This document shows, in pieces, positions 1 through 64,000 of a DNA stretch of 64,000 nt. The notes below the pieces were generated by a model, which made no database searches, was not told the DNA's origin, and worked only from the letters and a program-made list of their open reading frames with translations. Both the position numbers and the translations under genes were made by a program. Position 1 is the first letter of the stretch. Every line of letters begins with the position of its first letter. Source of the stretch: an uncultured delta proteobacterium (GTDB lineage Bacteria > Myxococcota > Myxococcia > Myxococcales > Anaeromyxobacteraceae); contig CAWHDZ010000008.1 of the NCBI GenBank assembly GCA_963828255.1, forward strand, positions 32,001-96,000, given 5' to 3'.

Positions 1-1151
1 GCGTGGGCCTCGGCGCTGGTGCAGCCCATCTGCCACATGTTGGCGGTGGCCCCGCCCAGGTCGGTGATGGTGCCGCGGAACTTCGGGTCCTTCGTGATGG
101 TCTCGATCTCCCGGATCACGCTCCCGTGGCTGCGCGAGGAGACGTCGCGCCCCTGGTGCTCGGTGATGCAGCAGAAGGCGCACCCGGCGGCGCAGCCGCG
201 AAGGATGGCCACGCTCCAGCGGATCTGCTCCAGCGCCGGGATGTGGGCTCCGCCGTAGGAGGGGTGGGCGTCGCGGGCGAAAGGGAGCTCGTGGACCGCG
301 TCGAGCTCCTCCGTGGAGGGAGGCGGCATGGGCTCGTTCACCACCACGTGCCGCTCGGCCCTGCCGCGGCCATGTCGCTGCACCATCACCCGCGCGTTCT
401 CGTGGTTGTGCTCGAGGTGGTAGAGCTTCGAGAAGAACGCGAAGGTGCGCTTGTCCCGGGCCACCTCCTCGAAGGCGGGGAGCACGAGCGTCTTCCGGGC
501 CCGATCCTCGAGACCGGCGATGGCCAGGTCGGCCACCGCCACCGCGGTGCCCGGCACGTCCACGAGCCCGCAGACGTCCTCCCCCGAGGCCAGCCGCCGG
601 GCGATCTCGACGATGGGCTTCTCCCCCTGCCCGTAGACGAGCAGGTCGGCGCCGCTGTCCACCAGGACGGATGGCCGCACCCGGTCGTCCCAGTAGTCGT
701 AGTGGGCGATGCGCCGCAGCGAGGCCTCGACCCCGCCGATCACGATGGGCGTGGTCGGCCCGAAGGCCTGGCGCGCCAGCCGGGCGTACACCGTCACCGC
801 CCGGTCGGGACGCCGTCCCGCCTCACCGCCGGGCGTGTAGGCGTCGTCGGAGCGGGGACGCTTGTGGGCCGTGTAGTGGTTGACGAGGGAATCCATCGCT
901 CCGGCGGTGATGCCCACGAAGAGGCGGGGGCGCCCCAGGCGCAGGATGTCCTCCGGCGAGTCCCAGCGTGGCTGGGCGACGATCCCCACCCGGAAGCCCC
1001 GCGCCTCGAGCACCCGGCCGACGACGGATGCGCCGAAGGCAGGGTGGTCCACGTAGGCGTCGCCCGTCACCAGCAGCACGTCGATCGCGTCCCAGCCGCG
1101 GGCGGCGACCTCGTCGGGGAACATGGGGAGGAACCTGGGGGGCGTGTCCAC
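1..1151 (-). CDS. ygiQ: YgiQ/UPF0313 family radical SAM protein (3' end runs off the window)
   Basis: Hand translation from GTG at 1151: [40 protein letters not shown]...[16 protein letters not shown]...[18 protein letters not shown] (CxxxCxxC). Absent from the ORF track because there is no stop in the window. Confidence 0.9.
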
Positions 1152-1200
1152 GGGACATACATGTGCCCCACGTCGCCCCGCGATCAAGCCTCCACGCTTT

Positions 1201-1228
1201 TTGACCGATTGACGGGCGGCGGTATCAT
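1201..1228 (+). promoter_or_regulatory. sigma70-like promoter for the 1255 gene
   Basis: TTGACC-N16-TATCAT, 26 nt upstream of the ATG at 1255. Confidence 0.45.
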
Positions 1229-1254
1229 CGAAGTTCGGAGCGGCACCCGCACAC

Positions 1255-2208
1255 ATGATCGACATCCAGGAAGCCAGCCGGGAATTCAGCGAGCTCGACG
1301 AGAGGCTTCGCTCGGGAGGGCTCACGCCGGAGGAGCAGGCGAGGTGGGAGGATCTCCGCGCGGCCACCGCGGCGGATCCCGTCATCGAGGAACCGGCCAG
1401 GGTGCACTGGGACGACGGGCCGGTGGAGGCTCCGGCCGAGCTCTCGACGTGGGACTTCCCGGACGCCGCCGCGCGGGAGCCCGGGTCGCCATCCGTCCCT
1501 CCGCCCGACCCGGCCTACGCGGCGGTCCCCGTGGAGGATGTGGAGGAGGTCATCCCCGAGGTCGCAGCGGAGGACGTGGAGGAGGTCCTGCCCGACACGA
1601 ACGCCCCGGTCGCCCTGGCCGCGGTTTCGTGGATCGACGAGGACGGTCCCTCCGGCGAGGTCGTGTCCCTCGACGCGCTGCTCGCCACGCCGCCGCCGGC
1701 CAGCGCCGAGTCGCTGGCGCCCCCGCTGCCGCCCCCCTTGCCCGCGCCGACGCACGGCGTCGAGGCGCCCCGTGCCCCGGCCTCGCCGCCGCCCTGGTCC
1801 CTCCGGGCGACGACGCCCAATCCGTTCGCCCCCTCTCCGTCGTTCGTCGCCGGCGACCACCGCATCGTGCTCCACACGGTCGAGGGGCAGGTCCTGCGCG
1901 GGTCGCTCGCCAATGCCGACCTCGCCGACCCGGAGCTCCCGCTCATCCAGCCCAGCGGGGCGGTGGCGCGGATCCCGGCCGAGCAGGTGAAGGCCATCTT
2001 CTTCATGCTCCAGGCCGGCGATCGTCCCGCAGCGGCCGCCGGCACGCGGGTGCGGGTCACCTTCGGCGACGGTCGGCAGATCTCCGGCCTCTCCCCCGAC
2101 TACTCGCCCGACTCCCTCGGCTTCTTCGTCCTGCCGCTCGACGGCCGGACCAACACCGCGCGGGTCTGGGTCTACCGGGCCGCCGTCCGGCAGATCACGG
2201 TGGCGTAG
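1255..2208 (+). CDS. Myxobacterial hypothetical protein (DUF6982-like C-terminal domain, acidic/Pro-rich linker)
   Basis: ORF 317 aa; C-terminal [17 protein letters not shown]...VKAIFFML...[14 protein letters not shown]...GFFVLP. Confidence 0.7.
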
Positions 2209-2225
2209 CAAGGCAGGGCGACGCG

Positions 2226-2795
2226 CTAGTCGACGAGCCCCTGCTCGCGCGCCAGCAGGGTCAGGCGTTCCTTCAGCCGCTCGAACCGCTTCCGGAGCGC
2301 GGCCGGTTCGATCCTCTCGCCGTCCTTCGATACCACCTCGGCGATCTCGTCCCAGGAGAATCCCTGGTCCACGCGGAGCGTCAGGAGTGACTGCTCCTCG
2401 TCGCTCAAGGCCTCCCTCAGCTTGTCGAGCGTCCGCTTCTGACGCTCCACGCGCACCACCGACTTGGTCCGGATGTCCTCGGCCAGCGCCGTGGCCTCCC
2501 CGGTCTCGAAGGGCCGGCCGAGGCGGTTCCAGCCGTCGCGCTTCAGGTTCGTGGCGGCGCGCAAGGCGATGCGGTACAGCCAGGTCTGCAGGGACAATCT
2601 CCACTCGAACTGGGGAAGCCCCTTCCAGACCTGCTCCGCGAAGAGGGAGAACGCATCGGCGGCATGGGCGTCGCTGCGGAGAATGGCCCCCTGGTAGCGG
2701 AGCACCTTCGGTCCGAAGTGGCGCAGCACCGCGGTCGCGGCTTCCCGCGTGTCGCCCGCCGCCAGGAGGTCCCGGACGCGTTCCTCGATGGCCAT
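2226..2795 (-). CDS. ECF-type RNA polymerase sigma factor
   Basis: C-terminal part of ORF 2226..3392: region 2 (VWKGLPQFEWRLSLQTWLYRIA) and region 4 (LSDEEQSLLTLRVDQGFSWDEIAEV). Start ATG 2795 (alternative 2807). Confidence 0.85.
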   Translation of the reverse strand: MAIEERVRDLLAAGDTREAATAVLRHFGPKVLRYQGAILRSDAHAADAFSLFAEQVWKGLPQFEWRLSLQTWLYRIALRAATNLKRDGWNRLGRPFETGEATALAEDIRTKSVVRVERQKRTLDKLREALSDEEQSLLTLRVDQGFSWDEIAEVVSKDGERIEPAALRKRFERLKERLTLLAREQGLVD

Positions 2796-2827
2796 GGCCG
2801 GCATCATATCCCGTCGTGGTTCGATGC

Positions 2828-4192
2828 TCACCGGGCCAGGAGCGCCCATCCGATCACGCACGCGCCGGCTGCGAGGACCGCCAGCAAGGCAAGGCGGTTC
2901 CGACGGGCCGGGACCGGCCCGGGGCGGCCGGCCCCGGTCTCTGCGGGATCCATCGCCGCCTGGACCGCGATCAGCCCCTCGAGCCATGCCGCACCGTCCC
3001 GGGGGCGGGCGTCCGGCCGGGGGTCCAGGGCCGCCGCCAGGAGCGCCTCGAGCCGGGGAGGGAGGCCGGCGCCCTCCACCGCGGGGCAGGCCCCTTCGTC
3101 CAGGACCGAGCTCCACTCCGGGGTCACCACGTAGGGAAGCTTCCCGGTCACCGACTCGAACAGCATGGCCGCCGCACCGAACACGTCCGTCCGGGTGTCC
3201 TGGCTTCCCTCGCGCCACTGCTCCGGTGCCATGTAGGCCGGGGTGCCCAGCGCTCGCGGCTCCCCGTCCCCGAAGACGTGCGCGATCCCGAAGTCGAGCA
3301 CCTTCACCCTGCCCCCCTCGCAGAGGAAGACGTTCGACGGCTTCAGATCCCGGTGGACGACGCCCGCGGCATGGGCGTGCTCGAGCGCCCACGCGACGTC
3401 GATGGCAACGTCAATGGCCAGGCGGAGCGGCAGGGCGCCTTCTCGGAGGCGACCGTGCAGCGTCTGGCCGCGCAGGAGCTCGAGGATGAGGAAGGGACCG
3501 CTCTCGCACCTCCCCACGTCGTAGATCTGGACGATGTTGGGGTGGCTCAGCTGGGCGATCGCCTCGGCCTCCTTCTGCAGCTGCTCCTTCCGGAGGCGGA
3601 CCTGGGAGAAGCGGCCCGGCTTGACCGCCTTGAACGCGACGAGCCGGCCGAGCTCCCGGTCCCTGGCCTCGAAGACGAGGCCGAAACCGCCTCGCCCGAT
3701 CTCCTGAACCAGCTCGAACCGGCCGATGGTCGCGCCCGGGAACAGGACGCGGCGCCACTCGCCGTCGTCCTCCCCGCAGGGCCCCTGTGCGAGGTCGAGC
3801 ATGAGCGCCGTGATTCCGCCGCGCCGAACCGGCGGCTGGCTCGTGTCCGGGGCGTCGGAGCCGGTCTCCGGCGGCGCCTCGGCTCCGGGCGGCGTGCGAA
3901 ATGTCAGGCGGAGCGTCCCGATCCGGATCTCCGAGCCGCTGCCCACCCGGACGGGGACCCGAGGCTCGGCCGGGACACCGTCGATCTCCGAGCCGTTCGT
4001 GGACGCCAGGTCGGTGTAGCGGGCCCCGTCGCCGTCGAAATGGATGACCCCGTGGAACGAGGACACGAACGGCATGGGTACGGCGATGTCGTTTCGCGGG
4101 CTGCGACCCAGGCGCACCGGCGACTGCGCGAAGGCGCACGGCCGCCTGGACTTCTTCTCGGTGTCCTCGATCCAGACGACGAACGGATTCAC
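2828..4192 (-). CDS. FHA-domain Ser/Thr protein kinase with C-terminal TM helix
   Basis: FHA (LGRSPRND...VSSFHG...DLASTNGS); kinase motifs GRGGFG, VAFK, HRDLKPSN, DFG, GTPAYMAPEQ; hydrophobic C-terminus; GTG start 4192 after GGGGGA. Confidence 0.9.
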   Translation of the reverse strand: MNPFVVWIEDTEKKSRRPCAFAQSPVRLGRSPRNDIAVPMPFVSSFHGVIHFDGDGARYTDLASTNGSEIDGVPAEPRVPVRVGSGSEIRIGTLRLTFRTPPGAEAPPETGSDAPDTSQPPVRRGGITALMLDLAQGPCGEDDGEWRRVLFPGATIGRFELVQEIGRGGFGLVFEARDRELGRLVAFKAVKPGRFSQVRLRKEQLQKEAEAIAQLSHPNIVQIYDVGRCESGPFLILELLRGQTLHGRLREGALPLRLAIDVAIDVAWALEHAHAAGVVHRDLKPSNVFLCEGGRVKVLDFGIAHVFGDGEPRALGTPAYMAPEQWREGSQDTRTDVFGAAAMLFESVTGKLPYVVTPEWSSVLDEGACPAVEGAGLPPRLEALLAAALDPRPDARPRDGAAWLEGLIAVQAAMDPAETGAGRPGPVPARRNRLALLAVLAAGACVIGWALLAR

Positions 4193-4384
4193 GCGTCCCC
4201 CGGCCCGGTGGGCCGCGCGGAGGGGGCGGGCGCCCCGAACGCGGCGCTGATTTGCGTACCACGCACCGGCGAACGGAGGCAACCGCCCGGCCGCGCCGGG
4301 CCGTGATCCCGGCGGCACGGTTGACTTGGAACCGACGCGCAGGCGAGATTTTCCCCCTCATCCGGTGGTGTGGGGGGGGTCGCG

Positions 4385-5836
4385 ATGTCTGGAACCTGGA
4401 TCATGCGCCTGGCGGTGCTCGCCCTCCTGGGCGCGGCGCCCCTCCGCTCGCCGGCGGCCGGGGGCGAGACCACGGCGGTGCTGGCCGTGTCGGAGCCGCC
4501 CGGACCCTCTCCCGAGCTCATCGAGATCTCGAGGCAGGTGCGCCAGGCGCTGGCCGAACGCAGCCCGGGGGTCCTCGAGGCGCAGCAGGTTCGCGAGCGG
4601 ATGGCCGGGCCCGACGTGCCCGCGCAGCTCGCGGAGCTGGATCGATCATACGACGCGGCGCGAACCGCCTACCAGAACGGCGACTTCGCCACCTCCATCC
4701 GTTCCTTCCGCGCCGTCACCACCTCGCTCGCCAAGCTGCCGCCGGGCGACGACGTCTTCCAGGCGTGGACGCGGGCGATGCTGCGACTCGCCAAGGCCGA
4801 GTCGGACCTCGGTCGCACCGACGAGGCGCGCGCCGTCCTCGACCGGCTGGTCCGCGCCGCCCCGGCCGTCGTCGCCGACCCCGAGCTCTACCCGCCCAAG
4901 TTCGCCCGGCTCGTCGAGGAGGCGAAGGGAAGGCTGGCTGCGCTCCCCACCCGTCGGCTCGCCATCGGCTCGACCCTGCCGGGGACGCGCGCCTACGTGG
5001 ACGGGCGGCCGGTCGGCGAGGCCCCGATCAAGGTCGAGCTCGCGGCTGGCCGGTACCGGGTCTCGGGACGCTCGGGATCGACACGGTCGGTGGTGGTCGA
5101 GGTCGACCTCGGCTCGAGCGACCAGGAACTGCCCCTCGATTTCTCCCCGGCCCAGTCGCTCCGGCCGCTGCTCGGTCCCGGCCTGGCCCTGGCTGAGCCC
5201 GCCTCCACCCGCGGCGCGGTCTCGGCCGGCGCCCTCCTCGGGCTCGACGCGCTGGTCGCGGTGAACCTGGACGGCCCCGCCATCCTCTCCGGCCGGGTGT
5301 TCGACGTCTCGAAGGGGACCCTGACGCGCGAGGGGAAGGTGCGCCTTGTGAACCGTGCGCTCCCCCTCGGCGGCGCCACCGCGCTGGCCGAGTTCCTCGC
5401 CACCGGGAGCACGGCCTCCGGCCTGGTCCTCCTCCCGGGCGACCCGTCCCTGGCCGTGGACCTGTCGACGCCGGCGCTTCCGGCCTCGGCCCTGGACTCC
5501 GCGAGGACGGGCGCCCCTGCCAGCGACTCGAGGGTCCTCGGGTGGACCGCCTTCGGGACCGGCGTCGCGGCCGTCGGCCTGGGCGGTGTCGCCATCTGGC
5601 AACTGCTCTCCTCCAACAGCAGCTACTCCCAGGCCCAGTCGATGCTCGATCCCTCCGGCGCGCTCCCTCCCGGCGCCGACGCGAGCCAGTACCAGGCCCT
5701 CATCGCCAGCGGCGATTCGTCGCGACAGGTGGCCGTCATCACCGGGGTCGGCGCTGGCGTATGCCTGATCGCGACGGGAGTGCTGGGCTACCTCAGCATC
5801 AAGCAGACGGGCGAGCTCGGACCCTTCCGCTTCTAG
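4385..5836 (+). CDS. Exported TPR-like + PEGA domain protein with C-terminal hydrophobic segments
   Basis: Signal peptide MRLAVLALLGAAP; helical repeat region; PEGA-like STLPGTRAYVDGRPVGEAPIKVELAAGRYRV. Confidence 0.75.
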   Translation: MSGTWIMRLAVLALLGAAPLRSPAAGGETTAVLAVSEPPGPSPELIEISRQVRQALAERSPGVLEAQQVRERMAGPDVPAQLAELDRSYDAARTAYQNGDFATSIRSFRAVTTSLAKLPPGDDVFQAWTRAMLRLAKAESDLGRTDEARAVLDRLVRAAPAVVADPELYPPKFARLVEEAKGRLAALPTRRLAIGSTLPGTRAYVDGRPVGEAPIKVELAAGRYRVSGRSGSTRSVVVEVDLGSSDQELPLDFSPAQSLRPLLGPGLALAEPASTRGAVSAGALLGLDALVAVNLDGPAILSGRVFDVSKGTLTREGKVRLVNRALPLGGATALAEFLATGSTASGLVLLPGDPSLAVDLSTPALPASALDSARTGAPASDSRVLGWTAFGTGVAAVGLGGVAIWQLLSSNSSYSQAQSMLDPSGALPPGADASQYQALIASGDSSRQVAVITGVGAGVCLIATGVLGYLSIKQTGELGPFRF

Positions 5837-7542
5837 CGCGCGGAGAAGTTGAACGTCCGCGTGACCCGCTCGCCGGCGCGGACCTCGATCCGTTCCTGGC
5901 GCCGTCCCAGCTGCGGGTGGGTGGCGACCACGAAGACGGTTCCCGACCGGATGCGGAACTCCTTGGGCGCCTCGCCGTACGGCCGGCCGTCGAGGAGAAC
6001 GTCGCCGAAGGGCTCCACCTGCACCGAGAGTACGCCCTGCCCGGTCGAGGCCGCCGGCGTGGCGATCGCGTTCAGGGCGTCCTGGACCTCGACGGGCTCC
6101 CGGTTTCGCGCGGCCTCGCGAGGCCGGGACGCCGGGGTCGCTGGCGCCGCCCGGTCCGGGAGCGCGGAGGCCGGGGAAGGCTGGGGCTCGGCCGCCGGGG
6201 CAGGGCTCGGCGCCGACGCCGTCGGCGGAGCGGCGGGCGGCGCTGCCGGGGCCGTGGAGACCGGCCCTGCGGCGGCGGATGGAGGGGCGGAGGGGCGCAG
6301 GGCGCGAACCCCCAGACCGGCGGCCACGACGGCGAGGATCGCGGCGACGCCCGCCGCGACGGTGCGCGGCCGGAGCCCCCCGGCGTTCCCGCCAGGAGCC
6401 GGTCTGGTGGATTGCGCCTGGCCGGTCCGGGCCGGAGTCCGCCGCACCGGTGGCGGCACCCTGGGCGGCGGCGGCGCCTCGGCGGGGGGGGGGGTCTTCC
6501 CGGGGGGGCGCGGGCCGGGCGTGGTCCGGTCGAGCACCGCGGTCTGGTGCGTGTCGCGAACGTCCCCGTCGTCCGGCCCGGGAAGGAGCTCGCAGGCCAG
6601 CAGCAGTCGGCCCATCTCCTCGGCATCAGCCGGCCGCGCGCTGCGGTCCACCGACAGCGTCCGCATCACCAGCGCCTCGAGCTCCGGCGAGTAGGCGCGA
6701 CCCGGGCACCGCACGCTGGGCGGGAGCGGCTTCTCCACCAGGTGCTTTCGCACCAGGTCGAGCGGCGTCCGCCCCTCCACCGGAAGCTCGCCGGTGAGCA
6801 TCTCGTAGAGGATGACGCCGACGGCGTAGAGATCGCTGCGCGCGTCGAGTTCGGTATCCTCCCACTGCTCCGGGCTCATGTAGCCCGGCGTGCCGCACAC
6901 CAGCCCGTCCTGGGTGAGGGTCCGTTGGCCCTCCCCGGGCTCCAGGATCTTCGCGATGCCGAAGTCGAGCACCTTGACGAGGTCCCGGGCATCGCGCCGG
7001 GACTCCAGCATCACGTTCTCCGGCTTGAGATCGCGGTGCAGGATGCCGTCGGCGTGGGCTTCGGCGAGTGCCGCCAGGATCTGCTGCCCCACCCGGACGA
7101 CCCGCCGCTCGGGCAGGGGCGAGTCGGCGGCGATCACCTCGGCGAGGCTCCTCCCCGCCACGTACTCCATCACCATGAAGAGCGTCCCGTCGGCCGCCTG
7201 GCCGAAGTCGGTGACGTTGATCACGTTGGGGTGGCGAAGCCGGGACGCAGCCCGCGCCTCTCGCTGGAAGCGCTGGACGATGGCCGGATCGGCGAGCAGG
7301 GCCTTCTTCAGGATCTTGATGGCGACGGGCGACTCGAGGGTGACGTGCTGCCCCTTGTAGACCTGCCCCATGCCTCCTCCGCCGATCCGCTGCTGGACGA
7401 AGTAGACGCCCCGGAAGGTCTGGCCGATGAAGGGATCCCCGGCCTGCCCCTCGATCGGTGAACCGGGAACGGCGTTGCCGCAGAAGGCGCAGAAGAGCGC
7501 CCCGGGCGTCAGTTCACGGTTGCACCGGCTGCAGGAGAGCAT
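5833..7542 (-). CDS. Membrane Ser/Thr protein kinase (N-terminal zinc ribbon, Pro-rich linker, TM, C-terminal PEGA-like domain)
   Basis: CSRC...CAFCG; GGGGMGQVY, VAIK, HRDLKPEN, DFG, GTPGYMSPEQ; TM VAAGVAAILAVVAAGLGV; DVLLDGRPYGEAP. Confidence 0.92.
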   Translation of the reverse strand: MLSCSRCNRELTPGALFCAFCGNAVPGSPIEGQAGDPFIGQTFRGVYFVQQRIGGGGMGQVYKGQHVTLESPVAIKILKKALLADPAIVQRFQREARAASRLRHPNVINVTDFGQAADGTLFMVMEYVAGRSLAEVIAADSPLPERRVVRVGQQILAALAEAHADGILHRDLKPENVMLESRRDARDLVKVLDFGIAKILEPGEGQRTLTQDGLVCGTPGYMSPEQWEDTELDARSDLYAVGVILYEMLTGELPVEGRTPLDLVRKHLVEKPLPPSVRCPGRAYSPELEALVMRTLSVDRSARPADAEEMGRLLLACELLPGPDDGDVRDTHQTAVLDRTTPGPRPPGKTPPPAEAPPPPRVPPPVRRTPARTGQAQSTRPAPGGNAGGLRPRTVAAGVAAILAVVAAGLGVRALRPSAPPSAAAGPVSTAPAAPPAAPPTASAPSPAPAAEPQPSPASALPDRAAPATPASRPREAARNREPVEVQDALNAIATPAASTGQGVLSVQVEPFGDVLLDGRPYGEAPKEFRIRSGTVFVVATHPQLGRRQERIEVRAGERVTRTFNFSAR

Positions 7543-7572
7543 CGCAGCCGGACATGTTAGCAGGGCTCCGCG

Positions 7573-7776
7573 CTAACGCGTGCCGCTCCCCCGGAACCCG
7601 GGGTCGCGCGCCGCCATCCCCGCGATGACGGCCTCCACCACGTCGTTCGCCACCGGAACCGGAGGCGTGGGGATGCCCGGCCGCACCGCATCGCGCGGGG
7701 AGGGCCCCGCGCCGACGTCGTCTCCTGCAGGTGCCGCGAGCGCCGCGAGCCATCCCGGAACCATCTCTCGAGCCAT
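7573..7776 (-). CDS. Small hypothetical protein (67 aa)
   Basis: GGGAGG Shine-Dalgarno just upstream of ATG 7776, and TGCTACCGT extended -10-like motif at 7795-7803; no recognisable domain. Confidence 0.4.
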   Translation of the reverse strand: MAREMVPGWLAALAAPAGDDVGAGPSPRDAVRPGIPTPPVPVANDVVEAVIAGMAARDPGFRGSGTR

Positions 7777-7916
7777 GTCCAGCCTCCCGGAATGACGGTA
7801 GCAGCCCAGGTCCTGTGCGCCGCAAGGGACCGGTGTGGGCGGACCTGGCTCCCGTGACTACTGCTCGACTCGTCTGTTATCCTCCCCGACCGTTCGATGC
7901 CCGAAGCGGAACGCGC

Positions 7917-9425
7917 ATGAAACGACACGCCCTGGCAGGTCTCCTCGTCGTCCTCTGGGCGTGCACCCCGCGTCCGGACCCCGACGCGCTCGTGACCCGA
8001 ATGGTCACCGGGGACTTCACAATCCGCCACTGGCAGGACGACGGGACGATCACGGAGGTCGTGGACGACAGCGTGGCGGGGAGCACCGTCTCTGCCTTCT
8101 CCTGGGAGCCCACCGGGGGACGCTTGGCCTCGGCGCAGGTCAGCACGGCCGGCACCTTCACCATTCCCTCGGCGCCCGCCGACCCGTTCTACCTCGTGCT
8201 CGACACCCGTGCGCGGGGCTTCAACGTGGTCGTGTGGGAAGCGGACGCGGGGCAGCTCTCCGTCGACCGGACCTACGCGGGACGGTCCGACACGGCGACG
8301 GCGCGGACGAGCACTCCGGTCACGGTGAGCGTCTCGAACCTCGAGCCCTGGGCCTCGGGCGTGCTCGAGGCCACCTCGTCGAACGCGGGCTTCCTGGCCG
8401 TGCTGGCCGGATCGCTCTTCGGGGCACCCGACCTCCCGTCCGGCGCCGTGGACACCTCGGGGCTCCCCGGGCCGGTCGACTGGTACACCCGGCTCCGCGT
8501 TCCCTACCTCCCGGACGCCTCCCGCGGGGACGACGTCTGGGTTCACCAGCTCCAGGGCCAATCGGTCCCGGCCGGCCTGCCCGGAGCCGGTCTCTGGTAC
8601 CTCGCCGCCGCCCGGTACGCGCGCCTCACGGACCTGACGCTCCAGAGCGGTACCCCCGCCTCCCTGACCGCAAGCCTCGTCGATGCCACCCCTCACGCCC
8701 TTCCGCTGACGCTGCCGGTCTCGCAGTGGGAGGCGCTGAAGCCGGGCATGGGGGTCGGTCCCACGGCGATCGGGATCGTGGTGAGCGTGGCCGCGACGCC
8801 TTTCTCGACCGGGCTCCCCTCGCCCTGGATCGAGGGGGGAATCCCCGATCTCCTGTACACCTTCGTCCCGGCGGGGTCGGGGAACGTCACGGGCGCCTCG
8901 CTCACCTACGGCCGCTTCCTCGACGCGCGGTGGAACGAGGTGCTGATCACCGAGTTCCGGGCCTCGGTCCAGTACCCGGTGTCCGGCGGGAATCCCGTCA
9001 CCATGTTCAGCAAGATCTACCGCGCCGAGGCGCTCACCGGGGATCCGGGCACGATCTCCCCGGTGGTCGGACCTCCCTCGGATCCGCTGATCAACGGGAA
9101 GAATCTCTTCGGCCAGGAGTCGGGCGTGTCGACCACCCCGCTCCTGTCCTGGTCTCCGCCTCACCTCGGGACGGCGACGAGCTACGAGCTGGAGCTCTAC
9201 CGCCTGAACGGCAACTCCACCGCGACGCTCGTGCTCCACGCCTTCCTCCGCTCGGCGTCGTTCCGCGTGCCCGGGGAGATCCTCCTGCCGTCCTCGGCGT
9301 ACTTCGCGCGGATCACGGCCCACTCGGCCCCCTGGGACGTCCCGGGCTACCTCGGGACGTACGGATTCGTGCCCGGCTTTCCGTTCGCGTTCGCCTCCTG
9401 CCTCACGAGCACGTTCAGCCCGTGA
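7917..9425 (+). CDS. Lipoprotein with ~450 aa beta-rich domain ending in an FN3-like module
   Basis: MKRHALAGLLVVLWAC lipobox; TTPLLSWSPPHLGTATSYELEL; similar to two domains inside the downstream giant protein. Confidence 0.8.
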   Translation: MKRHALAGLLVVLWACTPRPDPDALVTRMVTGDFTIRHWQDDGTITEVVDDSVAGSTVSAFSWEPTGGRLASAQVSTAGTFTIPSAPADPFYLVLDTRARGFNVVVWEADAGQLSVDRTYAGRSDTATARTSTPVTVSVSNLEPWASGVLEATSSNAGFLAVLAGSLFGAPDLPSGAVDTSGLPGPVDWYTRLRVPYLPDASRGDDVWVHQLQGQSVPAGLPGAGLWYLAAARYARLTDLTLQSGTPASLTASLVDATPHALPLTLPVSQWEALKPGMGVGPTAIGIVVSVAATPFSTGLPSPWIEGGIPDLLYTFVPAGSGNVTGASLTYGRFLDARWNEVLITEFRASVQYPVSGGNPVTMFSKIYRAEALTGDPGTISPVVGPPSDPLINGKNLFGQESGVSTTPLLSWSPPHLGTATSYELELYRLNGNSTATLVLHAFLRSASFRVPGEILLPSSAYFARITAHSAPWDVPGYLGTYGFVPGFPFAFASCLTSTFSP

Positions 9426-9565
9426 ACCCCCTCCAAGGCCCCTTCGAGCCCCTTTTTTGGTGAATTCTCGATTCCCTGGGGTTTTCCACAGGGAAACGCG
9501 GTGGGGCGTCCTGGCAGGATCCCCCGTCTGGTAGCGCCAATCTCCGGGCGCTGGTGGGGGGCCAC

Positions 9566-12500
9566 ATGGTTCGTGCAGGGCAAGGTGCGTTGCTGTGGGT
9601 GCTGGTGTGCGCGGCGTTCACGTTTGGTTGCAAGAGCGGAGGCGACGTGCCGCCTCCCCCGGCGGACCCGAACAAGGCGACCGGGGTCGTCAGCCCCGAG
9701 AGCACCTCTCCCGTCGTGGTCTCCCTGCCGAGCGGCGCGACGGTGACCGTCCCCCCGGGCGCCGTCAGCCAGCCCACCACCATCACCATCGAGAAGACGA
9801 GCACGCAGCCTCCGGGCGCGTCGTCCCCGCTCTACAACGTGGGGCCCGCCGGTACCCAGTTCCTCCAGCCGGTCACCATCTCGATTCCCATCCCCGCCGG
9901 CGTCTCGGTCTCGTCGGGCGCCACCATCTACCTCTCCTCGGGGACCCAGACGGGCACCTACCAGGCCCTCCCCACCACCGTGACCACCACGGGCAGCGGC
10001 TCGACCGCGACCGCGCAGGTCGGGCAGGTGGGCTCGGTCTTCGTGGGCCAGCCCTGCGCCGAGGGGGCGGCGTGCGCGACGGAGACGACCTGTCGCGCCG
10101 GGTCCCAGACCTGCGTCACCGGGAAGCCGGCGTGCTCGGAGACGGGGCTCCTCGCGACGGACGGGACGTCCTGCGGCGGCGGCCAGATCTGCGGCCTCGG
10201 CACCTGCATCGCCCCGAGTGCCACCGGCACCGTCACCGCGAGCGGCGGCGGGACCGTGACCCTTCCCGGAGGAGTCGTCGTCCAGTTTCCGCCCGGGGCG
10301 ATCCCGGCCGACACGGTCGTGACCGTCAACGTGGTCGGCGGCGCCGCTCCGCCGGGCGCGCTCTCCCCGGTCCTGGAGTTCCTCCCCTCGATGACCTTCG
10401 CCCAGCCCGTCACGGTGAGCTTCCCGATCGCGGGGACGCCTCCATCGGGCACGACCATCTACTGGAGCCAGCCCGGCACGACGGGAGCCTGGACCCCGCA
10501 CCTCGCGAGCCTCTCCACGCCGGGCGTCGCCTCCACCCAGGTCACCCACTTCAGCCTGGGCTACGTCGGGCTTCCGTGTACTCCCGGTGACGCCTGCTCG
10601 GTCGCCAGCGCCTGCCACGTCGGCGCCATCGCCTGCACGTCGGGCGCGCCGGTCTGCTCCGACACCGGCACGGGGAGGCCCGACGGCACCACCTGCGGCA
10701 GCGGCAACACCTGCCAGGGCGGCTCCTGCGTCACCCCTTCGCTGGTCGGGCAGTGGAAGGGGACCGTTCCCGGCTCCGGCGTCGCCGTCGTGACGATCCG
10801 CGCCGACGGCACCTGGAGCAGGGCCACGGCCGGCGGCCCGGTCGCCTCGGGCGCCTGGACCGTCGCCGGCAACCTGATCGCGCTCACCGACGACGCCTGC
10901 GGCGCGGGGGTCACGGGCACCTACGAGTACACGGCCGCGGCCGGGTCGCTCGTCCTCGAGCTGGTGAGCGACTCGTGTTCCTCGCGGGCCGCGGTCGCAG
11001 ACGTGGTCCTCGTGAAGTCGACCGTCACGCTCTGCGTGCCCGGCGCTTCCTGCACCCCCGCCGCTCCGATCGCCTGCCGCGCCTACGCCACGACCTGCGA
11101 CGCGACCTTCACCCAGACCACCTGCTCCCCCGACGCCTTTCTCCAGGACGGTACCTCCTGCGGGAGCGGCCTCGTCTGCACCGCGGGGGCCTGCGGAGCC
11201 CCGCCGGTCGTGATCGACCTCAACGGGACCTGGACGGGCACGACCTTCACGGCCACGGCCACGCCTCCGGGCGGCACGGCGGGCGCACCCGTGACCTTCG
11301 CGGCCGCTCGCGAGGCGATCCAGGTCGGAAGCGCGGTCAGCTTCACGACGGTCTCGAGCCTCGGTTCGGAGAGCGACTGCACCGGCACGCTCTCGGGCAC
11401 GACCGTCTCGGCCAGCTGCACCATCGTGAACCTCGACGGGACGTGCTCCGGCAGCTACTCGGTGACCGCGCCGGTCACTCCGGGCTCCCTGGCGACGTGG
11501 GAGACCGGGGACGTCACGTACACCTGGAGTGGATTTTCCTGTGCGCAGGCCGGCACCGTCGTCCACGTGCCGACCGGAGCGCTGGCGCCCCAGACGGCTC
11601 CTCCCCCAGACATCTCCGGAACCTACTCGGTCGCCATCGACTACACGAGGACGGGGCCGTCGCCCCGCTCCCCTCAGACGGGGACCAGCACCGGGACCCG
11701 GGTGCGCACGCAGGCCGGGAACTTCGTCCGCTCGATGCTCACGACCCCGAACACGACCTACTACTGCTACGGGCCGGTGATCGGCACCACGGTCTACGAC
11801 GCCTGCAACGGCTTCGGCGCCGACGGAGTGACGACCTTCAGCGGGCGCCTCCAGAGCACGATCACGCCGGGAAGTCCCCTGACGATCAGCGGGGGCGGGA
11901 GCTACACGATCCACGGTGACTTGGCCGGCTACACGAACCTCGTGGCGACGGCGGTCGCCACCCGCACCGGCGCCTCCACCTGCACCCCGAGCCAGACGTG
12001 CTTCCCGTACGGATCGGCCAACCCTTGCTCCACGTATGCGACGACCTGCTCCGCCTCCGGCGTCCAGGGCTGCGCGGCCGCCGCCAGCCAGGCCGAGGGG
12101 ACCTCGTGCGGCTCGTCCCTGGTCTGCAGCGCCACCGGGACCTGCATCGCGGCCTGCGTGGCCGGCAGCGGCTGCACGCCCGCCGGAACAGCCGACCCCT
12201 GCAGGACCTACGCGACCACCTGCAACGGGGCCGGCACCGTGACGACCTGCTCGCCCGCCACCAACCGGCCCGACGGGACGACCTGCGGCAGCGGCCTCGT
12301 CTGCAGCATCGGCAGCTGCGTCGCCGCATGCGTGGCCGGCAACGCCTGCACGCCCGCGGGGACGCCAATCGCCTGCCGGGCCTACGCCACGACCTGCGAC
12401 GCGACCGGCACGGTCACGTCCTGCTCGCCCGCGGCAAACCTCCCCGACGGCACGACCTGCGGTACCGCGAGCATCTGCTCCGCGGGGACGTGCGCCGCGG

Positions 12501-15500
12501 ACAGCGCCAGCGCCAGCATCGGCGTCTCCGGCGGGTCGGTCACCACCCTGAGCGGGGCGAGGCTCGCCGTCCCAGCGAGTTCCCTCGACGCCACCCGGAG
12601 CTTCCAGATCGCGCGGTCGGCGTCGGCGCCCCCCGCGGGCGTGGCGGCTTACTCGCCCGTGTACGACCTAGCCCCTGACGGCGTCATCTTCGCACGGCTT
12701 CCCGTCGTCACAATCCCCATCCCCGCGGGCGTCGCCCAGGCCTCGATCTACTCGTCCCGCCTCGACGGCACCGGCTTCGACGCGCTGGAGGGCACGGTCG
12801 ACACCGTGGCGCACACCGTCAGCGCCCAGGTCGGCCACCTCGGCCAGGCCTTCGCCGGGGCTCCGGCGGCGACGCGCGACGTGGTCGGCTACGGGATCAC
12901 CACGTACATCACGCCGACGTCCCGGGCCAACGTCCTCGTCGACTTCTCGTCGAGCCCACCGGAGATCCTGGTGCCGACCGGCGGAGGCGCGTACCGGAGC
13001 ATCCCGGCCGTGGTGGGCACCGGCGCCGCAGCCGGGACCGTCCGCTTCCCGAACGTTCCGCAGGGCGAGCACCTCCTCCGCCGGGGGACCAGCTACTCGT
13101 TCCGCTCGGGTGACGTGGCGAACTTGGGATCCTCGGTCGCGGGGAAGCCGATTTCCCTTCGGACCGCTCTCACCCAGAGCTCGATCCTCAATCTCGCGGT
13201 GTCCGGCATGGCCTCGTGGCAGGTGGGCGACTGGCTGGAGTTCTTCTCCCCCCAGGTGAACGACTGGGACTTCGAGACCGACATCCTGGCGGATCCGCCC
13301 CTCCAGCCGGGCGACGTCGGCGCCCACCTTCCCATCGACGTCCGGTTCCTGAACGCCGCGCCGACGAACTACCTCATCGAGGGCTCGAAGGGGGACCAGG
13401 CGATCGTCGCGCAACTCTCGTCCGCCACGTCCGGGAATGGCCTGCCCTACATCTCGATGGCGCGCGTAGGCGTCGTGCCCTCCTTCGACCTCCCGGCGAG
13501 CGGAACGACGCCCGCCTCGGTGGTCCTCGTCCCGATCAACCGGGGCACCGTCTCCTTCGACTGGCGCGGCTCCCAGTGGCGCGGGGCCGTCGAGCTGGAC
13601 GGGAACCCCGCCCACGTCGGCGCGAGCCCCACGAGCCCCTGGGCTGGCGGCGACCTGGGCATCTACGCGCTCCCCGGGCTGGCGAGCGACGGCTACTACT
13701 CCGCGAGCGCCGACCTGCTCTGGATGCACGATTCCACAGGCTCGGACGCAGCCACCGGGGCGATGAACGTCGCCACGGCCGCCGACGCACTCCCGGGGAC
13801 GTGGGCGGCAAGCGCCATGGGCGGATATTCCATGCCGGTCCCGCTGCTGTTGCCAGGTACGACCACGTCTTTCCTGGGCCTGAACGACTCGCTTCGCGAT
13901 TGGATGACCGTCGACGCCTCCCAGTCGCGTCCGTTCGAGCCCAGCCTCACCGCCCCGGTGGCCGCCTTCGTCGGGTCGAGCCACTTCTTCGCCGGTGGGG
14001 AGAGCATGGGGACGACTCCCACCGTCACCTGGACCGCACCGCGGGTAGGAGTCCCGACCAGCTACGGGCTCACCATCCACGAGATCTTCCGCAGCGGCAT
14101 CCGCACGACCCGTCGGGCGACCGCGAGCTTTTCCACGCAGGCGACGACCCTTGCAATCCCTCCCGGCATCCTCCAGCCCGAGAAGAACTACGCGTTCGTC
14201 CTCTCGAGCTACGCGTCCGATGCGGACCATTCCGCGAGCGCCGCCATCGTCTCCGGCATCTTCCGCACCAGCGCCCAGTGCGTCGCGGTCGTCGCGTGCA
14301 CGCCGACGGGCATCCCCGACCCGTGCCGCACCTACACCACCACCTGCGACCCCTCGCTGACCGTCACGACCTGCTCGCCGACCGGCGTCGCCCCGCCGCT
14401 CACCACCTGCGGGACCGCCCAGGTCTGCAACGGATCCGGACAGTGCATCGCCGACGTCGCGGTGAGCGTGTCGCCCGCATCGGCCAGCATGGCGCCCGGC
14501 CAGCAGATCGCCTTCACGGCCACGGTCGACGGAGTTCCCAGCACCGCGGTCACCTGGTCGGTACAGGAGGGGGCGGCCGGCGGGACAGTCGTGAGCGGCG
14601 TCTACACCGCACCGGCCACGACCGGCGTGTACCACGTCGTCGCGACCAGCACTCTGAACCCGCTCCGCAGCGCGACGGCGACGGTGACCGTCGCGGCCCC
14701 GGCCCAGCCCTGGCTCTCCGTCTCCCCGCCGGCCGTGTCGGCGACGGCATCCTCCGGCACCAGCGTCGCGACCACGCTCACGATCGCGAACGCGGGAACG
14801 GGTACGCTCGCCCTGCCATTCGCCTGGGCGAATTACTCGACCGGATCGAACTGGATCACGGCCCGGGTCATCGGCGCCGCGGCGCCCTACTCGCTGGTGG
14901 TCACGACCAGGGCCACGAGCCTTCCACCCGGGACCTACACCGCGAACGTCGAGATCGAGGAGGTGGGCGCGGGCAACTCCACCCAGATCGTCCCGCTCAC
15001 CTTCACCGTGACGGCCCCTGCCATCGGCGTCGTGGTCTCCCCCACCGCGGCTTCGCTCGGCTACGGGGACCAGGCCACCTTCGTCGCATCGGTGAGCGGC
15101 TCCGCGAACGGGGCCGTGACCTGGTCGGTCACCGAGGGTGCCGCGGGGGGGACGGTGTCGGCCTCCGGGGCCTACACGGCGCCCTCCGTCGCAGGCACCT
15201 TCCACGTCGTCGCGACCAGCGCCGCCGACCCGACGAGGAGCGCCACGGCCACGGTGACGGTGGCGGCGCCGGCGCCGGTGGTGATGCCCGCGAGGCAGTG
15301 GATCGCCTTCGGTGGCACTCCAGGCGGTGCAGCACCACCCGCCCAGGTCGTCTCCGTCGCCAACGGCGGAACGGGGTCGCTCGCCCGTCCTTCACTTACA
15401 GTCACCTTCCCGACCGCGGCGGGCTGGCTGACCGCCGACGTGACCGGGAGCGCCCCGCCCTACGCGCTCACCCTGACGCCGATCGGCCCGCTCCCGGCGG

Positions 15501-16987
15501 CCGGGTTCTACCACGCCTACGTCGACCTCACCTCGGCGAGCGCACCCGGTGCCCCCGTCCGGGTGGACGTCATGCTCCAGGTCACGGCGGGCGCCCGGAA
15601 CGTGACGGTCACCCGCCGGCGCCATTTCCTTCCGGAGGTCGGCGCACCCTCGGTCGTGAACGTGACCGGGCTCGATGTCGGGGCCGTCCTGCGCAACCCC
15701 GAGGGCGTCACCCCCGGCATCACGATGCGCTTGCCGGCCGTCGACAACGGTGACGGTACGTACACCCTCCACGGCGTGCCGGCGGGCCGCGTCCTGGTGA
15801 ACCCGGTCGGCTTCGGAAACTTCGACGTCGCCGGGAACGCCATCGACCTCAGCACCTACGAGGGGTACCGGTCCGACGTCGTCGTGCCGGCGCTTTCGAC
15901 CCCGGTGACCGTCGCGCTGACCGGACTCGATCCCTGGGCCGAGGTCATCGACTCGCTCCAGTTCTTCACGAACGACGCGTACGACTGGAACGTCTTCCCG
16001 GGCAACGGGGTGTCCTCCGGTGCGTCGTCGACTCCGGGAGTGCTCGTCAACTGGCGGAACATCTACGGGGGGCTGCTGCGCGCCACGGACGTGCTCCACG
16101 TGGTCCAGTTCCGCCGGACTCCGGCGAGAGATGCCGTCACCGGCGCCTCCTACATCTACGATCAGGGCGTGGCGGGTGGCGTCGTCACCGGCCAGGCGCT
16201 CCAGGACGGCGTCCCGGCCAGCTTCGCGGTCCAGCTCGCGCCCCCCTCCTCCAGGCCGACCACCTCGCTCGACTGGCGGCTGACCCAGTTCGAGTCGGTG
16301 CTGTCCTCCTCGGGCGTCCCGACGTGGGGAGACCACTCCTACACGCTCCACGCGAGCGCCGCGCCGATCACGCCGATCCGCTACGGCGGGAGCACCCTGG
16401 ATCTCATCGAACTGCTCGCGATCATCGGGAACCCGGACATCCGGATCTCGTCCATGAGCTACGGTGACCTGGCGTCCCCGGGCTACGTGCCGCGCGAGAG
16501 CTTCAGCTACTCGGAGCAGGTTCCGCGAACGGCCTTCGGTGCGTCGATCGCGCTCGACGTCGCCGTGGATGCCGCCGTCTTTCGGGCCTTCTCTCCGGGC
16601 ACGACCGCGACTCCGCTCGTCGGCGAGGTCTCCTCGCCGATGATCGCGGGGCGGGACGCGCGGGTCCCCTACCAGGGGACCATGAATCCCCCCGTGGCTC
16701 CCCTCATCACCTGGGCACCCCCGGCCATCGGAACGGCCGACTACTACTTCGTCCAGCTCCTCGAGCTGAGCCCGACGGCCACCGGGGGCACCCAGCAATC
16801 GGCCACCTACCGGATCCAGACGACCCAGACCCAGTTCCAGCCGCCCGACTGGTTCTTCCAGCCCGGCAAGACCTACGTGGTGAAGATCCAGGCCAACCAC
16901 ATGCCGGGCTTCTCGGAGAGCGCTCCCCGGACGTTCCGGACTCCCCACGGCTGGGCCGACTTCCTCTCGGCGGAGTTCACGCCGTAG
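9566..16987 (+). CDS. Giant modular surface lipoprotein (~2470 aa: 3 ZU5-like, 7 eight-Cys repeats, lipocalin-like, 2x Ig+BACON-like, 2 large FN3-terminated domains)
   Basis: MVRAGQGALLWVLVCAAFTFGC lipobox; uninterrupted ORF with internal repeats readable in the translation. Confidence 0.85.
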   Translation: MVRAGQGALLWVLVCAAFTFGCKSGGDVPPPPADPNKATGVVSPESTSPVVVSLPSGATVTVPPGAVSQPTTITIEKTSTQPPGASSPLYNVGPAGTQFLQPVTISIPIPAGVSVSSGATIYLSSGTQTGTYQALPTTVTTTGSGSTATAQVGQVGSVFVGQPCAEGAACATETTCRAGSQTCVTGKPACSETGLLATDGTSCGGGQICGLGTCIAPSATGTVTASGGGTVTLPGGVVVQFPPGAIPADTVVTVNVVGGAAPPGALSPVLEFLPSMTFAQPVTVSFPIAGTPPSGTTIYWSQPGTTGAWTPHLASLSTPGVASTQVTHFSLGYVGLPCTPGDACSVASACHVGAIACTSGAPVCSDTGTGRPDGTTCGSGNTCQGGSCVTPSLVGQWKGTVPGSGVAVVTIRADGTWSRATAGGPVASGAWTVAGNLIALTDDACGAGVTGTYEYTAAAGSLVLELVSDSCSSRAAVADVVLVKSTVTLCVPGASCTPAAPIACRAYATTCDATFTQTTCSPDAFLQDGTSCGSGLVCTAGACGAPPVVIDLNGTWTGTTFTATATPPGGTAGAPVTFAAAREAIQVGSAVSFTTVSSLGSESDCTGTLSGTTVSASCTIVNLDGTCSGSYSVTAPVTPGSLATWETGDVTYTWSGFSCAQAGTVVHVPTGALAPQTAPPPDISGTYSVAIDYTRTGPSPRSPQTGTSTGTRVRTQAGNFVRSMLTTPNTTYYCYGPVIGTTVYDACNGFGADGVTTFSGRLQSTITPGSPLTISGGGSYTIHGDLAGYTNLVATAVATRTGASTCTPSQTCFPYGSANPCSTYATTCSASGVQGCAAAASQAEGTSCGSSLVCSATGTCIAACVAGSGCTPAGTADPCRTYATTCNGAGTVTTCSPATNRPDGTTCGSGLVCSIGSCVAACVAGNACTPAGTPIACRAYATTCDATGTVTSCSPAANLPDGTTCGTASICSAGTCAADSASASIGVSGGSVTTLSGARLAVPASSLDATRSFQIARSASAPPAGVAAYSPVYDLAPDGVIFARLPVVTIPIPAGVAQASIYSSRLDGTGFDALEGTVDTVAHTVSAQVGHLGQAFAGAPAATRDVVGYGITTYITPTSRANVLVDFSSSPPEILVPTGGGAYRSIPAVVGTGAAAGTVRFPNVPQGEHLLRRGTSYSFRSGDVANLGSSVAGKPISLRTALTQSSILNLAVSGMASWQVGDWLEFFSPQVNDWDFETDILADPPLQPGDVGAHLPIDVRFLNAAPTNYLIEGSKGDQAIVAQLSSATSGNGLPYISMARVGVVPSFDLPASGTTPASVVLVPINRGTVSFDWRGSQWRGAVELDGNPAHVGASPTSPWAGGDLGIYALPGLASDGYYSASADLLWMHDSTGSDAATGAMNVATAADALPGTWAASAMGGYSMPVPLLLPGTTTSFLGLNDSLRDWMTVDASQSRPFEPSLTAPVAAFVGSSHFFAGGESMGTTPTVTWTAPRVGVPTSYGLTIHEIFRSGIRTTRRATASFSTQATTLAIPPGILQPEKNYAFVLSSYASDADHSASAAIVSGIFRTSAQCVAVVACTPTGIPDPCRTYTTTCDPSLTVTTCSPTGVAPPLTTCGTAQVCNGSGQCIADVAVSVSPASASMAPGQQIAFTATVDGVPSTAVTWSVQEGAAGGTVVSGVYTAPATTGVYHVVATSTLNPLRSATATVTVAAPAQPWLSVSPPAVSATASSGTSVATTLTIANAGTGTLALPFAWANYSTGSNWITARVIGAAAPYSLVVTTRATSLPPGTYTANVEIEEVGAGNSTQIVPLTFTVTAPAIGVVVSPTAASLGYGDQATFVASVSGSANGAVTWSVTEGAAGGTVSASGAYTAPSVAGTFHVVATSAADPTRSATATVTVAAPAPVVMPARQWIAFGGTPGGAAPPAQVVSVANGGTGSLARPSLTVTFPTAAGWLTADVTGSAPPYALTLTPIGPLPAAGFYHAYVDLTSASAPGAPVRVDVMLQVTAGARNVTVTRRRHFLPEVGAPSVVNVTGLDVGAVLRNPEGVTPGITMRLPAVDNGDGTYTLHGVPAGRVLVNPVGFGNFDVAGNAIDLSTYEGYRSDVVVPALSTPVTVALTGLDPWAEVIDSLQFFTNDAYDWNVFPGNGVSSGASSTPGVLVNWRNIYGGLLRATDVLHVVQFRRTPARDAVTGASYIYDQGVAGGVVTGQALQDGVPASFAVQLAPPSSRPTTSLDWRLTQFESVLSSSGVPTWGDHSYTLHASAAPITPIRYGGSTLDLIELLAIIGNPDIRISSMSYGDLASPGYVPRESFSYSEQVPRTAFGASIALDVAVDAAVFRAFSPGTTATPLVGEVSSPMIAGRDARVPYQGTMNPPVAPLITWAPPAIGTADYYFVQLLELSPTATGGTQQSATYRIQTTQTQFQPPDWFFQPGKTYVVKIQANHMPGFSESAPRTFRTPHGWADFLSAEFTP

Positions 16988-17017
16988 GCAGCACGATCGG
17001 ACCGGATCCGGCGCGGC

Positions 17018-17734
17018 TCAGTTGATCCAGCGCCGGTCCGGATCCCGGTCGGCGTGGATCACCTCGAAGCGCCCGCGCCCCCTCTTCCGCCGCGGCAGGC
17101 GGATGCGGCGCAGCCACTGCCCCGGCCCCTTCCCGCTCACGTGCACCCAGGCGATCCCCTCGGCCAGGAGGTGGGGGACGAAGGCCCCGACGCCGGTGAA
17201 GAGCGCGAAGAGAACCGTTCCACCCACGGTGACGAGGACGAGCGTCTTTCCGGAGACCGGGACGGCGAAGAAGAGCAGGATTTGCCGGAACGGGAAGTTG
17301 AGCCCCCAGGCCACGACGACGGCGTTGAGCGCCACCCAGAGGCCGCTGAAGCGGTAGGCCTCGAGCCCCGGCCAGGCGAGCGCGAGGAGCGAGGCCAGGA
17401 GGCCGGCCACGGCAGGAACGGCGAAGTAGGTGAGGAGGAAGCGCCGCTCCCCCCAGGCCTCCACGAGGTCCCGGCCGAACCAGTAGAGCACCAGGCCGCC
17501 GAAGAGCAGGTTCACGGGGTCGTTCTCGACGAGCACCCAGGTGACGAGCCGCCAGACCTCGCCCTGCCAGACCGCTCCGATGTCGAGGAGGAGCAGCTGC
17601 TGGAGGCCGAGGCCGCTGCGCCCTCCCACCGCCGCGACGAGGCTGACCACGACCGTCGCCACGATGAGGCCTCCCACCGCGGCGGGGACCCGCCCGCCGA
17701 AGGAGAGGAGGTTTCCGGGGCGGCCGGACGACAA
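17018..17734 (-). CDS. Rhomboid-superfamily membrane protein (probably catalytically inactive)
   Basis: VWQGEVWRLVTW motif, FGRDLVEAWGERRFL, multiple TMs, His in FVPHLL. Confidence 0.75.
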   Translation of the reverse strand: MSSGRPGNLLSFGGRVPAAVGGLIVATVVVSLVAAVGGRSGLGLQQLLLLDIGAVWQGEVWRLVTWVLVENDPVNLLFGGLVLYWFGRDLVEAWGERRFLLTYFAVPAVAGLLASLLALAWPGLEAYRFSGLWVALNAVVVAWGLNFPFRQILLFFAVPVSGKTLVLVTVGGTVLFALFTGVGAFVPHLLAEGIAWVHVSGKGPGQWLRRIRLPRRKRGRGRFEVIHADRDPDRRWIN

Positions 17735-17737
17735 CGG

Positions 17738-17932
17738 TCAGGCTCCTGCCGGCTTGTAGAAGAGGATGATCGTCAGGCAGTGGAACTGGTTGTCCGACGA
17801 GAGCGTCACCGACTTGTCCACGATCTCCAGCTCGGGGTGCTTGCCGAGCCAGTTGTTGATCGTGTCGCTCATGGCGTCCCGATCGCGGGCCAGCGTCGCC
17901 GAGAAAACCTTGCACCCCGTGAACTTCTCCAT
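17738..17932 (-). CDS. Small conserved-type hypothetical protein (64 aa)
   Basis: MEKFTGCKVFSATLARDRDAMSDTINNWLGKHPELEIVDKSVTLSSDNQFHCLTIILFY; GAGGGG SD; natural amino-acid composition. Confidence 0.75.
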   Translation of the reverse strand: MEKFTGCKVFSATLARDRDAMSDTINNWLGKHPELEIVDKSVTLSSDNQFHCLTIILFYKPAGA

Positions 17933-17967
17933 GGTCGCCCCCTCGCCCCGAGACCTGAAACCCGAGC

Positions 17968-19164
17968 CTACAGCGCCTCGACGATGACCGCGATACCCTG
18001 TCCACCGCCGATGCAGGCCCCGGCCAGGCCGAAGCGCCCGCCCCGCTGCCGGAGCGCCTGGATGGTGTGCAGCGTGAGCCTTGCCCCGCTCGCCCCGAGC
18101 GGGTGTCCGACCGCGATGGCGCCCCCGTCCACGTTGGTCCGGTCCCGCGGCAGTCCCAGCTCCTTCTCCACCGCCAGGTACTGCGGCGCGAAGGCCTCGT
18201 TCACCTCGAAGAGGTCGAAGTCGGAGAGCTTCGCCTCGGCCCTGGCCATGGCGTTCCTGAAGGCGGGGGCCGGCCCGATGCCCATGACCGTGGGGTCCAC
18301 CCCGGCCACCCCCCAGTTGACGAGGCGGGCCAGCGGCGCGAGCCCGCGCCGGTCGGCCGCCGCCCGGGTCATGACCACCATCATGGCGGCCCCGTCGGCC
18401 ACGCCGCTCGCCGCGCCGGCGTGGATGACGCCGTCCTTCTTGAAGATGCGGGGGAGCTTGCGGAGCCCCTCGATCGTGGTCTCGGGGCGGGGGTGCTCGT
18501 CCTTGTCGAAGGTCACCTTTCCCTTGCGGGTCTCGATCTCCACCGGCGCGATCTCGTCCTTGAAGCGCCCGGCGGCCTGGGCCTCGGCGGTGCGGCGCTG
18601 CGAGAGGACGCTGAACTCGTCCACCTCGTCCTGGGTGATCCGGTACTGCTCGGCGAGCTTCTCCGCGGTGAGCGCCATGGGCATCTTCGCCTGGGTGTCG
18701 GTGAGCGCGGTCCAGAGCGCGTCCTCGATGGCCGGGGTCTTGCCCAGCGGCACCCCGAACCGCCCGCCGCGCAGGACGTAGGGGGCCTGGCTCATCGACT
18801 CGGTCCCGCCCACCAGCACCGCCTCGGCCTGGCCGGTGGCGATCTGGAAGGCGCCCTGCACCACCGCCTCGAAGCCCGACCCGCACAGCCTGTTCACGAT
18901 CAGTGCGGGAGTCTCGACCGGGACGCCGACCCGGAGCCCGACGTGGCGGGCCAGGTAGATGGCGTCGGCGGAGGTCTGGAGCACGTTGCCCACCACCACA
19001 TGGCCGATCTCCGCGGGCGGGAGCCCGGCGTCGCGAAGGGCCGCGCCGGCCGCGTGGACCGCCAGGTCGGTGGCCGTGAGGTCCTTGAGCGTGCCGCCGA
19101 AGGTTCCGAACGGGGTCCGGCGGCCGGCGACGAAGACGATCTCCTGCGGTGTGGCGGAACGCAT
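17968..19164 (-). CDS. Acetyl-CoA C-acyltransferase (thiolase)
   Basis: NRLCGSG, NEAFA, GHPLGASG and CIGGGQG motifs. Confidence 0.95.
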   Translation of the reverse strand: MRSATPQEIVFVAGRRTPFGTFGGTLKDLTATDLAVHAAGAALRDAGLPPAEIGHVVVGNVLQTSADAIYLARHVGLRVGVPVETPALIVNRLCGSGFEAVVQGAFQIATGQAEAVLVGGTESMSQAPYVLRGGRFGVPLGKTPAIEDALWTALTDTQAKMPMALTAEKLAEQYRITQDEVDEFSVLSQRRTAEAQAAGRFKDEIAPVEIETRKGKVTFDKDEHPRPETTIEGLRKLPRIFKKDGVIHAGAASGVADGAAMMVVMTRAAADRRGLAPLARLVNWGVAGVDPTVMGIGPAPAFRNAMARAEAKLSDFDLFEVNEAFAPQYLAVEKELGLPRDRTNVDGGAIAVGHPLGASGARLTLHTIQALRQRGGRFGLAGACIGGGQGIAVIVEAL

Positions 19165-19178
19165 GCAGACCTCCAGCT

Positions 19179-19841
19179 TCAGGGTGCGGGGCGCGAACGG
19201 ACGATCGAGGTGACGCAGAATGCCAGGACTCCGGCGGCGAAGAGGGTGTTGCCCAGGTAGACGGCGAAGCGGCGGCGGATCTCCTGGCCGCCGATCCCCC
19301 GGTACCAGGCGCGGGCCGCGGTGTCGCGGCCGGCCAGGTCGCCGGCCGGCAGGGGCGCCCCGTGCACGCCCGCGAGGCGGGCCACCGCACGCCGGTGGAT
19401 CTCGAGCACCTGCACGAGGGCCACCCCGGGGAGGCCGCTCACCTCGCCGAGCCTCCCCGACCTGGCTGCGCGCCCGTGGTTGGCGGTGAGGGCGGCGGCT
19501 CCGTCCGGGAAGGTGGAGAGGAACTGGACCCGCGCGACGTCGCCGGGGTGGGGCGAAAGCTCGAAGACGTCGGCGAAGACCAGCCCGTCGGCGTCGGCGA
19601 AGGTCTCGGAGCGGAGCCCCAGCCCCCGGAACGGCCCGTCCTCGGCGTGGCTGCCCAGACGCCGGAATCCGAGCGGCAGGAGCACCTCGGCGGCGGCCCG
19701 CTGCGCCTCGGTCGGGGCGGCGACGTCCGGCGCGGATCGGGAGGAGACGAGCGACGGCGCCAGGACCAGGACGCCCCGCCGCCCGTACCGCAGGATCATC
19801 ATGGCGGCGTAGAAGCCCGCCAGCGCGAGGAGGATGGTCAC
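19179..19841 (-). CDS. Hypothetical membrane protein, translationally coupled to tatC
   Basis: GTG start overlaps the tatC stop (GTGA); hydrophobic N- and C-termini. Confidence 0.65.
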   Translation of the reverse strand: MTILLALAGFYAAMMILRYGRRGVLVLAPSLVSSRSAPDVAAPTEAQRAAAEVLLPLGFRRLGSHAEDGPFRGLGLRSETFADADGLVFADVFELSPHPGDVARVQFLSTFPDGAAALTANHGRAARSGRLGEVSGLPGVALVQVLEIHRRAVARLAGVHGAPLPAGDLAGRDTAARAWYRGIGGQEIRRRFAVYLGNTLFAAGVLAFCVTSIVRSRPAP

Positions 19842-20644
19842 GACGCGGTGGCGGCCTCGGCCGTCTTCCTCTTCTTCCCCACGATGCGGGCGGCGATGAT
19901 GCCCACCTCGTAGAAGACGATCATGGGCGCCGCCATGAGGAACAGGTTGAGCGGGTCGCCGGTGGGGGTGAGGATGGCCGCCAGGATCACGTTCACGATC
20001 CAGGCGTGGCGCCGGTACCTGGACAGGAACTCGGGGGTGACGAGCCCGATCATCGCCAGGAACGCGATGATGACCGGGATCTCGAAGACCACGCCGAAGC
20101 CGAGCATCATGGCGAGCACCAGCGTGAGCTGCTCGCGCATGGTGAGGATGGGCTTCATGTCCGGCCCGGCGATGGAGGCCAGCGCCGGGAAGGCGAAGGG
20201 CATCACCACGAAGTAGGTGAAGGCCACCCCGCAGTAGAAGAGCAACGTCCCGATGGCGACGAAGGGGATGACGAGCGTCTTCTCCTTCTTGTAGAGGCCG
20301 GGGGCGATGAAGAGCCAGAGCTGGAAGAGCACCCAGGGGGCGGCCAGGAAGAGCCCGCCGTAGAGCGCGACCTTGAGGTAGACGAGGAAGGGCTCGAGGG
20401 AGCTCGTGTAGTTGAGGGCCCGCTGCCCCTCCGGGAGCGAGTCGAGCACCGGCTGCATCACGAAGCGGAAGAGCCGCTCGGAGAACCAGCCGGCCACGGC
20501 CACGCCGACGGCGACGCCGAGGAGCGCCCGGACCAGCCGGATGCGCAGCTCCTTCAGGTGGTCGAAGAAGGTGGCCCGGACCTCGCCCTCCGGGGGAGGA
20601 GGGCCGGTCCCCTCGGCCGCGGCGGTCTCGGCTGGCTCGCTCAT
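19838..20644 (-). CDS. tatC: Twin-arginine translocase subunit TatC
   Basis: FFDHLKELRIRL, QLWLFIAPGLYKKEK, FGVVFEIP, AAILTPTGDP. Confidence 0.96.
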   Translation of the reverse strand: MSEPAETAAAEGTGPPPPEGEVRATFFDHLKELRIRLVRALLGVAVGVAVAGWFSERLFRFVMQPVLDSLPEGQRALNYTSSLEPFLVYLKVALYGGLFLAAPWVLFQLWLFIAPGLYKKEKTLVIPFVAIGTLLFYCGVAFTYFVVMPFAFPALASIAGPDMKPILTMREQLTLVLAMMLGFGVVFEIPVIIAFLAMIGLVTPEFLSRYRRHAWIVNVILAAILTPTGDPLNLFLMAAPMIVFYEVGIIAARIVGKKRKTAEAATAS

Positions 20645-21066
20645 GACAGCAGGGTGGGGCCGTCGTCGGGCTTCTCCGGCTCCGCGGCCGGCTTCGTCCC
20701 GGCCGCCGGATCGGCCTCGGCGAGCGGCGCAGCAGCGGGCACGGCCGCAGCGGGCGGGGGGGCCGGCTCGGCCAGCGCCGCGTCGAGCCCCGGGACGTTG
20801 TCGACGCTGGCCGGGGGCACCGGCTGGGGCGCAGCGGCGGGAACGGGGGCGGCCGCGGTGGGGGGGGCGATGCGAGCGCGCGAAGCCTTGCGCTCGTCGG
20901 CATAGAGCTCCTGCTCGAACTGCCCCTTCAGGTCGTCGCTGGCCTTCTTGAAGTCGCGCAGCCCCTTGCCGAGCTGCTTCGCCACCTCGGGCAGCTTCTG
21001 CGGCCCGAGCAGCACGAGCGCGAGCACGAGGATGATGACGATCTCACCGAAGCCGAGGCCGAACAT
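20641..21066 (-). CDS. tatB: Twin-arginine translocase subunit TatB (TatA/B family)
   Basis: MFGLGFGEIVIILVLALVLLGPQKLPEVAKQLGKGLRDFKK; directly upstream of tatC. Confidence 0.85.
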   Translation of the reverse strand: MFGLGFGEIVIILVLALVLLGPQKLPEVAKQLGKGLRDFKKASDDLKGQFEQELYADERKASRARIAPPTAAAPVPAAAPQPVPPASVDNVPGLDAALAEPAPPPAAAVPAAAPLAEADPAAGTKPAAEPEKPDDGPTLLS

Positions 21067-21089
21067 GGAAGGGGCGTTTATACCACGGC

Positions 21090-21502
21090 ATGTCCTTCTG
21101 GCTCGTCAAGACCGAACCCTCGACGTACGCGTTCCAGGACCTCCTGCGCGATCGGAACACCCGCTGGGACGGTGTTTCCAACGCGCAGGCCCAGGCGAGC
21201 CTCCGCGCCATGCGCGAGGGCGACGAGGTCGTCGTGTACCACTCGGGGGAGAAGGCGGCGGTGGGGCTTTCGCGCGTGGCGCGGGGGGCGTACCCGGATC
21301 CGGGGGATCCCGACGGGGAAGCGGGTGGCGGTGGACCTGGCGGCGGGGGTGGCGCTCGAGATGCCGGTGACGCTGGGGGTGCTGCGGGGGGAGAAGGTCG
21401 TTCGAGGGATCGGCGCTGTTGAGGCAGGGGAGGTTGTCGGTGGTGCCCGTGACGGCGGGGCAGTGGAGGGTGCTGCTCGGGAAGGGGGGAGTGCTGAGGT
21501 AA
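21090..21502 (+). pseudogene. EVE-domain protein gene with two +1 frameshifts
   Basis: MSFWLVKTEPSTYAFQDL...WDGVSN...YHSG...YPDP, then continues in a second frame (KRVAVDL...PVTL) after ~21310-21318 and a third frame (FEGSALLRQGRLSVVPVTAGQW...TAA 21500-21502) after ~21400. Confidence 0.8.
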
Positions 21503-21525
21503 GGGGGTTGGTGGCTCCTTGCGCG

Positions 21526-22754
21526 GGCGGATTCAACTGGTCCGTGCAACACCAAGTGGCGGGGTGACCGTCGCAGAGGCACGGTGGAGCATGGTTCGGA
21601 CCAGACGAGCAACCTCGTTCGCCGAGAAGGCGGACCTGTGGAAGCGGTGGAAGGACGGGGAGTCTTGCAGCGACATTGCCCGTGCGCTGGGACGTGGAAC
21701 TGGGACCGTGCACTGGATGCTTCGGGAATGGGGCGGGATTGCCCCGCCTGAGCGGCATCGGAATGCGCGAGTCCTCACTCTGGGGGAGCGGGAGGAGATT
21801 TCCCGAGGGCTCTCCGGCGGCGAGTCCATACGAGAGATCGCCGCTCGACTGAACCGCGCGCCCTCGACGGTTTCCCGGGAACTTCGGCGGAATGGCGGGG
21901 GCGACGGGTACCGAGCGGCCGGCGCCGATGGCCGTGCATGGAACTGTGCGCGTAGACCCAAGCAGTGCAAGCTGGCCATCCATCCTCGGTTGAGAAGGCT
22001 TGTCGCTGCGAAGCTATCGTTGCAGTGGTCCCCGGAGCAGATCTCTGGTTGGCTGAGCCAGCAACATCCCGGCGAAGACGCGATGAACGTGTCCCACGAG
22101 ACCATCTACCGCAGCCTCTTCGTGCAGACTCGGGGTGTGCTCAAGAAGGAGTTGCAGGAGCACCTGCGGTCCCGGCGGGTGATCAGGCAGTCGAAGAAGG
22201 CGACCAGGACCGGACAGAACCGCGGAAAGATCGTCGACGCCGTATCCATCCGGGAACGTCCCGCGAGCGCCGAGGACAGGGCCGTACCTGGCCACTGGGA
22301 AGGCGACTTGCTCACCGGCACGAACAACAGCCACATCGCGACTCTGGTCGAGAGGCGGTCGCGGTTCACGATGCTCGTGAAGGTCAGGGGCAAGGACACC
22401 GCCAGCGTGGTCAGGGCGCTCTCGAGGCAGGTGAAGAAGCTGCCCGCCGAGCTCCGCCGCACACTGACCTGGGACCGTGGAATGGAACTCTCCACGCACA
22501 AGGCCTTCAGCATCGCTACCGACGTGAAGGTGTATTTCTGCGACCCCCAGAGCCCGTGGCAGCGGGGCACCAACGAGAACACGAACGGCCTGCTCCGTCA
22601 GTACTTCCCGGTGGGCACACGGTTCTCCGACTTCTCGCAGTCAGACCTGAACCGGGTGGCGCGCCGACTCAACGAACGTCCCAGGAAGACGTTGGCATTC
22701 ACTTCACCCGCAGATATGTTTCACCGAACGTTGCAATGACCGGCTGAATCCGCC
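21526..22754 (+). mobile_element. IS30-family insertion sequence, 1229 bp
   Basis: IRL GGCGGATTCAACTGGTCCGTGCAACA; IRR (reverse complement) GGCGGATTCAGCCGGTCATTGCAACG; CG on both flanks (21524-25, 22755-56). Confidence 0.93.
21591..22739 (+). CDS. IS30-family DDE transposase
   Basis: HTH (RAPSTVSRELRRN), WSPEQI, SHETIY, PGHWEGD, TWDRGME, PWQRGTNENTNGLLRQYFP. Confidence 0.97.
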   Translation: MVRTRRATSFAEKADLWKRWKDGESCSDIARALGRGTGTVHWMLREWGGIAPPERHRNARVLTLGEREEISRGLSGGESIREIAARLNRAPSTVSRELRRNGGGDGYRAAGADGRAWNCARRPKQCKLAIHPRLRRLVAAKLSLQWSPEQISGWLSQQHPGEDAMNVSHETIYRSLFVQTRGVLKKELQEHLRSRRVIRQSKKATRTGQNRGKIVDAVSIRERPASAEDRAVPGHWEGDLLTGTNNSHIATLVERRSRFTMLVKVRGKDTASVVRALSRQVKKLPAELRRTLTWDRGMELSTHKAFSIATDVKVYFCDPQSPWQRGTNENTNGLLRQYFPVGTRFSDFSQSDLNRVARRLNERPRKTLAFTSPADMFHRTLQ

Positions 22755-22778
22755 CGGTCTACTTCGTAGACCGCGCTG

Positions 22779-25328
22779 TCAGTCAGAAAACAAGTCCTGC
22801 ACGTCCACCTTCGTCGCGCCCGCCTCGCCCGGCGCCTTCTGGACCGGCTCGGTGCCCTCCAGGTAGGGCTCGAGCACGCCGGGCTCGAAGGGCTCCACCG
22901 CCTGGCCCGTCTTCGGGTCGATTCGGACGAAGACGATCCCCTCCGGGATCGGGAAGGCGGGCTGGGGCCGGTCGCGGAGCGCCGCCTGCATGAAGGCGAG
23001 CCAGATGGGGAGCGCGGCCCGGCCCCCGGTCTCGGCGCGCCCGAGCGGCTGCTCGTTGTTGTCGAACCCGAGCCAGACCCCGGCCACCTGGTCGGCGGTG
23101 TAGCCCAGGAACCAGGTGTCGAAGGAGTCGTTGGTGGTGCCGGTCTTCCCGGCCACCGGCTTCCCGAGCCTGGCCGCCTGGGCCCCGGTGCCCACCGTGG
23201 CCACCTCCTGCATGAGGTGCTGGAGCACGAAGGCGGCCCGCCGATCGACGACGCGCACCGGCTCCTCCCGCACCTCGGCGTATCCCCCGGCGAGCCGCTC
23301 GGAGAGCGGCGCCCAGGGGTCGGTGGGGGCGATGCGGTCCTCGAGCAGCCGGCCGTCCCGGTCGAGCACCCTCTTCACGAGGAGTGATGGTCGCTTCAGC
23401 CCCTGCCGGTCCAGCACCGCGTAGACGTCCACCAGGTCGAAGAGGGTCGCGCAGGAGCTCCCCAGGGCGCTCCCCAGCTCGGGCTTCACCGGCGAGCCGA
23501 TGCCGAGCGAGGCCGCCCACTGCCCCAGGAAGGGCGCGCCCATCTTGCGGGCCAGCGCCTCGGCGGTCTTCACCGCCGGGATGTTCATCGAGGAGATCAC
23601 CGCCGAGCGCAGCGGCACCTCCCCCTTGAAGTCCTCGCCGAAGTTCTGGGGCTTCCAGGAGCGCTCGTCGTCCCGGAAGACCACCGGCGCGTCGGTGATC
23701 AGGGTGGAGGGGGTGAAGGAGAGCTTCTCGATGGCCGCGGCGTAGAGGATGGGCTTGAAGGCGCTCCCGGGCTGGCGGCAGGCCTGGAAGGCCCGGTTGA
23801 ACTCGGAGGCCTCGAAGTCGTAGCCCCCCACCAGGGCCCCCACGTAGCCGGTGCCCGGGTCCTGCGCGACCAGCGCGCCCTGGAGCCTGGGCTCCTGCTC
23901 CAGCGCCAGCAGCAGGGGGGCGGACGGGACGGCGGCGGGCTTGCCGGCCTTCCACGCCTTCTCGAGCGCGACCAGCTCCTCCCGCTCCACCCGGCGCACC
24001 AGCACCACGTCGCCGGCCTTGAGCGCGGTGGATGGACGCTCGATCATTGCGTACTCCCAGTGAACCTGGGAGTTGGGGACGCGGGCCCAGCGCATTCCCG
24101 AGACCGGGAGGATCCCCTGCTCCTCCCCCACCTCGACGGTGGCCCGTCCCGCGGCGTCGTTCACCCCCGTGACGATCCCCACCGCGAAATCGCCGGGACG
24201 GAGCGCGCCCCTGGGCCAGGCGCGGGAGAGGCGGCGCTGCAGCGCCTCGCGCTCGGCCCCCTGGACGCGGGCCACCGGCCCCCAGAAGCCCTGGCGCCGG
24301 TCCACGTCGAGCAGCCCGCGCAGCATGGCCTGCTGGGCGGCCCGCTGGGCGTCGAGGTCCATGGCCGACTCGACCCGCAGCCCGTCCCGCAGCACACGGG
24401 GGTTGCCGTGCCGCTCCACGATGCGGCGGCGCACCGCCTCGGCGTAGAAGGGCGCCACCTCCCGGAACGGGTCGTCGATGGCGTGGACCTGGACCGGCGA
24501 GTCGTCGGCGGCCCGCCGCTCCTCCTCGGTGATGGCTCCGTCCTCGCGCATGCGCCGCAGCACATAGGTGCGCCGCCTGCGGGCCGCCTCCGGGTGGAGC
24601 ACCGGCGAGTAGCGGCTGGGGGCCTGCGGCAGCCCGGCCAGCAGCGCCGCCTCGGCGACCGTGAGCTCCCCCGCGGTCTTGCGGAAGTAGTTCTCCGACG
24701 CCGACTCGATCCCGTAGCTGTGGTGCCCCAGGTAGACCCCGTTCAGGTAGAGCCAGAGCAGCTCCTCCTTGCCGAACGCCTTCTCCAGCCGCGCCGCCAG
24801 GATGGCCTCGCGGGCCTTGCGCCGGAGGTTCTTGCGCGTCCCCTCGGCGAGCCCCTCGGAGGAGACCAGCAGCGCCTTGGCGGTCTGCTGGGTGATGGTG
24901 GAGCCGCCCTGGATCTTCTTCTTGAGGACGTAGGTGTTCACGCCGGCGCGCAAGGTCCCCAGCCAGTCGACGCCACCGTGCTGGAAGAAGTTCTTGTCCT
25001 CGGCGGCCAGGAAGGCCTGCACCACGTGGCGGGGGATCCGCTCGTAGGGGACCATCCGGCGCCGCTCCTCGAAGAGCTCGCCGACCACCTGGCCGTCGGA
25101 GCTCACGATCTCCGAGACCACCGGCGGCCGGTAGGTCTCGAGCGACTCCACGGACGGCAGGCCCCTGGAGAGCCAGAAGTAGCCCGCCACGCCCGCGACG
25201 AGCCCGGCGTTGGCCACGCCCAGGAGCAGGAAGACCATCCAGCGCAGCGCCGAGCGCCACCTGGGGCGCCGCGGCGGCACCCCGTCGAGCACCAGCTTCT
25301 GCGTCGGGAGTTCGGGCTGTTCGGCCAT
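22779..25328 (-). CDS. mrcA: Penicillin-binding protein 1A (transglycosylase/transpeptidase)
   Basis: AAEDKNFFQHGG, QGGSTITQQ, RQPGSAFKP (SxxK), SMN, KTGTTN. Confidence 0.93.
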   Translation of the reverse strand: MAEQPELPTQKLVLDGVPPRRPRWRSALRWMVFLLLGVANAGLVAGVAGYFWLSRGLPSVESLETYRPPVVSEIVSSDGQVVGELFEERRRMVPYERIPRHVVQAFLAAEDKNFFQHGGVDWLGTLRAGVNTYVLKKKIQGGSTITQQTAKALLVSSEGLAEGTRKNLRRKAREAILAARLEKAFGKEELLWLYLNGVYLGHHSYGIESASENYFRKTAGELTVAEAALLAGLPQAPSRYSPVLHPEAARRRRTYVLRRMREDGAITEEERRAADDSPVQVHAIDDPFREVAPFYAEAVRRRIVERHGNPRVLRDGLRVESAMDLDAQRAAQQAMLRGLLDVDRRQGFWGPVARVQGAEREALQRRLSRAWPRGALRPGDFAVGIVTGVNDAAGRATVEVGEEQGILPVSGMRWARVPNSQVHWEYAMIERPSTALKAGDVVLVRRVEREELVALEKAWKAGKPAAVPSAPLLLALEQEPRLQGALVAQDPGTGYVGALVGGYDFEASEFNRAFQACRQPGSAFKPILYAAAIEKLSFTPSTLITDAPVVFRDDERSWKPQNFGEDFKGEVPLRSAVISSMNIPAVKTAEALARKMGAPFLGQWAASLGIGSPVKPELGSALGSSCATLFDLVDVYAVLDRQGLKRPSLLVKRVLDRDGRLLEDRIAPTDPWAPLSERLAGGYAEVREEPVRVVDRRAAFVLQHLMQEVATVGTGAQAARLGKPVAGKTGTTNDSFDTWFLGYTADQVAGVWLGFDNNEQPLGRAETGGRAALPIWLAFMQAALRDRPQPAFPIPEGIVFVRIDPKTGQAVEPFEPGVLEPYLEGTEPVQKAPGEAGATKVDVQDLFSD

Positions 25329-25361
25329 CCGGGAGGACTGTAGGCAGGCCCCGCCGGCGGA

Positions 25362-26366
25362 TCAATGGCGCTTCGCGCCCGGGACCACCCGGGGAGCGGC
25401 GCCGGGGGGCGCGTCGAGGTTGGCTCGCCCCAGCACCTCGAGCAACTCGGGTGGGAGCGGGGCCTCGAGCCGGAGCGGCGCTCCGGTGACCGGGTGGGGC
25501 ACCTCGAGCCTCCAGGCGTGGAGGAACATGCGCCGCAGGCCCCAGCGGGCCCGCGCCTCGCGGTTGAATGCGAAGTCGCCGTAGCGCCGGTCCCCGGCCA
25601 CCGGGTGGCCGAAGGCCTGCAGGTGGCGCCGGATCTGGTGGGTGCGCCCGGTCTCGATGTGCACCCGGAGCAGGGAGGCGTCGTGGTTCGCCGAGATCAC
25701 CTGCCAGCGGGTCAGCGCCTCCTGGAACTTCACACCGCGCTGGTCCTTGGAGCGGCTGGTCTGCTCGTGCTCGGAGAGCGGCAGGTCGATCACGCCCGAG
25801 ACCTTGGCGAACTTCCCCTTGGCCAGCCCCAGGTAGGCCTTGCGGACCTCGTCACCCTCGGTGAACAGCTCTCCGAGCCGCACCATGGCCTTGCGGGTCT
25901 TCGCCACCAGCACCACGCCGCTCGTGTCCCGGTCGAGCCGGTGGGCCGGGCTGGCGCGGTACTCCCCGGGCGGAAGGTCGGCGGGGACGCGCAGGTATGC
26001 GCGCACCTCGTCCACCAGCGTGGCCCCCTCGATGCCGCTGCCGGGGTGGGCGGCCAGGCCGGCCGGCTTGTCCACCACGAGCAGGTGCTGGTCCTCGAGG
26101 AGGATGCCGAAGGTGCGCCGCGCGGCGCGGGGCCCCTTCGCCGCCCCCTCGGCGGGAACGAGCAGCCGCTCCTCGTCGCCGCGGATGGCGATCTTGTCGC
26201 CGTCGGCCAGCAGCTGCTCGGCGCGCCCGCGCAGCCCGTTCACCCGGATCTTCTTGGTGCGGAACATCTTGTAGACGTGGGAGAGGGGCACGCCGTTCAG
26301 CGCGCGGCGCACGTACTTGTCGAGACGCTGCCCGGCGGCGTCGGCGCTGACGGTGAGCTCGATCAC
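25362..26366 (-). CDS. RluA-family pseudouridine synthase with S4 domain (RluC-like)
   Basis: GQRLDKY S4 start, HRLDRDTSG, TGRTHQIRRH, GDRRYG. Confidence 0.93.
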   Translation of the reverse strand: MIELTVSADAAGQRLDKYVRRALNGVPLSHVYKMFRTKKIRVNGLRGRAEQLLADGDKIAIRGDEERLLVPAEGAAKGPRAARRTFGILLEDQHLLVVDKPAGLAAHPGSGIEGATLVDEVRAYLRVPADLPPGEYRASPAHRLDRDTSGVVLVAKTRKAMVRLGELFTEGDEVRKAYLGLAKGKFAKVSGVIDLPLSEHEQTSRSKDQRGVKFQEALTRWQVISANHDASLLRVHIETGRTHQIRRHLQAFGHPVAGDRRYGDFAFNREARARWGLRRMFLHAWRLEVPHPVTGAPLRLEAPLPPELLEVLGRANLDAPPGAAPRVVPGAKRH

Positions 26367-27352
26367 CAGAGCTCCATCTGGGGGGATTCCTCGAGCGGCT
26401 CGGCCTGGATGCCCTCGCGCCGCAGCTCCTTGGCGAACTCGGCGGCGTGGCCGTGCATGGTGAAGACCCGGGACGCGCCGGTGGCCTTCGCGTAGCGCAG
26501 GAGCGACGGGAAGTCGGCGTGGTCGGAGAGCGGAAAGGATGCGTCCACGTTGCCGTACCAGCGGGCCCCGTCGAGGGCCCAGCCGGTGAGGACCGCCGTG
26601 CGGCGCGGGCGGATCCGGGCGATGGCCGCCGAGCGCGCCAGCTGCGGCGGCACCACCACGACCTCCCCCGGCGCGGCCCCCTCCGGCCCGAGCAGCCGGA
26701 CGTTCGGGAGCGGGACCCCCTGCTCCTCGTAGACCTGGTTCACCGCGTGGATGGTGGCGTGGGCGCGGCAGGGGTAGCCCAGCTCGCCGAAGTGCTTCAG
26801 CACCTCCTGGGCCTTGCCGAGCGAGTAGCCGAGCAGCACCGGCGTGGCTCCGTCGGAGAGCGCGTCGTCCACGAACCGGCGGACCGCCGCCAGGACCTCG
26901 TCCTTGGGCGGGAAGACGTACTTCGGCAACCCGAAGGTGGACTCCATGAGCAGCACGTCGCAGGGCATCACCTCGACCGGCTCGGCGGTGCGGGTGGGCT
27001 CGGTGCAGAGGTCACCGGTGTAGCCCACGGCCAGGCCGCCGGGCAGCGTGATGCGGATCTGGGCCGAGCCGAGGACGTGGCCGGCGGAGAAGAGCTCGAG
27101 CGTCAGCTCCCCCAGGCCGAAGGGGGAGCGGTAGTCGGCGGGGAGCACCTCGCTCCCCTTGCGGTCGCCCAGCCGGTGGCGGGCCAGGGCGGCGGTGGCG
27201 CGGGTGGCGATGGTCCGCTCGTGGCGTCCCAGGTGGTCGGAGTGGGCGTGGGAGACGAAGCCGCAGGGGCGCTTGCGGCGGGCGTCGAGGTAGAGCCCGG
27301 TTCCGCGGACGCGGAGCTCGCCGGCGACCAGCTCGATGGGGGAGCGCTTCAC
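26363..27352 (-). CDS. MBL-fold beta-CASP-like nuclease (ligase-associated exonuclease family)
   Basis: FVSHAHSDH, AGHVLGS, YTGD, MESTFG, YSLGKAQ, LSDHADF, HG. Confidence 0.85.
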   Translation of the reverse strand: MKRSPIELVAGELRVRGTGLYLDARRKRPCGFVSHAHSDHLGRHERTIATRATAALARHRLGDRKGSEVLPADYRSPFGLGELTLELFSAGHVLGSAQIRITLPGGLAVGYTGDLCTEPTRTAEPVEVMPCDVLLMESTFGLPKYVFPPKDEVLAAVRRFVDDALSDGATPVLLGYSLGKAQEVLKHFGELGYPCRAHATIHAVNQVYEEQGVPLPNVRLLGPEGAAPGEVVVVPPQLARSAAIARIRPRRTAVLTGWALDGARWYGNVDASFPLSDHADFPSLLRYAKATGASRVFTMHGHAAEFAKELRREGIQAEPLEESPQMELW

Positions 27353-27408
27353 GGGGAATGTGTAACAGGGGGGGCTGTCGCTGGCCTCCTGGGAGCAGCC
27401 GGGCTGAC

Positions 27409-28284
27409 TCAATTCCCCGCCGTCCGCCGGGACTGCAGCGCCCCGCCCACCTCGGCCACCACGATCCCCACCAGGATGAGCGCTCCTCCGGCGAGGCCCA
27501 GCGCCGGGAGCACCTCCCCGGTGACGAAGTGGGAGAAGACCGCCGCGGCGGGGGGCTCGAGCGCGTAGATGATGGCGGCCCGGACCGCCGTGGTGTGGCG
27601 CTGCGCCCAGTTCATGACGAAGAAGGCGCCCACCGTCATCACCAGGCTGGTGAAGAGGACCGTTCCGGCCAGCTCCGGCGACGGCGCGAGGCGCACCGGC
27701 TCGAAGGCGAGCAGGACGAGGCTACCCAGGAAGGTCACCGCGATCTGCACGAAGGTGAGCGCCACGAGCGGGTGGCGCGGGGAGAACTCGCTCGTCCACA
27801 CGATCTGGAAGGCGTAGGCGAAGGCGCAACCGAGCGTGAGCAGGTCACCGAGCTGGACGATGGCCGTCGAATCCCCGCCGAACGGGCGGGTGAGCATGGC
27901 GAGCCCCACCACGGCCAGCGTCACCCCCGCCCATGCCGGCCCCCCGACGCGCCGCCCCTGCAGGAACTTTGCAATGAGCGGGACGATGACCACGGCGAGC
28001 CCGGTGATGAAGCCGGAGCGGGCCGGGGTGGTGAAGCGCAGCCCGAAGGTCTGGAGCGCGAAGCCGGCGAACATGGCGAGGCCGAGCAACCCGCCGTCCC
28101 GCAGCAGGCCGGGGGAAGGGCGCTGCCGGCGCAGGATCCAGATGGCCCCCAGCACCGCGGTCGCGATCCCGAAGCGAAGGGAGAGGAAAACACCCGGGCT
28201 CGTCCCGGCGTCGAGGACGCGCTTCACGAGCGTGAAGGTCGTCCCCCAGACGAGCGTGAGGAGGAGAAGTGCGAGGTCGGCCAC
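27409..28284 (-). CDS. DMT/EamA family transporter
   Basis: LVWGTTF, RFGIA, LQTFGLRFTTP, GDLLTLGCA, ALEP; about 10 TMs. Confidence 0.92.
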   Translation of the reverse strand: MADLALLLLTLVWGTTFTLVKRVLDAGTSPGVFLSLRFGIATAVLGAIWILRRQRPSPGLLRDGGLLGLAMFAGFALQTFGLRFTTPARSGFITGLAVVIVPLIAKFLQGRRVGGPAWAGVTLAVVGLAMLTRPFGGDSTAIVQLGDLLTLGCAFAYAFQIVWTSEFSPRHPLVALTFVQIAVTFLGSLVLLAFEPVRLAPSPELAGTVLFTSLVMTVGAFFVMNWAQRHTTAVRAAIIYALEPPAAAVFSHFVTGEVLPALGLAGGALILVGIVVAEVGGALQSRRTAGN

Positions 28285-28334
28285 GGCGGCGCGGTTGTAG
28301 CAGAGGGTGCCCCGGTGGACTAGGTTGCCACCCC

Positions 28335-30488
<2,154 letters not shown>

Positions 30489-30520
30489 CGGGCCGGCGAA
30501 CGCCACGGTAGACTCGGGGC

Positions 30521-31285
30521 GTGCCGGGCGCGCCCTCGTCGTTCGAGCTCTCCAAGTGGTACCTGGACGTGGCGACCCCCGACGGGCGCTGCGCCGTCGT
30601 CTACGCGGCGCGCCTGAGGCTCCTGCGGGTCTCCCTCCAGGTGCAGGGGTTGCTCCTGCTCGACGGCGGCCGGGTGCGGGCCCGGTGGAGCGTGCTCCCC
30701 ACCCGCCCCCCGCGGGTCGAGGGAGGCCGCCTCCGGTTCTCCAGCCTTCCACTGGGCGTGAACGTCCGGCTCGACGCCATCGACCCCCCGTTCCGGGCCC
30801 GCCTGCGAGAGGGAGCCCGGGGCGCCGTCGACTGGGACTGCCGCATGCCCCGCGCCGGTGCGGAGATCCGGGTGGGGAAGGAGACCCTCTCCGGCCTGGG
30901 CTACGCCGAGCAGGTCCGGATCACCGTCCCGCCCTCGGAGCTGCCCATCCGCGAGCTGCGCTGGGGCCGGCTCCTGTCGCCCTCGGGGGGATTGGTCTGG
31001 ATCGATTGGCTCGGGGACGCACCGCTGCGCCTCGCGCTGCGCGACGGGCGCCCGGCATCCCTCGACCGGGTGACCGACCGGGAGGTGACGGTGGACGGCG
31101 CCCGGCACCGGCTCGACCCGATCGCGACCCTCCGCGACGCGCCCCTCTCCCGCACCATCCCCGCCACCGTCCGGCGTTTCCTGCCCCGGATCGGCCTCGG
31201 CCTCTCCGAGACCAAATGGCTCGCGCGCGGCGCCGTGGGCGGCGCGCCCGGCCTCTCCATCCACGAGGTGGTCCGGTGGCCGTGA
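30521..31285 (+). CDS. Hypothetical beta-rich protein coupled to the downstream Lgt-like fusion
   Basis: 254 aa; LSKWYLDV...GLGYAEQV...LRWGR...VWIDW; stop overlaps the next start (GTGA). Confidence 0.7.
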   Translation: MPGAPSSFELSKWYLDVATPDGRCAVVYAARLRLLRVSLQVQGLLLLDGGRVRARWSVLPTRPPRVEGGRLRFSSLPLGVNVRLDAIDPPFRARLREGARGAVDWDCRMPRAGAEIRVGKETLSGLGYAEQVRITVPPSELPIRELRWGRLLSPSGGLVWIDWLGDAPLRLALRDGRPASLDRVTDREVTVDGARHRLDPIATLRDAPLSRTIPATVRRFLPRIGLGLSETKWLARGAVGGAPGLSIHEVVRWP

Positions 31286-33177
31286 CACCCGGACCGGTCC
31301 TCTACGGCCTCCTCTTCGCCGTGGCGCTGCCGGCGCTGCTCGTCCTCTGGGCCCGCGGCGCATCGCCCCAGGTCCACCTTCCGGCTGTCCACCTGCCGGC
31401 CGCCGGCTGGATCGCCACCGCCTCCGGGCTCCTGCTCGTGGGCGCGGCCATGCTCGACCTCTGGCGCCGCGGCGGCGGCCTGCCCATGAACGCCTACCCG
31501 CCGCCCCGCCTGGTCACCGGCGGCGCCTACGCGGTGGTGGGACACCCGATCTACGTCGGCTTCACGCTCGCCGTGGCCGGCATCGCCGTGGCCACCGGGT
31601 CGGCGGCCGGGCTCTGGCTCGTCGCGCCCGGCGTCGCGCTCGGTTCCGCGGCGCTGGTCCTCGGCCACGAGCGGCCCGACCTGCTTCGCCGCTTCGGCCG
31701 CCTCTCCCGCCCCTGGATCTCGGCCCCCCCGGCGGGCATTGCATCGCCGACCTGGCCGCAGCGCACCGGCGCGCTGCTCCTCGCCATGGGGCCGTGGCTG
31801 CTCCTCTACGAGGCCTGCGCCGCCATCGGCCCGGCGCCGGACGCGGTGTCGTCGCTCCTCCCGTTCGAGCGGGGATGGCCGGTCTTCCCCTGGGCCGAGC
31901 CCGTCTACGCGAGCACCTACCCGGTGGTGGTCGCCGCGTTCCTGTGGGCGCCCTCGCGCGACGCGCTCCGCACCCTCACGCTGCGCGTCCTCGTCTCGAT
32001 GGCGGTGGTCTTCCCGCTCTTCCTGCTCGTGCCGCTGGTCGCGCCGCCGCGCCCCTTCGAGCCGGCCGATCTCCTGGGGCGGCTCGTCGCCCTGGAGCGG
32101 GAGTGGGACACCCCGGCCTGCGCCTTTCCCTCCTTCCACGCCGTGCTGGCCTTCCTGGCGGCCGACGCGCTCTCGGCGCGCTCCCGCCTCTTTCGCCCCT
32201 GGGCCTGGGCGGTGGCCCTGTCGTGCCTGCTCGTCGGGGCCCATTCCCTCCTCGACGTCGCGGCGGGGCTCCTCGTCGTGGCCGCGATCCGGAACGGCCG
32301 GGCCATCTGGGAGGTGCTCCGTCGTGGCGCGGAGCGCGTGGCCAACTCCTGGCGCGCCTGGCGCGTCGGCCCGGTGCGCCTCATCAACCACGGGCTCTGG
32401 GTCGGGCTCGGCGCGGGCCTCGGGGTCGTCGTCCTCGGCGCGGTGCTCGGCCCGGGCAGCGCCACGCTCGCCGCCACCACCTGGTTCCTCGGGGTGGTCG
32501 GCGCGGGGGCCTGGGCCCAGGCGGTCGAGGGGCGGGGGCTGTCGCGCCCCTTCGGATTCTACGGGGGGCTCCTCGGCGTGGTGGCGGGCGTGCTCCTCGC
32601 CCCGGCCTTCGGCTTCGACCGCTGGACGGCCCTGGCCGCGGGGGCGATGGCCGCACCGGTGGTCCAGGGGCTCGGCCGGATGCGCTGCCTGGTGCAGGGC
32701 TGCTGCCACGGCGCCCCGGCGCCGGAGGGGGTGGGCATCCGCCACCGGACGCCCCTGTCACGGGTGGTGAAAGCCGGCCTGGGGGGCGTGCCGGTGCACC
32801 CGACCGCGCTCTACTCGATCCTCTGGAACTGCCTCACCGGGGCGATCCTGCTCCGGCTCGCGCTGCTCGGGGCGCCCGCCAACCTGGTCGCCGGCCTCTA
32901 CCTCTTCCTCGGGGGCGCCGGGCGCTTCGTCGAGGAGTCGTTCCGGGGCGAGCCTCAGACCCCGGTCGTCCTCGGCCTGCGGCTCTACCAGTGGATGGCG
33001 GTCGGGTCGGCCGTGGCCGGCGCGGCGCTGACGGCGCTGGGCCCCGCGCCCGGAGTCGCCCTCCACCCGCCGGAGCCGGGGGGCCTCCTCGCGGCGGTCG
33101 TGGCCCTGGTCCTCACCGCCGTGGCCATGGGCGTGGACCTGCCGGGCTCGTCGCGGCGGCTGTCGCGGCTCGCGTAG
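31282..33177 (+). CDS. Membrane fusion protein: PEMT/ICMT-like methyltransferase + PAP2-like + Lgt-like domains
   Basis: GGGLPMNAYPPPRLVTGGAYAVVGHPIYVG; AFPSFH...HSLLDV; FYGG, GRMRCLVQGCCHG, HPTALYS, GRFVEESFRGEP. Confidence 0.8.
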   Translation: MTPGPVLYGLLFAVALPALLVLWARGASPQVHLPAVHLPAAGWIATASGLLLVGAAMLDLWRRGGGLPMNAYPPPRLVTGGAYAVVGHPIYVGFTLAVAGIAVATGSAAGLWLVAPGVALGSAALVLGHERPDLLRRFGRLSRPWISAPPAGIASPTWPQRTGALLLAMGPWLLLYEACAAIGPAPDAVSSLLPFERGWPVFPWAEPVYASTYPVVVAAFLWAPSRDALRTLTLRVLVSMAVVFPLFLLVPLVAPPRPFEPADLLGRLVALEREWDTPACAFPSFHAVLAFLAADALSARSRLFRPWAWAVALSCLLVGAHSLLDVAAGLLVVAAIRNGRAIWEVLRRGAERVANSWRAWRVGPVRLINHGLWVGLGAGLGVVVLGAVLGPGSATLAATTWFLGVVGAGAWAQAVEGRGLSRPFGFYGGLLGVVAGVLLAPAFGFDRWTALAAGAMAAPVVQGLGRMRCLVQGCCHGAPAPEGVGIRHRTPLSRVVKAGLGGVPVHPTALYSILWNCLTGAILLRLALLGAPANLVAGLYLFLGGAGRFVEESFRGEPQTPVVLGLRLYQWMAVGSAVAGAALTALGPAPGVALHPPEPGGLLAAVVALVLTAVAMGVDLPGSSRRLSRLA

Positions 33178-33195
33178 CCGGACCGCCGCGGGGGC

Positions 33196-33606
33196 CTACC
33201 CTTCCGCCGCCTTCCGGGCCCGCTGGAGCAGGTCCGAGACCTCGACGCGAAGGCGTCTCGCGAACTCGCTCCGGTCGAAGGGGGAGTCGCGGAGCACGAA
33301 GAGATCGATCTTGGTCGCGGTGGGCCGGTAGATGACGTTCCAGGAACTCTTCTCGGCGGCCGCCCGCCGGGGCGCCACCTCGTCCACGTCGAAGTCCGCT
33401 CCCAGCCCCGCCGCGAGCGCCCCGACCTGACCCTCCTCGAGGTCCACCACCAGGTCGATGTCGTTCGTGGCGCGCGGCTCACCCTGGAACGAGCTGGCCA
33501 GCGAGCCCCCCAGGAAATGGCCGATCCCATGACGTTCCAGCACGCCTGTCACTCCCAGGCGTTCCCTGTACCGTGCCTGGACCTCGGGGGCGGTGTCGCG
33601 GAGCAT
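33196..33606 (-). pseudogene. Degraded or fused nucleotidyltransferase-like gene
   Basis: GGSLASSFQGEPRATNDIDL (G-S...DxD) and KIDLF motifs in only 136 aa. Confidence 0.55.
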
Positions 33607-33658
33607 CACCCGAGCATGGGCCGCGCCTGCGCGGGCGTCAGCCGGGCGGGTGCCCGCC

Positions 33659-34069
33659 TCACTTCCCCGCGGCGCGGGCGGCCCGGAACTCGAGCGTCGT
33701 CCCGGCGGGGAGCCGCTCGATGCGCTCCACCCGGAGCCTGGGCTCCTTCCAGTCCATGGAGAACCGGACCTCGACCTTGTCCCCCGCTGCCAGCTCCTTC
33801 GGCGCGCGTTCGGCCTGCACCTCGAAGGGCATGACCATCGCATCCATGCCCACGACCTTGCCGGTGGCGTCGACGAAGTCGTCGATGGCCTCGTGGCGGA
33901 CGAGCACCTGGATGCCGGAGGTGACGGGGGCGGGGGCCTGCACCACCTCCCCGCGCACGACGTAGACGCGCGCTCCGGCCGGCGCCGGGGGAGGCGGGGC
34001 GCTGCAGGCGGCGAGCAGGACGAGAAGGGTCGCGGGCCGGAGGGTGCGATGGACCGGCCGACCCTTCAC
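33659..34069 (-). CDS. CusF-like periplasmic Cu/Ag-binding lipoprotein
   Basis: LAAC lipobox; VRHEAI...GMDAMVMPF; LAAGDKVEVRF. Confidence 0.75.
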   Translation of the reverse strand: MKGRPVHRTLRPATLLVLLAACSAPPPPAPAGARVYVVRGEVVQAPAPVTSGIQVLVRHEAIDDFVDATGKVVGMDAMVMPFEVQAERAPKELAAGDKVEVRFSMDWKEPRLRVERIERLPAGTTLEFRAARAAGK

Positions 34070-34422
34070 TTGCCGTCCTCCCCGTCGTGCTCGGCATGGA
34101 AGGCGTGGAGGACGTGGGTCATGAAGGGTGCGAGGAGGACCGCCGTGCTCGCGATGAGGACCAGTCCGGAGTAGAGCGCGTACACGCCGGCGAAGATCTT
34201 GGCCGGGTGCGAGGGCAGTTGCTCGGTCGGCCCCATCCCGCCCAGGATCATCGAGGCGCCGTAGAAGGAGTCGACCCAGCCGAACCCGGCGAATTGGTGG
34301 TAGCCGAGGATCCCGACGACCAGCGAGATCCCGACCAGCGCCCCGGCGATGAGCCCGGCGCGCAGCAGGCCGTGCCGGAAGACCTGCCGGCGGTGGACCG
34401 GCCCGTGCTTCTTGCTCGCCAT
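34066..34422 (-). CDS. Small 2-TM channel-like membrane protein
   Basis: TM-GYHQFAGFGWVDSFYGASMILGGMGP-TM (KIFAGVYALYSG). Confidence 0.7.
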   Translation of the reverse strand: MASKKHGPVHRRQVFRHGLLRAGLIAGALVGISLVVGILGYHQFAGFGWVDSFYGASMILGGMGPTEQLPSHPAKIFAGVYALYSGLVLIASTAVLLAPFMTHVLHAFHAEHDGEDGK

Positions 34423-34444
34423 GGCGCCCCGGCTCCCCTCCCGA

Positions 34445-35239
34445 TCAGATGTCGAACTCGAGCTGCTTCTTCACGGTCTGCCGGGCCTGATCGTCGTGCT
34501 CGTACCTGTGGTGCAGGTGCACCGGCTTCTCCGCCTTGCGGCGCAGCCGGAGGTTCAGCATCTCCACCGCCAGCGAGAAGGCCATGGCGAAGTAGACGTA
34601 ACCGCGCGGGATGTGCTGGTCGAGCGACTCGGCCACCAGCATGACCCCGATGAGAATGAGGAAGGAGAGGGCCAGCATCTTCACGGTGGGGTGGCCCTCG
34701 ACGAACCTCCCGATGGGGCCGGCGAAGACCAGCATCACGCCCACGGCGAGCACCATGGCCAACACCATCACCTGGATGTGCTTGGCCATGCCCACCGCGG
34801 TGATCACCGAATCGAGCGAGAAGACGATGTCGAGGAGGGCGATCTGCAGGATGGTCCAGCCGAAGGAGGCCTTGCCGCCCTTCCCCGCCTGCACCTCGTG
34901 GCCGGCCTCGAGCTTGTCGTGGATCTCGAAGGTGGCCTTGCCGATGAGGAAGAGGCCGCCGATCCCCAGGATGAGGTCGCGGCCGGAGAACCCCTGCCCG
35001 AGCAGCTTGAAGAGGTCGGCGGTGAGCCCCATGAGCCAGGTGATGGCCAAGAGCAGGGCGAGCCGGGTGCCGAGCGCCGCCCCCAGGCCGATGCGGCGTG
35101 CCAGCGGCTGCTGCGCCGCGGGCAGCTTCCCGGCCAGGATGGTCAGGAAGACGATGTTGTCCACGCCGAGGACGATCTCCATCGCCGCCAGGGTGGCGAG
35201 CGAGATCCAGGTCTCCGGATGGGTCCAGATGGCGAACAT
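34445..35239 (-). CDS. TerC family membrane protein
   Basis: EIVLGVDN, QIALLDIVFSLDSVITAVGM, HPTVKMLALSFL, AMAFS. Confidence 0.93.
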   Translation of the reverse strand: MFAIWTHPETWISLATLAAMEIVLGVDNIVFLTILAGKLPAAQQPLARRIGLGAALGTRLALLLAITWLMGLTADLFKLLGQGFSGRDLILGIGGLFLIGKATFEIHDKLEAGHEVQAGKGGKASFGWTILQIALLDIVFSLDSVITAVGMAKHIQVMVLAMVLAVGVMLVFAGPIGRFVEGHPTVKMLALSFLILIGVMLVAESLDQHIPRGYVYFAMAFSLAVEMLNLRLRRKAEKPVHLHHRYEHDDQARQTVKKQLEFDI

Positions 35240-35248
35240 CCGGAGTTC

Positions 35249-36250
35249 TTACCCCAGATGGAACCGCAGGACATCCCCGTCGTCCGCGCGCACCACCTCG
35301 CCGCTCGCCTCCAGGACCTCGATGTTCGCGAGCGTCTCCGAGACGGTGAGGAACATGGCCGCGGCCGGCGCCCGGGGGAAGAGGCGCCCGGTCACCTCCC
35401 AGCCGGTGAGCGGTCCCTCCCGCAGCTCGTCGCGGATCTTCTGCTGCCGCTTGCCGTAGAAGGCCAGCAGCCGGTCGATCACCGCGCGGTGGTCGCCGAA
35501 CGGCGTGGCGTGGCCGGGCAGGACGGTGTCCACGTCGAGCGCGTGCAGCCGCCCCACGGACTCGAGGTAGGCGACCAGCGGCCGCCAGTCCTCCTGCCCG
35601 TCGGGCCCGAGCTCGATGAGCGGGTTCGGTGAGACGTGCTCGAGGAGGTGGTCGTCGGAGAGGAAGAGCCGGTGCTCCCGCTCGTACAGGCAGAGGAGCC
35701 CGGGGGTGTGCCCGGGCATGTGCATCGGCTCGAAGGTGACGTGCTTCATCCGCAGCGGCTCGGCGAGGTCGAGCGGCTCGACACGGGGGACGCGGCGGGC
35801 CCTGGTGAATCCGTCCCTCACCTGGCGCCAGGCGTCCTCCATCACCTCGAGTGGAACCCCCAGCCGCACGAAGAAGGCCCCGTAGAGGCCGACCTGGTCC
35901 AACCAGCGCGGGAACCCCTCGGCCATCTTGGGGATGTCGCGCGGGTGGGCGTGCACCGGGACGGGATGGCCGGCCTGCTCGAGCAGGGCAGCCGCGCCGC
36001 CGTAGTGGTCGATGTGGCCGTGGGAGACGATGATGCGCGTGACGTCGCGGGGAGACCGGCCGATGCGCGCCAGCCCCTCCATCATGGCGGCGGAGGCCTG
36101 CGGCGAGCCCAGCCCGGAGTCGAAGAGCAGGAGCCCGCCGTCCCGGTCCTCGATGGCGTAGCCGTTCACCGGCCCACCCGCCTCCAGGAAAGGGATGGGC
36201 ATGGAGATCCGGTGGATCCCCAGCGCGGCGAGGTCCGCCTCCGCGATCAC
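35249..36250 (-). CDS. MBL-fold metallo-hydrolase
   Basis: SHGHIDHYGG, PGHTPG, SDDH, LPGH; GTG start overlaps the etfA stop. Confidence 0.88.
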   Translation of the reverse strand: MIAEADLAALGIHRISMPIPFLEAGGPVNGYAIEDRDGGLLLFDSGLGSPQASAAMMEGLARIGRSPRDVTRIIVSHGHIDHYGGAAALLEQAGHPVPVHAHPRDIPKMAEGFPRWLDQVGLYGAFFVRLGVPLEVMEDAWRQVRDGFTRARRVPRVEPLDLAEPLRMKHVTFEPMHMPGHTPGLLCLYEREHRLFLSDDHLLEHVSPNPLIELGPDGQEDWRPLVAYLESVGRLHALDVDTVLPGHATPFGDHRAVIDRLLAFYGKRQQKIRDELREGPLTGWEVTGRLFPRAPAAAMFLTVSETLANIEVLEASGEVVRADDGDVLRFHLG

Positions 36251-37212
36251 GATCCCTTGCCGGCCTTGATCTTCTCGCGCAACTCGGGAACGGCCTTGAA
36301 GAGGTCGGCGACGAGCCCGTAGTCGGCCAGCTGGAAGATGGGGGCCTCGGGGTCCTTGTTGATGGCCACGATGACCTTGGAGCCCTTCATGCCGGCCAGG
36401 TGCTGGATGGCGCCGGAGATGCCGGCGGCGATGTAGAGCTCGGGCGCGACCACCTTGCCGGTCTGCCCGACCTGCAGGTCGTTGGCGACCCAGCCGGCGT
36501 CCACCGCGGCGCGGGTGGCGCCCACCGCGGCGCCCAGGTCGTCGGCCAGCGCCTCCAGCTCCTTGAAGTCGCCCTTGGTGCCGCGGCCGCCGGAGACGAC
36601 GGCGCGGGCCTCGGTGAGCTCGGGGCGCGCGCTCTTCACCTCCTTGAACTCGACGAAGCGGACGGGCAGCCCGGCCAGGTCCACCGCCGCGGCGACAGCC
36701 TTCACCTCGCCCCCGGCGGCCTTCGCGGCGGCCGGGAACTCGGTGGGACGGATGGTGAACGCCTTGACCGGCGTGGCCAGGTCCACCTCGGCGAGCACGT
36801 TGCCGGCCCACATGGGCCGGTGGAAGGTGACGGCCGGCCCGGCCCCGCCGAAGCCCAGGACCTCGGTGGCGGTGGCGGCGCCCATGCGGGCGGCCACGCG
36901 GGGAACCAGGTCCTTGCCGAAGGCGGTGGCGGCCGCGCCCACGAAGGTGGCGCCCACCCCCTTGGCGATCTCGGCGACCACCGGCGCGAAGGCCTCGGCC
37001 AGGTAGTGCTCGAGGCCGTCCGCGTCGGCGGCGTGCACGGTGACGCCGTGGGCGGCGATCTCGGCGGCGACGGCGCCCACGCCCTTGCCGAGCAGGGCGA
37101 CGTGGACCTTGCCGCCGGTGCGGCCGGCGATGGCCTGGCCGGCGGCGACGGCGTGGAGGGTGGCCTTCCTGAGGTGACCGCCCGACTGCTCCGCGACGAT
37201 GAGGACGTTCAT
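36247..37212 (-). CDS. etfA: Electron transfer flavoprotein alpha subunit
   Basis: [39 protein letters not shown]. Confidence 0.96.
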
Positions 37213-37221
37213 GGCGTTCTC

Positions 37222-38025
37222 CTAGAGGACCTTGGCCTCGCCCTTCAGCTTGGCGTAGAGCTCGGGGACGTCGGCGACCTTGAAACCGCCCTGCCGCTTG
37301 GGGGGCTCGGAGAGCTTCTTCACGACCACCTTCGGCGCGAGGTCGATTCCCAGCGAGGCGCCGGCGATCTCCTCCACCGGCTTCTTCTTCGCCTTCATGA
37401 TCCCGGGGAGCGAGGCGAAGCGGGGCTTGTTGAGGCGCAGGTCGCAGGTGACGACGGCCGGCAGGTTCACGTCGAGCAGGATCAGGCCGCCGTCCACCTC
37501 GCGCACCACGCGCACCGACTTGCCGTCGGCGGCGAGCACGATGCCCGGCAGCTTCTTCTGCTCGGCCTCGCTCTCCAGGCTCTCGACCTTGGAGGCGAAG
37601 GTGCCCTGCCCGAGACCGCGCCGCTCGGCCAGGTACTGGCCGACCTGGTTCTGGTCGTCATCGATCGACTGCTTGCCGAGGAGGACGACGTCCGGCTTCT
37701 CCTTCTCGAGCACCTTGTCGAGGATGGCCGAGACCACCACCGGGTCGAGCGGCCCCTCGTGCTTCACGAGGATGCCGCGGTCGGCGCCCATGGCCAGCGC
37801 GGCGCGGATCTCGGTCATCGACCTGTCGCCGCCGATGCTCGCGACGATCACCTCGCCGCCGTGCTTCTCCTTGAGCCGGAGCCCCTCCTCGACCGCGATC
37901 TCGTCGAAGGGGTTCATCTTGTAGTTCACGCCTTCGGTGACGATGCCCGTTCCGTCGGGCTTCACCTTGATCTTCGACTCGGGGTCCTCGACGCGCTTCG
38001 CCGTGACCAGGATCTTGAGGGGCAT
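37222..38025 (-). CDS. etfB: Electron transfer flavoprotein beta subunit
   Basis: NPFDEIAVEE, ALAMGAD, GKQSIDDD, PRFASLPGIMKAKKK; AAGGAGG SD. Confidence 0.96.
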   Translation of the reverse strand: MPLKILVTAKRVEDPESKIKVKPDGTGIVTEGVNYKMNPFDEIAVEEGLRLKEKHGGEVIVASIGGDRSMTEIRAALAMGADRGILVKHEGPLDPVVVSAILDKVLEKEKPDVVLLGKQSIDDDQNQVGQYLAERRGLGQGTFASKVESLESEAEQKKLPGIVLAADGKSVRVVREVDGGLILLDVNLPAVVTCDLRLNKPRFASLPGIMKAKKKPVEEIAGASLGIDLAPKVVVKKLSEPPKRQGGFKVADVPELYAKLKGEAKVL

Positions 38026-38034
38026 GGGGCCTCC

Positions 38035-38094
38035 TTGACTCTAGAATCAACCAGGTACGCCCGATCTAGCCCGGTCCGCTCGAATGTTGCAACA
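38035..38094. promoter_or_regulatory. Two palindromic operator candidates upstream of etfB
   Basis: TTGACTCTAGAATCAA (38035-38050, one mismatched pair) and TGTTGCAACA (38085-38094, perfect). Confidence 0.5.
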
Positions 38095-38111
38095 ACCTTC
38101 GACACGGAGCG

Positions 38112-40697
38112 TCACCGGGGCTCGACGTAGCCCACCGCCTCCTGCCGGACGCAGTCGCAGTTGAGCCAGAGCAACCCACCGTCCTCGCTGGTGAAATCGA
38201 CGACGCGGACGACCCCCTCCATGCGGGCGTCGTCGGGCAGCAGCGCGGAGAGCAGGTTCGGCGCGCCGCGCAGGCGGGGCTCGTCGAGGAGGTGTCCGGG
38301 GTGGGCCGGGTAGAGGGCGACGTAGAGCATCGACTCCTCCACCAGGTCGTTGAAGAAGTGGGAGCCGAGCGAGACGTCCGGCACCACGTCGCCGATGCGC
38401 ATGATCTCGCAGAGCACGGAGACGCGCTGGATCTCGGCGAAGGCGACCGGGACCCCCAGCGCGACCGTGGTGGTCCCCCAGCGCCCCGGACCGAGCAGCA
38501 TGACCTTGCGGTCCACGTCGGGGTCGAGCCGCATGAGACGCCCGATGACCCGCGCCACCTCGTGCCGGTCGCCGGTTCCCAGGTTCACGTAGGCGTCCGG
38601 GTCCACGTAGACCACGCGGTCGATGGGGGTGTGGGCGCTCGGCCCCACGATGGGGCCGCGGGAGCGCAGGAGCACCCTGTCCTCGGGGAGCGCGGTCGGC
38701 GCCGGGACGATGGCGCCCCCCTCGCGGACTTGCAGGGGCCGGCACTGCACCAGGTTGAGCCGCAGCTCCCCGTCGGCGAGAAAGTTGCCGGTGAACTCCA
38801 CGTCCACCGGGTAGCGGTAGGCGTCGCGCAGCATCCCGAGGAGGCCACGCATCCGCTCGACCAGCGGCGATCCCCAGAGGAGCTCGTCGAAGGTGAGCAC
38901 CCAGCCGCCGTCGGGGCGTCTCGTCCCGAAGAGCTTGAGCGGGAGCCCGGGGGCCGACCTGGCCGCCTCGGCGAAGGGCACGGACGTGATGGTGCGGGCC
39001 CGCAGGTCGAGCACGTCCACCCGGTGCTGGGCGTACTCGGTCTTCTCGTCGAGCGTGGACTCGGGGCGGAGCGACGGCGCGTTCAGCGCCACCAGCCGGG
39101 TGTAGTCGTCGTCGGAGCGATCCACCGCGCGTGTGCCCAGGCCGAAGACGAGCCGCATCACGCCGGCCTGCGGATCGATGCCGGCGTTCCAGACGTACGG
39201 GTTGTAGGAGAGCGCCACCCCGGCCACCTGCGGGAAGTAGAGGTCGCCGTGGACCGCGCCGGAGACCCGCTGCACCAGCACCGCCATCTGCTCGTCCCGG
39301 TCGAGGAGCCCGCGCCGCTCCCGGTAGCGCAGCGCCTCCTCGCTCATGCTGCTCGCGTAGACCTGCCGGAGCGCGGCGAGGAAGTCGCGGAGCCGCTCCT
39401 CCGGCGAGCCCTGGTTCGGGCAGAAGACGCTCTCGTACTTGCCGGTGAAGGCGTTGCCGAAGCCGTCCTCGAGCAGGCTCGACGAGCGCACGATGATGGG
39501 CGACTGGCCGTAGTACTCGAGCATGGCCACGAAGCGGCGCAGCGCGAAGTCGGGGAACTTCCCCTCCTCGACCCGGCGGCGGGCCTCGGCGGCCCCGTCG
39601 AGGAAGGAGGCGCGGCGGCGCTGCTCGCGGCGGGCCGGCCAGCAGCCGTTGCGCACCAGGTAGGTGTAGAAGACGTCGGAGCCGACGAACCAGGAGTCAT
39701 GGGGCTCGAGCATCCGGCCCCAGGCAGGGTCGCCGTTGGCGATGATGGCGCGGGCCACCAGCATGCCCGCCGCCTTCCCCCCCACGAGCCCGGTGCCCAC
39801 CATCCGGCGGCGGATGGCGAGCAGGTCGTCGAGGGTGAGGTGGCGCCCGGCCATCTCGGCGAAGCGGTCGTCGCGGGTCAGCATCATGCGCAGCAGGGAC
39901 TCGAAGGCGGCCCGCTCCTCCTCCGGGCGGCGCCGCCCCTCGCGGACGCCGTCGCGGATCTCGCGCGCGGCGTCCACGCGCCGGTCCCACACGTCGGCCC
40001 GCTCCACCGCGTCGAGCCGCCGGTCGGCCACGTCCACCAGGGCCTCGGAGAGCTCCGCACTCTCGGTGAGGGGGCGCAGCCGTTCCCCCTCGCGAACGTG
40101 GGGCAGGTACATGGTGGGGGAGTGGCGGCCGTCCACCTTGAGCGGGTGGAAGTAGACGTCGCGGCGGCGGCGGAAGACGTCCACCAGGATCTGGGTGGTG
40201 CTGCGCACCGCGTCCACGGCCTCGGCGGCGTGGTGGCCGGCCTGCAGGGCGAAGTAGGTCACCGTGTCGAGCTCGTAGAGGTACGGGCAGGTGACCATGA
40301 AGAAGTTGCCCAGCATGAGGTCGCTGTACCAGTCGGCCGCGAGGTCGCTGAGGCAGTCGAAGACGTGGAAGGCTCCCGGTCCGGCCTCCTCGATGACCCG
40401 GTGGATCCCGTCGGTGAAGCCCTCGAAGCCGAGCGCCGGAGAGATCTCTTGGATCTCCGCGCCCGACGAGGCGTCGAGGAGGGGCTCGTGCCGGGCAAAG
40501 CGGAAGTAGACGACGCGGCGCCCCTCGGCGCGGGCCAGGGCCACGAAGGGCCTGACCAGCGGCGCGTAGTCATCCAGGTCCTCGACCTGCCAGACCACGT
40601 TGTCGCCCGGACGCAGTCCCTGGAGGATCGCGTCGAAGGCGGGGAGGCCGGTCCCGGGTGGCTTGACCGGGATCACTGCTGGGTCGTGATCGGACAC
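38112..40697 (-). CDS. PEP/pyruvate-binding (PPDK_N ATP-grasp) domain protein with degenerate RecA/KaiC-like N-terminus
   Basis: TGLPAFDAILQGL; GLVGGKAAG, IIVRSSSLLEDGFGNAFTGKYES, MAVLVQ, VFGLGTRAV, PVDVEF, VQCRP. Confidence 0.85.
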   Translation of the reverse strand: MSDHDPAVIPVKPPGTGLPAFDAILQGLRPGDNVVWQVEDLDDYAPLVRPFVALARAEGRRVVYFRFARHEPLLDASSGAEIQEISPALGFEGFTDGIHRVIEEAGPGAFHVFDCLSDLAADWYSDLMLGNFFMVTCPYLYELDTVTYFALQAGHHAAEAVDAVRSTTQILVDVFRRRRDVYFHPLKVDGRHSPTMYLPHVREGERLRPLTESAELSEALVDVADRRLDAVERADVWDRRVDAAREIRDGVREGRRRPEEERAAFESLLRMMLTRDDRFAEMAGRHLTLDDLLAIRRRMVGTGLVGGKAAGMLVARAIIANGDPAWGRMLEPHDSWFVGSDVFYTYLVRNGCWPARREQRRRASFLDGAAEARRRVEEGKFPDFALRRFVAMLEYYGQSPIIVRSSSLLEDGFGNAFTGKYESVFCPNQGSPEERLRDFLAALRQVYASSMSEEALRYRERRGLLDRDEQMAVLVQRVSGAVHGDLYFPQVAGVALSYNPYVWNAGIDPQAGVMRLVFGLGTRAVDRSDDDYTRLVALNAPSLRPESTLDEKTEYAQHRVDVLDLRARTITSVPFAEAARSAPGLPLKLFGTRRPDGGWVLTFDELLWGSPLVERMRGLLGMLRDAYRYPVDVEFTGNFLADGELRLNLVQCRPLQVREGGAIVPAPTALPEDRVLLRSRGPIVGPSAHTPIDRVVYVDPDAYVNLGTGDRHEVARVIGRLMRLDPDVDRKVMLLGPGRWGTTTVALGVPVAFAEIQRVSVLCEIMRIGDVVPDVSLGSHFFNDLVEESMLYVALYPAHPGHLLDEPRLRGAPNLLSALLPDDARMEGVVRVVDFTSEDGGLLWLNCDCVRQEAVGYVEPR

Positions 40698-40732
40698 GCG
40701 ATCACCTTCGCCCATTGCGGGGTTGCCTGTAA

Positions 40733-42148
<1,416 letters not shown>

Positions 42149-42161
42149 CAGGGCCTCCCGC

Positions 42162-43250
42162 TCAGCGTCCGGACGGGGGCGGCGCGTAATCGCGCGCCGC
42201 CTCCTCCCCGGAGAGGACCCTGAGGACCCCTCCCGCAAGCGCCGCGAGCTCGTCCTCCCCGGGCAGCACCGCCACGGGCGCGATCCACTCCACCCGCCGG
42301 CGGATGGGGCCGACCACCCCCTCCTGCCACGCCATCCCGCCGGTCAGGATCACCGCGTCCACCCGGCCGTCGAGCGCCACCGCCATGGCCCCGATCGACT
42401 TCGACACCTGGTAGGCCATGGCCTCGATCACCAGCACCGCCGCGGCGTCCCCGGCGGCGGCGCGGGCCACCGCCTCCCGCGCGTCGCGCGTGCCCAGGAG
42501 CGCCCAGAGCCCCCCGTCGCCGAAGAGGCGGCGGCGCACCGCGCCCTGCTCGGCCCCCGGCGCGAAGCACAGGTCCACCACCGCGGTGACGGGCACCCCT
42601 CCGGCCCGGTCGCCGGCGAAGGGCCCCTCGTCCTGCGGGTTCACCACGTCCACCATCCGACCCTCCCGCAGGGCGGCCAGCGAGACCCCCGTGCCCAGGT
42701 GGGCGACCACCAGGCGAAGCTCCTCGAGCGCGCGCCCCGCGTCCCGGGCGTGGCGCCGGGCCACCGCGCGGATGTTCAAGGCGTGGGCGAAGCTGCGCCG
42801 CTCCACTCCGGCGAGGCCGGTGGGGCGGGCCTCGGGAACCAGCTCGTCCACGCTCACCGGGTCCACGGTGAAGGCCGGGCAGCCGTGGTCGGCGGCCACG
42901 GCGAGCGCGATGGGCACGCCCAGGTTTGAGGCGTGCTCGCCGCGCGGGCCGCGCAGGAGTTCCTCGGCCATCTCCGGAGTGGCCCGCAGGGTCCCGGCCG
43001 GCACCGGTCCGAGCAGCCCGCCGCGGCCGACCACCGCGTCGAGCCGGACCCCCGGCGCCGCGCGGGCCAGGAACTCCCGGACGGCGGCGAGGCGCATGGG
43101 GAGCTGGTCGGCCATGCGCGGGGAGGCGATGGCCGCGGCGGTGTGGCGCAGCACCTCCTCGGCGAGGAGCGACGCGCCACGGAAGAGGCCGAGCTTGGTG
43201 GACCCCGCTCCCGGGTTCACCGCCAGTACAATCGGCCCGGCCTGGCTCAC
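42162..43250 (-). CDS. buk: Butyrate (branched-chain/aryl acid) kinase
   Basis: NPGAGSTK, VGRGG, HASNLG, DPVSVDE, HALN, HLGTG, ILTGG, PGEDE. Confidence 0.93.
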   Translation of the reverse strand: MSQAGPIVLAVNPGAGSTKLGLFRGASLLAEEVLRHTAAAIASPRMADQLPMRLAAVREFLARAAPGVRLDAVVGRGGLLGPVPAGTLRATPEMAEELLRGPRGEHASNLGVPIALAVAADHGCPAFTVDPVSVDELVPEARPTGLAGVERRSFAHALNIRAVARRHARDAGRALEELRLVVAHLGTGVSLAALREGRMVDVVNPQDEGPFAGDRAGGVPVTAVVDLCFAPGAEQGAVRRRLFGDGGLWALLGTRDAREAVARAAAGDAAAVLVIEAMAYQVSKSIGAMAVALDGRVDAVILTGGMAWQEGVVGPIRRRVEWIAPVAVLPGEDELAALAGGVLRVLSGEEAARDYAPPPSGR

Positions 43251-44185
43251 GCGCCCCCCTCTGCCGAGAGGACTCCCAGCGCGATGGAGAGGAGCTTGTC
43301 GTCGGTCCGCTCCACGCGCGAGGGGATGAGCACCGGCGCCCGCGCACCCTCGATGACGTGGGCCACGGGCTTGCCGGCCAGCCAGGAGAAGGCCTTGCCC
43401 AGGATGTTTCCGGCCTCGATGGTGGGGACGAGCAGCACGTCGGCGCGCCCCGCCAGCGGGTGGTCGATGCCCTTGGCCCGGGCCGCCCAGGGGAGCAGGG
43501 CGTTGTCGAGGGCCAGCGGCCCCACCACGTGGCAGCCGGTGATCTCGCCCCGCCCGGCCATCTCCACCAGGGCGCGGGCGTCCTGGGTGTGGGGCATGGC
43601 CGGGGACGGGGTCTCCACCGCGCAGAGCACGGCCACGATGGGGCTCGGGAAGCCCAGCCGGTGGAAGACCCGCACCGCGTTCTCGAGGATGGCCTGCTTC
43701 TCGGCGAGCCGCGGGGCCACGTTGACGCCGCCGTCGGTGATGCCGACGATGCGCCGGGGCGGCGCGGTGGGGTGCTCGCTCACCATCACGTCGGAGAGGA
43801 TGCGGCCGGTGCGCAGGCCGTGGTCGCGATCCAGCACGGCGCGGAGCAGGTCGCCGGTGGGCAGCCGCCCCTTGAGGAGCAGGGAGGCCTCCCCGGCCCG
43901 CACCCGCTCCACCGCAAGTGAAGCGGCCCGGCGGTCGTCGGTCTCCTGGACGATCTCGTGGTGGGAGGGGTCCTCCGAAAGCTTCCAGAGCATGTCCTCG
44001 AGCCGCTCCCGGTCGCCGATGAGCAGGCCGCGGGCGATCCCGCGCCGCCGCGCCTCCACCACCGCGCCCAGCGCCGTCTCGCTCTCCGCAGCCGGGACGG
44101 CGACCACGCGGGGGCCCAGCGCGCGGGCGCGGAGGACGAGCTCGTCGAGGGTATGGACCGGATCCACCGGCCGGGGGTTTGCCAC
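43247..44185 (-). CDS. ptb: Phosphate butyryltransferase / phosphate acyltransferase
   Basis: LLKG, TDGGVN, VGPLALDNA, VPTIEAGNILGK, PSR; start uncertain (44185 or 44167). Confidence 0.9.
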   Translation of the reverse strand: MANPRPVDPVHTLDELVLRARALGPRVVAVPAAESETALGAVVEARRRGIARGLLIGDRERLEDMLWKLSEDPSHHEIVQETDDRRAASLAVERVRAGEASLLLKGRLPTGDLLRAVLDRDHGLRTGRILSDVMVSEHPTAPPRRIVGITDGGVNVAPRLAEKQAILENAVRVFHRLGFPSPIVAVLCAVETPSPAMPHTQDARALVEMAGRGEITGCHVVGPLALDNALLPWAARAKGIDHPLAGRADVLLVPTIEAGNILGKAFSWLAGKPVAHVIEGARAPVLIPSRVERTDDKLLSIALGVLSAEGGA

Positions 44186-44272
44186 GGCCGGGCCGGCCCC
44201 GCCAGCCCTTGCCGCAGGGACCCCGAAAGGGGAGAATCGCCGACCCATTTCCCAGAAGAGGCAGGATCGATC

Positions 44273-45934
44273 GTGGAGACGGCATTGACGAAGGCGCCCG
44301 CCCGCGGGCTGTGGAGCGGAGACGAGGCGGTGGCCATGGCCGCCCTGGACGGCGAGGTGGCGCTGGGCACCGGCTACCCCGGCACGCCCTCCACCGAGAT
44401 CCTGGAGGCCCTCTCCGCCCTGGGAGGGCGCGCCCAGTGGGCTCCCAACGAGAAGGTGGCCCTCGAGGTGGGCCTGGGCGCGGCCTTCGCCGGCGCCCGC
44501 GTGCTCGTCACCATGAAGCACGTGGGCGTGAACGTCGCCGCCGATCCCCTCTTCACCGCGGCCTACACCGGCGTGGACGGGGCGCTCGTGCTGGTCTCGG
44601 CCGACGATCCGGGCATGTCCTCCTCGCAGAACGAGCAGGACAACCGGCGCTACGCGGTGGCCGCCGGGATTCCCATGCTCGAGCCGGCCTCCTCGCAGGA
44701 GGCCTACGACTTCACGCTGGCCTCCCTCGAGCTCTCGGCCCGCTGGAAGATCCCGGTCATCCTGCGCATGACAACCCGGGTCTGCCACTCCAAGTCGGTG
44801 GTGGTCAGGCGCGATCACCCGCTGCCGCCGGCGCCGCCCCCCAGCTTCGTGCGCGACATCCGCGGCCGGGTCATGGTCCCCGCCTTCGCGCGCCCCGCCC
44901 ACCACAAGCTCAGGAAGAAGCTCGACGAGATCCGGGCCTGGGCCGAGACCTCCCCCCTGAACGCCGTGCACGAGGGGAGCCTCTCCCTGGGGGTCGTCAC
45001 CGCCGGCATCTCCTTCCAGCACGTGCGCGAGGCCGCCCCCGAGGCCAGCATCTTCAAGCTGGGCGTGGTCTACCCGCTCCCGCTCGAGGCCCTGCGCCGC
45101 TTCGCGGCCGGGGTGGAGCGCTGCGTGGTCGTGGAGGAGGGCGACCCGGTCGTGGCCGACGCCCTCCTCGCCGCCGGCATCCGGGTCGAGGGGAAGCCGG
45201 AGATGTTCCGCTTCGGCGAGCTCTCGGTGGCGCGGGTGGCCCGCATCCTGGCCCGCGACGAGTCCCCGGAGCCGCCGGCGCCCAAGGCCAAGCCTCCCGA
45301 GCTCTGCGAGGCCTGCCCCTACCACCCGGTCTACGGCGCCCTGCAGCGCATGGGCTGCATCGTGGCAGGCGACATCGGCTGCTACACCCTGGGTGTCATG
45401 GAGCCGTACCAGGCCATGGACACCTGCGTGGCCATGGGCGCCTCGGTGGGCGTGGGGCTGGGGCTGCGGCACGTGCTTCCCGAGGCGCAGGCCCGCAAGG
45501 TGGTGAGCGTCATCGGCGACTCCACCTTCATCCACAGCGGCCTGAACGGCCTGGTGGAGATGGTCTACAACCCGCCCGCCACCGGCCACGTCCTCCTCGT
45601 GCTCGACAACGGCACCACCGCCATGACCGGGCAGCAGGAGCACCCGGGCACCGGCCGCACCATGTCGCACGACGCCACCGGCCATGTCTCCATCGAGGGG
45701 ATGGCCCGCGCCGCCGGCGTGAAGAACGTCGACGTGGTGGACCCGGTCAAGGATCCCAGGATGTTCGAGGAGTTGCTCACCCGGAGGCTGGCATCGAACG
45801 ATCTCTCGGTCATCGTCTCCAGGCGTCCCTGCATCCTGGCCGCCGCCGACATCCGAGCCTTCGAGAAGAGCAACGCCGCAAAGGCCGCCGCCGCCTCGCC
45901 CTGCGGCGCCTGCGGGAGCGACGATGCCGCCTAG
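44273..45934 (+). CDS. iorA: Indolepyruvate:ferredoxin oxidoreductase alpha subunit
   Basis: GYPGTPSTE, NEKVALE, MKHVG, SSQNEQD, LCEACPY, GDIGCY, GDSTFIHSG, LDNGTTAMTG. Confidence 0.92.
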   Translation: METALTKAPARGLWSGDEAVAMAALDGEVALGTGYPGTPSTEILEALSALGGRAQWAPNEKVALEVGLGAAFAGARVLVTMKHVGVNVAADPLFTAAYTGVDGALVLVSADDPGMSSSQNEQDNRRYAVAAGIPMLEPASSQEAYDFTLASLELSARWKIPVILRMTTRVCHSKSVVVRRDHPLPPAPPPSFVRDIRGRVMVPAFARPAHHKLRKKLDEIRAWAETSPLNAVHEGSLSLGVVTAGISFQHVREAAPEASIFKLGVVYPLPLEALRRFAAGVERCVVVEEGDPVVADALLAAGIRVEGKPEMFRFGELSVARVARILARDESPEPPAPKAKPPELCEACPYHPVYGALQRMGCIVAGDIGCYTLGVMEPYQAMDTCVAMGASVGVGLGLRHVLPEAQARKVVSVIGDSTFIHSGLNGLVEMVYNPPATGHVLLVLDNGTTAMTGQQEHPGTGRTMSHDATGHVSIEGMARAAGVKNVDVVDPVKDPRMFEELLTRRLASNDLSVIVSRRPCILAAADIRAFEKSNAAKAAAASPCGACGSDDAA

Positions 45935-46448
45935 CGTCGCACCAGTCGTGAACGTGGTCTTCGCAGGCCTGGGCGGCCAGGGAGTCATCAAGGCCTCCGA
46001 CGTGCTCGCCGACGCGGCCTTCCGCGCCGGGCACGACGTGAAGAAGGCCGAGATCCACGGGATGAGCCAGCGGGGCGGGTCGGTCACCTCCGACGTCCGC
46101 TTCGGTCCCCAGGTCCACTCCCCCATGATCCCCGACGGCCACGCCGACTTCCTGGTGGTGCTGGCCCCCACCCAGGTCGAGAACAACCTCCACCAGCTGC
46201 GCGAGACGGGCGTGCTCTTCGCCCCGGACCTGGTCCCCGAGGAGCGCCTGAAGAACAAGCGCAGCCTCAACGTGGCGCTCTTGGGCGCGCTCTCCACCCA
46301 CCTCTCCATCGACGAGGAGCACTGGCGGGCGGCCATCCAGGGCGCCCTGCCGGAGCGCCTGCTGCAAGTGAACCTGGAGGCCTTCGAGGCCGGACGGGCC
46401 GCCGAGCGGGCCCGCCCCCCCGGAAAGGGACGACATGCCGCCCCCTGA
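45924..46448 (+). CDS. iorB: Indolepyruvate:ferredoxin oxidoreductase beta subunit
   Basis: [18 protein letters not shown]. Confidence 0.92.
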
Positions 46449-47754
46449 TCCCTCGCGCCGGTTCCACCCGGTCAGCGCCCCCGACTACGTCCCGGCCGAG
46501 CAGCTGCGCGGCCTCCAGCTGGAGCGGCTCCAGCGCATCGTGCGCCGGGCCCACGAGCGGGTCCCGCTCTTCCGCACCCGCTGCCAGGAGCGGCAGGTGG
46601 CGCCGGCCGACCTGAAGAGCCTGGAGGACCTGTCGCGCTTCCCCTTCACGCTCAAGACCGACCTGCGCGACACGTACCCCTTCGGCCTCTTCGCCAGCCC
46701 CATGGAGGAGATCGTCCGCCTGCACGCCTCCTCCGGCACCACCGGCAAGCCCACCGTGGTGGCCTACACCCAGGGTGACCTGGACGTCTGGACCGAGGTG
46801 ATGGTGCGGGCCTTCGCGGCCTGCGGCCTGCACCGGGGCGACGTGGTCCAGAACGCCTACGGCTACGGCCTCTTCACCGGCGGCCTGGGGGCCCACTACG
46901 GCGCCGAGGCGCTGGGCGCCACCGTCATCCCCATCTCCGGCGGCAACACCGAGCGGCAGATCATGGTGCTCCAGGACTTCGCGGTGACCGCCATCTGCTG
47001 CACCCCCAGCTACTTCCTGCACCTCACCGAGCGGGCCAAGGAGCTGGGAACCGACTTCTCCAGGCTGCGCGCCGGGATCTTCGGGGCCGAGCCCTGGAGC
47101 GAGGCCATGCGCCGGCGCATCGAGGCCGACACCGGGGTGAAGGCCTACGACATCTACGGGCTCTCCGAGATCATCGGGCCGGGCGTGGGCATCGAGTGCT
47201 TCGCCCAGTCCGGGCTGCACGTCTTCGAGGACCACTTCTACCCGGAGGTGGTGGACCCGGTCACGGGCGAGGTGCTCCCCGACGGCGCCGAGGGGGAGCT
47301 GGTGCTCACCACCCTCTCCAAGGACGCCATGCCCATGATCCGCTACCGGACCCGGGACGTGACGAGCCTCATCCCCGAGCCCTGCGCCTGCGGCCGCACC
47401 ATCCGGCGCATCCGGCGCATCGCCCGCCGCTCCGACGACATGTTCATCATCCGCGGGGTGAACGTCTTCCCCAGCCAGGTGGAGACGGCGCTGCTGGCGG
47501 TGGAGGGAACCCTGCCGCACTACCAGATCGTGCTCACGCGCGAGAAGGGGCTCGACGAGATGGAGGTGAAGGTCGAGGTGACCCCCGAGGTCTTCTCCGA
47601 CCAGATCCGCGCGCTCGAGGCCCTGCAGCACAAGCTCGAGCAGTCCCTCGACCACACGCTGGGCATCCGCGCCCGCGTCACCCTGGTCGGCCCCCGCACC
47701 ATCCCGCGCAGCGAGGGCAAGGCCAAGCGCGTCGACGACAAGCGGCAGATCTGA
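46435..47754 (+). CDS. paaK: Phenylacetate-CoA ligase family, paralog 1
   Basis: [47 protein letters not shown]. Confidence 0.93.
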
Positions 47755-47772
47755 CGTCCGGGAGGAAACCAC

Positions 47773-48216
47773 ATGAAGCTCCGCCAGCTCTCGCTCTTCC
47801 TCGAGAACCGCCCCGGCGCGCTGCGCCTGCCCTGCCAGGTCCTCGGCGCCGCCGGCATCGACATCCTCACCATGTCGCTCGCCGACACCCAGCAGTTCGG
47901 GATCCTCCGGCTGGTCGTGAAGGACGCCGACCGGGCCAGCAAGGTGCTCGAGGAGGCCGGCTGCGTGGTCAAGGCCACCGACGTGCTGGCCGTCGAGGTG
48001 CCCGACCGGGCCGGCGGCCTGGCCGACATGCTCGGGACGTTCGAGGGCACTGGCCTCTCCATCGAGTACATCTACCCGCTCGTGGCCGGCCACCGCGGCA
48101 AGACCGCGGTGCTGATCCTGAGGGTCGAGGACCCCGACCGGGCCGCCGGACTCCTCGCGGGGCGCAAGGTCCGCGTCCTCACCCGCGAGGAGGCCTTCGA
48201 GGCCGTCGGGGCCTGA
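47773..48216 (+). CDS. Tandem ACT-domain protein
   Basis: QLSLFLENRPGAL...ADTQQFGILRL; VPDRAGGLA...IEYIY. Confidence 0.9.
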   Translation: MKLRQLSLFLENRPGALRLPCQVLGAAGIDILTMSLADTQQFGILRLVVKDADRASKVLEEAGCVVKATDVLAVEVPDRAGGLADMLGTFEGTGLSIEYIYPLVAGHRGKTAVLILRVEDPDRAAGLLAGRKVRVLTREEAFEAVGA

Positions 48217-48225
48217 CGGTCGGCG

Positions 48226-49554
48226 ATGGCGCCTCCCGCCGAGAGCCGCGTCTGGGACCCGGCGGAGCTCCTGCCCCGCGACCGGCTGGCCGGGCTCCAG
48301 ATCGACCGGCTGCGCCAGACGCTGGCCCGGGCGGCGGGCACGCCCTTCCACGCATCGGCCTTCGCCCGCACCGGCATGGCCCCGGCCGACGTCCGCTCGC
48401 TCGACGACCTGCGCCGGATCCCGGTCACCACCAAGGACGACCTCCGGGCCCACTACCCGCTCGGCATGCTGGCCGTCCCGCGCGCGGAGATCGCCCGCAT
48501 CCACGGCTCCTCGGGAACCACCGGCAAGCCCACCTTCGTGGCCTACAGCCGCGCCGACATGCAGGTCTGGTCGGGACTGTGCGCCCGCTTCCTGGTGGCC
48601 GGCGGGCTCCGGCCCGACCACCTCGTGCACGTGGCCTTCGGCTATGGCCTCTTCACGGGCGGCTTCGGCCTCCACCAGGGAATCGAGCGGGTGGGGGCCG
48701 GCATCGTGCCGGTGGCCGGCGGGAACACTCCTCGTCAAGTGACGCTGCTGCGCGATCTCCGACCCGACGTGCTGGTCTGCACCCCCAGCTACGCGCTGCA
48801 CATCGCCGAGGTGGCCCGCGCGGTGGGCTGCGACCCGCGCGACCTCGGCCTCTCCTCCGGACACTTCGGCGGCGAGCCCTGGACCGAGGAGATGCGCGTC
48901 GAGATCGAGCGCGAGCTCGGGATCCAGGCCTTCAACAACTACGGCCTCTCCGAGGTCATCGGCCCGGGCGTCTCGGGCGAGTGCGGCGCGCGGGCCGGCA
49001 TGCACGTGGCCGAGGACCACTTCATCGTCGAGTGCCTCCACCCGGCCACGCTCCTGCCGGTCCCGGATGGCACCGTGGGTGAACTGGTCTTCACCAGCCT
49101 CACCAAGGAGGCCATGCCGGTGGTGCGCTACCGCACCCGCGACCTGGCCTCGCTCGACCGCAGCCCCTGCCCCTGCGGGCGCACCGGGGTGCGCATGAGC
49201 CGGGTGGTGGGGCGTTCCGACGACATGTTCATCGTGCGCGGGGTGAACGTCTTCCCCTCCCAGATCGAGGAGGCGCTGCTGCGCGTCGAGGGGGCCGCGC
49301 CCCACTACGTCATCGAGATCGCCCGCCCCGGCACGCTCGACGAGGCGGTGGTGCGGGTGGAGATCCGGCCCCGCGACTTCTCCGACGAGATGCGCCAGAT
49401 GGTGGCCCTGCGCGACCGCATCGACCACGAGATCCACTCCATCACCGGGATCCGCATGACCATCGAGCTGGTGGCTCCGAACGCGCTGGGGCGCAGCGAG
49501 GGCAAGGCGCGGCGCGTCATCGACCACCGCAAGGGCGGGGGCTCCGGGAGCTGA
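48226..49554 (+). CDS. paaK: Phenylacetate-CoA ligase family, paralog 2
   Basis: [33 protein letters not shown]. Confidence 0.92.
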   Translation: MAPPAESRVWDPAELLPRDRLAGLQIDRLRQTLARAAGTPFHASAFARTGMAPADVRSLDDLRRIPVTTKDDLRAHYPLGMLAVPRAEIARIHGSSGTTGKPTFVAYSRADMQVWSGLCARFLVAGGLRPDHLVHVAFGYGLFTGGFGLHQGIERVGAGIVPVAGGNTPRQVTLLRDLRPDVLVCTPSYALHIAEVARAVGCDPRDLGLSSGHFGGEPWTEEMRVEIERELGIQAFNNYGLSEVIGPGVSGECGARAGMHVAEDHFIVECLHPATLLPVPDGTVGELVFTSLTKEAMPVVRYRTRDLASLDRSPCPCGRTGVRMSRVVGRSDDMFIVRGVNVFPSQIEEALLRVEGAAPHYVIEIARPGTLDEAVVRVEIRPRDFSDEMRQMVALRDRIDHEIHSITGIRMTIELVAPNALGRSEGKARRVIDHRKGGGSGS

Positions 49555-49649
49555 CCCGCCCCGGGGAGGCGCCGGCACTCGGCTGCTGCGGACGGGGCTC
49601 CCGATCGGGTATCCTGCCGGGTCCCGCTTCCCCCATCGCCGGAGGATCC

Positions 49650-50792
49650 ATGCGTCTCGCCGTCCTCGCCGTCCTCGCCGTCGCCGCCCTCGCCGTGCCC
49701 GCCACCCCCGCCGTCGCCGCGGAGGAGCTCAAGATCGGCGCGCTCCTCTCCGTCACCGGCCCGGCCGCCTTCCTGGGCGCCCCGGAGGCCCGCACGCTCG
49801 AGATGCTCACCGAGCAGGTGAACGCCAGGGGCGGGATCGCCGGCCACAAGGTGAAGCTCATCGTGAAGGACACCGGGGCCTCTCCCGAGAAAGCGGTCTC
49901 CTTCGCGCGCCAGCTCATCGACGAGGAGAAGGTCTTCGCCATCATCGGGCCGTCCACCTCCGGGGAGACCATGGCGGTGAAGGGCATCGCCGAGGAGGGG
50001 AAGACGCTGCTCATCTCGCTGGCGGCCGCCGAGGTGATCGTGAACCCGGTTGCCTCCCATGTCTTCAAGACCGCCCAGAAGGACAGCCACGCGGCGGCGC
50101 TCATCTTCCAGGACATGAAGAAGCGGGGCATCACCCGCATCGCCGTCTTCTCCTCCAACACCGGCTTCGGAAAGGCCGGCAAGGAGCAGATCGCGAAGCT
50201 GGCCCCCGAGTACGGACTCCAGATCGTCCTCGACGAGGTCTACGACAAGGCCGCCACCGACCTCTCGGCCGAGGCCACCAAGCTGAAGGGCGCGAGCGCC
50301 CAGGCGGTCCTCAACTGGTCCATCGAGCCGGCCCAGTCGATCCTGGTGAAGAACATCCGCCAGCTCGGGCTCACCCTCCCCATCTACCAGAGCCACGGCT
50401 TCGGGAACCTGGCCTACGCCAAGGCGGCCGGCGCCGCCGCCGAGGGCGTGATCTTCCCGCTCGGGCGGCTGGCCGTCGCCGACGCGCTCCCGGCCGGAGA
50501 TCCCCAGAAGGCGGTGCTCGTGGCCTACCGCGACGCCTACCAGAAGAAGTACGGCGAGGAGGTGAGCGGCTTCGGCGGCTACGCCTGGGACGCCTTCCAG
50601 CTCCTCGCCGCCGCGGTGGAGAAGGTCGGCCTCGACAGGGCCAAGGTCCGCACCGCGCTGGAGAACACCCAGGGCTTCGTGGGGCAGAGCGGCGTCTTCC
50701 GCTTCTCGGCCGCCGACCACAACGGCCTGGGGCTCGACTCCTTCGAGATGCTCACCGTGAAGGACGGCAAGTTCGTCCCGCTGGCCAAGTGA
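49650..50792 (+). CDS. LIV-type ABC transporter substrate-binding protein 1
   Basis: Signal peptide; KIGALLSVTGPAAFLG; IIGPSTSG; QSHG. Confidence 0.9.
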   Translation: MRLAVLAVLAVAALAVPATPAVAAEELKIGALLSVTGPAAFLGAPEARTLEMLTEQVNARGGIAGHKVKLIVKDTGASPEKAVSFARQLIDEEKVFAIIGPSTSGETMAVKGIAEEGKTLLISLAAAEVIVNPVASHVFKTAQKDSHAAALIFQDMKKRGITRIAVFSSNTGFGKAGKEQIAKLAPEYGLQIVLDEVYDKAATDLSAEATKLKGASAQAVLNWSIEPAQSILVKNIRQLGLTLPIYQSHGFGNLAYAKAAGAAAEGVIFPLGRLAVADALPAGDPQKAVLVAYRDAYQKKYGEEVSGFGGYAWDAFQLLAAAVEKVGLDRAKVRTALENTQGFVGQSGVFRFSAADHNGLGLDSFEMLTVKDGKFVPLAK

Positions 50793-50803
50793 GGGATCGC
50801 CCC

Positions 50804-51946
50804 ATGACCCGCACCTTCCCGGTCGCAGCCCTCGCCGCCCTCGCCCTCGTCCCCTCGCTGGCGCTCGCCGCTCCCGAGCCCATCAAGGTGGGGGCGCTCC
50901 TCGCCGTCACCGGCCCGGCCTCCTTCCTGGGCGCTCCGGAGGCCCGCACGCTGGAGATGCGCGTGCAGGAGCTGAACGCCCGGGGCGGGATCGGCGGCCG
51001 CCCGATCCAGCTCATCATCAAGGACACCGGCGCCTCCCCGGAGAAGGCGGTCTCCTTCGCCAGGCAGCTCATCGAGGAGGAGAAGGTCTTCGCCATCCTG
51101 GGGCCGTCCACCTCGGGCGAGTCGATGGCCGTGAAGGGGCTCTGCGAGGAGGGCAAGACGCTGCTCCTCTCCATGGCCGCGGCCGAGGCCATCGTGAACC
51201 CGGTCCTCCCCCACGTCTTCAAGGTGGCGCCCCGCGACAGCTTCGCCGTCGAGGTGATCTTCCAGCGCATGAAGAAGTCCGGGATCACCCGCATCGGCTT
51301 CCTCTCCTCCAACACCGGCTTCGGCAAGGGCGGCAAGGAGCAGGTGGAGAAGCTGGCGGCGCAGTACGGCATCACGCTGGCGGTGAACGACGTCTACGAC
51401 AAGAGCGCCACCGACCTCACCGCCGAGGTGACCAAGCTCAAGGCGGCCAACGTCCAGGCCATCCTCAACTGGTCCATCGAGCCGGCCCAGTCGATCGTGG
51501 TGAAGAACGCCCGGCAGCTCGGCCTCACCGTCCCCATCTTCCAGAGCCACGGCTTCGCGAATCTACAGTACGTGAAGGCCGCCGGCAGCGCCGCCGAGGG
51601 GGTGATCTTCCCGGCCAGCCGCATCGTGGTGTCGGGCGAGCTCGCGGCCGGCAATCCGCAGAAGCCGGTGGTCGAGGCCTACCGGAAGGCCTACGAGGCC
51701 CGCTACGGCGAGGAGGTCTCCACCTTCGGCGGCCACGCCTGGGACGCCTTCGGCATCCTGGTGGCGGCCATCGAGCAGGTGGGGCCCGATCGGGTGAAGG
51801 TCCGCGCCGCGGTGGAGAACATGAAGGGGTTCGTGGGGACGGCCGGGGTCTTCAACTTCTCGCCCACCGACCACAACGGCCTCGACATCGGCGCCTTCGA
51901 GCTCTGCACGGTGAAGAACGGGCGCTTCGCCCCGCTCGGCAACTGA
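50804..51946 (+). CDS. LIV-type ABC transporter substrate-binding protein 2
   Basis: Close tandem paralog of the preceding gene. Confidence 0.9.
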   Translation: MTRTFPVAALAALALVPSLALAAPEPIKVGALLAVTGPASFLGAPEARTLEMRVQELNARGGIGGRPIQLIIKDTGASPEKAVSFARQLIEEEKVFAILGPSTSGESMAVKGLCEEGKTLLLSMAAAEAIVNPVLPHVFKVAPRDSFAVEVIFQRMKKSGITRIGFLSSNTGFGKGGKEQVEKLAAQYGITLAVNDVYDKSATDLTAEVTKLKAANVQAILNWSIEPAQSIVVKNARQLGLTVPIFQSHGFANLQYVKAAGSAAEGVIFPASRIVVSGELAAGNPQKPVVEAYRKAYEARYGEEVSTFGGHAWDAFGILVAAIEQVGPDRVKVRAAVENMKGFVGTAGVFNFSPTDHNGLDIGAFELCTVKNGRFAPLGN

Positions 51947-51969
51947 GCGGCGACGACGACGCTTTCGGA

Positions 51970-52860
51970 ATGACCCTCGACCTCGCGCTCCAGTACCTCG
52001 TCGCGGGGCTGACCTACGGGGCGATCTACGCCGTCGTCGCCATCGGCTTCAACATCGTCTACAGCGCCACCGGGATCATCAACTTCGCCCAGGGCGAGTT
52101 CGTCATGCTGGGCGGCATGCTGGCGGTGCAGCTCTCCCGCTCCGTGCCGCTCCCGGCGGCGGTGGCGCTCTCCGTGGCCATCACCGCCGCGGTGGGTGCG
52201 CTCGTCGAGGTGGCCTTCATCCGCTGGCTCCGCAAGCCCACCGTGCTGCGCATGGTGGTCATCACCATCGGCGTCTCGATCCTGCTCCGCGAGGGGGCGC
52301 TCTTCCTGTGGGGCGAGGGGGTCCGCTCGCTCCCCTACTTCACCGGCGACGAGGTCTCCTCGGTTGGGATCCTGGGGGCGCGCATCTCGCCGCAGGTCTT
52401 CTGGGTGCTCGGCACGGTGGCCCTCATCGTGGCGGTGCTGGAGTGGTTCTACCGGCGCACGCTGCTCGGATGGGAGATGCAGGCCTGCGCCGCAAACAAG
52501 GACGCCGCGGCGCTCTGCGGCGTGCCGGTGCGGAGGCTCGTCACCCTCTCCTTCGCCATGGCCGCGGCCATCGGCGCACTGGCCGGGGCGGTGGTCTCCC
52601 CCATCACCTACACCTCCTACGCGGCGGGGGGACCGCTCGCCATCAAGGGCTTCACGGTCGCCATCCTGGGCGGCCTGGGCAACTCGGGCGGCGCGGTGGC
52701 GGCCGGGCTGGCGCTCGGGGTGGTCGAGTCCTTCGCGGTCTCGGTGCTCCCGGCCGCCTACAAGGACGTGGTCACCCTCTCCCTCCTGCTCGCCGTGCTG
52801 GTGGTCCGCCCCAGCGGGCTCTTCGCGAGCGGCGAGGCCGCCCGCCTGAAGGAGTTCTAG
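51970..52860 (+). CDS. livH: LIV-type ABC permease (LivH-like)
   Basis: GAIYAVVAIGF...GIINFAQG; KGFTVAILGGLG. Confidence 0.9.
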   Translation: MTLDLALQYLVAGLTYGAIYAVVAIGFNIVYSATGIINFAQGEFVMLGGMLAVQLSRSVPLPAAVALSVAITAAVGALVEVAFIRWLRKPTVLRMVVITIGVSILLREGALFLWGEGVRSLPYFTGDEVSSVGILGARISPQVFWVLGTVALIVAVLEWFYRRTLLGWEMQACAANKDAAALCGVPVRRLVTLSFAMAAAIGALAGAVVSPITYTSYAAGGPLAIKGFTVAILGGLGNSGGAVAAGLALGVVESFAVSVLPAAYKDVVTLSLLLAVLVVRPSGLFASGEAARLKEF

Positions 52861-52863
52861 GCC

Positions 52864-53943
52864 GTGCGCCTCCCCGCACCGGTACGGGTGGCCCTCCTCG
52901 CCGCGGCCGTGGTCGCGGTCCAGCTCGCCACCCAGGCCTCCGGCAAGGGCTTCTACCTGACCCAGCTCACCATGACCGCCTACTACGCGCTGGTCGTGGT
53001 GGGGCTCTCGCTCCTCATGGGATACGCCGGGCAGATCTCGCTCGGGCAGGCCGGGTTCTTCGCCATCGGCGGCTACACGGCCGCCTTCGTCGCCACGGTG
53101 GACCTCTCGGCCCAGGCGTCGCTCCCGGCCATCGGGCTCCTCACCCGGCTCGGGCTGCTGGCGGCCCGGCCCGATCTCTACGGCGGACAGACACTGGGGG
53201 TGAACCCATGGGCGGGGCTCCTGCTGGGGGTGTCGCTCGCCTCCGGGGTGGCCTTCGCGGTGGGGGTGCCGGTGCTGCGGCTGCGCGGCCACTACCTGGC
53301 CATGGCCACGCTGGCCTTCGGGACCATCGTGTCGGCGGTGGTGGTGGGCACCCAGCGGCTCGGGGCGGCCGACGGCATCTCCGGCGTGCCCCCCTTCCCC
53401 ATCCTCCCCGGGGTCCGCATCGGCGGCGGGTCGTCCGACCGGGTGGTGAACTACTACCTGGCCTGGGGGCTCGTGGCGCTCTCCATGCTGCTCCTCGGAA
53501 ACCTGGTCGGCTCCCGCACCGGCCGGGCCCTGCGGGCCATCCACGGAGCCGAGGACGCGGCGCGGGCCATGGGGGTGGACGCGGCCCGGCTGAAGGTCCG
53601 CGTCTTCGTCCTGGCGGCGGCCATGGCGTCGGCCGCCGGCGTGCTCCTCACCCACTACGTGGGCGGCATCGGCCCCTCCGAGACCTCGGCCATGAAGTCG
53701 GTCCGCTACGTGGCCATGGTGGCGGTGGGCGGCATGGGGAGCCTGTGGGGCGCGCTCTCGGCCGCGGCGGTGCTCGAGTTCCTCTCCCTGCGCGGCGTCT
53801 TCGGCGCCCACGACGACGCGGTCTTCGGCGGGATCCTGCTCCTCGTCATGCTCTTCGCTCCCGACGGGATCCTGAACTTCAGGGTCGGCGGGATCCTGGC
53901 GCGGCTGCGTGGCCGGCCGGCCGGATCCGGGGAGGGCGCGTGA
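52864..53943 (+). CDS. livM: LIV-type ABC permease (LivM-like)
   Basis: GYAGQISLGQAGFF; LRLRGHYLAMAT; GRALRAI. Confidence 0.9.
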   Translation: MRLPAPVRVALLAAAVVAVQLATQASGKGFYLTQLTMTAYYALVVVGLSLLMGYAGQISLGQAGFFAIGGYTAAFVATVDLSAQASLPAIGLLTRLGLLAARPDLYGGQTLGVNPWAGLLLGVSLASGVAFAVGVPVLRLRGHYLAMATLAFGTIVSAVVVGTQRLGAADGISGVPPFPILPGVRIGGGSSDRVVNYYLAWGLVALSMLLLGNLVGSRTGRALRAIHGAEDAARAMGVDAARLKVRVFVLAAAMASAAGVLLTHYVGGIGPSETSAMKSVRYVAMVAVGGMGSLWGALSAAAVLEFLSLRGVFGAHDDAVFGGILLLVMLFAPDGILNFRVGGILARLRGRPAGSGEGA

Positions 53944-54697
53944 ACCTCCTCGAGGTGAGCGGCATCTCCCGGCGGTTCGGGGGGGTGCAGGCGGTGAAGG
54001 GGGTCTCCTTCCGCGTCCGCAAGGGGGCGGTCAAGGCGGTCATCGGCCCGAACGGCGCCGGCAAGACCACCCTCTTCGACCTGCTCTCCGGATTCCGCGC
54101 CCCCGACGAGGGCACCATCCGCTTCGAGGACCGGGAGATCCAAGGAAGGGCCCCGCACGAGGTGGCCGCCCTCGGCATCTCCCGCACCTTCCAGAATCTG
54201 AAGCTGTTCGGCCACATGACGGCGCTCGAGAACGTGATGGTGGGGCGTCACGTGCGAAGCCGGGCCGGGATGCTGGCCGGGATGTTCTCGCCCCCCGGGG
54301 CACGCCGCGAGGAGCGGGAGATCGAGGAGCGTGCCCGCGCCGAGATGCGCTTCCTGGGGGTGGAGCCCCTGGCCCGCTCCCCGGCGGGAAGCCTGGCCTA
54401 CGGCCAGCAGCGGGCCGTCGAGCTGGCCCGCGCCCTCTGCGCCGAGCCCACGCTCCTGCTCCTCGACGAGCCGGCGGCGGGGCTCAACATGCGGGAGACC
54501 GGCGAGCTGGCCGACCAGGTGCTGCGCATCCGCGAGAGGGGCGTCACCGTGCTCCTCGTCGAGCACGACATGTCGCTCGTCATGCGCATCTCCGACGAGG
54601 TGGCCGTGCTCTGCTTCGGGCAGAAGATCGCCGACGCCGACCCGCGCTCGGTGCAGCGCAACCCGGAGGTCGTCCGGGTCTACCTGGGTGAAGACTG

Positions 54698-54698
<1 letters not shown>
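53940..54698 (+). CDS. livG: LIV-type ABC ATPase (LivG-like)
   Basis: GPNGAGKT, RTFQN, LAYGQQR, LLDEPAAG, VEHDM. Confidence 0.92.
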
Positions 54699-55419
<721 letters not shown>

Positions 55420-55423
<4 letters not shown>

Positions 55424-56697
55424 CCGGAAAGCCGGATCGAGAGACGATGGACCGCGAGGAGATCGGGCAGCTCCAGCTGGAGCGGCTCGAGGCCACCCTC
55501 AACCGGGCGCAGAGGAGCGTGCCCTTCTACCGGCGCCGCTTCGCCGAGGCGGGCTTCGAGGCCGAGGGGCTGCGCTCCCTCGACGACCTGCGCCGGCTCC
55601 CCTTCACCACGAAGCGCGACCTGCGCGACAACCACCCCTACGGCATGTTCGCCGTGCCGCTGCGGGACGTGGTCCGGGTGCACGCCTCCTCGGGGACGAC
55701 CGGTCTCGCCACCGCGGTGGGCTACACCCGCAACGACCTGCGATCCTGGTCGGACCTGGTGGCCCGGGTGCTGGTGGCTGGCGGGGTGGGCAAGGACGAC
55801 GTGGTGCAGGTGGCCTTCGACTACGGCCTCTTCACCGGCGCCTTCGGTTTCCACCAGGGGGCGGAGCTCCTGGGCGCGTCGGTGATCCCGGTCTCCTCGG
55901 CGAGCGCCCGGCGCCAGCTGGGGATCATGAAGGACTACCGGAGCACCGCGCTCGTCTGCACGCCCAGCTACGCCATGACGCTGGCCGACGCCGCCATCGA
56001 GGCCGGCCTGAAGCCCGGCACGCTGTCCCTGCGTCACGGGCTCTTCGGGGCCGAGCCCTGGTCGGAGTCGATGCGGGCCGACCTGCAGGCGAAGCTCAAG
56101 CTCGTGGCCACCGACAACTACGGCCTCTCCGAGGTGGGCGGTCCGGGGCTGGCCGGCGAGTGCCTGGACCGGCGCGGGCTCCACGTGGCCGAGGACCACT
56201 TCCTCGTCGAGGTGGTGGACCCGGAGACCCTGGCCCCGGTTCCCGACGGCACGGTGGGTGAACTGGTCGTGACCACCCTCACCCGGGAGGCCATGCCGGT
56301 CGTCCGCTTCCGGACCCACGACCTGGCCTCTCTCGCCCGCGTGCCCTGCGCCTGCGGCCGGACCATGGCCCGCATGAGCCGCGTGAAGGGGCGCACCGAC
56401 GACCTCATCCTCGTGAAGGGGGCGCGGTTCTTCCCCTCGGAGATCGAGGCGGTGCTCCTCGAGGTGGAGGGGACCGAGCCCCACTACGAGATCGTGCTGG
56501 AGCGGCGGCACGGGGGGGACGAGGCGCTGGTCCGCGTGGAGGCCGCCACCCCGGGCGACGAGAACCTGCGCGGTGCCGTCGAGCGCAGGCTCGCCTCCGA
56601 GCTGGGGGTGGCCGTCGCGGTCGAACTCGTCGCCCGGAGGGCGCTCCCGCGCTCGGAGGGGAAGGCCAGGCGGGTGATCGACCGGAGACGGGCCTGA
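55420..56697 (+). CDS. paaK: Phenylacetate-CoA ligase family, paralog 3
   Basis: [41 protein letters not shown] overlaps the livF stop. Confidence 0.9.
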
Positions 56698-56742
56698 TTC
56701 GCGGACCGGTCCTGAGGACGACGCCGGGGGCGAGGACGAGAA

Positions 56743-56769
56743 GGCGCCGGGCCCGTGGGACCCGGCGCC
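56743..56769. terminator. GC hairpin between convergent paaK3 and fadL-like genes
   Basis: GGCGCCGGG...CCCGGCGCC 9-bp stem; TTCT follows on the minus strand. Confidence 0.55.
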
Positions 56770-56793
56770 GGTGCTGGACGGAGCGGCCGCCGG

Positions 56794-58131
56794 CTAGAAG
56801 GTCACCGAGACGCCGGCCTCCAGGGTGTAGCCGGAGGCGCTGATCGTCGAGGAGAACGTCCCCTGCGGCACCGGCTGGCCGACGATGGGCGCGAGGTTGG
56901 GCAGCTGGGCCGTTCCCGAGATGTTGTTCTCGAACCCGATCACGCTCGCAAGGTTGAGCACGATGGCCTTCGTCACCTGGAAGCCGGCGCCGAGCGTGAG
57001 GTGGCTCTCGGCGATGGCGGGGAAGGCGACGTTCTCGAGGGCCCGGTCCGGGTCCGCCGGCGACTTGCCGTAGTTGAAGCCGGCGCGGAGCTTCACGAAG
57101 TCGGCCGCCCCGGGCAGCTGCCCCTGGACCCCCACCTTGAAGACCCACTGGTCGCTCCAGTTGGTGCTGAAGGGGAAGAACTGCGAGGTCGCCGTGGCGG
57201 AGCCGTTCACGAAGGAGGGCTGGCCGACGCCCAGGGTGGTCGACCAGGCGATGTACTGGACGTCCCCCACCAGCACGAGGAGGCCGTCGAGGAGGGTGAC
57301 CTGGACGCCGAGGGTGCCGCTCCAGGGCAGGTTGAACTGGAGCTCCTCCTGGCCTCCCGGGAGCCCCGGCGGGAACGGGACGGCGCCGAGCGGGCTCGAG
57401 GGGCCGATGTTGTACTTGAAGGGCTGGAACCAGGTCGGCGACTCGTAGGCCAGGCCGATGGAGAGGAAGGGCAGCGGCTGGACCTTTGCGCCCAGCGTGA
57501 AGCCGATCCCGAACGAGCTCGCGACGGGGTGCGGCGGCAGGCCCACGCTGGCGCCGAACGAGTAGCCCAGCATGGCCCAGGATGCGTTCAGGCTGGCGCC
57601 CAGCGCGAGGAGGCCGTCCATGAGCCGGTAGGAGGCGCCGATCGGGAAGCGGAAGTTCAGGTAGGTCGACTGGACGGTGCTGGAGAGGAGGTTCGCCGGG
57701 TAGTCGACCCCGGCGCCGGCCATGCTCGCCATGCCGACGCCCAGCCGGAGATCCTTGCCGAACGGGATGACGAGCCCGATGTTCGGGATCGGCACCGGGG
57801 GGAAGTTGCTCTCGATCTGGGTTCCGGGCTGGTTGACGATGAGGCGCCCGAGCTCCTCGAGGGCCGGGACGCCGGTGCCGAGGTAGCTGTTCGTGGCCGA
57901 GTACTTGATCGTGGTCGGGAAGTACGCCGCCCCGAAGTCCGTGCGGCCACCCAGGTCGCTCAGCGTGGCGGGGTTGAGCACGAGCGCGGACGAGTCCATC
58001 CCGAACGCCGCTCCCGCGCCGCCCAACGACGCGTTGAGCGGGCTGAAGGCGACCATGCGGAGCCCGTTCGTCGCGAGCGCCGGGCTGGCGACGAGGGCGA
58101 TGGCGATGGCGGCTGCGAGCTTCTTCTTCAT
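56794..58131 (-). CDS. FadL/OmpP1/TodX family outer-membrane channel
   Basis: Signal peptide then ATNG...LGGAG...NPATL hatch motif; LRAGFNYGKSP; C-terminal Phe. Confidence 0.88.
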   Translation of the reverse strand: MKKKLAAAIAIALVASPALATNGLRMVAFSPLNASLGGAGAAFGMDSSALVLNPATLSDLGGRTDFGAAYFPTTIKYSATNSYLGTGVPALEELGRLIVNQPGTQIESNFPPVPIPNIGLVIPFGKDLRLGVGMASMAGAGVDYPANLLSSTVQSTYLNFRFPIGASYRLMDGLLALGASLNASWAMLGYSFGASVGLPPHPVASSFGIGFTLGAKVQPLPFLSIGLAYESPTWFQPFKYNIGPSSPLGAVPFPPGLPGGQEELQFNLPWSGTLGVQVTLLDGLLVLVGDVQYIAWSTTLGVGQPSFVNGSATATSQFFPFSTNWSDQWVFKVGVQGQLPGAADFVKLRAGFNYGKSPADPDRALENVAFPAIAESHLTLGAGFQVTKAIVLNLASVIGFENNISGTAQLPNLAPIVGQPVPQGTFSSTISASGYTLEAGVSVTF

Positions 58132-58226
58132 CTGTTCCTCCCGGACGACGATTGACTTCACGTTCCGTTACTGGATCAAGCCACGGGCTCCTCGCCCGTC
58201 AACTTCTTTTCGGCGGGCGCCGGGAG

Positions 58227-59384
58227 CTATGGCCGGATGGTCGCGACGACGCCCAGGTGGTCGGACGAGTAGAGCGGCGGCGTTCCGCTCGTCTGGTCGC
58301 TCGTCCCGAACGTCGACATCGAGACCGGCGTTCCGTCCCAGGTGAGGACGAGGTCGAGCCGCTGCGACAGCGTCCGGGTGGTGAGGTCCGTGTCGTCGCC
58401 CCAGGTGAGCCCCACGGCCGTGCCGTTCGTCGCCGTCCAGGCGTCGTCGAGCGGGGAGGTCGTGCCCACGAGCGGCGCGAGCTCCGGGATGCCCAGGTTC
58501 GGGAACGGGATGGCCCCCGTCAGGTAGTTGTAGGTGGTCCGGAGCGGGTCGGTCGGCGGCGCCTCGGCCTGGCTGTTGAAGTCTCCCAGGACGATGGTCG
58601 GGATCGGGTTCTCGACCCGGCGGGGGACGACCTGGGTGCCGATGAGCTCGCCGGCCTGGGCGAGCTGGAAGATGAACGGCGGGACGTCGGGCGGCGTCGG
58701 CAGCTCCTGGACCTCGAGGTGGGTCTCGAAGACCCGGTACCACTGGCCGTCCTTCTCGACCTCGACGACGTTCCAGGCGCGGTAGTCGGGGATCACGAAC
58801 GACGTGCCGGGGATGGGGAACTCGATGCCGGCGGCGTACAGGCCGCCGTCGGCGTTCCGGGTGGCCAGCCCGGAGCGGACCAGGATGACGTCCCGGTCCG
58901 TGTAGCGGACGTCGAAGGGGGGGGTCGAAAGCGTCGGGTCCACGGCGCAGAGCTCGGCGTCGAGGGACTGCGTCTCCTGGGCGACCTGGTAGGAGAGCCC
59001 CTTCGCCTGGAGCTCGGAGAGGAGGAGCCTCAGGAAGTCGTACTGCACGACGGAGGCGGTGGGATCGGCGGGGTTCGCGCCGGCGCAGACCGCGGCGGGC
59101 CCGGTCCGCCAGAGGGCGACCTCCTGGAGGCCGACGACGTCGGGGGCGACCTTCGCGATGTTGGCCGCGATGACCTTGGCGCGCGCTGGGAAGTCCGTGA
59201 ACTGGACGGTGCTCCACACCTGGAAGGCCGCGACCGCGCCCGCCTGGGCATCCGGGGCCTGGACGACCAGGAAGATGTCGCCTCCCAGATAGAGGTTCTG
59301 GTTCACGACCGTGAGCTGGCTCTCGGTCGTCTCGGTGCAGGCGGCGACGGCGAGGAGGAGGACTGCGGCGAGGGAACGGCGCAT
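58227..59384 (-). CDS. Endonuclease/exonuclease/phosphatase (EEP) family lipoprotein
   Basis: VAAC lipobox; NQNLY, VGLQEV, THLE, GDFNS, RLD, SDH. Confidence 0.85.
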   Translation of the reverse strand: MRRSLAAVLLLAVAACTETTESQLTVVNQNLYLGGDIFLVVQAPDAQAGAVAAFQVWSTVQFTDFPARAKVIAANIAKVAPDVVGLQEVALWRTGPAAVCAGANPADPTASVVQYDFLRLLLSELQAKGLSYQVAQETQSLDAELCAVDPTLSTPPFDVRYTDRDVILVRSGLATRNADGGLYAAGIEFPIPGTSFVIPDYRAWNVVEVEKDGQWYRVFETHLEVQELPTPPDVPPFIFQLAQAGELIGTQVVPRRVENPIPTIVLGDFNSQAEAPPTDPLRTTYNYLTGAIPFPNLGIPELAPLVGTTSPLDDAWTATNGTAVGLTWGDDTDLTTRTLSQRLDLVLTWDGTPVSMSTFGTSDQTSGTPPLYSSDHLGVVATIRP

Positions 59385-59571
59385 CTGGGCTCTCCCGGCG
59401 TTCGGACGGCGCCCCGGCGGCGCGGGCTGCGGGGCCGGGGTCGCGGGTCGCGGAGGTCGCGAGAGGCTACGGGAGTTGAGACGAACCGTGAACGCCCCGT
59501 CAGGGTGCATCCCCGGATCGTCGGACTGCAGGAGGAGCGGCCGCCCCGTCCGTCAACGGTGGATGGCTCTC

Positions 59572-60291
59572 CTACGGCAGGAAGCAGTAGCGGGGCGAGA
59601 GCGCTCCGACCGAGAGCTGGGTCTGCAGCCCGTCGTAGAAGCCCTGGAGCCAGTTGGTGAGCTTCACCGGCTCGGGGGAGTGACCGTTGGTGTTGATCTG
59701 GCGGACCAGGTCCATGCGCGTCCAGCCCGGGTGGACCGGGTCGGCGGTGAAGACCATGGAGCCGAGGATCTTGGGGACCTCGACGGTGCCGGAGGTCTTT
59801 CCGTAGAGCATCTTCACCTCGGTGGGCGCGGTGGGCGTGCCCTGGGTCACGCCGACGCGCCAGGTCACCTCGAAGGTGTAGTTCCTCTCGATGCCGCCGT
59901 GCGGGATCTCCTTGGTGACGAAGTTGACGGGGTACAGGGGATCGGTGACGAGCCAGGCCTCGCAGTCGGTCTCGGTCCGCTCCGGCCAGAAGGCGACGTC
60001 CACGCCGGTGGGGACCTGGAGCACCTGCCACACCTGGGCGAGGGAGAAGGGCACGCAGCCGCGGGCCTTGCGCTCGTTGTAGCTCGGGTTCGCGAGCACG
60101 GCGCGGGCCGGCCCGATCGAGAATGCGCCCGTGCCGGTGGCGGCCTCGCACTCGGCGGGCAGCGCGAGCTCGGTGACGAGGGCCACGGGGCCGAGCCCGG
60201 CCGGGAGATCGGTGTTCTCCGTCCCGCAGGCGGCGAGGAGGAGGGGCACGAGCAGGACGGCCGGGAGGAGGGCTCGGAGGCGTCGATTCAT
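59572..60291 (-). CDS. Hypothetical lipoprotein (possible START/SRPBCC fold)
   Basis: LLAAC lipobox; ARGCVPFSLAQVWQVL, beta strands, C-terminal amphipathic helix. Confidence 0.7.
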   Translation of the reverse strand: MNRRLRALLPAVLLVPLLLAACGTENTDLPAGLGPVALVTELALPAECEAATGTGAFSIGPARAVLANPSYNERKARGCVPFSLAQVWQVLQVPTGVDVAFWPERTETDCEAWLVTDPLYPVNFVTKEIPHGGIERNYTFEVTWRVGVTQGTPTAPTEVKMLYGKTSGTVEVPKILGSMVFTADPVHPGWTRMDLVRQINTNGHSPEPVKLTNWLQGFYDGLQTQLSVGALSPRYCFLP

Positions 60292-60483
60292 GGCTCACAT
60301 TCTAATCGGGATTTGTCCTGCGCACACATCATTGGATTAACCATCAAATACAAGATCTTGCGATCCGATGGCGGATGACGCTTCCGGGTCTCGCCCGAAC
60401 TGGGGGCGAGAATTCGCATCAAAGCTCGCATTCGAACGTCCCGGCGTCGACACCCGGACCGACCCGTGCTCCACTCGCGTTCG

Positions 60484-60921
60484 ATGCGCAAGTCGTCCTC
60501 CATCCGCCTCGGACTGCTCCTCGCGGTCTCCGGGCTCCTCCTCGCTTGCGACGGCGAGAAGCCCCAGGAGAAGCGCTGCGTGGACGACGACGGGCGCTAC
60601 GTGGACGACGCGCTCTGCACGACCGCCGCGCCGGGCGCCCCGGCTTCGGACGGGGGGGTCGCCTCGTCGGCCACCGGAGGATGGGACCAGCCGGACGGAG
60701 GCACGGCCGCGCCCCGGACCGGCGGCTACCACTTCATCTGGATCCCCTACGGCATGTTCGGCGGGATCGGGAGCTACGCGCCCGGCTTCGTCCGCACCGG
60801 GCCCGGCGGAGCGGCCACCTCCGGCGCGGCCACCTCGACCCCGGTGACCCGGGGCGGCTTCGGCGCCACCGGCGCGACCCACTCCGGGTCCTCCTCGTCC
60901 GCGGCCACCGCCGGGAGCTGA
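60484..60921 (+). CDS. YgiB/YjfM-like lipoprotein
   Basis: LLAC lipobox, RCVD...DALC, C-terminal TRGGFGATG; directly precedes the GSP-synthase-like gene. Confidence 0.7.
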   Translation: MRKSSSIRLGLLLAVSGLLLACDGEKPQEKRCVDDDGRYVDDALCTTAAPGAPASDGGVASSATGGWDQPDGGTAAPRTGGYHFIWIPYGMFGGIGSYAPGFVRTGPGGAATSGAATSTPVTRGGFGATGATHSGSSSSAATAGS

Positions 60922-60928
60922 CCCGCCG

Positions 60929-62131
60929 ATGGAGCGCCGGGAGCGGGAGCCACGGCAGGACTGGCGTCGCCGGGTCGAGGAGGTGGGCTTCCCCATCCAC
61001 ACCGCCGACACCCCGTACTGGGACGAGTCGGCCTTCTGGGCATTCACCCCGGGTGACGTGGAGATCCTCGAGCGGGCCACCGCGGGACTTCAAGAATTGG
61101 TGCTCGCCGCGGTCGGCCACGTCATCGAGTCGGGCCGCTACTGGGAGCGGCTGGCCATCCCCCGGGAGATGGTTCCCCTGGTGGCCCGCTCCTGGGAGGG
61201 CGTGGACGGGGATGGCGACCCCTCCATCTACGGCCGGATGGACCTGGCCTGGGACGGCGTGGGGACCCCGCGCCTCCTCGAGTACAACGCCGACACCCCC
61301 ACGGGGCTGGTCGAGGCCGCGGTGGTCCAGTGGCACTGGCTGCAGGACGTGGATCCCGCCGCCGACCAGTGGAACTCGATCCACGAGCGGCTGGTGGCGG
61401 GCTGGAAGGAGCTCGCACCCTGGCTACCGGTGGGGCCGCTCCACTTCGCCAGCCTCCCCGTCCCGGAGGACGCGCTCACCACCACCTATCTCCAGGACAC
61501 CGCCGCCCAGGGCGGCCTGCGCACCTCCTTCGTGGAGATGGGGGCCATCGGCTGGGACGAGGGGAAGCGGGCCTTCGTGGATGGCGACGGCGTCGAGCTG
61601 CGGGCCTGCTTCAAGCTCTACCCCTGGGAGTGGATGGCCCGGGAGACCTTCGGCGCCATGCTGCCGCGGGCCCACACCCGCTGGATCGAGCCGGCCTGGA
61701 AGATGGTGGCCTCGAACAAGGGAATCCTGGCGGTGCTCTGGGAACTCCACCCTGGCCACCCGAACCTCCTGCCCGCGTTCCTCGAGCCGGGAGATCTCAG
61801 GAGCTACGCGCGCAAGCCGCTGCTCTCCCGCGAGGGGGCCAACGTGACCCTGGTCCGCGACGGCGAGGTGCTGGCCGAGGGAAAGGACGACGGCTACGGC
61901 AAGGAGGGGCACGTCTGGCAGGCCCTCTGGGAGCCTTCCGTCTCCATGCCCCGCTCCCTCTCCATCGGAAGCTGGCTGGTGCGCGGCGTGCCGGCCGGCG
62001 CCGGCCTGCGGGAATCGGACGGTATCATCACAGGGAATCTCTCCCGCTTCGTGCCCCACCTGGTCTCCGAGGACGCAGGCGGCGATCCCCGCCTGCGGGC
62101 GCGCTTCCGCGCCATCGGCCAGGGGCGCTAG
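60929..62131 (+). CDS. Glutathionylspermidine synthase-like ATP-grasp protein (YgiC/YjfC family)
   Basis: YWDE, YGRMD, EYNADTPT, QWNSIHE, FKLYPWEW, EPAWK, KPLLSREG, SRFVPH. Confidence 0.92.
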   Translation: MERREREPRQDWRRRVEEVGFPIHTADTPYWDESAFWAFTPGDVEILERATAGLQELVLAAVGHVIESGRYWERLAIPREMVPLVARSWEGVDGDGDPSIYGRMDLAWDGVGTPRLLEYNADTPTGLVEAAVVQWHWLQDVDPAADQWNSIHERLVAGWKELAPWLPVGPLHFASLPVPEDALTTTYLQDTAAQGGLRTSFVEMGAIGWDEGKRAFVDGDGVELRACFKLYPWEWMARETFGAMLPRAHTRWIEPAWKMVASNKGILAVLWELHPGHPNLLPAFLEPGDLRSYARKPLLSREGANVTLVRDGEVLAEGKDDGYGKEGHVWQALWEPSVSMPRSLSIGSWLVRGVPAGAGLRESDGIITGNLSRFVPHLVSEDAGGDPRLRARFRAIGQGR

Positions 62132-62140
62132 AGTCGTTCC

Positions 62141-64000
62141 ATGGACGTCACCCCGGGACGCAGCTGGCCGCTGGGCGCCACCTTGGTCGGAGACGGGGTG
62201 AACTTCAGCATCTGGTCCCGCCACGCAACGGCGGTCGAGCTCTGCCTCTTTGATTCCCCCGAGGACGCCCGCCCTGCCCGCTCCATCCGGCTCGACCCGG
62301 CCCTCCACCGCAGCTACCACTACTGGCACGCCCACGTGGCGGGCCTCGCGCCCGGGCAGCTCTACGGCTGGCGAATCCACGGCCCCTTCGACCCGGCCCG
62401 CGGCTACCGCTTCGACGGCCAGAAGCTGCTCCTCGACCCCTACGCGCACGCCGTGGCCGTGCCATCCACCTACGACCGGCAGGCCGCCGTCGGGCGCGGT
62501 GACAATGCCGGCAAGGCCATGAAGGGCGTGGTGGCCGACCTCTCCCGCTACGACTGGGAGGGGGACCGGCCGCTGCGACGCCGCTCGCCCCACGCGGTCG
62601 TCTACGAGATGCACGTGAAGGGCTTCACCTTCCACGAGAGCTCCGGCGTCGCCGCCCCGCGACGCGGGACGTTCGCCGGGATGGTGGAGAAGATTCCCTA
62701 CCTGCGCGACCTGGGCGTGACCGCGGTGGAGCTCATGCCGGTGTTCCAGTTCGACGCCCAGGACGGGAAGGGGGGGCTCCCCAACTACTGGGGCTACTCG
62801 CCGGTCTCCTTCTTCGCCCCTCACCTCGCCTACTCCGCCGCCGGGACCCCGCTGGGCGCCCTCGACGAGTTCCGCGACCTGGTGAAGGCGCTGCACCGCG
62901 CCGACATCGAGGTGATCCTCGACGTGGTCTTCAACCACTCCGCCGAGGGGGACGAGAAGGGGCCGACCATCTCCTTCCGCGGCCTCGACAACCGGGCCTA
63001 CTACATCCTCGAGGACTACCGGCGCTACGCCAACTTCACCGGGTGCGGGAACACGCTCAAGGCCAACCACCCGGTGGTGCGCCGGCTCATGCTCGACGCC
63101 CTCCGCCACTGGGTGTCGGAGATGCACGTGGACGGGTTCCGCTTCGACCTGGCCTCGGTGCTCTCCCGCGGCACCGACGGACACCCGGTGAAGAACGCGC
63201 CGGCGGTCTGGGACATCGAGAGCGACCCCGTGCTGGCCGGCTCGAAGCTCATCGCCGAGGCCTGGGACGCGGCCGGCCTCTACCAGGTGGGCCACTTCGT
63301 GGGCGACTCCTGGAAGGAGTGGAACGGCAAGTTCCGCGACGACGTCCGCTCCTTCCTGCGCGGCGACCCGGGTCGGGTGTCCCATTTCGCCAACCGCCTG
63401 CTGGCCAGCCCCGACCTCTACGAGCAGAAGGAGCGCGAGCCGGAGCAGAGCGTCAACTTCGTCACCTGCCACGACGGGCTCACGCTGAACGACCTGGTGA
63501 CCTACGAGGTGAAGCGCAACGAGGCCAACCGCGAGGGGAACCTCGACGGCACCAGCCACGAGCTGGCCTGGAACTGCGGCGTGGAGGGGCCCTCCGACGA
63601 CGCCGCCGTGGAGGCCCTGCGCAACCGGCAGGTGAAGAATTTCCTGGCGGTGAACATGCTCTCGGCCGGCGTCCCCATGGTCCTGATGGGCGACGAGATG
63701 CGCCGCACCCAGGGGGGCAACAACAACGCCTGGTGCCAGGACAACGAGACCTCCTGGCTCGACTGGAGCCTGCGCAAGGTCCACGCCGACGTGCACCGCT
63801 TCCTGCGGCGTCTCATCCGGCTGCGCTCCTCGATCCACCCCGACCCGCGCCGCTCCGGGACCCTCACCGAGTTCCTCCGCCGGGCCCGCATCGAATGGCA
63901 CGGGGTGAAGCTCTGCGAGCCCGACTGGGGCGACGAGAGCCGGAGCATCGCCGTGACCTTCCAGGAGCCGGACGGACCGGCGGTAGCCCACGTGCTGGTG
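62141..64000 (+). CDS. glgX: Glycogen debranching enzyme GlgX (runs off the window)
   Basis: Hand translation: MDVTPGRSWPLGAT...GVNFS...LLDPYA...YEMHVKGFT...NYWGY...DVVFNHSAEG...DGFRFDLAS...AEAWD...FVTCHDG. Confidence 0.93.
   Translation, partial: MDVTPGRSWPLGATLVGDGVNFSIWSRHATAVELCLFDSPEDARPARSIRLDPALHRSYHYWHAHVAGLAPGQLYGWRIHGPFDPARGYRFDGQKLLLDPYAHAVAVPSTYDRQAAVGRGDNAGKAMKGVVADLSRYDWEGDRPLRRRSPHAVVYEMHVKGFTFHESSGVAAPRRGTFAGMVEKIPYLRDLGVTAVELMPVFQFDAQDGKGGLPNYWGYSPVSFFAPHLAYSAAGTPLGALDEFRDLVKALHRADIEVILDVVFNHSAEGDEKGPTISFRGLDNRAYYILEDYRRYANFTGCGNTLKANHPVVRRLMLDALRHWVSEMHVDGFRFDLASVLSRGTDGHPVKNAPAVWDIESDPVLAGSKLIAEAWDAAGLYQVGHFVGDSWKEWNGKFRDDVRSFLRGDPGRVSHFANRLLASPDLYEQKEREPEQSVNFVTCHDGLTLNDLVTYEVKRNEANREGNLDGTSHELAWNCGVEGPSDDAAVEALRNRQVKNFLAVNMLSAGVPMVLMGDEMRRTQGGNNNAWCQDNETSWLDWSLRKVHADVHRFLRRLIRLRSSIHPDPRRSGTLTEFLRRARIEWHGVKLCEPDWGDESRSIAVTFQEPDGPAVAHVLV

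Follow-up and report, generated by a model that had tools for sequence, protein, structure and literature searches.

A two-gene bacterial cassette joining a double-barrel protein to a methyltransferase-PAP2-Lgt fusion with a predicted inside-out Lgt domain

Introduction

What does an Lgt domain do when it sits behind a methyltransferase and a PAP2 domain in one membrane protein? To our knowledge, the sole role known for Lgt is the first step of lipoprotein maturation, carried out facing the periplasm. The question is raised by a locus in a 64,000-nucleotide stretch of DNA from an uncultured member of the Anaeromyxobacteraceae (hereafter, the window), where a gene for such a triple fusion follows one for a smaller beta-rich protein. 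Databases label the fusion proteins Lgt or Ste14, and both labels are probably wrong. Our literature searches found the fusion described nowhere, and one retrieved article names Lgt and PAP2 solely in other contexts (PMC12419801). Here, we describe the two proteins, their distribution, and the lipid chemistry that they may carry out.

Gene organization and distribution

The two reading frames overlap by GTGA (Table 1), which bears out the translational coupling proposed in the original prediction. The upstream gene had also been assigned its own TAGACT promoter. A strict sigma-70 scan gave no match at this hexamer, but a TAnnnT 6 nt upstream of a GTG recurs in four of eight distinct relatives viewed. 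The placement fits an inferred -10 element with a leaderless message.

Table 1. Features of the cassette, numbered from the first nucleotide of the window.
Feature	Position	Strand	Basis
TAGACT, probable -10 hexamer	30509..30514	+	Sequence; 6 nt before GTG start
254-aa AttH/CrtC-fold double beta-barrel partner	30521..31285	+	ORF, predicted model, fold matches
631-aa fusion with 18 predicted membrane helices and predicted cytoplasmic termini	31282..33177	+	Pfam, model
ICMT/PEMT-type methyltransferase domain, residues 1-139	31282..31698	+	Pfam, fold, conservation
Aur1/SMS-like PAP2_3 domain, residues 158-338	31753..32295	+	Pfam, fold, motifs
Lgt-fold domain, residues 344-588, predicted inverted	32311..33045	+	Fold, alignment, charge counts
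18th helix and conserved Arg-rich tail, beyond the seven-helix Lgt core	33076..33177	+	Model, alignment

The gene pair is retained jointly across hundreds of bacterial genomes. At least 652 of the 662 matches listed in a pattern search of GTDB genomes encode a relative, which rules out an assembly artefact absent from other genomes. Among the 78 genome loci that could be assessed, 77 have the partner gene directly upstream of the fusion gene. Hosts belong to the Acidobacteriota, Myxococcota, Bacteroidota, and other groups, which are plentiful in soil and sediment and have many lipids yet to be assigned. One host, Minicystis rosea DSM 24000 (locus L033), is cultured. Occurrence is patchy, with the cassette in 7 of 61 relatives and in 18 of 301 and 7 of 201 genomes in phylum samples. 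Searches of plasmids, and of viral contigs with one query, returned no cassette match.

The neighborhood offers no third conserved gene; the biggest unrelated cluster occurs at 13 of 81 loci, in closely related Acidobacteria. Pfam searches with 113 of 141 flanking ORFs, picked heuristically, returned scattered families, and many ORFs had no match. No recurrent regulator or transporter stands beside the 80 main loci, and the flanking ORFs include no linked lipoprotein, substrate, or protease gene.

Domain architecture of the fusion protein

Pfam recognizes three domains in the fusion, all above cut-off: PEMT (residues 74-125, E 9.3e-7), PAP2_3 (208-336, 1.3e-9), and LGT (424-584, 2.8e-20). Together with the predicted fold (pLDDT 93.9), these matches uphold the triple fusion originally proposed. 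Its 18 helices were assigned from the model and from hydropathy.

The methyltransferase domain scores 29.7 bits against a PEMT cut-off of 25 and superposes on ICMT (5vg9; Z 11.4, rmsd 2.9, 120 residues aligned). It shares the fold, HPxY, and ExxLxxRFG with the ICMT/PEMT/MddA group (PF04191, PF04140; 5vg9, 4a2n), and its GxPMN, HPxY, and E130 are invariant in 81 of 81 fusions. Unlike these enzymes, it consists of the four-helix core only, without their C-terminal aromatic segment, and always lies N-terminal to a lipid transferase. This segment and an Arg before HPxY, which we take to have SAM-binding roles, are absent from the triple fusion and kept by PlsC-type sister proteins. The column matched to an ICMT Arg, presumably the carboxylate-binding one, holds Val in 80 of 81 fusions. 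In one homolog (L126), the methyltransferase loop is lost and PAP2 is retained.

The PAP2 domain (38.6 bits against a PAP2_3 cut-off of 27) carries R257, PSxH ending at H286, and H321-x3-D325; H286, H321, and D325 are each found in 80 of 81 fusions. Its best fold matches are nearly tied between IPC/SM-synthase-type transferases (SMSr, 8ijr, Z 11.9; Aur1, 9ivc, 11.5) and the phosphatase LpxE (10.7). The domain has the six-helix fold, PSxH, and HxxxD in common with Aur1/sphingomyelin-synthase-type enzymes (PF14378) and with LpxE/PgpB, as well as an outer-face site, which is predicted in the fusion. It differs from them in being an internal domain that is eroded in some members: of another 14 loci, 4 have lost the motifs, as has protein P0270.

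The Lgt domain shares the seven-helix fold of E. coli Lgt (PF01790; 5azc, Z 15.9, rmsd 3.6, 229 residues aligned; 5azb, E 2.8e-5). However, its scores fall far under the equivalog cut-offs (28 against 118.9 bits for TIGR00544; 52.2 against 334 for NF000778), and it is an accessory, patchily distributed domain located behind a methyltransferase and followed by an extra helix and tail, in which D619, P621, R629, and L630 are invariant. A separate, far stronger LGT match is present in 30 of 30 hosts tested. This confirms an independent canonical lgt and rules out the fusion as the housekeeping enzyme. In a quick tree of Lgt domains, which still contains three mis-extracted stand-alone rows, both fused clades lie on long branches.

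Conservation of the catalytic residues is split. Essential residues of Lgt include R143, G154, R239, R246, Y26, G145, and Y235 (PMC13251419). All 83 fusions retain the equivalents of R143, G154, R239, E243, and R246 (R466, G477, R548, E552, and R555), whereas Y26 is replaced by His in 82 of 83 and G145 by Arg in all 83. The Y235 position is Ser, Thr, Asn, or Gly in the fusions and Tyr in 23 of 32 stand-alone rows. Other replacements are W153 to His, E202 to Ser, and V242 to Glu; H370, R422-P423, R468, H476, S512, and E551 are family-specific. Because the E202 and Y235 equivalents are lost, the donor may be a lipid other than phosphatidylglycerol. The Tyr in place of the FHGG His, which had seemed noteworthy, is ruled out as a marker of altered function. 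Tyr is usual in these lineages: the housekeeping Lgt of the source genome also reads FYGG and GCC, and His occupies the column in 2 of 32 stand-alone rows. Changes of H103 to Tyr, Trp, or Phe and of N146 to Cys are natural Lgt variants (PMC13251419).

Predicted orientation

In E. coli Lgt, the site lies in the periplasmic half and the positive-inside rule is obeyed (PMC4728403). Across 81 fusion sequences, the odd loops together average 35.3 Lys and Arg, compared with 8.2 for the even loops. Both termini fall on the basic side together with the Lgt site and the loop of the methyltransferase, with the PAP2 histidines opposite. The three loops that ordinary Lgt exposes to the cytoplasm carry 1-4 Lys and Arg in 83 of 83 fusions versus at least 7 in 31 of 31 stand-alone Lgts (row L107 left out). 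From loop charge and helix parity, the Lgt domain is predicted to be inside-out with its site facing the cytoplasm. The same considerations place the methyltransferase site in the cytoplasm and the PAP2 site in the periplasm, again as a prediction. If true, the flipped Lgt would show that fusion can, in nature, move a membrane enzyme to a new compartment and substrate, with Lgt chemistry applied beyond exported proteins.

The partner protein

The partner model (pLDDT 95.2) matches six chains of AttH/CrtC-type double barrels at Z 16.1-21.2, and the next row drops to 7.8; Foldseek matches such barrels at E about 3e-9. The earlier guess of a CrtC/tocopherol-cyclase-like barrel was therefore sound. 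By sequence, Pfam assigns no family to the window protein and gives no real match, including CrtC, across 118 members. Sequence searches of the PDB with partner and fusion profiles returned no match. Since no signal peptide is apparent, the partner is likely cytoplasmic.

The double barrel is common to CrtC, kievitone hydratase, the hydroxy-GDGT synthase Hgs, 25-phosphosteroid lyase, and the Diels-Alderases Fsa2 and CghA. The characterized AttH enzymes have lipids or isoprenoids as substrates, and the Hgs gene, like the partner gene, overlaps a gene for a lipid enzyme. Compared with these proteins, the partner is about 70-120 residues shorter, has extra invariant Lys, Arg, and Glu, and lacks the CrtC His. 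Its invariant residues are K12, D16, W105, Y128, E130, R150, E230, and K232, and Cys107 occurs in 117 of 118 members. One longer form, P0270, was detected by a full HMMER scan, and a word-indexed search detected none.

The catalytic set of CrtC comprises H239, W241, Y266, and D268, of which the His is essential (PMC4717167). The CrtC-type Trp, Tyr, and acid (as Glu) positions occur in 118 of 118 partners, the register being that of a CrtC-like gene from a carotenoid cluster (L139) rather than of a characterized enzyme. The His is absent, its column holding Val, Ile, or Leu in 111 of 118. Because this essential residue is missing, the partner may bind its ligand rather than catalyze.

Sister clusters

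The partner also occurs with other fusions, at seven loci of which several are near-kin and all but one belong to Myxococcota, the phylum of the window. At L122, L136, L171, and L183, it accompanies a methyltransferase-PlsC fusion; at L138 and L170, a methyltransferase-Lgt fusion, with PAP2 on an ABC permease. P0270 unites all four modules in a single chain. The sister clusters also carry a fatty-acid desaturase, a probable hydroxylase, and PLP enzymes, the one at L171 being a decarboxylase; the gene ending the L170 cluster is presumably fatty-acid-hydroxylase-like, judged from its motif. At three loci (L138, L170, and L176), ABC exporters come after the genes. The partner that accompanies a triple fusion at L176 and L177 carries Glu in the Cys107 column. 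The original prediction included neither the sister clusters nor the inversion.

In the sister clusters, PlsC, a cytoplasm-facing lipid acyltransferase, occupies the slot of the Lgt predicted to be inverted. Module swapping and PAP2 erosion point to a core that is the partner, the methyltransferase, and a predicted inward-facing lipid transferase.

Proposed function and alternatives

The original prediction of an assembly line for an unusual lipid remains the best reading, with every chemical step conditional. We propose, with belief and doubt about evenly balanced, that this self-contained two-gene cassette tailors a small membrane lipid on the inside of the cytoplasmic membrane, and that the predicted inside-out Lgt performs the lipid-attaching step. 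The soluble partner would hydrate or dehydrate a hydrophobic acceptor by means of its conserved Tyr128/Glu130 acid pair, exposing a hydroxyl, or would present the acceptor to the membrane protein. The Lgt domain would then move diacylglyceryl from an inner-leaflet phospholipid to the acceptor, cleaving the C-O bond and releasing the phospho-headgroup in the manner of Lgt. The ICMT/PEMT-type domain would methylate the head with cytoplasmic SAM. At the outer face, the Aur1-like PAP2 domain, dispensable in some lineages, would swap or remove a phospho-headgroup. In favor of this scheme are the loop charges and helix parity, the swapping of modules with PlsC in the Lgt slot, the biosynthetic genes of the sister clusters, the substrates of characterized AttH enzymes, the CrtC-type Trp, Tyr, and acid of the partner, and the separate Lgt of the hosts. 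Several losses count against it: the partner His, the C-terminal segment of the methyltransferase and its Arg before HPxY, the E202 and Y235 equivalents, and the methyltransferase loop of L126 despite its retained PAP2. The small number of sister clusters and their near confinement to one phylum also weigh against it. The orientation on which it depends is itself a prediction from charge counts and helix parity.

A broader proposal, which we hold tentatively and with doubt slightly ahead, is that one ancient fusion flipped Lgt to the cytoplasm and created a new class of diacylglyceryl transferase. With the methyltransferase and the AttH enzyme, this class would convert phospholipid into an undescribed methylated ether- or thioether-linked lipid, or would serve a CAAX-like lipidation of cytoplasmic proteins; the sister family would do likewise with an acyltransferase. 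The two-gene, self-contained cassette and its cultured host make these ideas directly testable.

Four other functions were weighed. Lipid-thioether cysteines are the product of Lgt and the substrate of ICMT. The cassette could be a bacterial counterpart of CAAX processing, in which the inward-facing Lgt domain would diacylglycerylate a cytoplasmic protein (the partner is one candidate) on a Cys that the ICMT-like domain would then methylate. The two sites predicted on one face and the near-universal Cys107 favor this idea. We nevertheless consider it unlikely, given the Glu that replaces Cys107 beside the L176 and L177 triple fusions, the lack of a substrate or protease gene linked to the pair, PlsC standing in for Lgt, and the Val at the presumed carboxylate-binding position. 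A detoxification role, in which the partner hydrates a prenylated toxin, the membrane protein methylates and lipid-tags it, and an ABC exporter removes it where present, seems quite unlikely. The patchy spread and the exporters at L138, L170, and L176 agree with it, and kievitone hydratase, a detoxifying enzyme, has the partner's fold. However, no regulator or transporter recurs at the 80 main loci, the plasmid search and single viral query found no copy, and the sister clusters bring biosynthetic PLP enzymes and a desaturase.

Yeast Svf1 has two lipocalin barrels and binds ceramide between them (PMC10038888). The partner might similarly carry ceramide to the Aur1/SMS-like domain, which would add a phospho-headgroup before methylation. 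The SMSr and Aur1 matches and the presumed hydroxylase-like gene at L170 are consistent with such sphingolipid tailoring, but LpxE scores within about 1 Z unit of both, PAP2 erodes in the members noted above, the membrane is predicted to separate the PAP2 site from that of the methyltransferase, and the Lgt domain is left without a role; this function is very unlikely. The non-canonical lipoprotein anchor of the original prediction is weakened. A second, periplasm-facing Lgt modifying exported lipoproteins would account for the matched fold and the five fully conserved residues, yet loop charge and helix parity indicate inversion, the equivalog scores are far too low, ordinary lgt is present in all 30 hosts tested, and no lipoprotein gene is linked, which together make it highly improbable. 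The at least seven lipobox proteins once counted in the window were not borne out by a crude scan, which gave four convincing N-terminal lipoboxes plus false positives, a number with no bearing on the cassette.

Gene organization and predicted folds

The partner and fusion ORFs overlap by GTGA in a window of ~0.72 GC, in keeping with the translational coupling of the original prediction. The TAGACT promoter claimed for the pair was not recovered by a strict sigma-70 scan, but in this window, as in 4 of the 8 distinct relatives viewed, a TAnnnT element sits 6 nt ahead of the GTG start. Because of this spacing, the sequence suggests a leaderless transcript.

Coordinates of the cassette, its surroundings and related loci (L, genome locus; G000, the window's own genome; C, contig)
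Feature	Location	Positions	Strand	Description
Partner	Window	30521-31285		ORF, 254 aa
Fusion	Window	31282-33177		ORF, 631 aa
Prolyl oligopeptidase	Window	28335-30488	+	Lipobox; immediately 5' of cassette; neighbour not conserved
Putative remnant	Window	33196-33843	-	Presumably a degraded short antitoxin-like remnant joined to a truncated nucleotidyltransferase-like gene (by motifs); no match in a Pfam search
Very large ORF	Window	9464-16987	+	~2500 aa between stop codons; probable surface protein
CrtC-family gene	L178, G000:C27	183-740		Pfam PF07143; elsewhere in own genome
Lgt paralog	L004, G000:C18	21236-21934		Divergent, stand-alone; HDH replaces GCC/GE; loop charges normal
Fusion homolog	L174	4091-5908	-	Last Lgt helices internally deleted (profile positions 561-620 absent)
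Type (a) cluster	L136	3569-8281
Type (a) cluster	L171	5117-10381
Type (a) cluster	L172	4648-7675
Type (b) cluster	L138	1313-8178
Type (b) cluster	L170	5351-11779
Radical SAM gene	L007	6558-7751	-	C-terminal CPD motif
Radical SAM gene	L171	8912-10381	-	C-terminal CPD motif
Radical SAM gene	L170	2004-3290	+	C-terminal CPD motif

All three domains claimed for the fusion, PEMT (residues 74-125), PAP2_3 (208-336) and LGT (424-584), score above the Pfam cut-off; against the NCBIfam lgt models the protein scores far below cut-off. In structural alignments of its AlphaFold model (117-row alignment, pLDDT 93.9, pTM 0.92), ICMT matches residues 11-142 (Z 11.4), SMSr, Aur1 and LpxE match ~142-339 (Z 11.9, 11.5 and 10.7, respectively), and E. 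coli Lgt matches 344-588 (Z 15.9). The partner has no family match in a Pfam search. Its model (pLDDT 95.2) is matched over its full length by Fsa2, CghA, a pericyclase, AttH NE1406, 25-phosphosteroid lyase and kievitone hydratase (Z 16.1-21.2). The next-best structure reaches only Z 7.8, and Foldseek is concordant; the suspected likeness to CrtC-like barrels holds. Every domain of the two proteins has a known fold.

Since the partner profile matches a CrtC-like gene of a carotenoid cluster (E 1.6e-5), the residue register could be fixed: H-x-W of CrtC corresponds to V103-x-W105 and Y-x-D to Y128-x-E130. CrtC requires all four of these residues (PMC4717167). The partner, in contrast, keeps three, without the His; its acid residue is Glu or Asp in all 11 aligned rows. 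Another report describes an AttH protein, encoded by a gene overlapping a lipid desaturase gene, that hydrates archaeal tetraether lipids (10.1101/2025.10.20.683597). Yeast Svf1, a two-barrel ceramide binder (PMC10038888), is a non-catalytic precedent for the partner.

Distribution and genomic context

The fusion profile matched 1460 of 8000 scored candidates, of which the best 120 were listed; many lower-ranking matches may be single-domain. For the partner, 368 of 6040 candidates matched, and a full HMMER scan gave 1397 representatives at 50% identity. In GTDB genomes, at least 652 of at least 662 pattern matches were confirmed as fusion relatives. Records of the best 80 loci are named Acidobacteriota, Myxococcota, Bacteroidota, Ignavibacteria, Chlorobiaceae, Verrucomicrobia, Longimicrobiales and Desulfobulbales.

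The pair itself is conserved: of those 80 loci, 77 have the partner immediately 5' of the fusion and on its strand. Upstream DNA is too short at two of the others, and at L007 a divergent partner sits 1.4 kb away on the opposite strand. The partner is patchy (7/61 relatives, 18/301 genomes of the window's phylum and 7/201 of a second phylum, divergent and weak matches included), and no third gene recurs among the genes flanking the main loci. A separate canonical lgt, whose existence the original prediction left to be confirmed, is indicated by another LGT match at E 1.9e-43 or better in all 30 host genomes taken from the 80 loci for taxonomic spread; the window's own genome holds four besides the fusion. 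Together, these observations indicate that the cassette is accessory and self-contained.

In five related Acidobacteria loci (L030, L040, L060, L084 and L085), a UbiA-family prenyltransferase gene (Pfam on 3) lies 5' of the cassette, adjoining the partner. At L121/L123 (G070:C66), the partner is tandemly duplicated and a broken 5' fusion piece precedes the intact pair.

Conserved residues and predicted orientation of the Lgt domain

The methyltransferase domain keeps GxPMN, HPxY, E130 and R137 in 81/81 sequences. In the PAP2 domain, H286, H321 and D325 are each kept in 80/81 and R257 in 79/81. The Lgt domain keeps the equivalents of E. coli R143, G154, R239, E243 and R246 in 83/83. Tyr does replace the His of FHGG, as noted originally, but it is not a distinguishing mark: the genome's own housekeeping Lgt carries FYGG and GCC, and only 2 of 32 stand-alone rows have His. 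In natural Lgt variants, H103 is reported to be replaced by Y, W or F, and N146 by C (PMC13251419). Changes specific to the fusion are Y26 to H (82/83), loss of Y235, and G145 to R, W153 to H, E202 to S and V242 to E (83/83 each); its own E416, R422, P423 and R494 are invariant (81/81). By these alignments, the site is rebuilt yet conserved.

The window's genome also carries three copies of a housekeeping lgt that are nearly identical and have a long extension at the N-terminus (L001, L002 and L003 on C10, C6 and C8). Two of their proteins are identical, and the copies may reflect 6.6% contamination or duplication.

Basic and non-basic loops alternate along the fusion's 18 hydrophobic helices (summed mean Lys+Arg 35.3 versus 8.2), with helix boundaries hand-set according to the model and the hydropathy of the family. 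Both termini lie on the basic side, as do all four active-site loops of the Lgt domain and the methyltransferase loop, for which access to cytoplasmic SAM is essential; the PAP2 motifs lie on the other side. Helix 339-354 is non-hydrophobic (mean 0.17) and therefore leaves the parity unaltered. In E. coli Lgt, the catalytic cavity is in the periplasmic half and cytoplasmic loops are basic (PMC4728403). The three loops that ordinary Lgt exposes to the cytoplasm have 1-4 Lys+Arg in 83/83 fusions versus at least 7 in 31/31 stand-alone Lgts from cassette hosts (one mis-extracted row dropped), and net charge on the active-site face is +8.5 versus +0.8. The domain is not an Lgt member and works at most like Lgt: it scores below the equivalog cut-off, fails the tests on three essential residues and differs from Lgt in computed orientation.

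Sister clusters and module swapping

Divergent partner matches led to four alternative arrangements. In type (a), a methyltransferase::PlsC-type acyltransferase fusion adjoins the partner (L122, L136, L171 and L183); no partner was detected at methyltransferase::PlsC loci L172 and L173. L136, L171 and L172 also carry a LysA-like PLP decarboxylase; at L183, an unfused Aur1-like PAP2 gene lies 5' of the cluster. The LysA-like decarboxylase/AttH/methyltransferase::PlsC/alpha/beta hydrolase cluster (L136, L171, L172, L122 and L183), sometimes with a radical SAM gene, is itself a candidate pathway for aminolipids.

In type (b) (L138 and L170), a D-cysteine-desulfhydrase-like PLP enzyme (fold-II) comes first, then a direct methyltransferase::Lgt fusion, the partner, an ABC ATPase and a fused ABC permease::PAP2_3; a fatty-acid desaturase is also present at L138 and a hydroxylase-like gene at L170. 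Its Lgt domains have equally low loop charge (2-3 Lys+Arg) and cluster with the triple fusions (SH-aLRT 98 in a quick tree with long branches). Type (c) (L176/L177) has the triple fusion first, then a divergent partner and then an ABC exporter. Type (d), known from one record (P0270), joins all four modules in a single 854-aa chain with an eroded PAP2. Among 14 further loci examined, 4 have lost the PAP2 motifs with helix spacing retained; L126 has lost the methyltransferase loop instead. PEMT::LGT and PEMT::PAP2 clusters listed in the Atlas score below 0.9 and are leads only. Methyltransferase domains of all types are alignable, with 24 invariant columns. The constant core is therefore the partner, the methyltransferase and a lipid transferase predicted to face inward, and PAP2 is optional, though it recurs in three physical forms.

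Proposed function and alternatives

We give an even chance to the cassette tailoring a small lipid at the inner membrane face, each chemical step being drawn from family knowledge. The partner would prepare or present a hydrophobic acceptor, to which the inverted Lgt domain would attach diacylglyceryl taken from an inner-leaflet phospholipid; PlsC would attach acyl instead in sister clusters. The methyltransferase domain would methylate the lipid head, and PAP2 would optionally edit the phospho-headgroup on the outside. Against small-lipid tailoring, the partner's CrtC residue set is incomplete, the SAM pocket of the fusion is possibly incomplete, and sister loci are few.

With the Lgt site predicted to face the cytoplasm, CAAX-like lipidation of a cytoplasmic protein is conceivable, though improbable; detoxification is slightly less probable still. 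Sphingolipid tailoring, which the SMSr and Aur1 matches favour, is a long shot. The non-canonical periplasmic lipoprotein anchor, a branch of the original prediction, is the least probable, the computed orientation placing the Lgt site on the opposite face.

A literature search outside subscription journals turned up no publication describing either the fusion or an Lgt facing the cytoplasm. As a multi-enzyme lipid-modifying cassette, the pair would represent a new class of enzyme should both the inversion and a product be demonstrated.

An unassigned radical SAM family, marked by a CPD motif at the C-terminus and reaching no NCBIfam equivalog, recurs beside AttH partners at L007, L171 and L170, a pairing that resembles Ted-Hgs.
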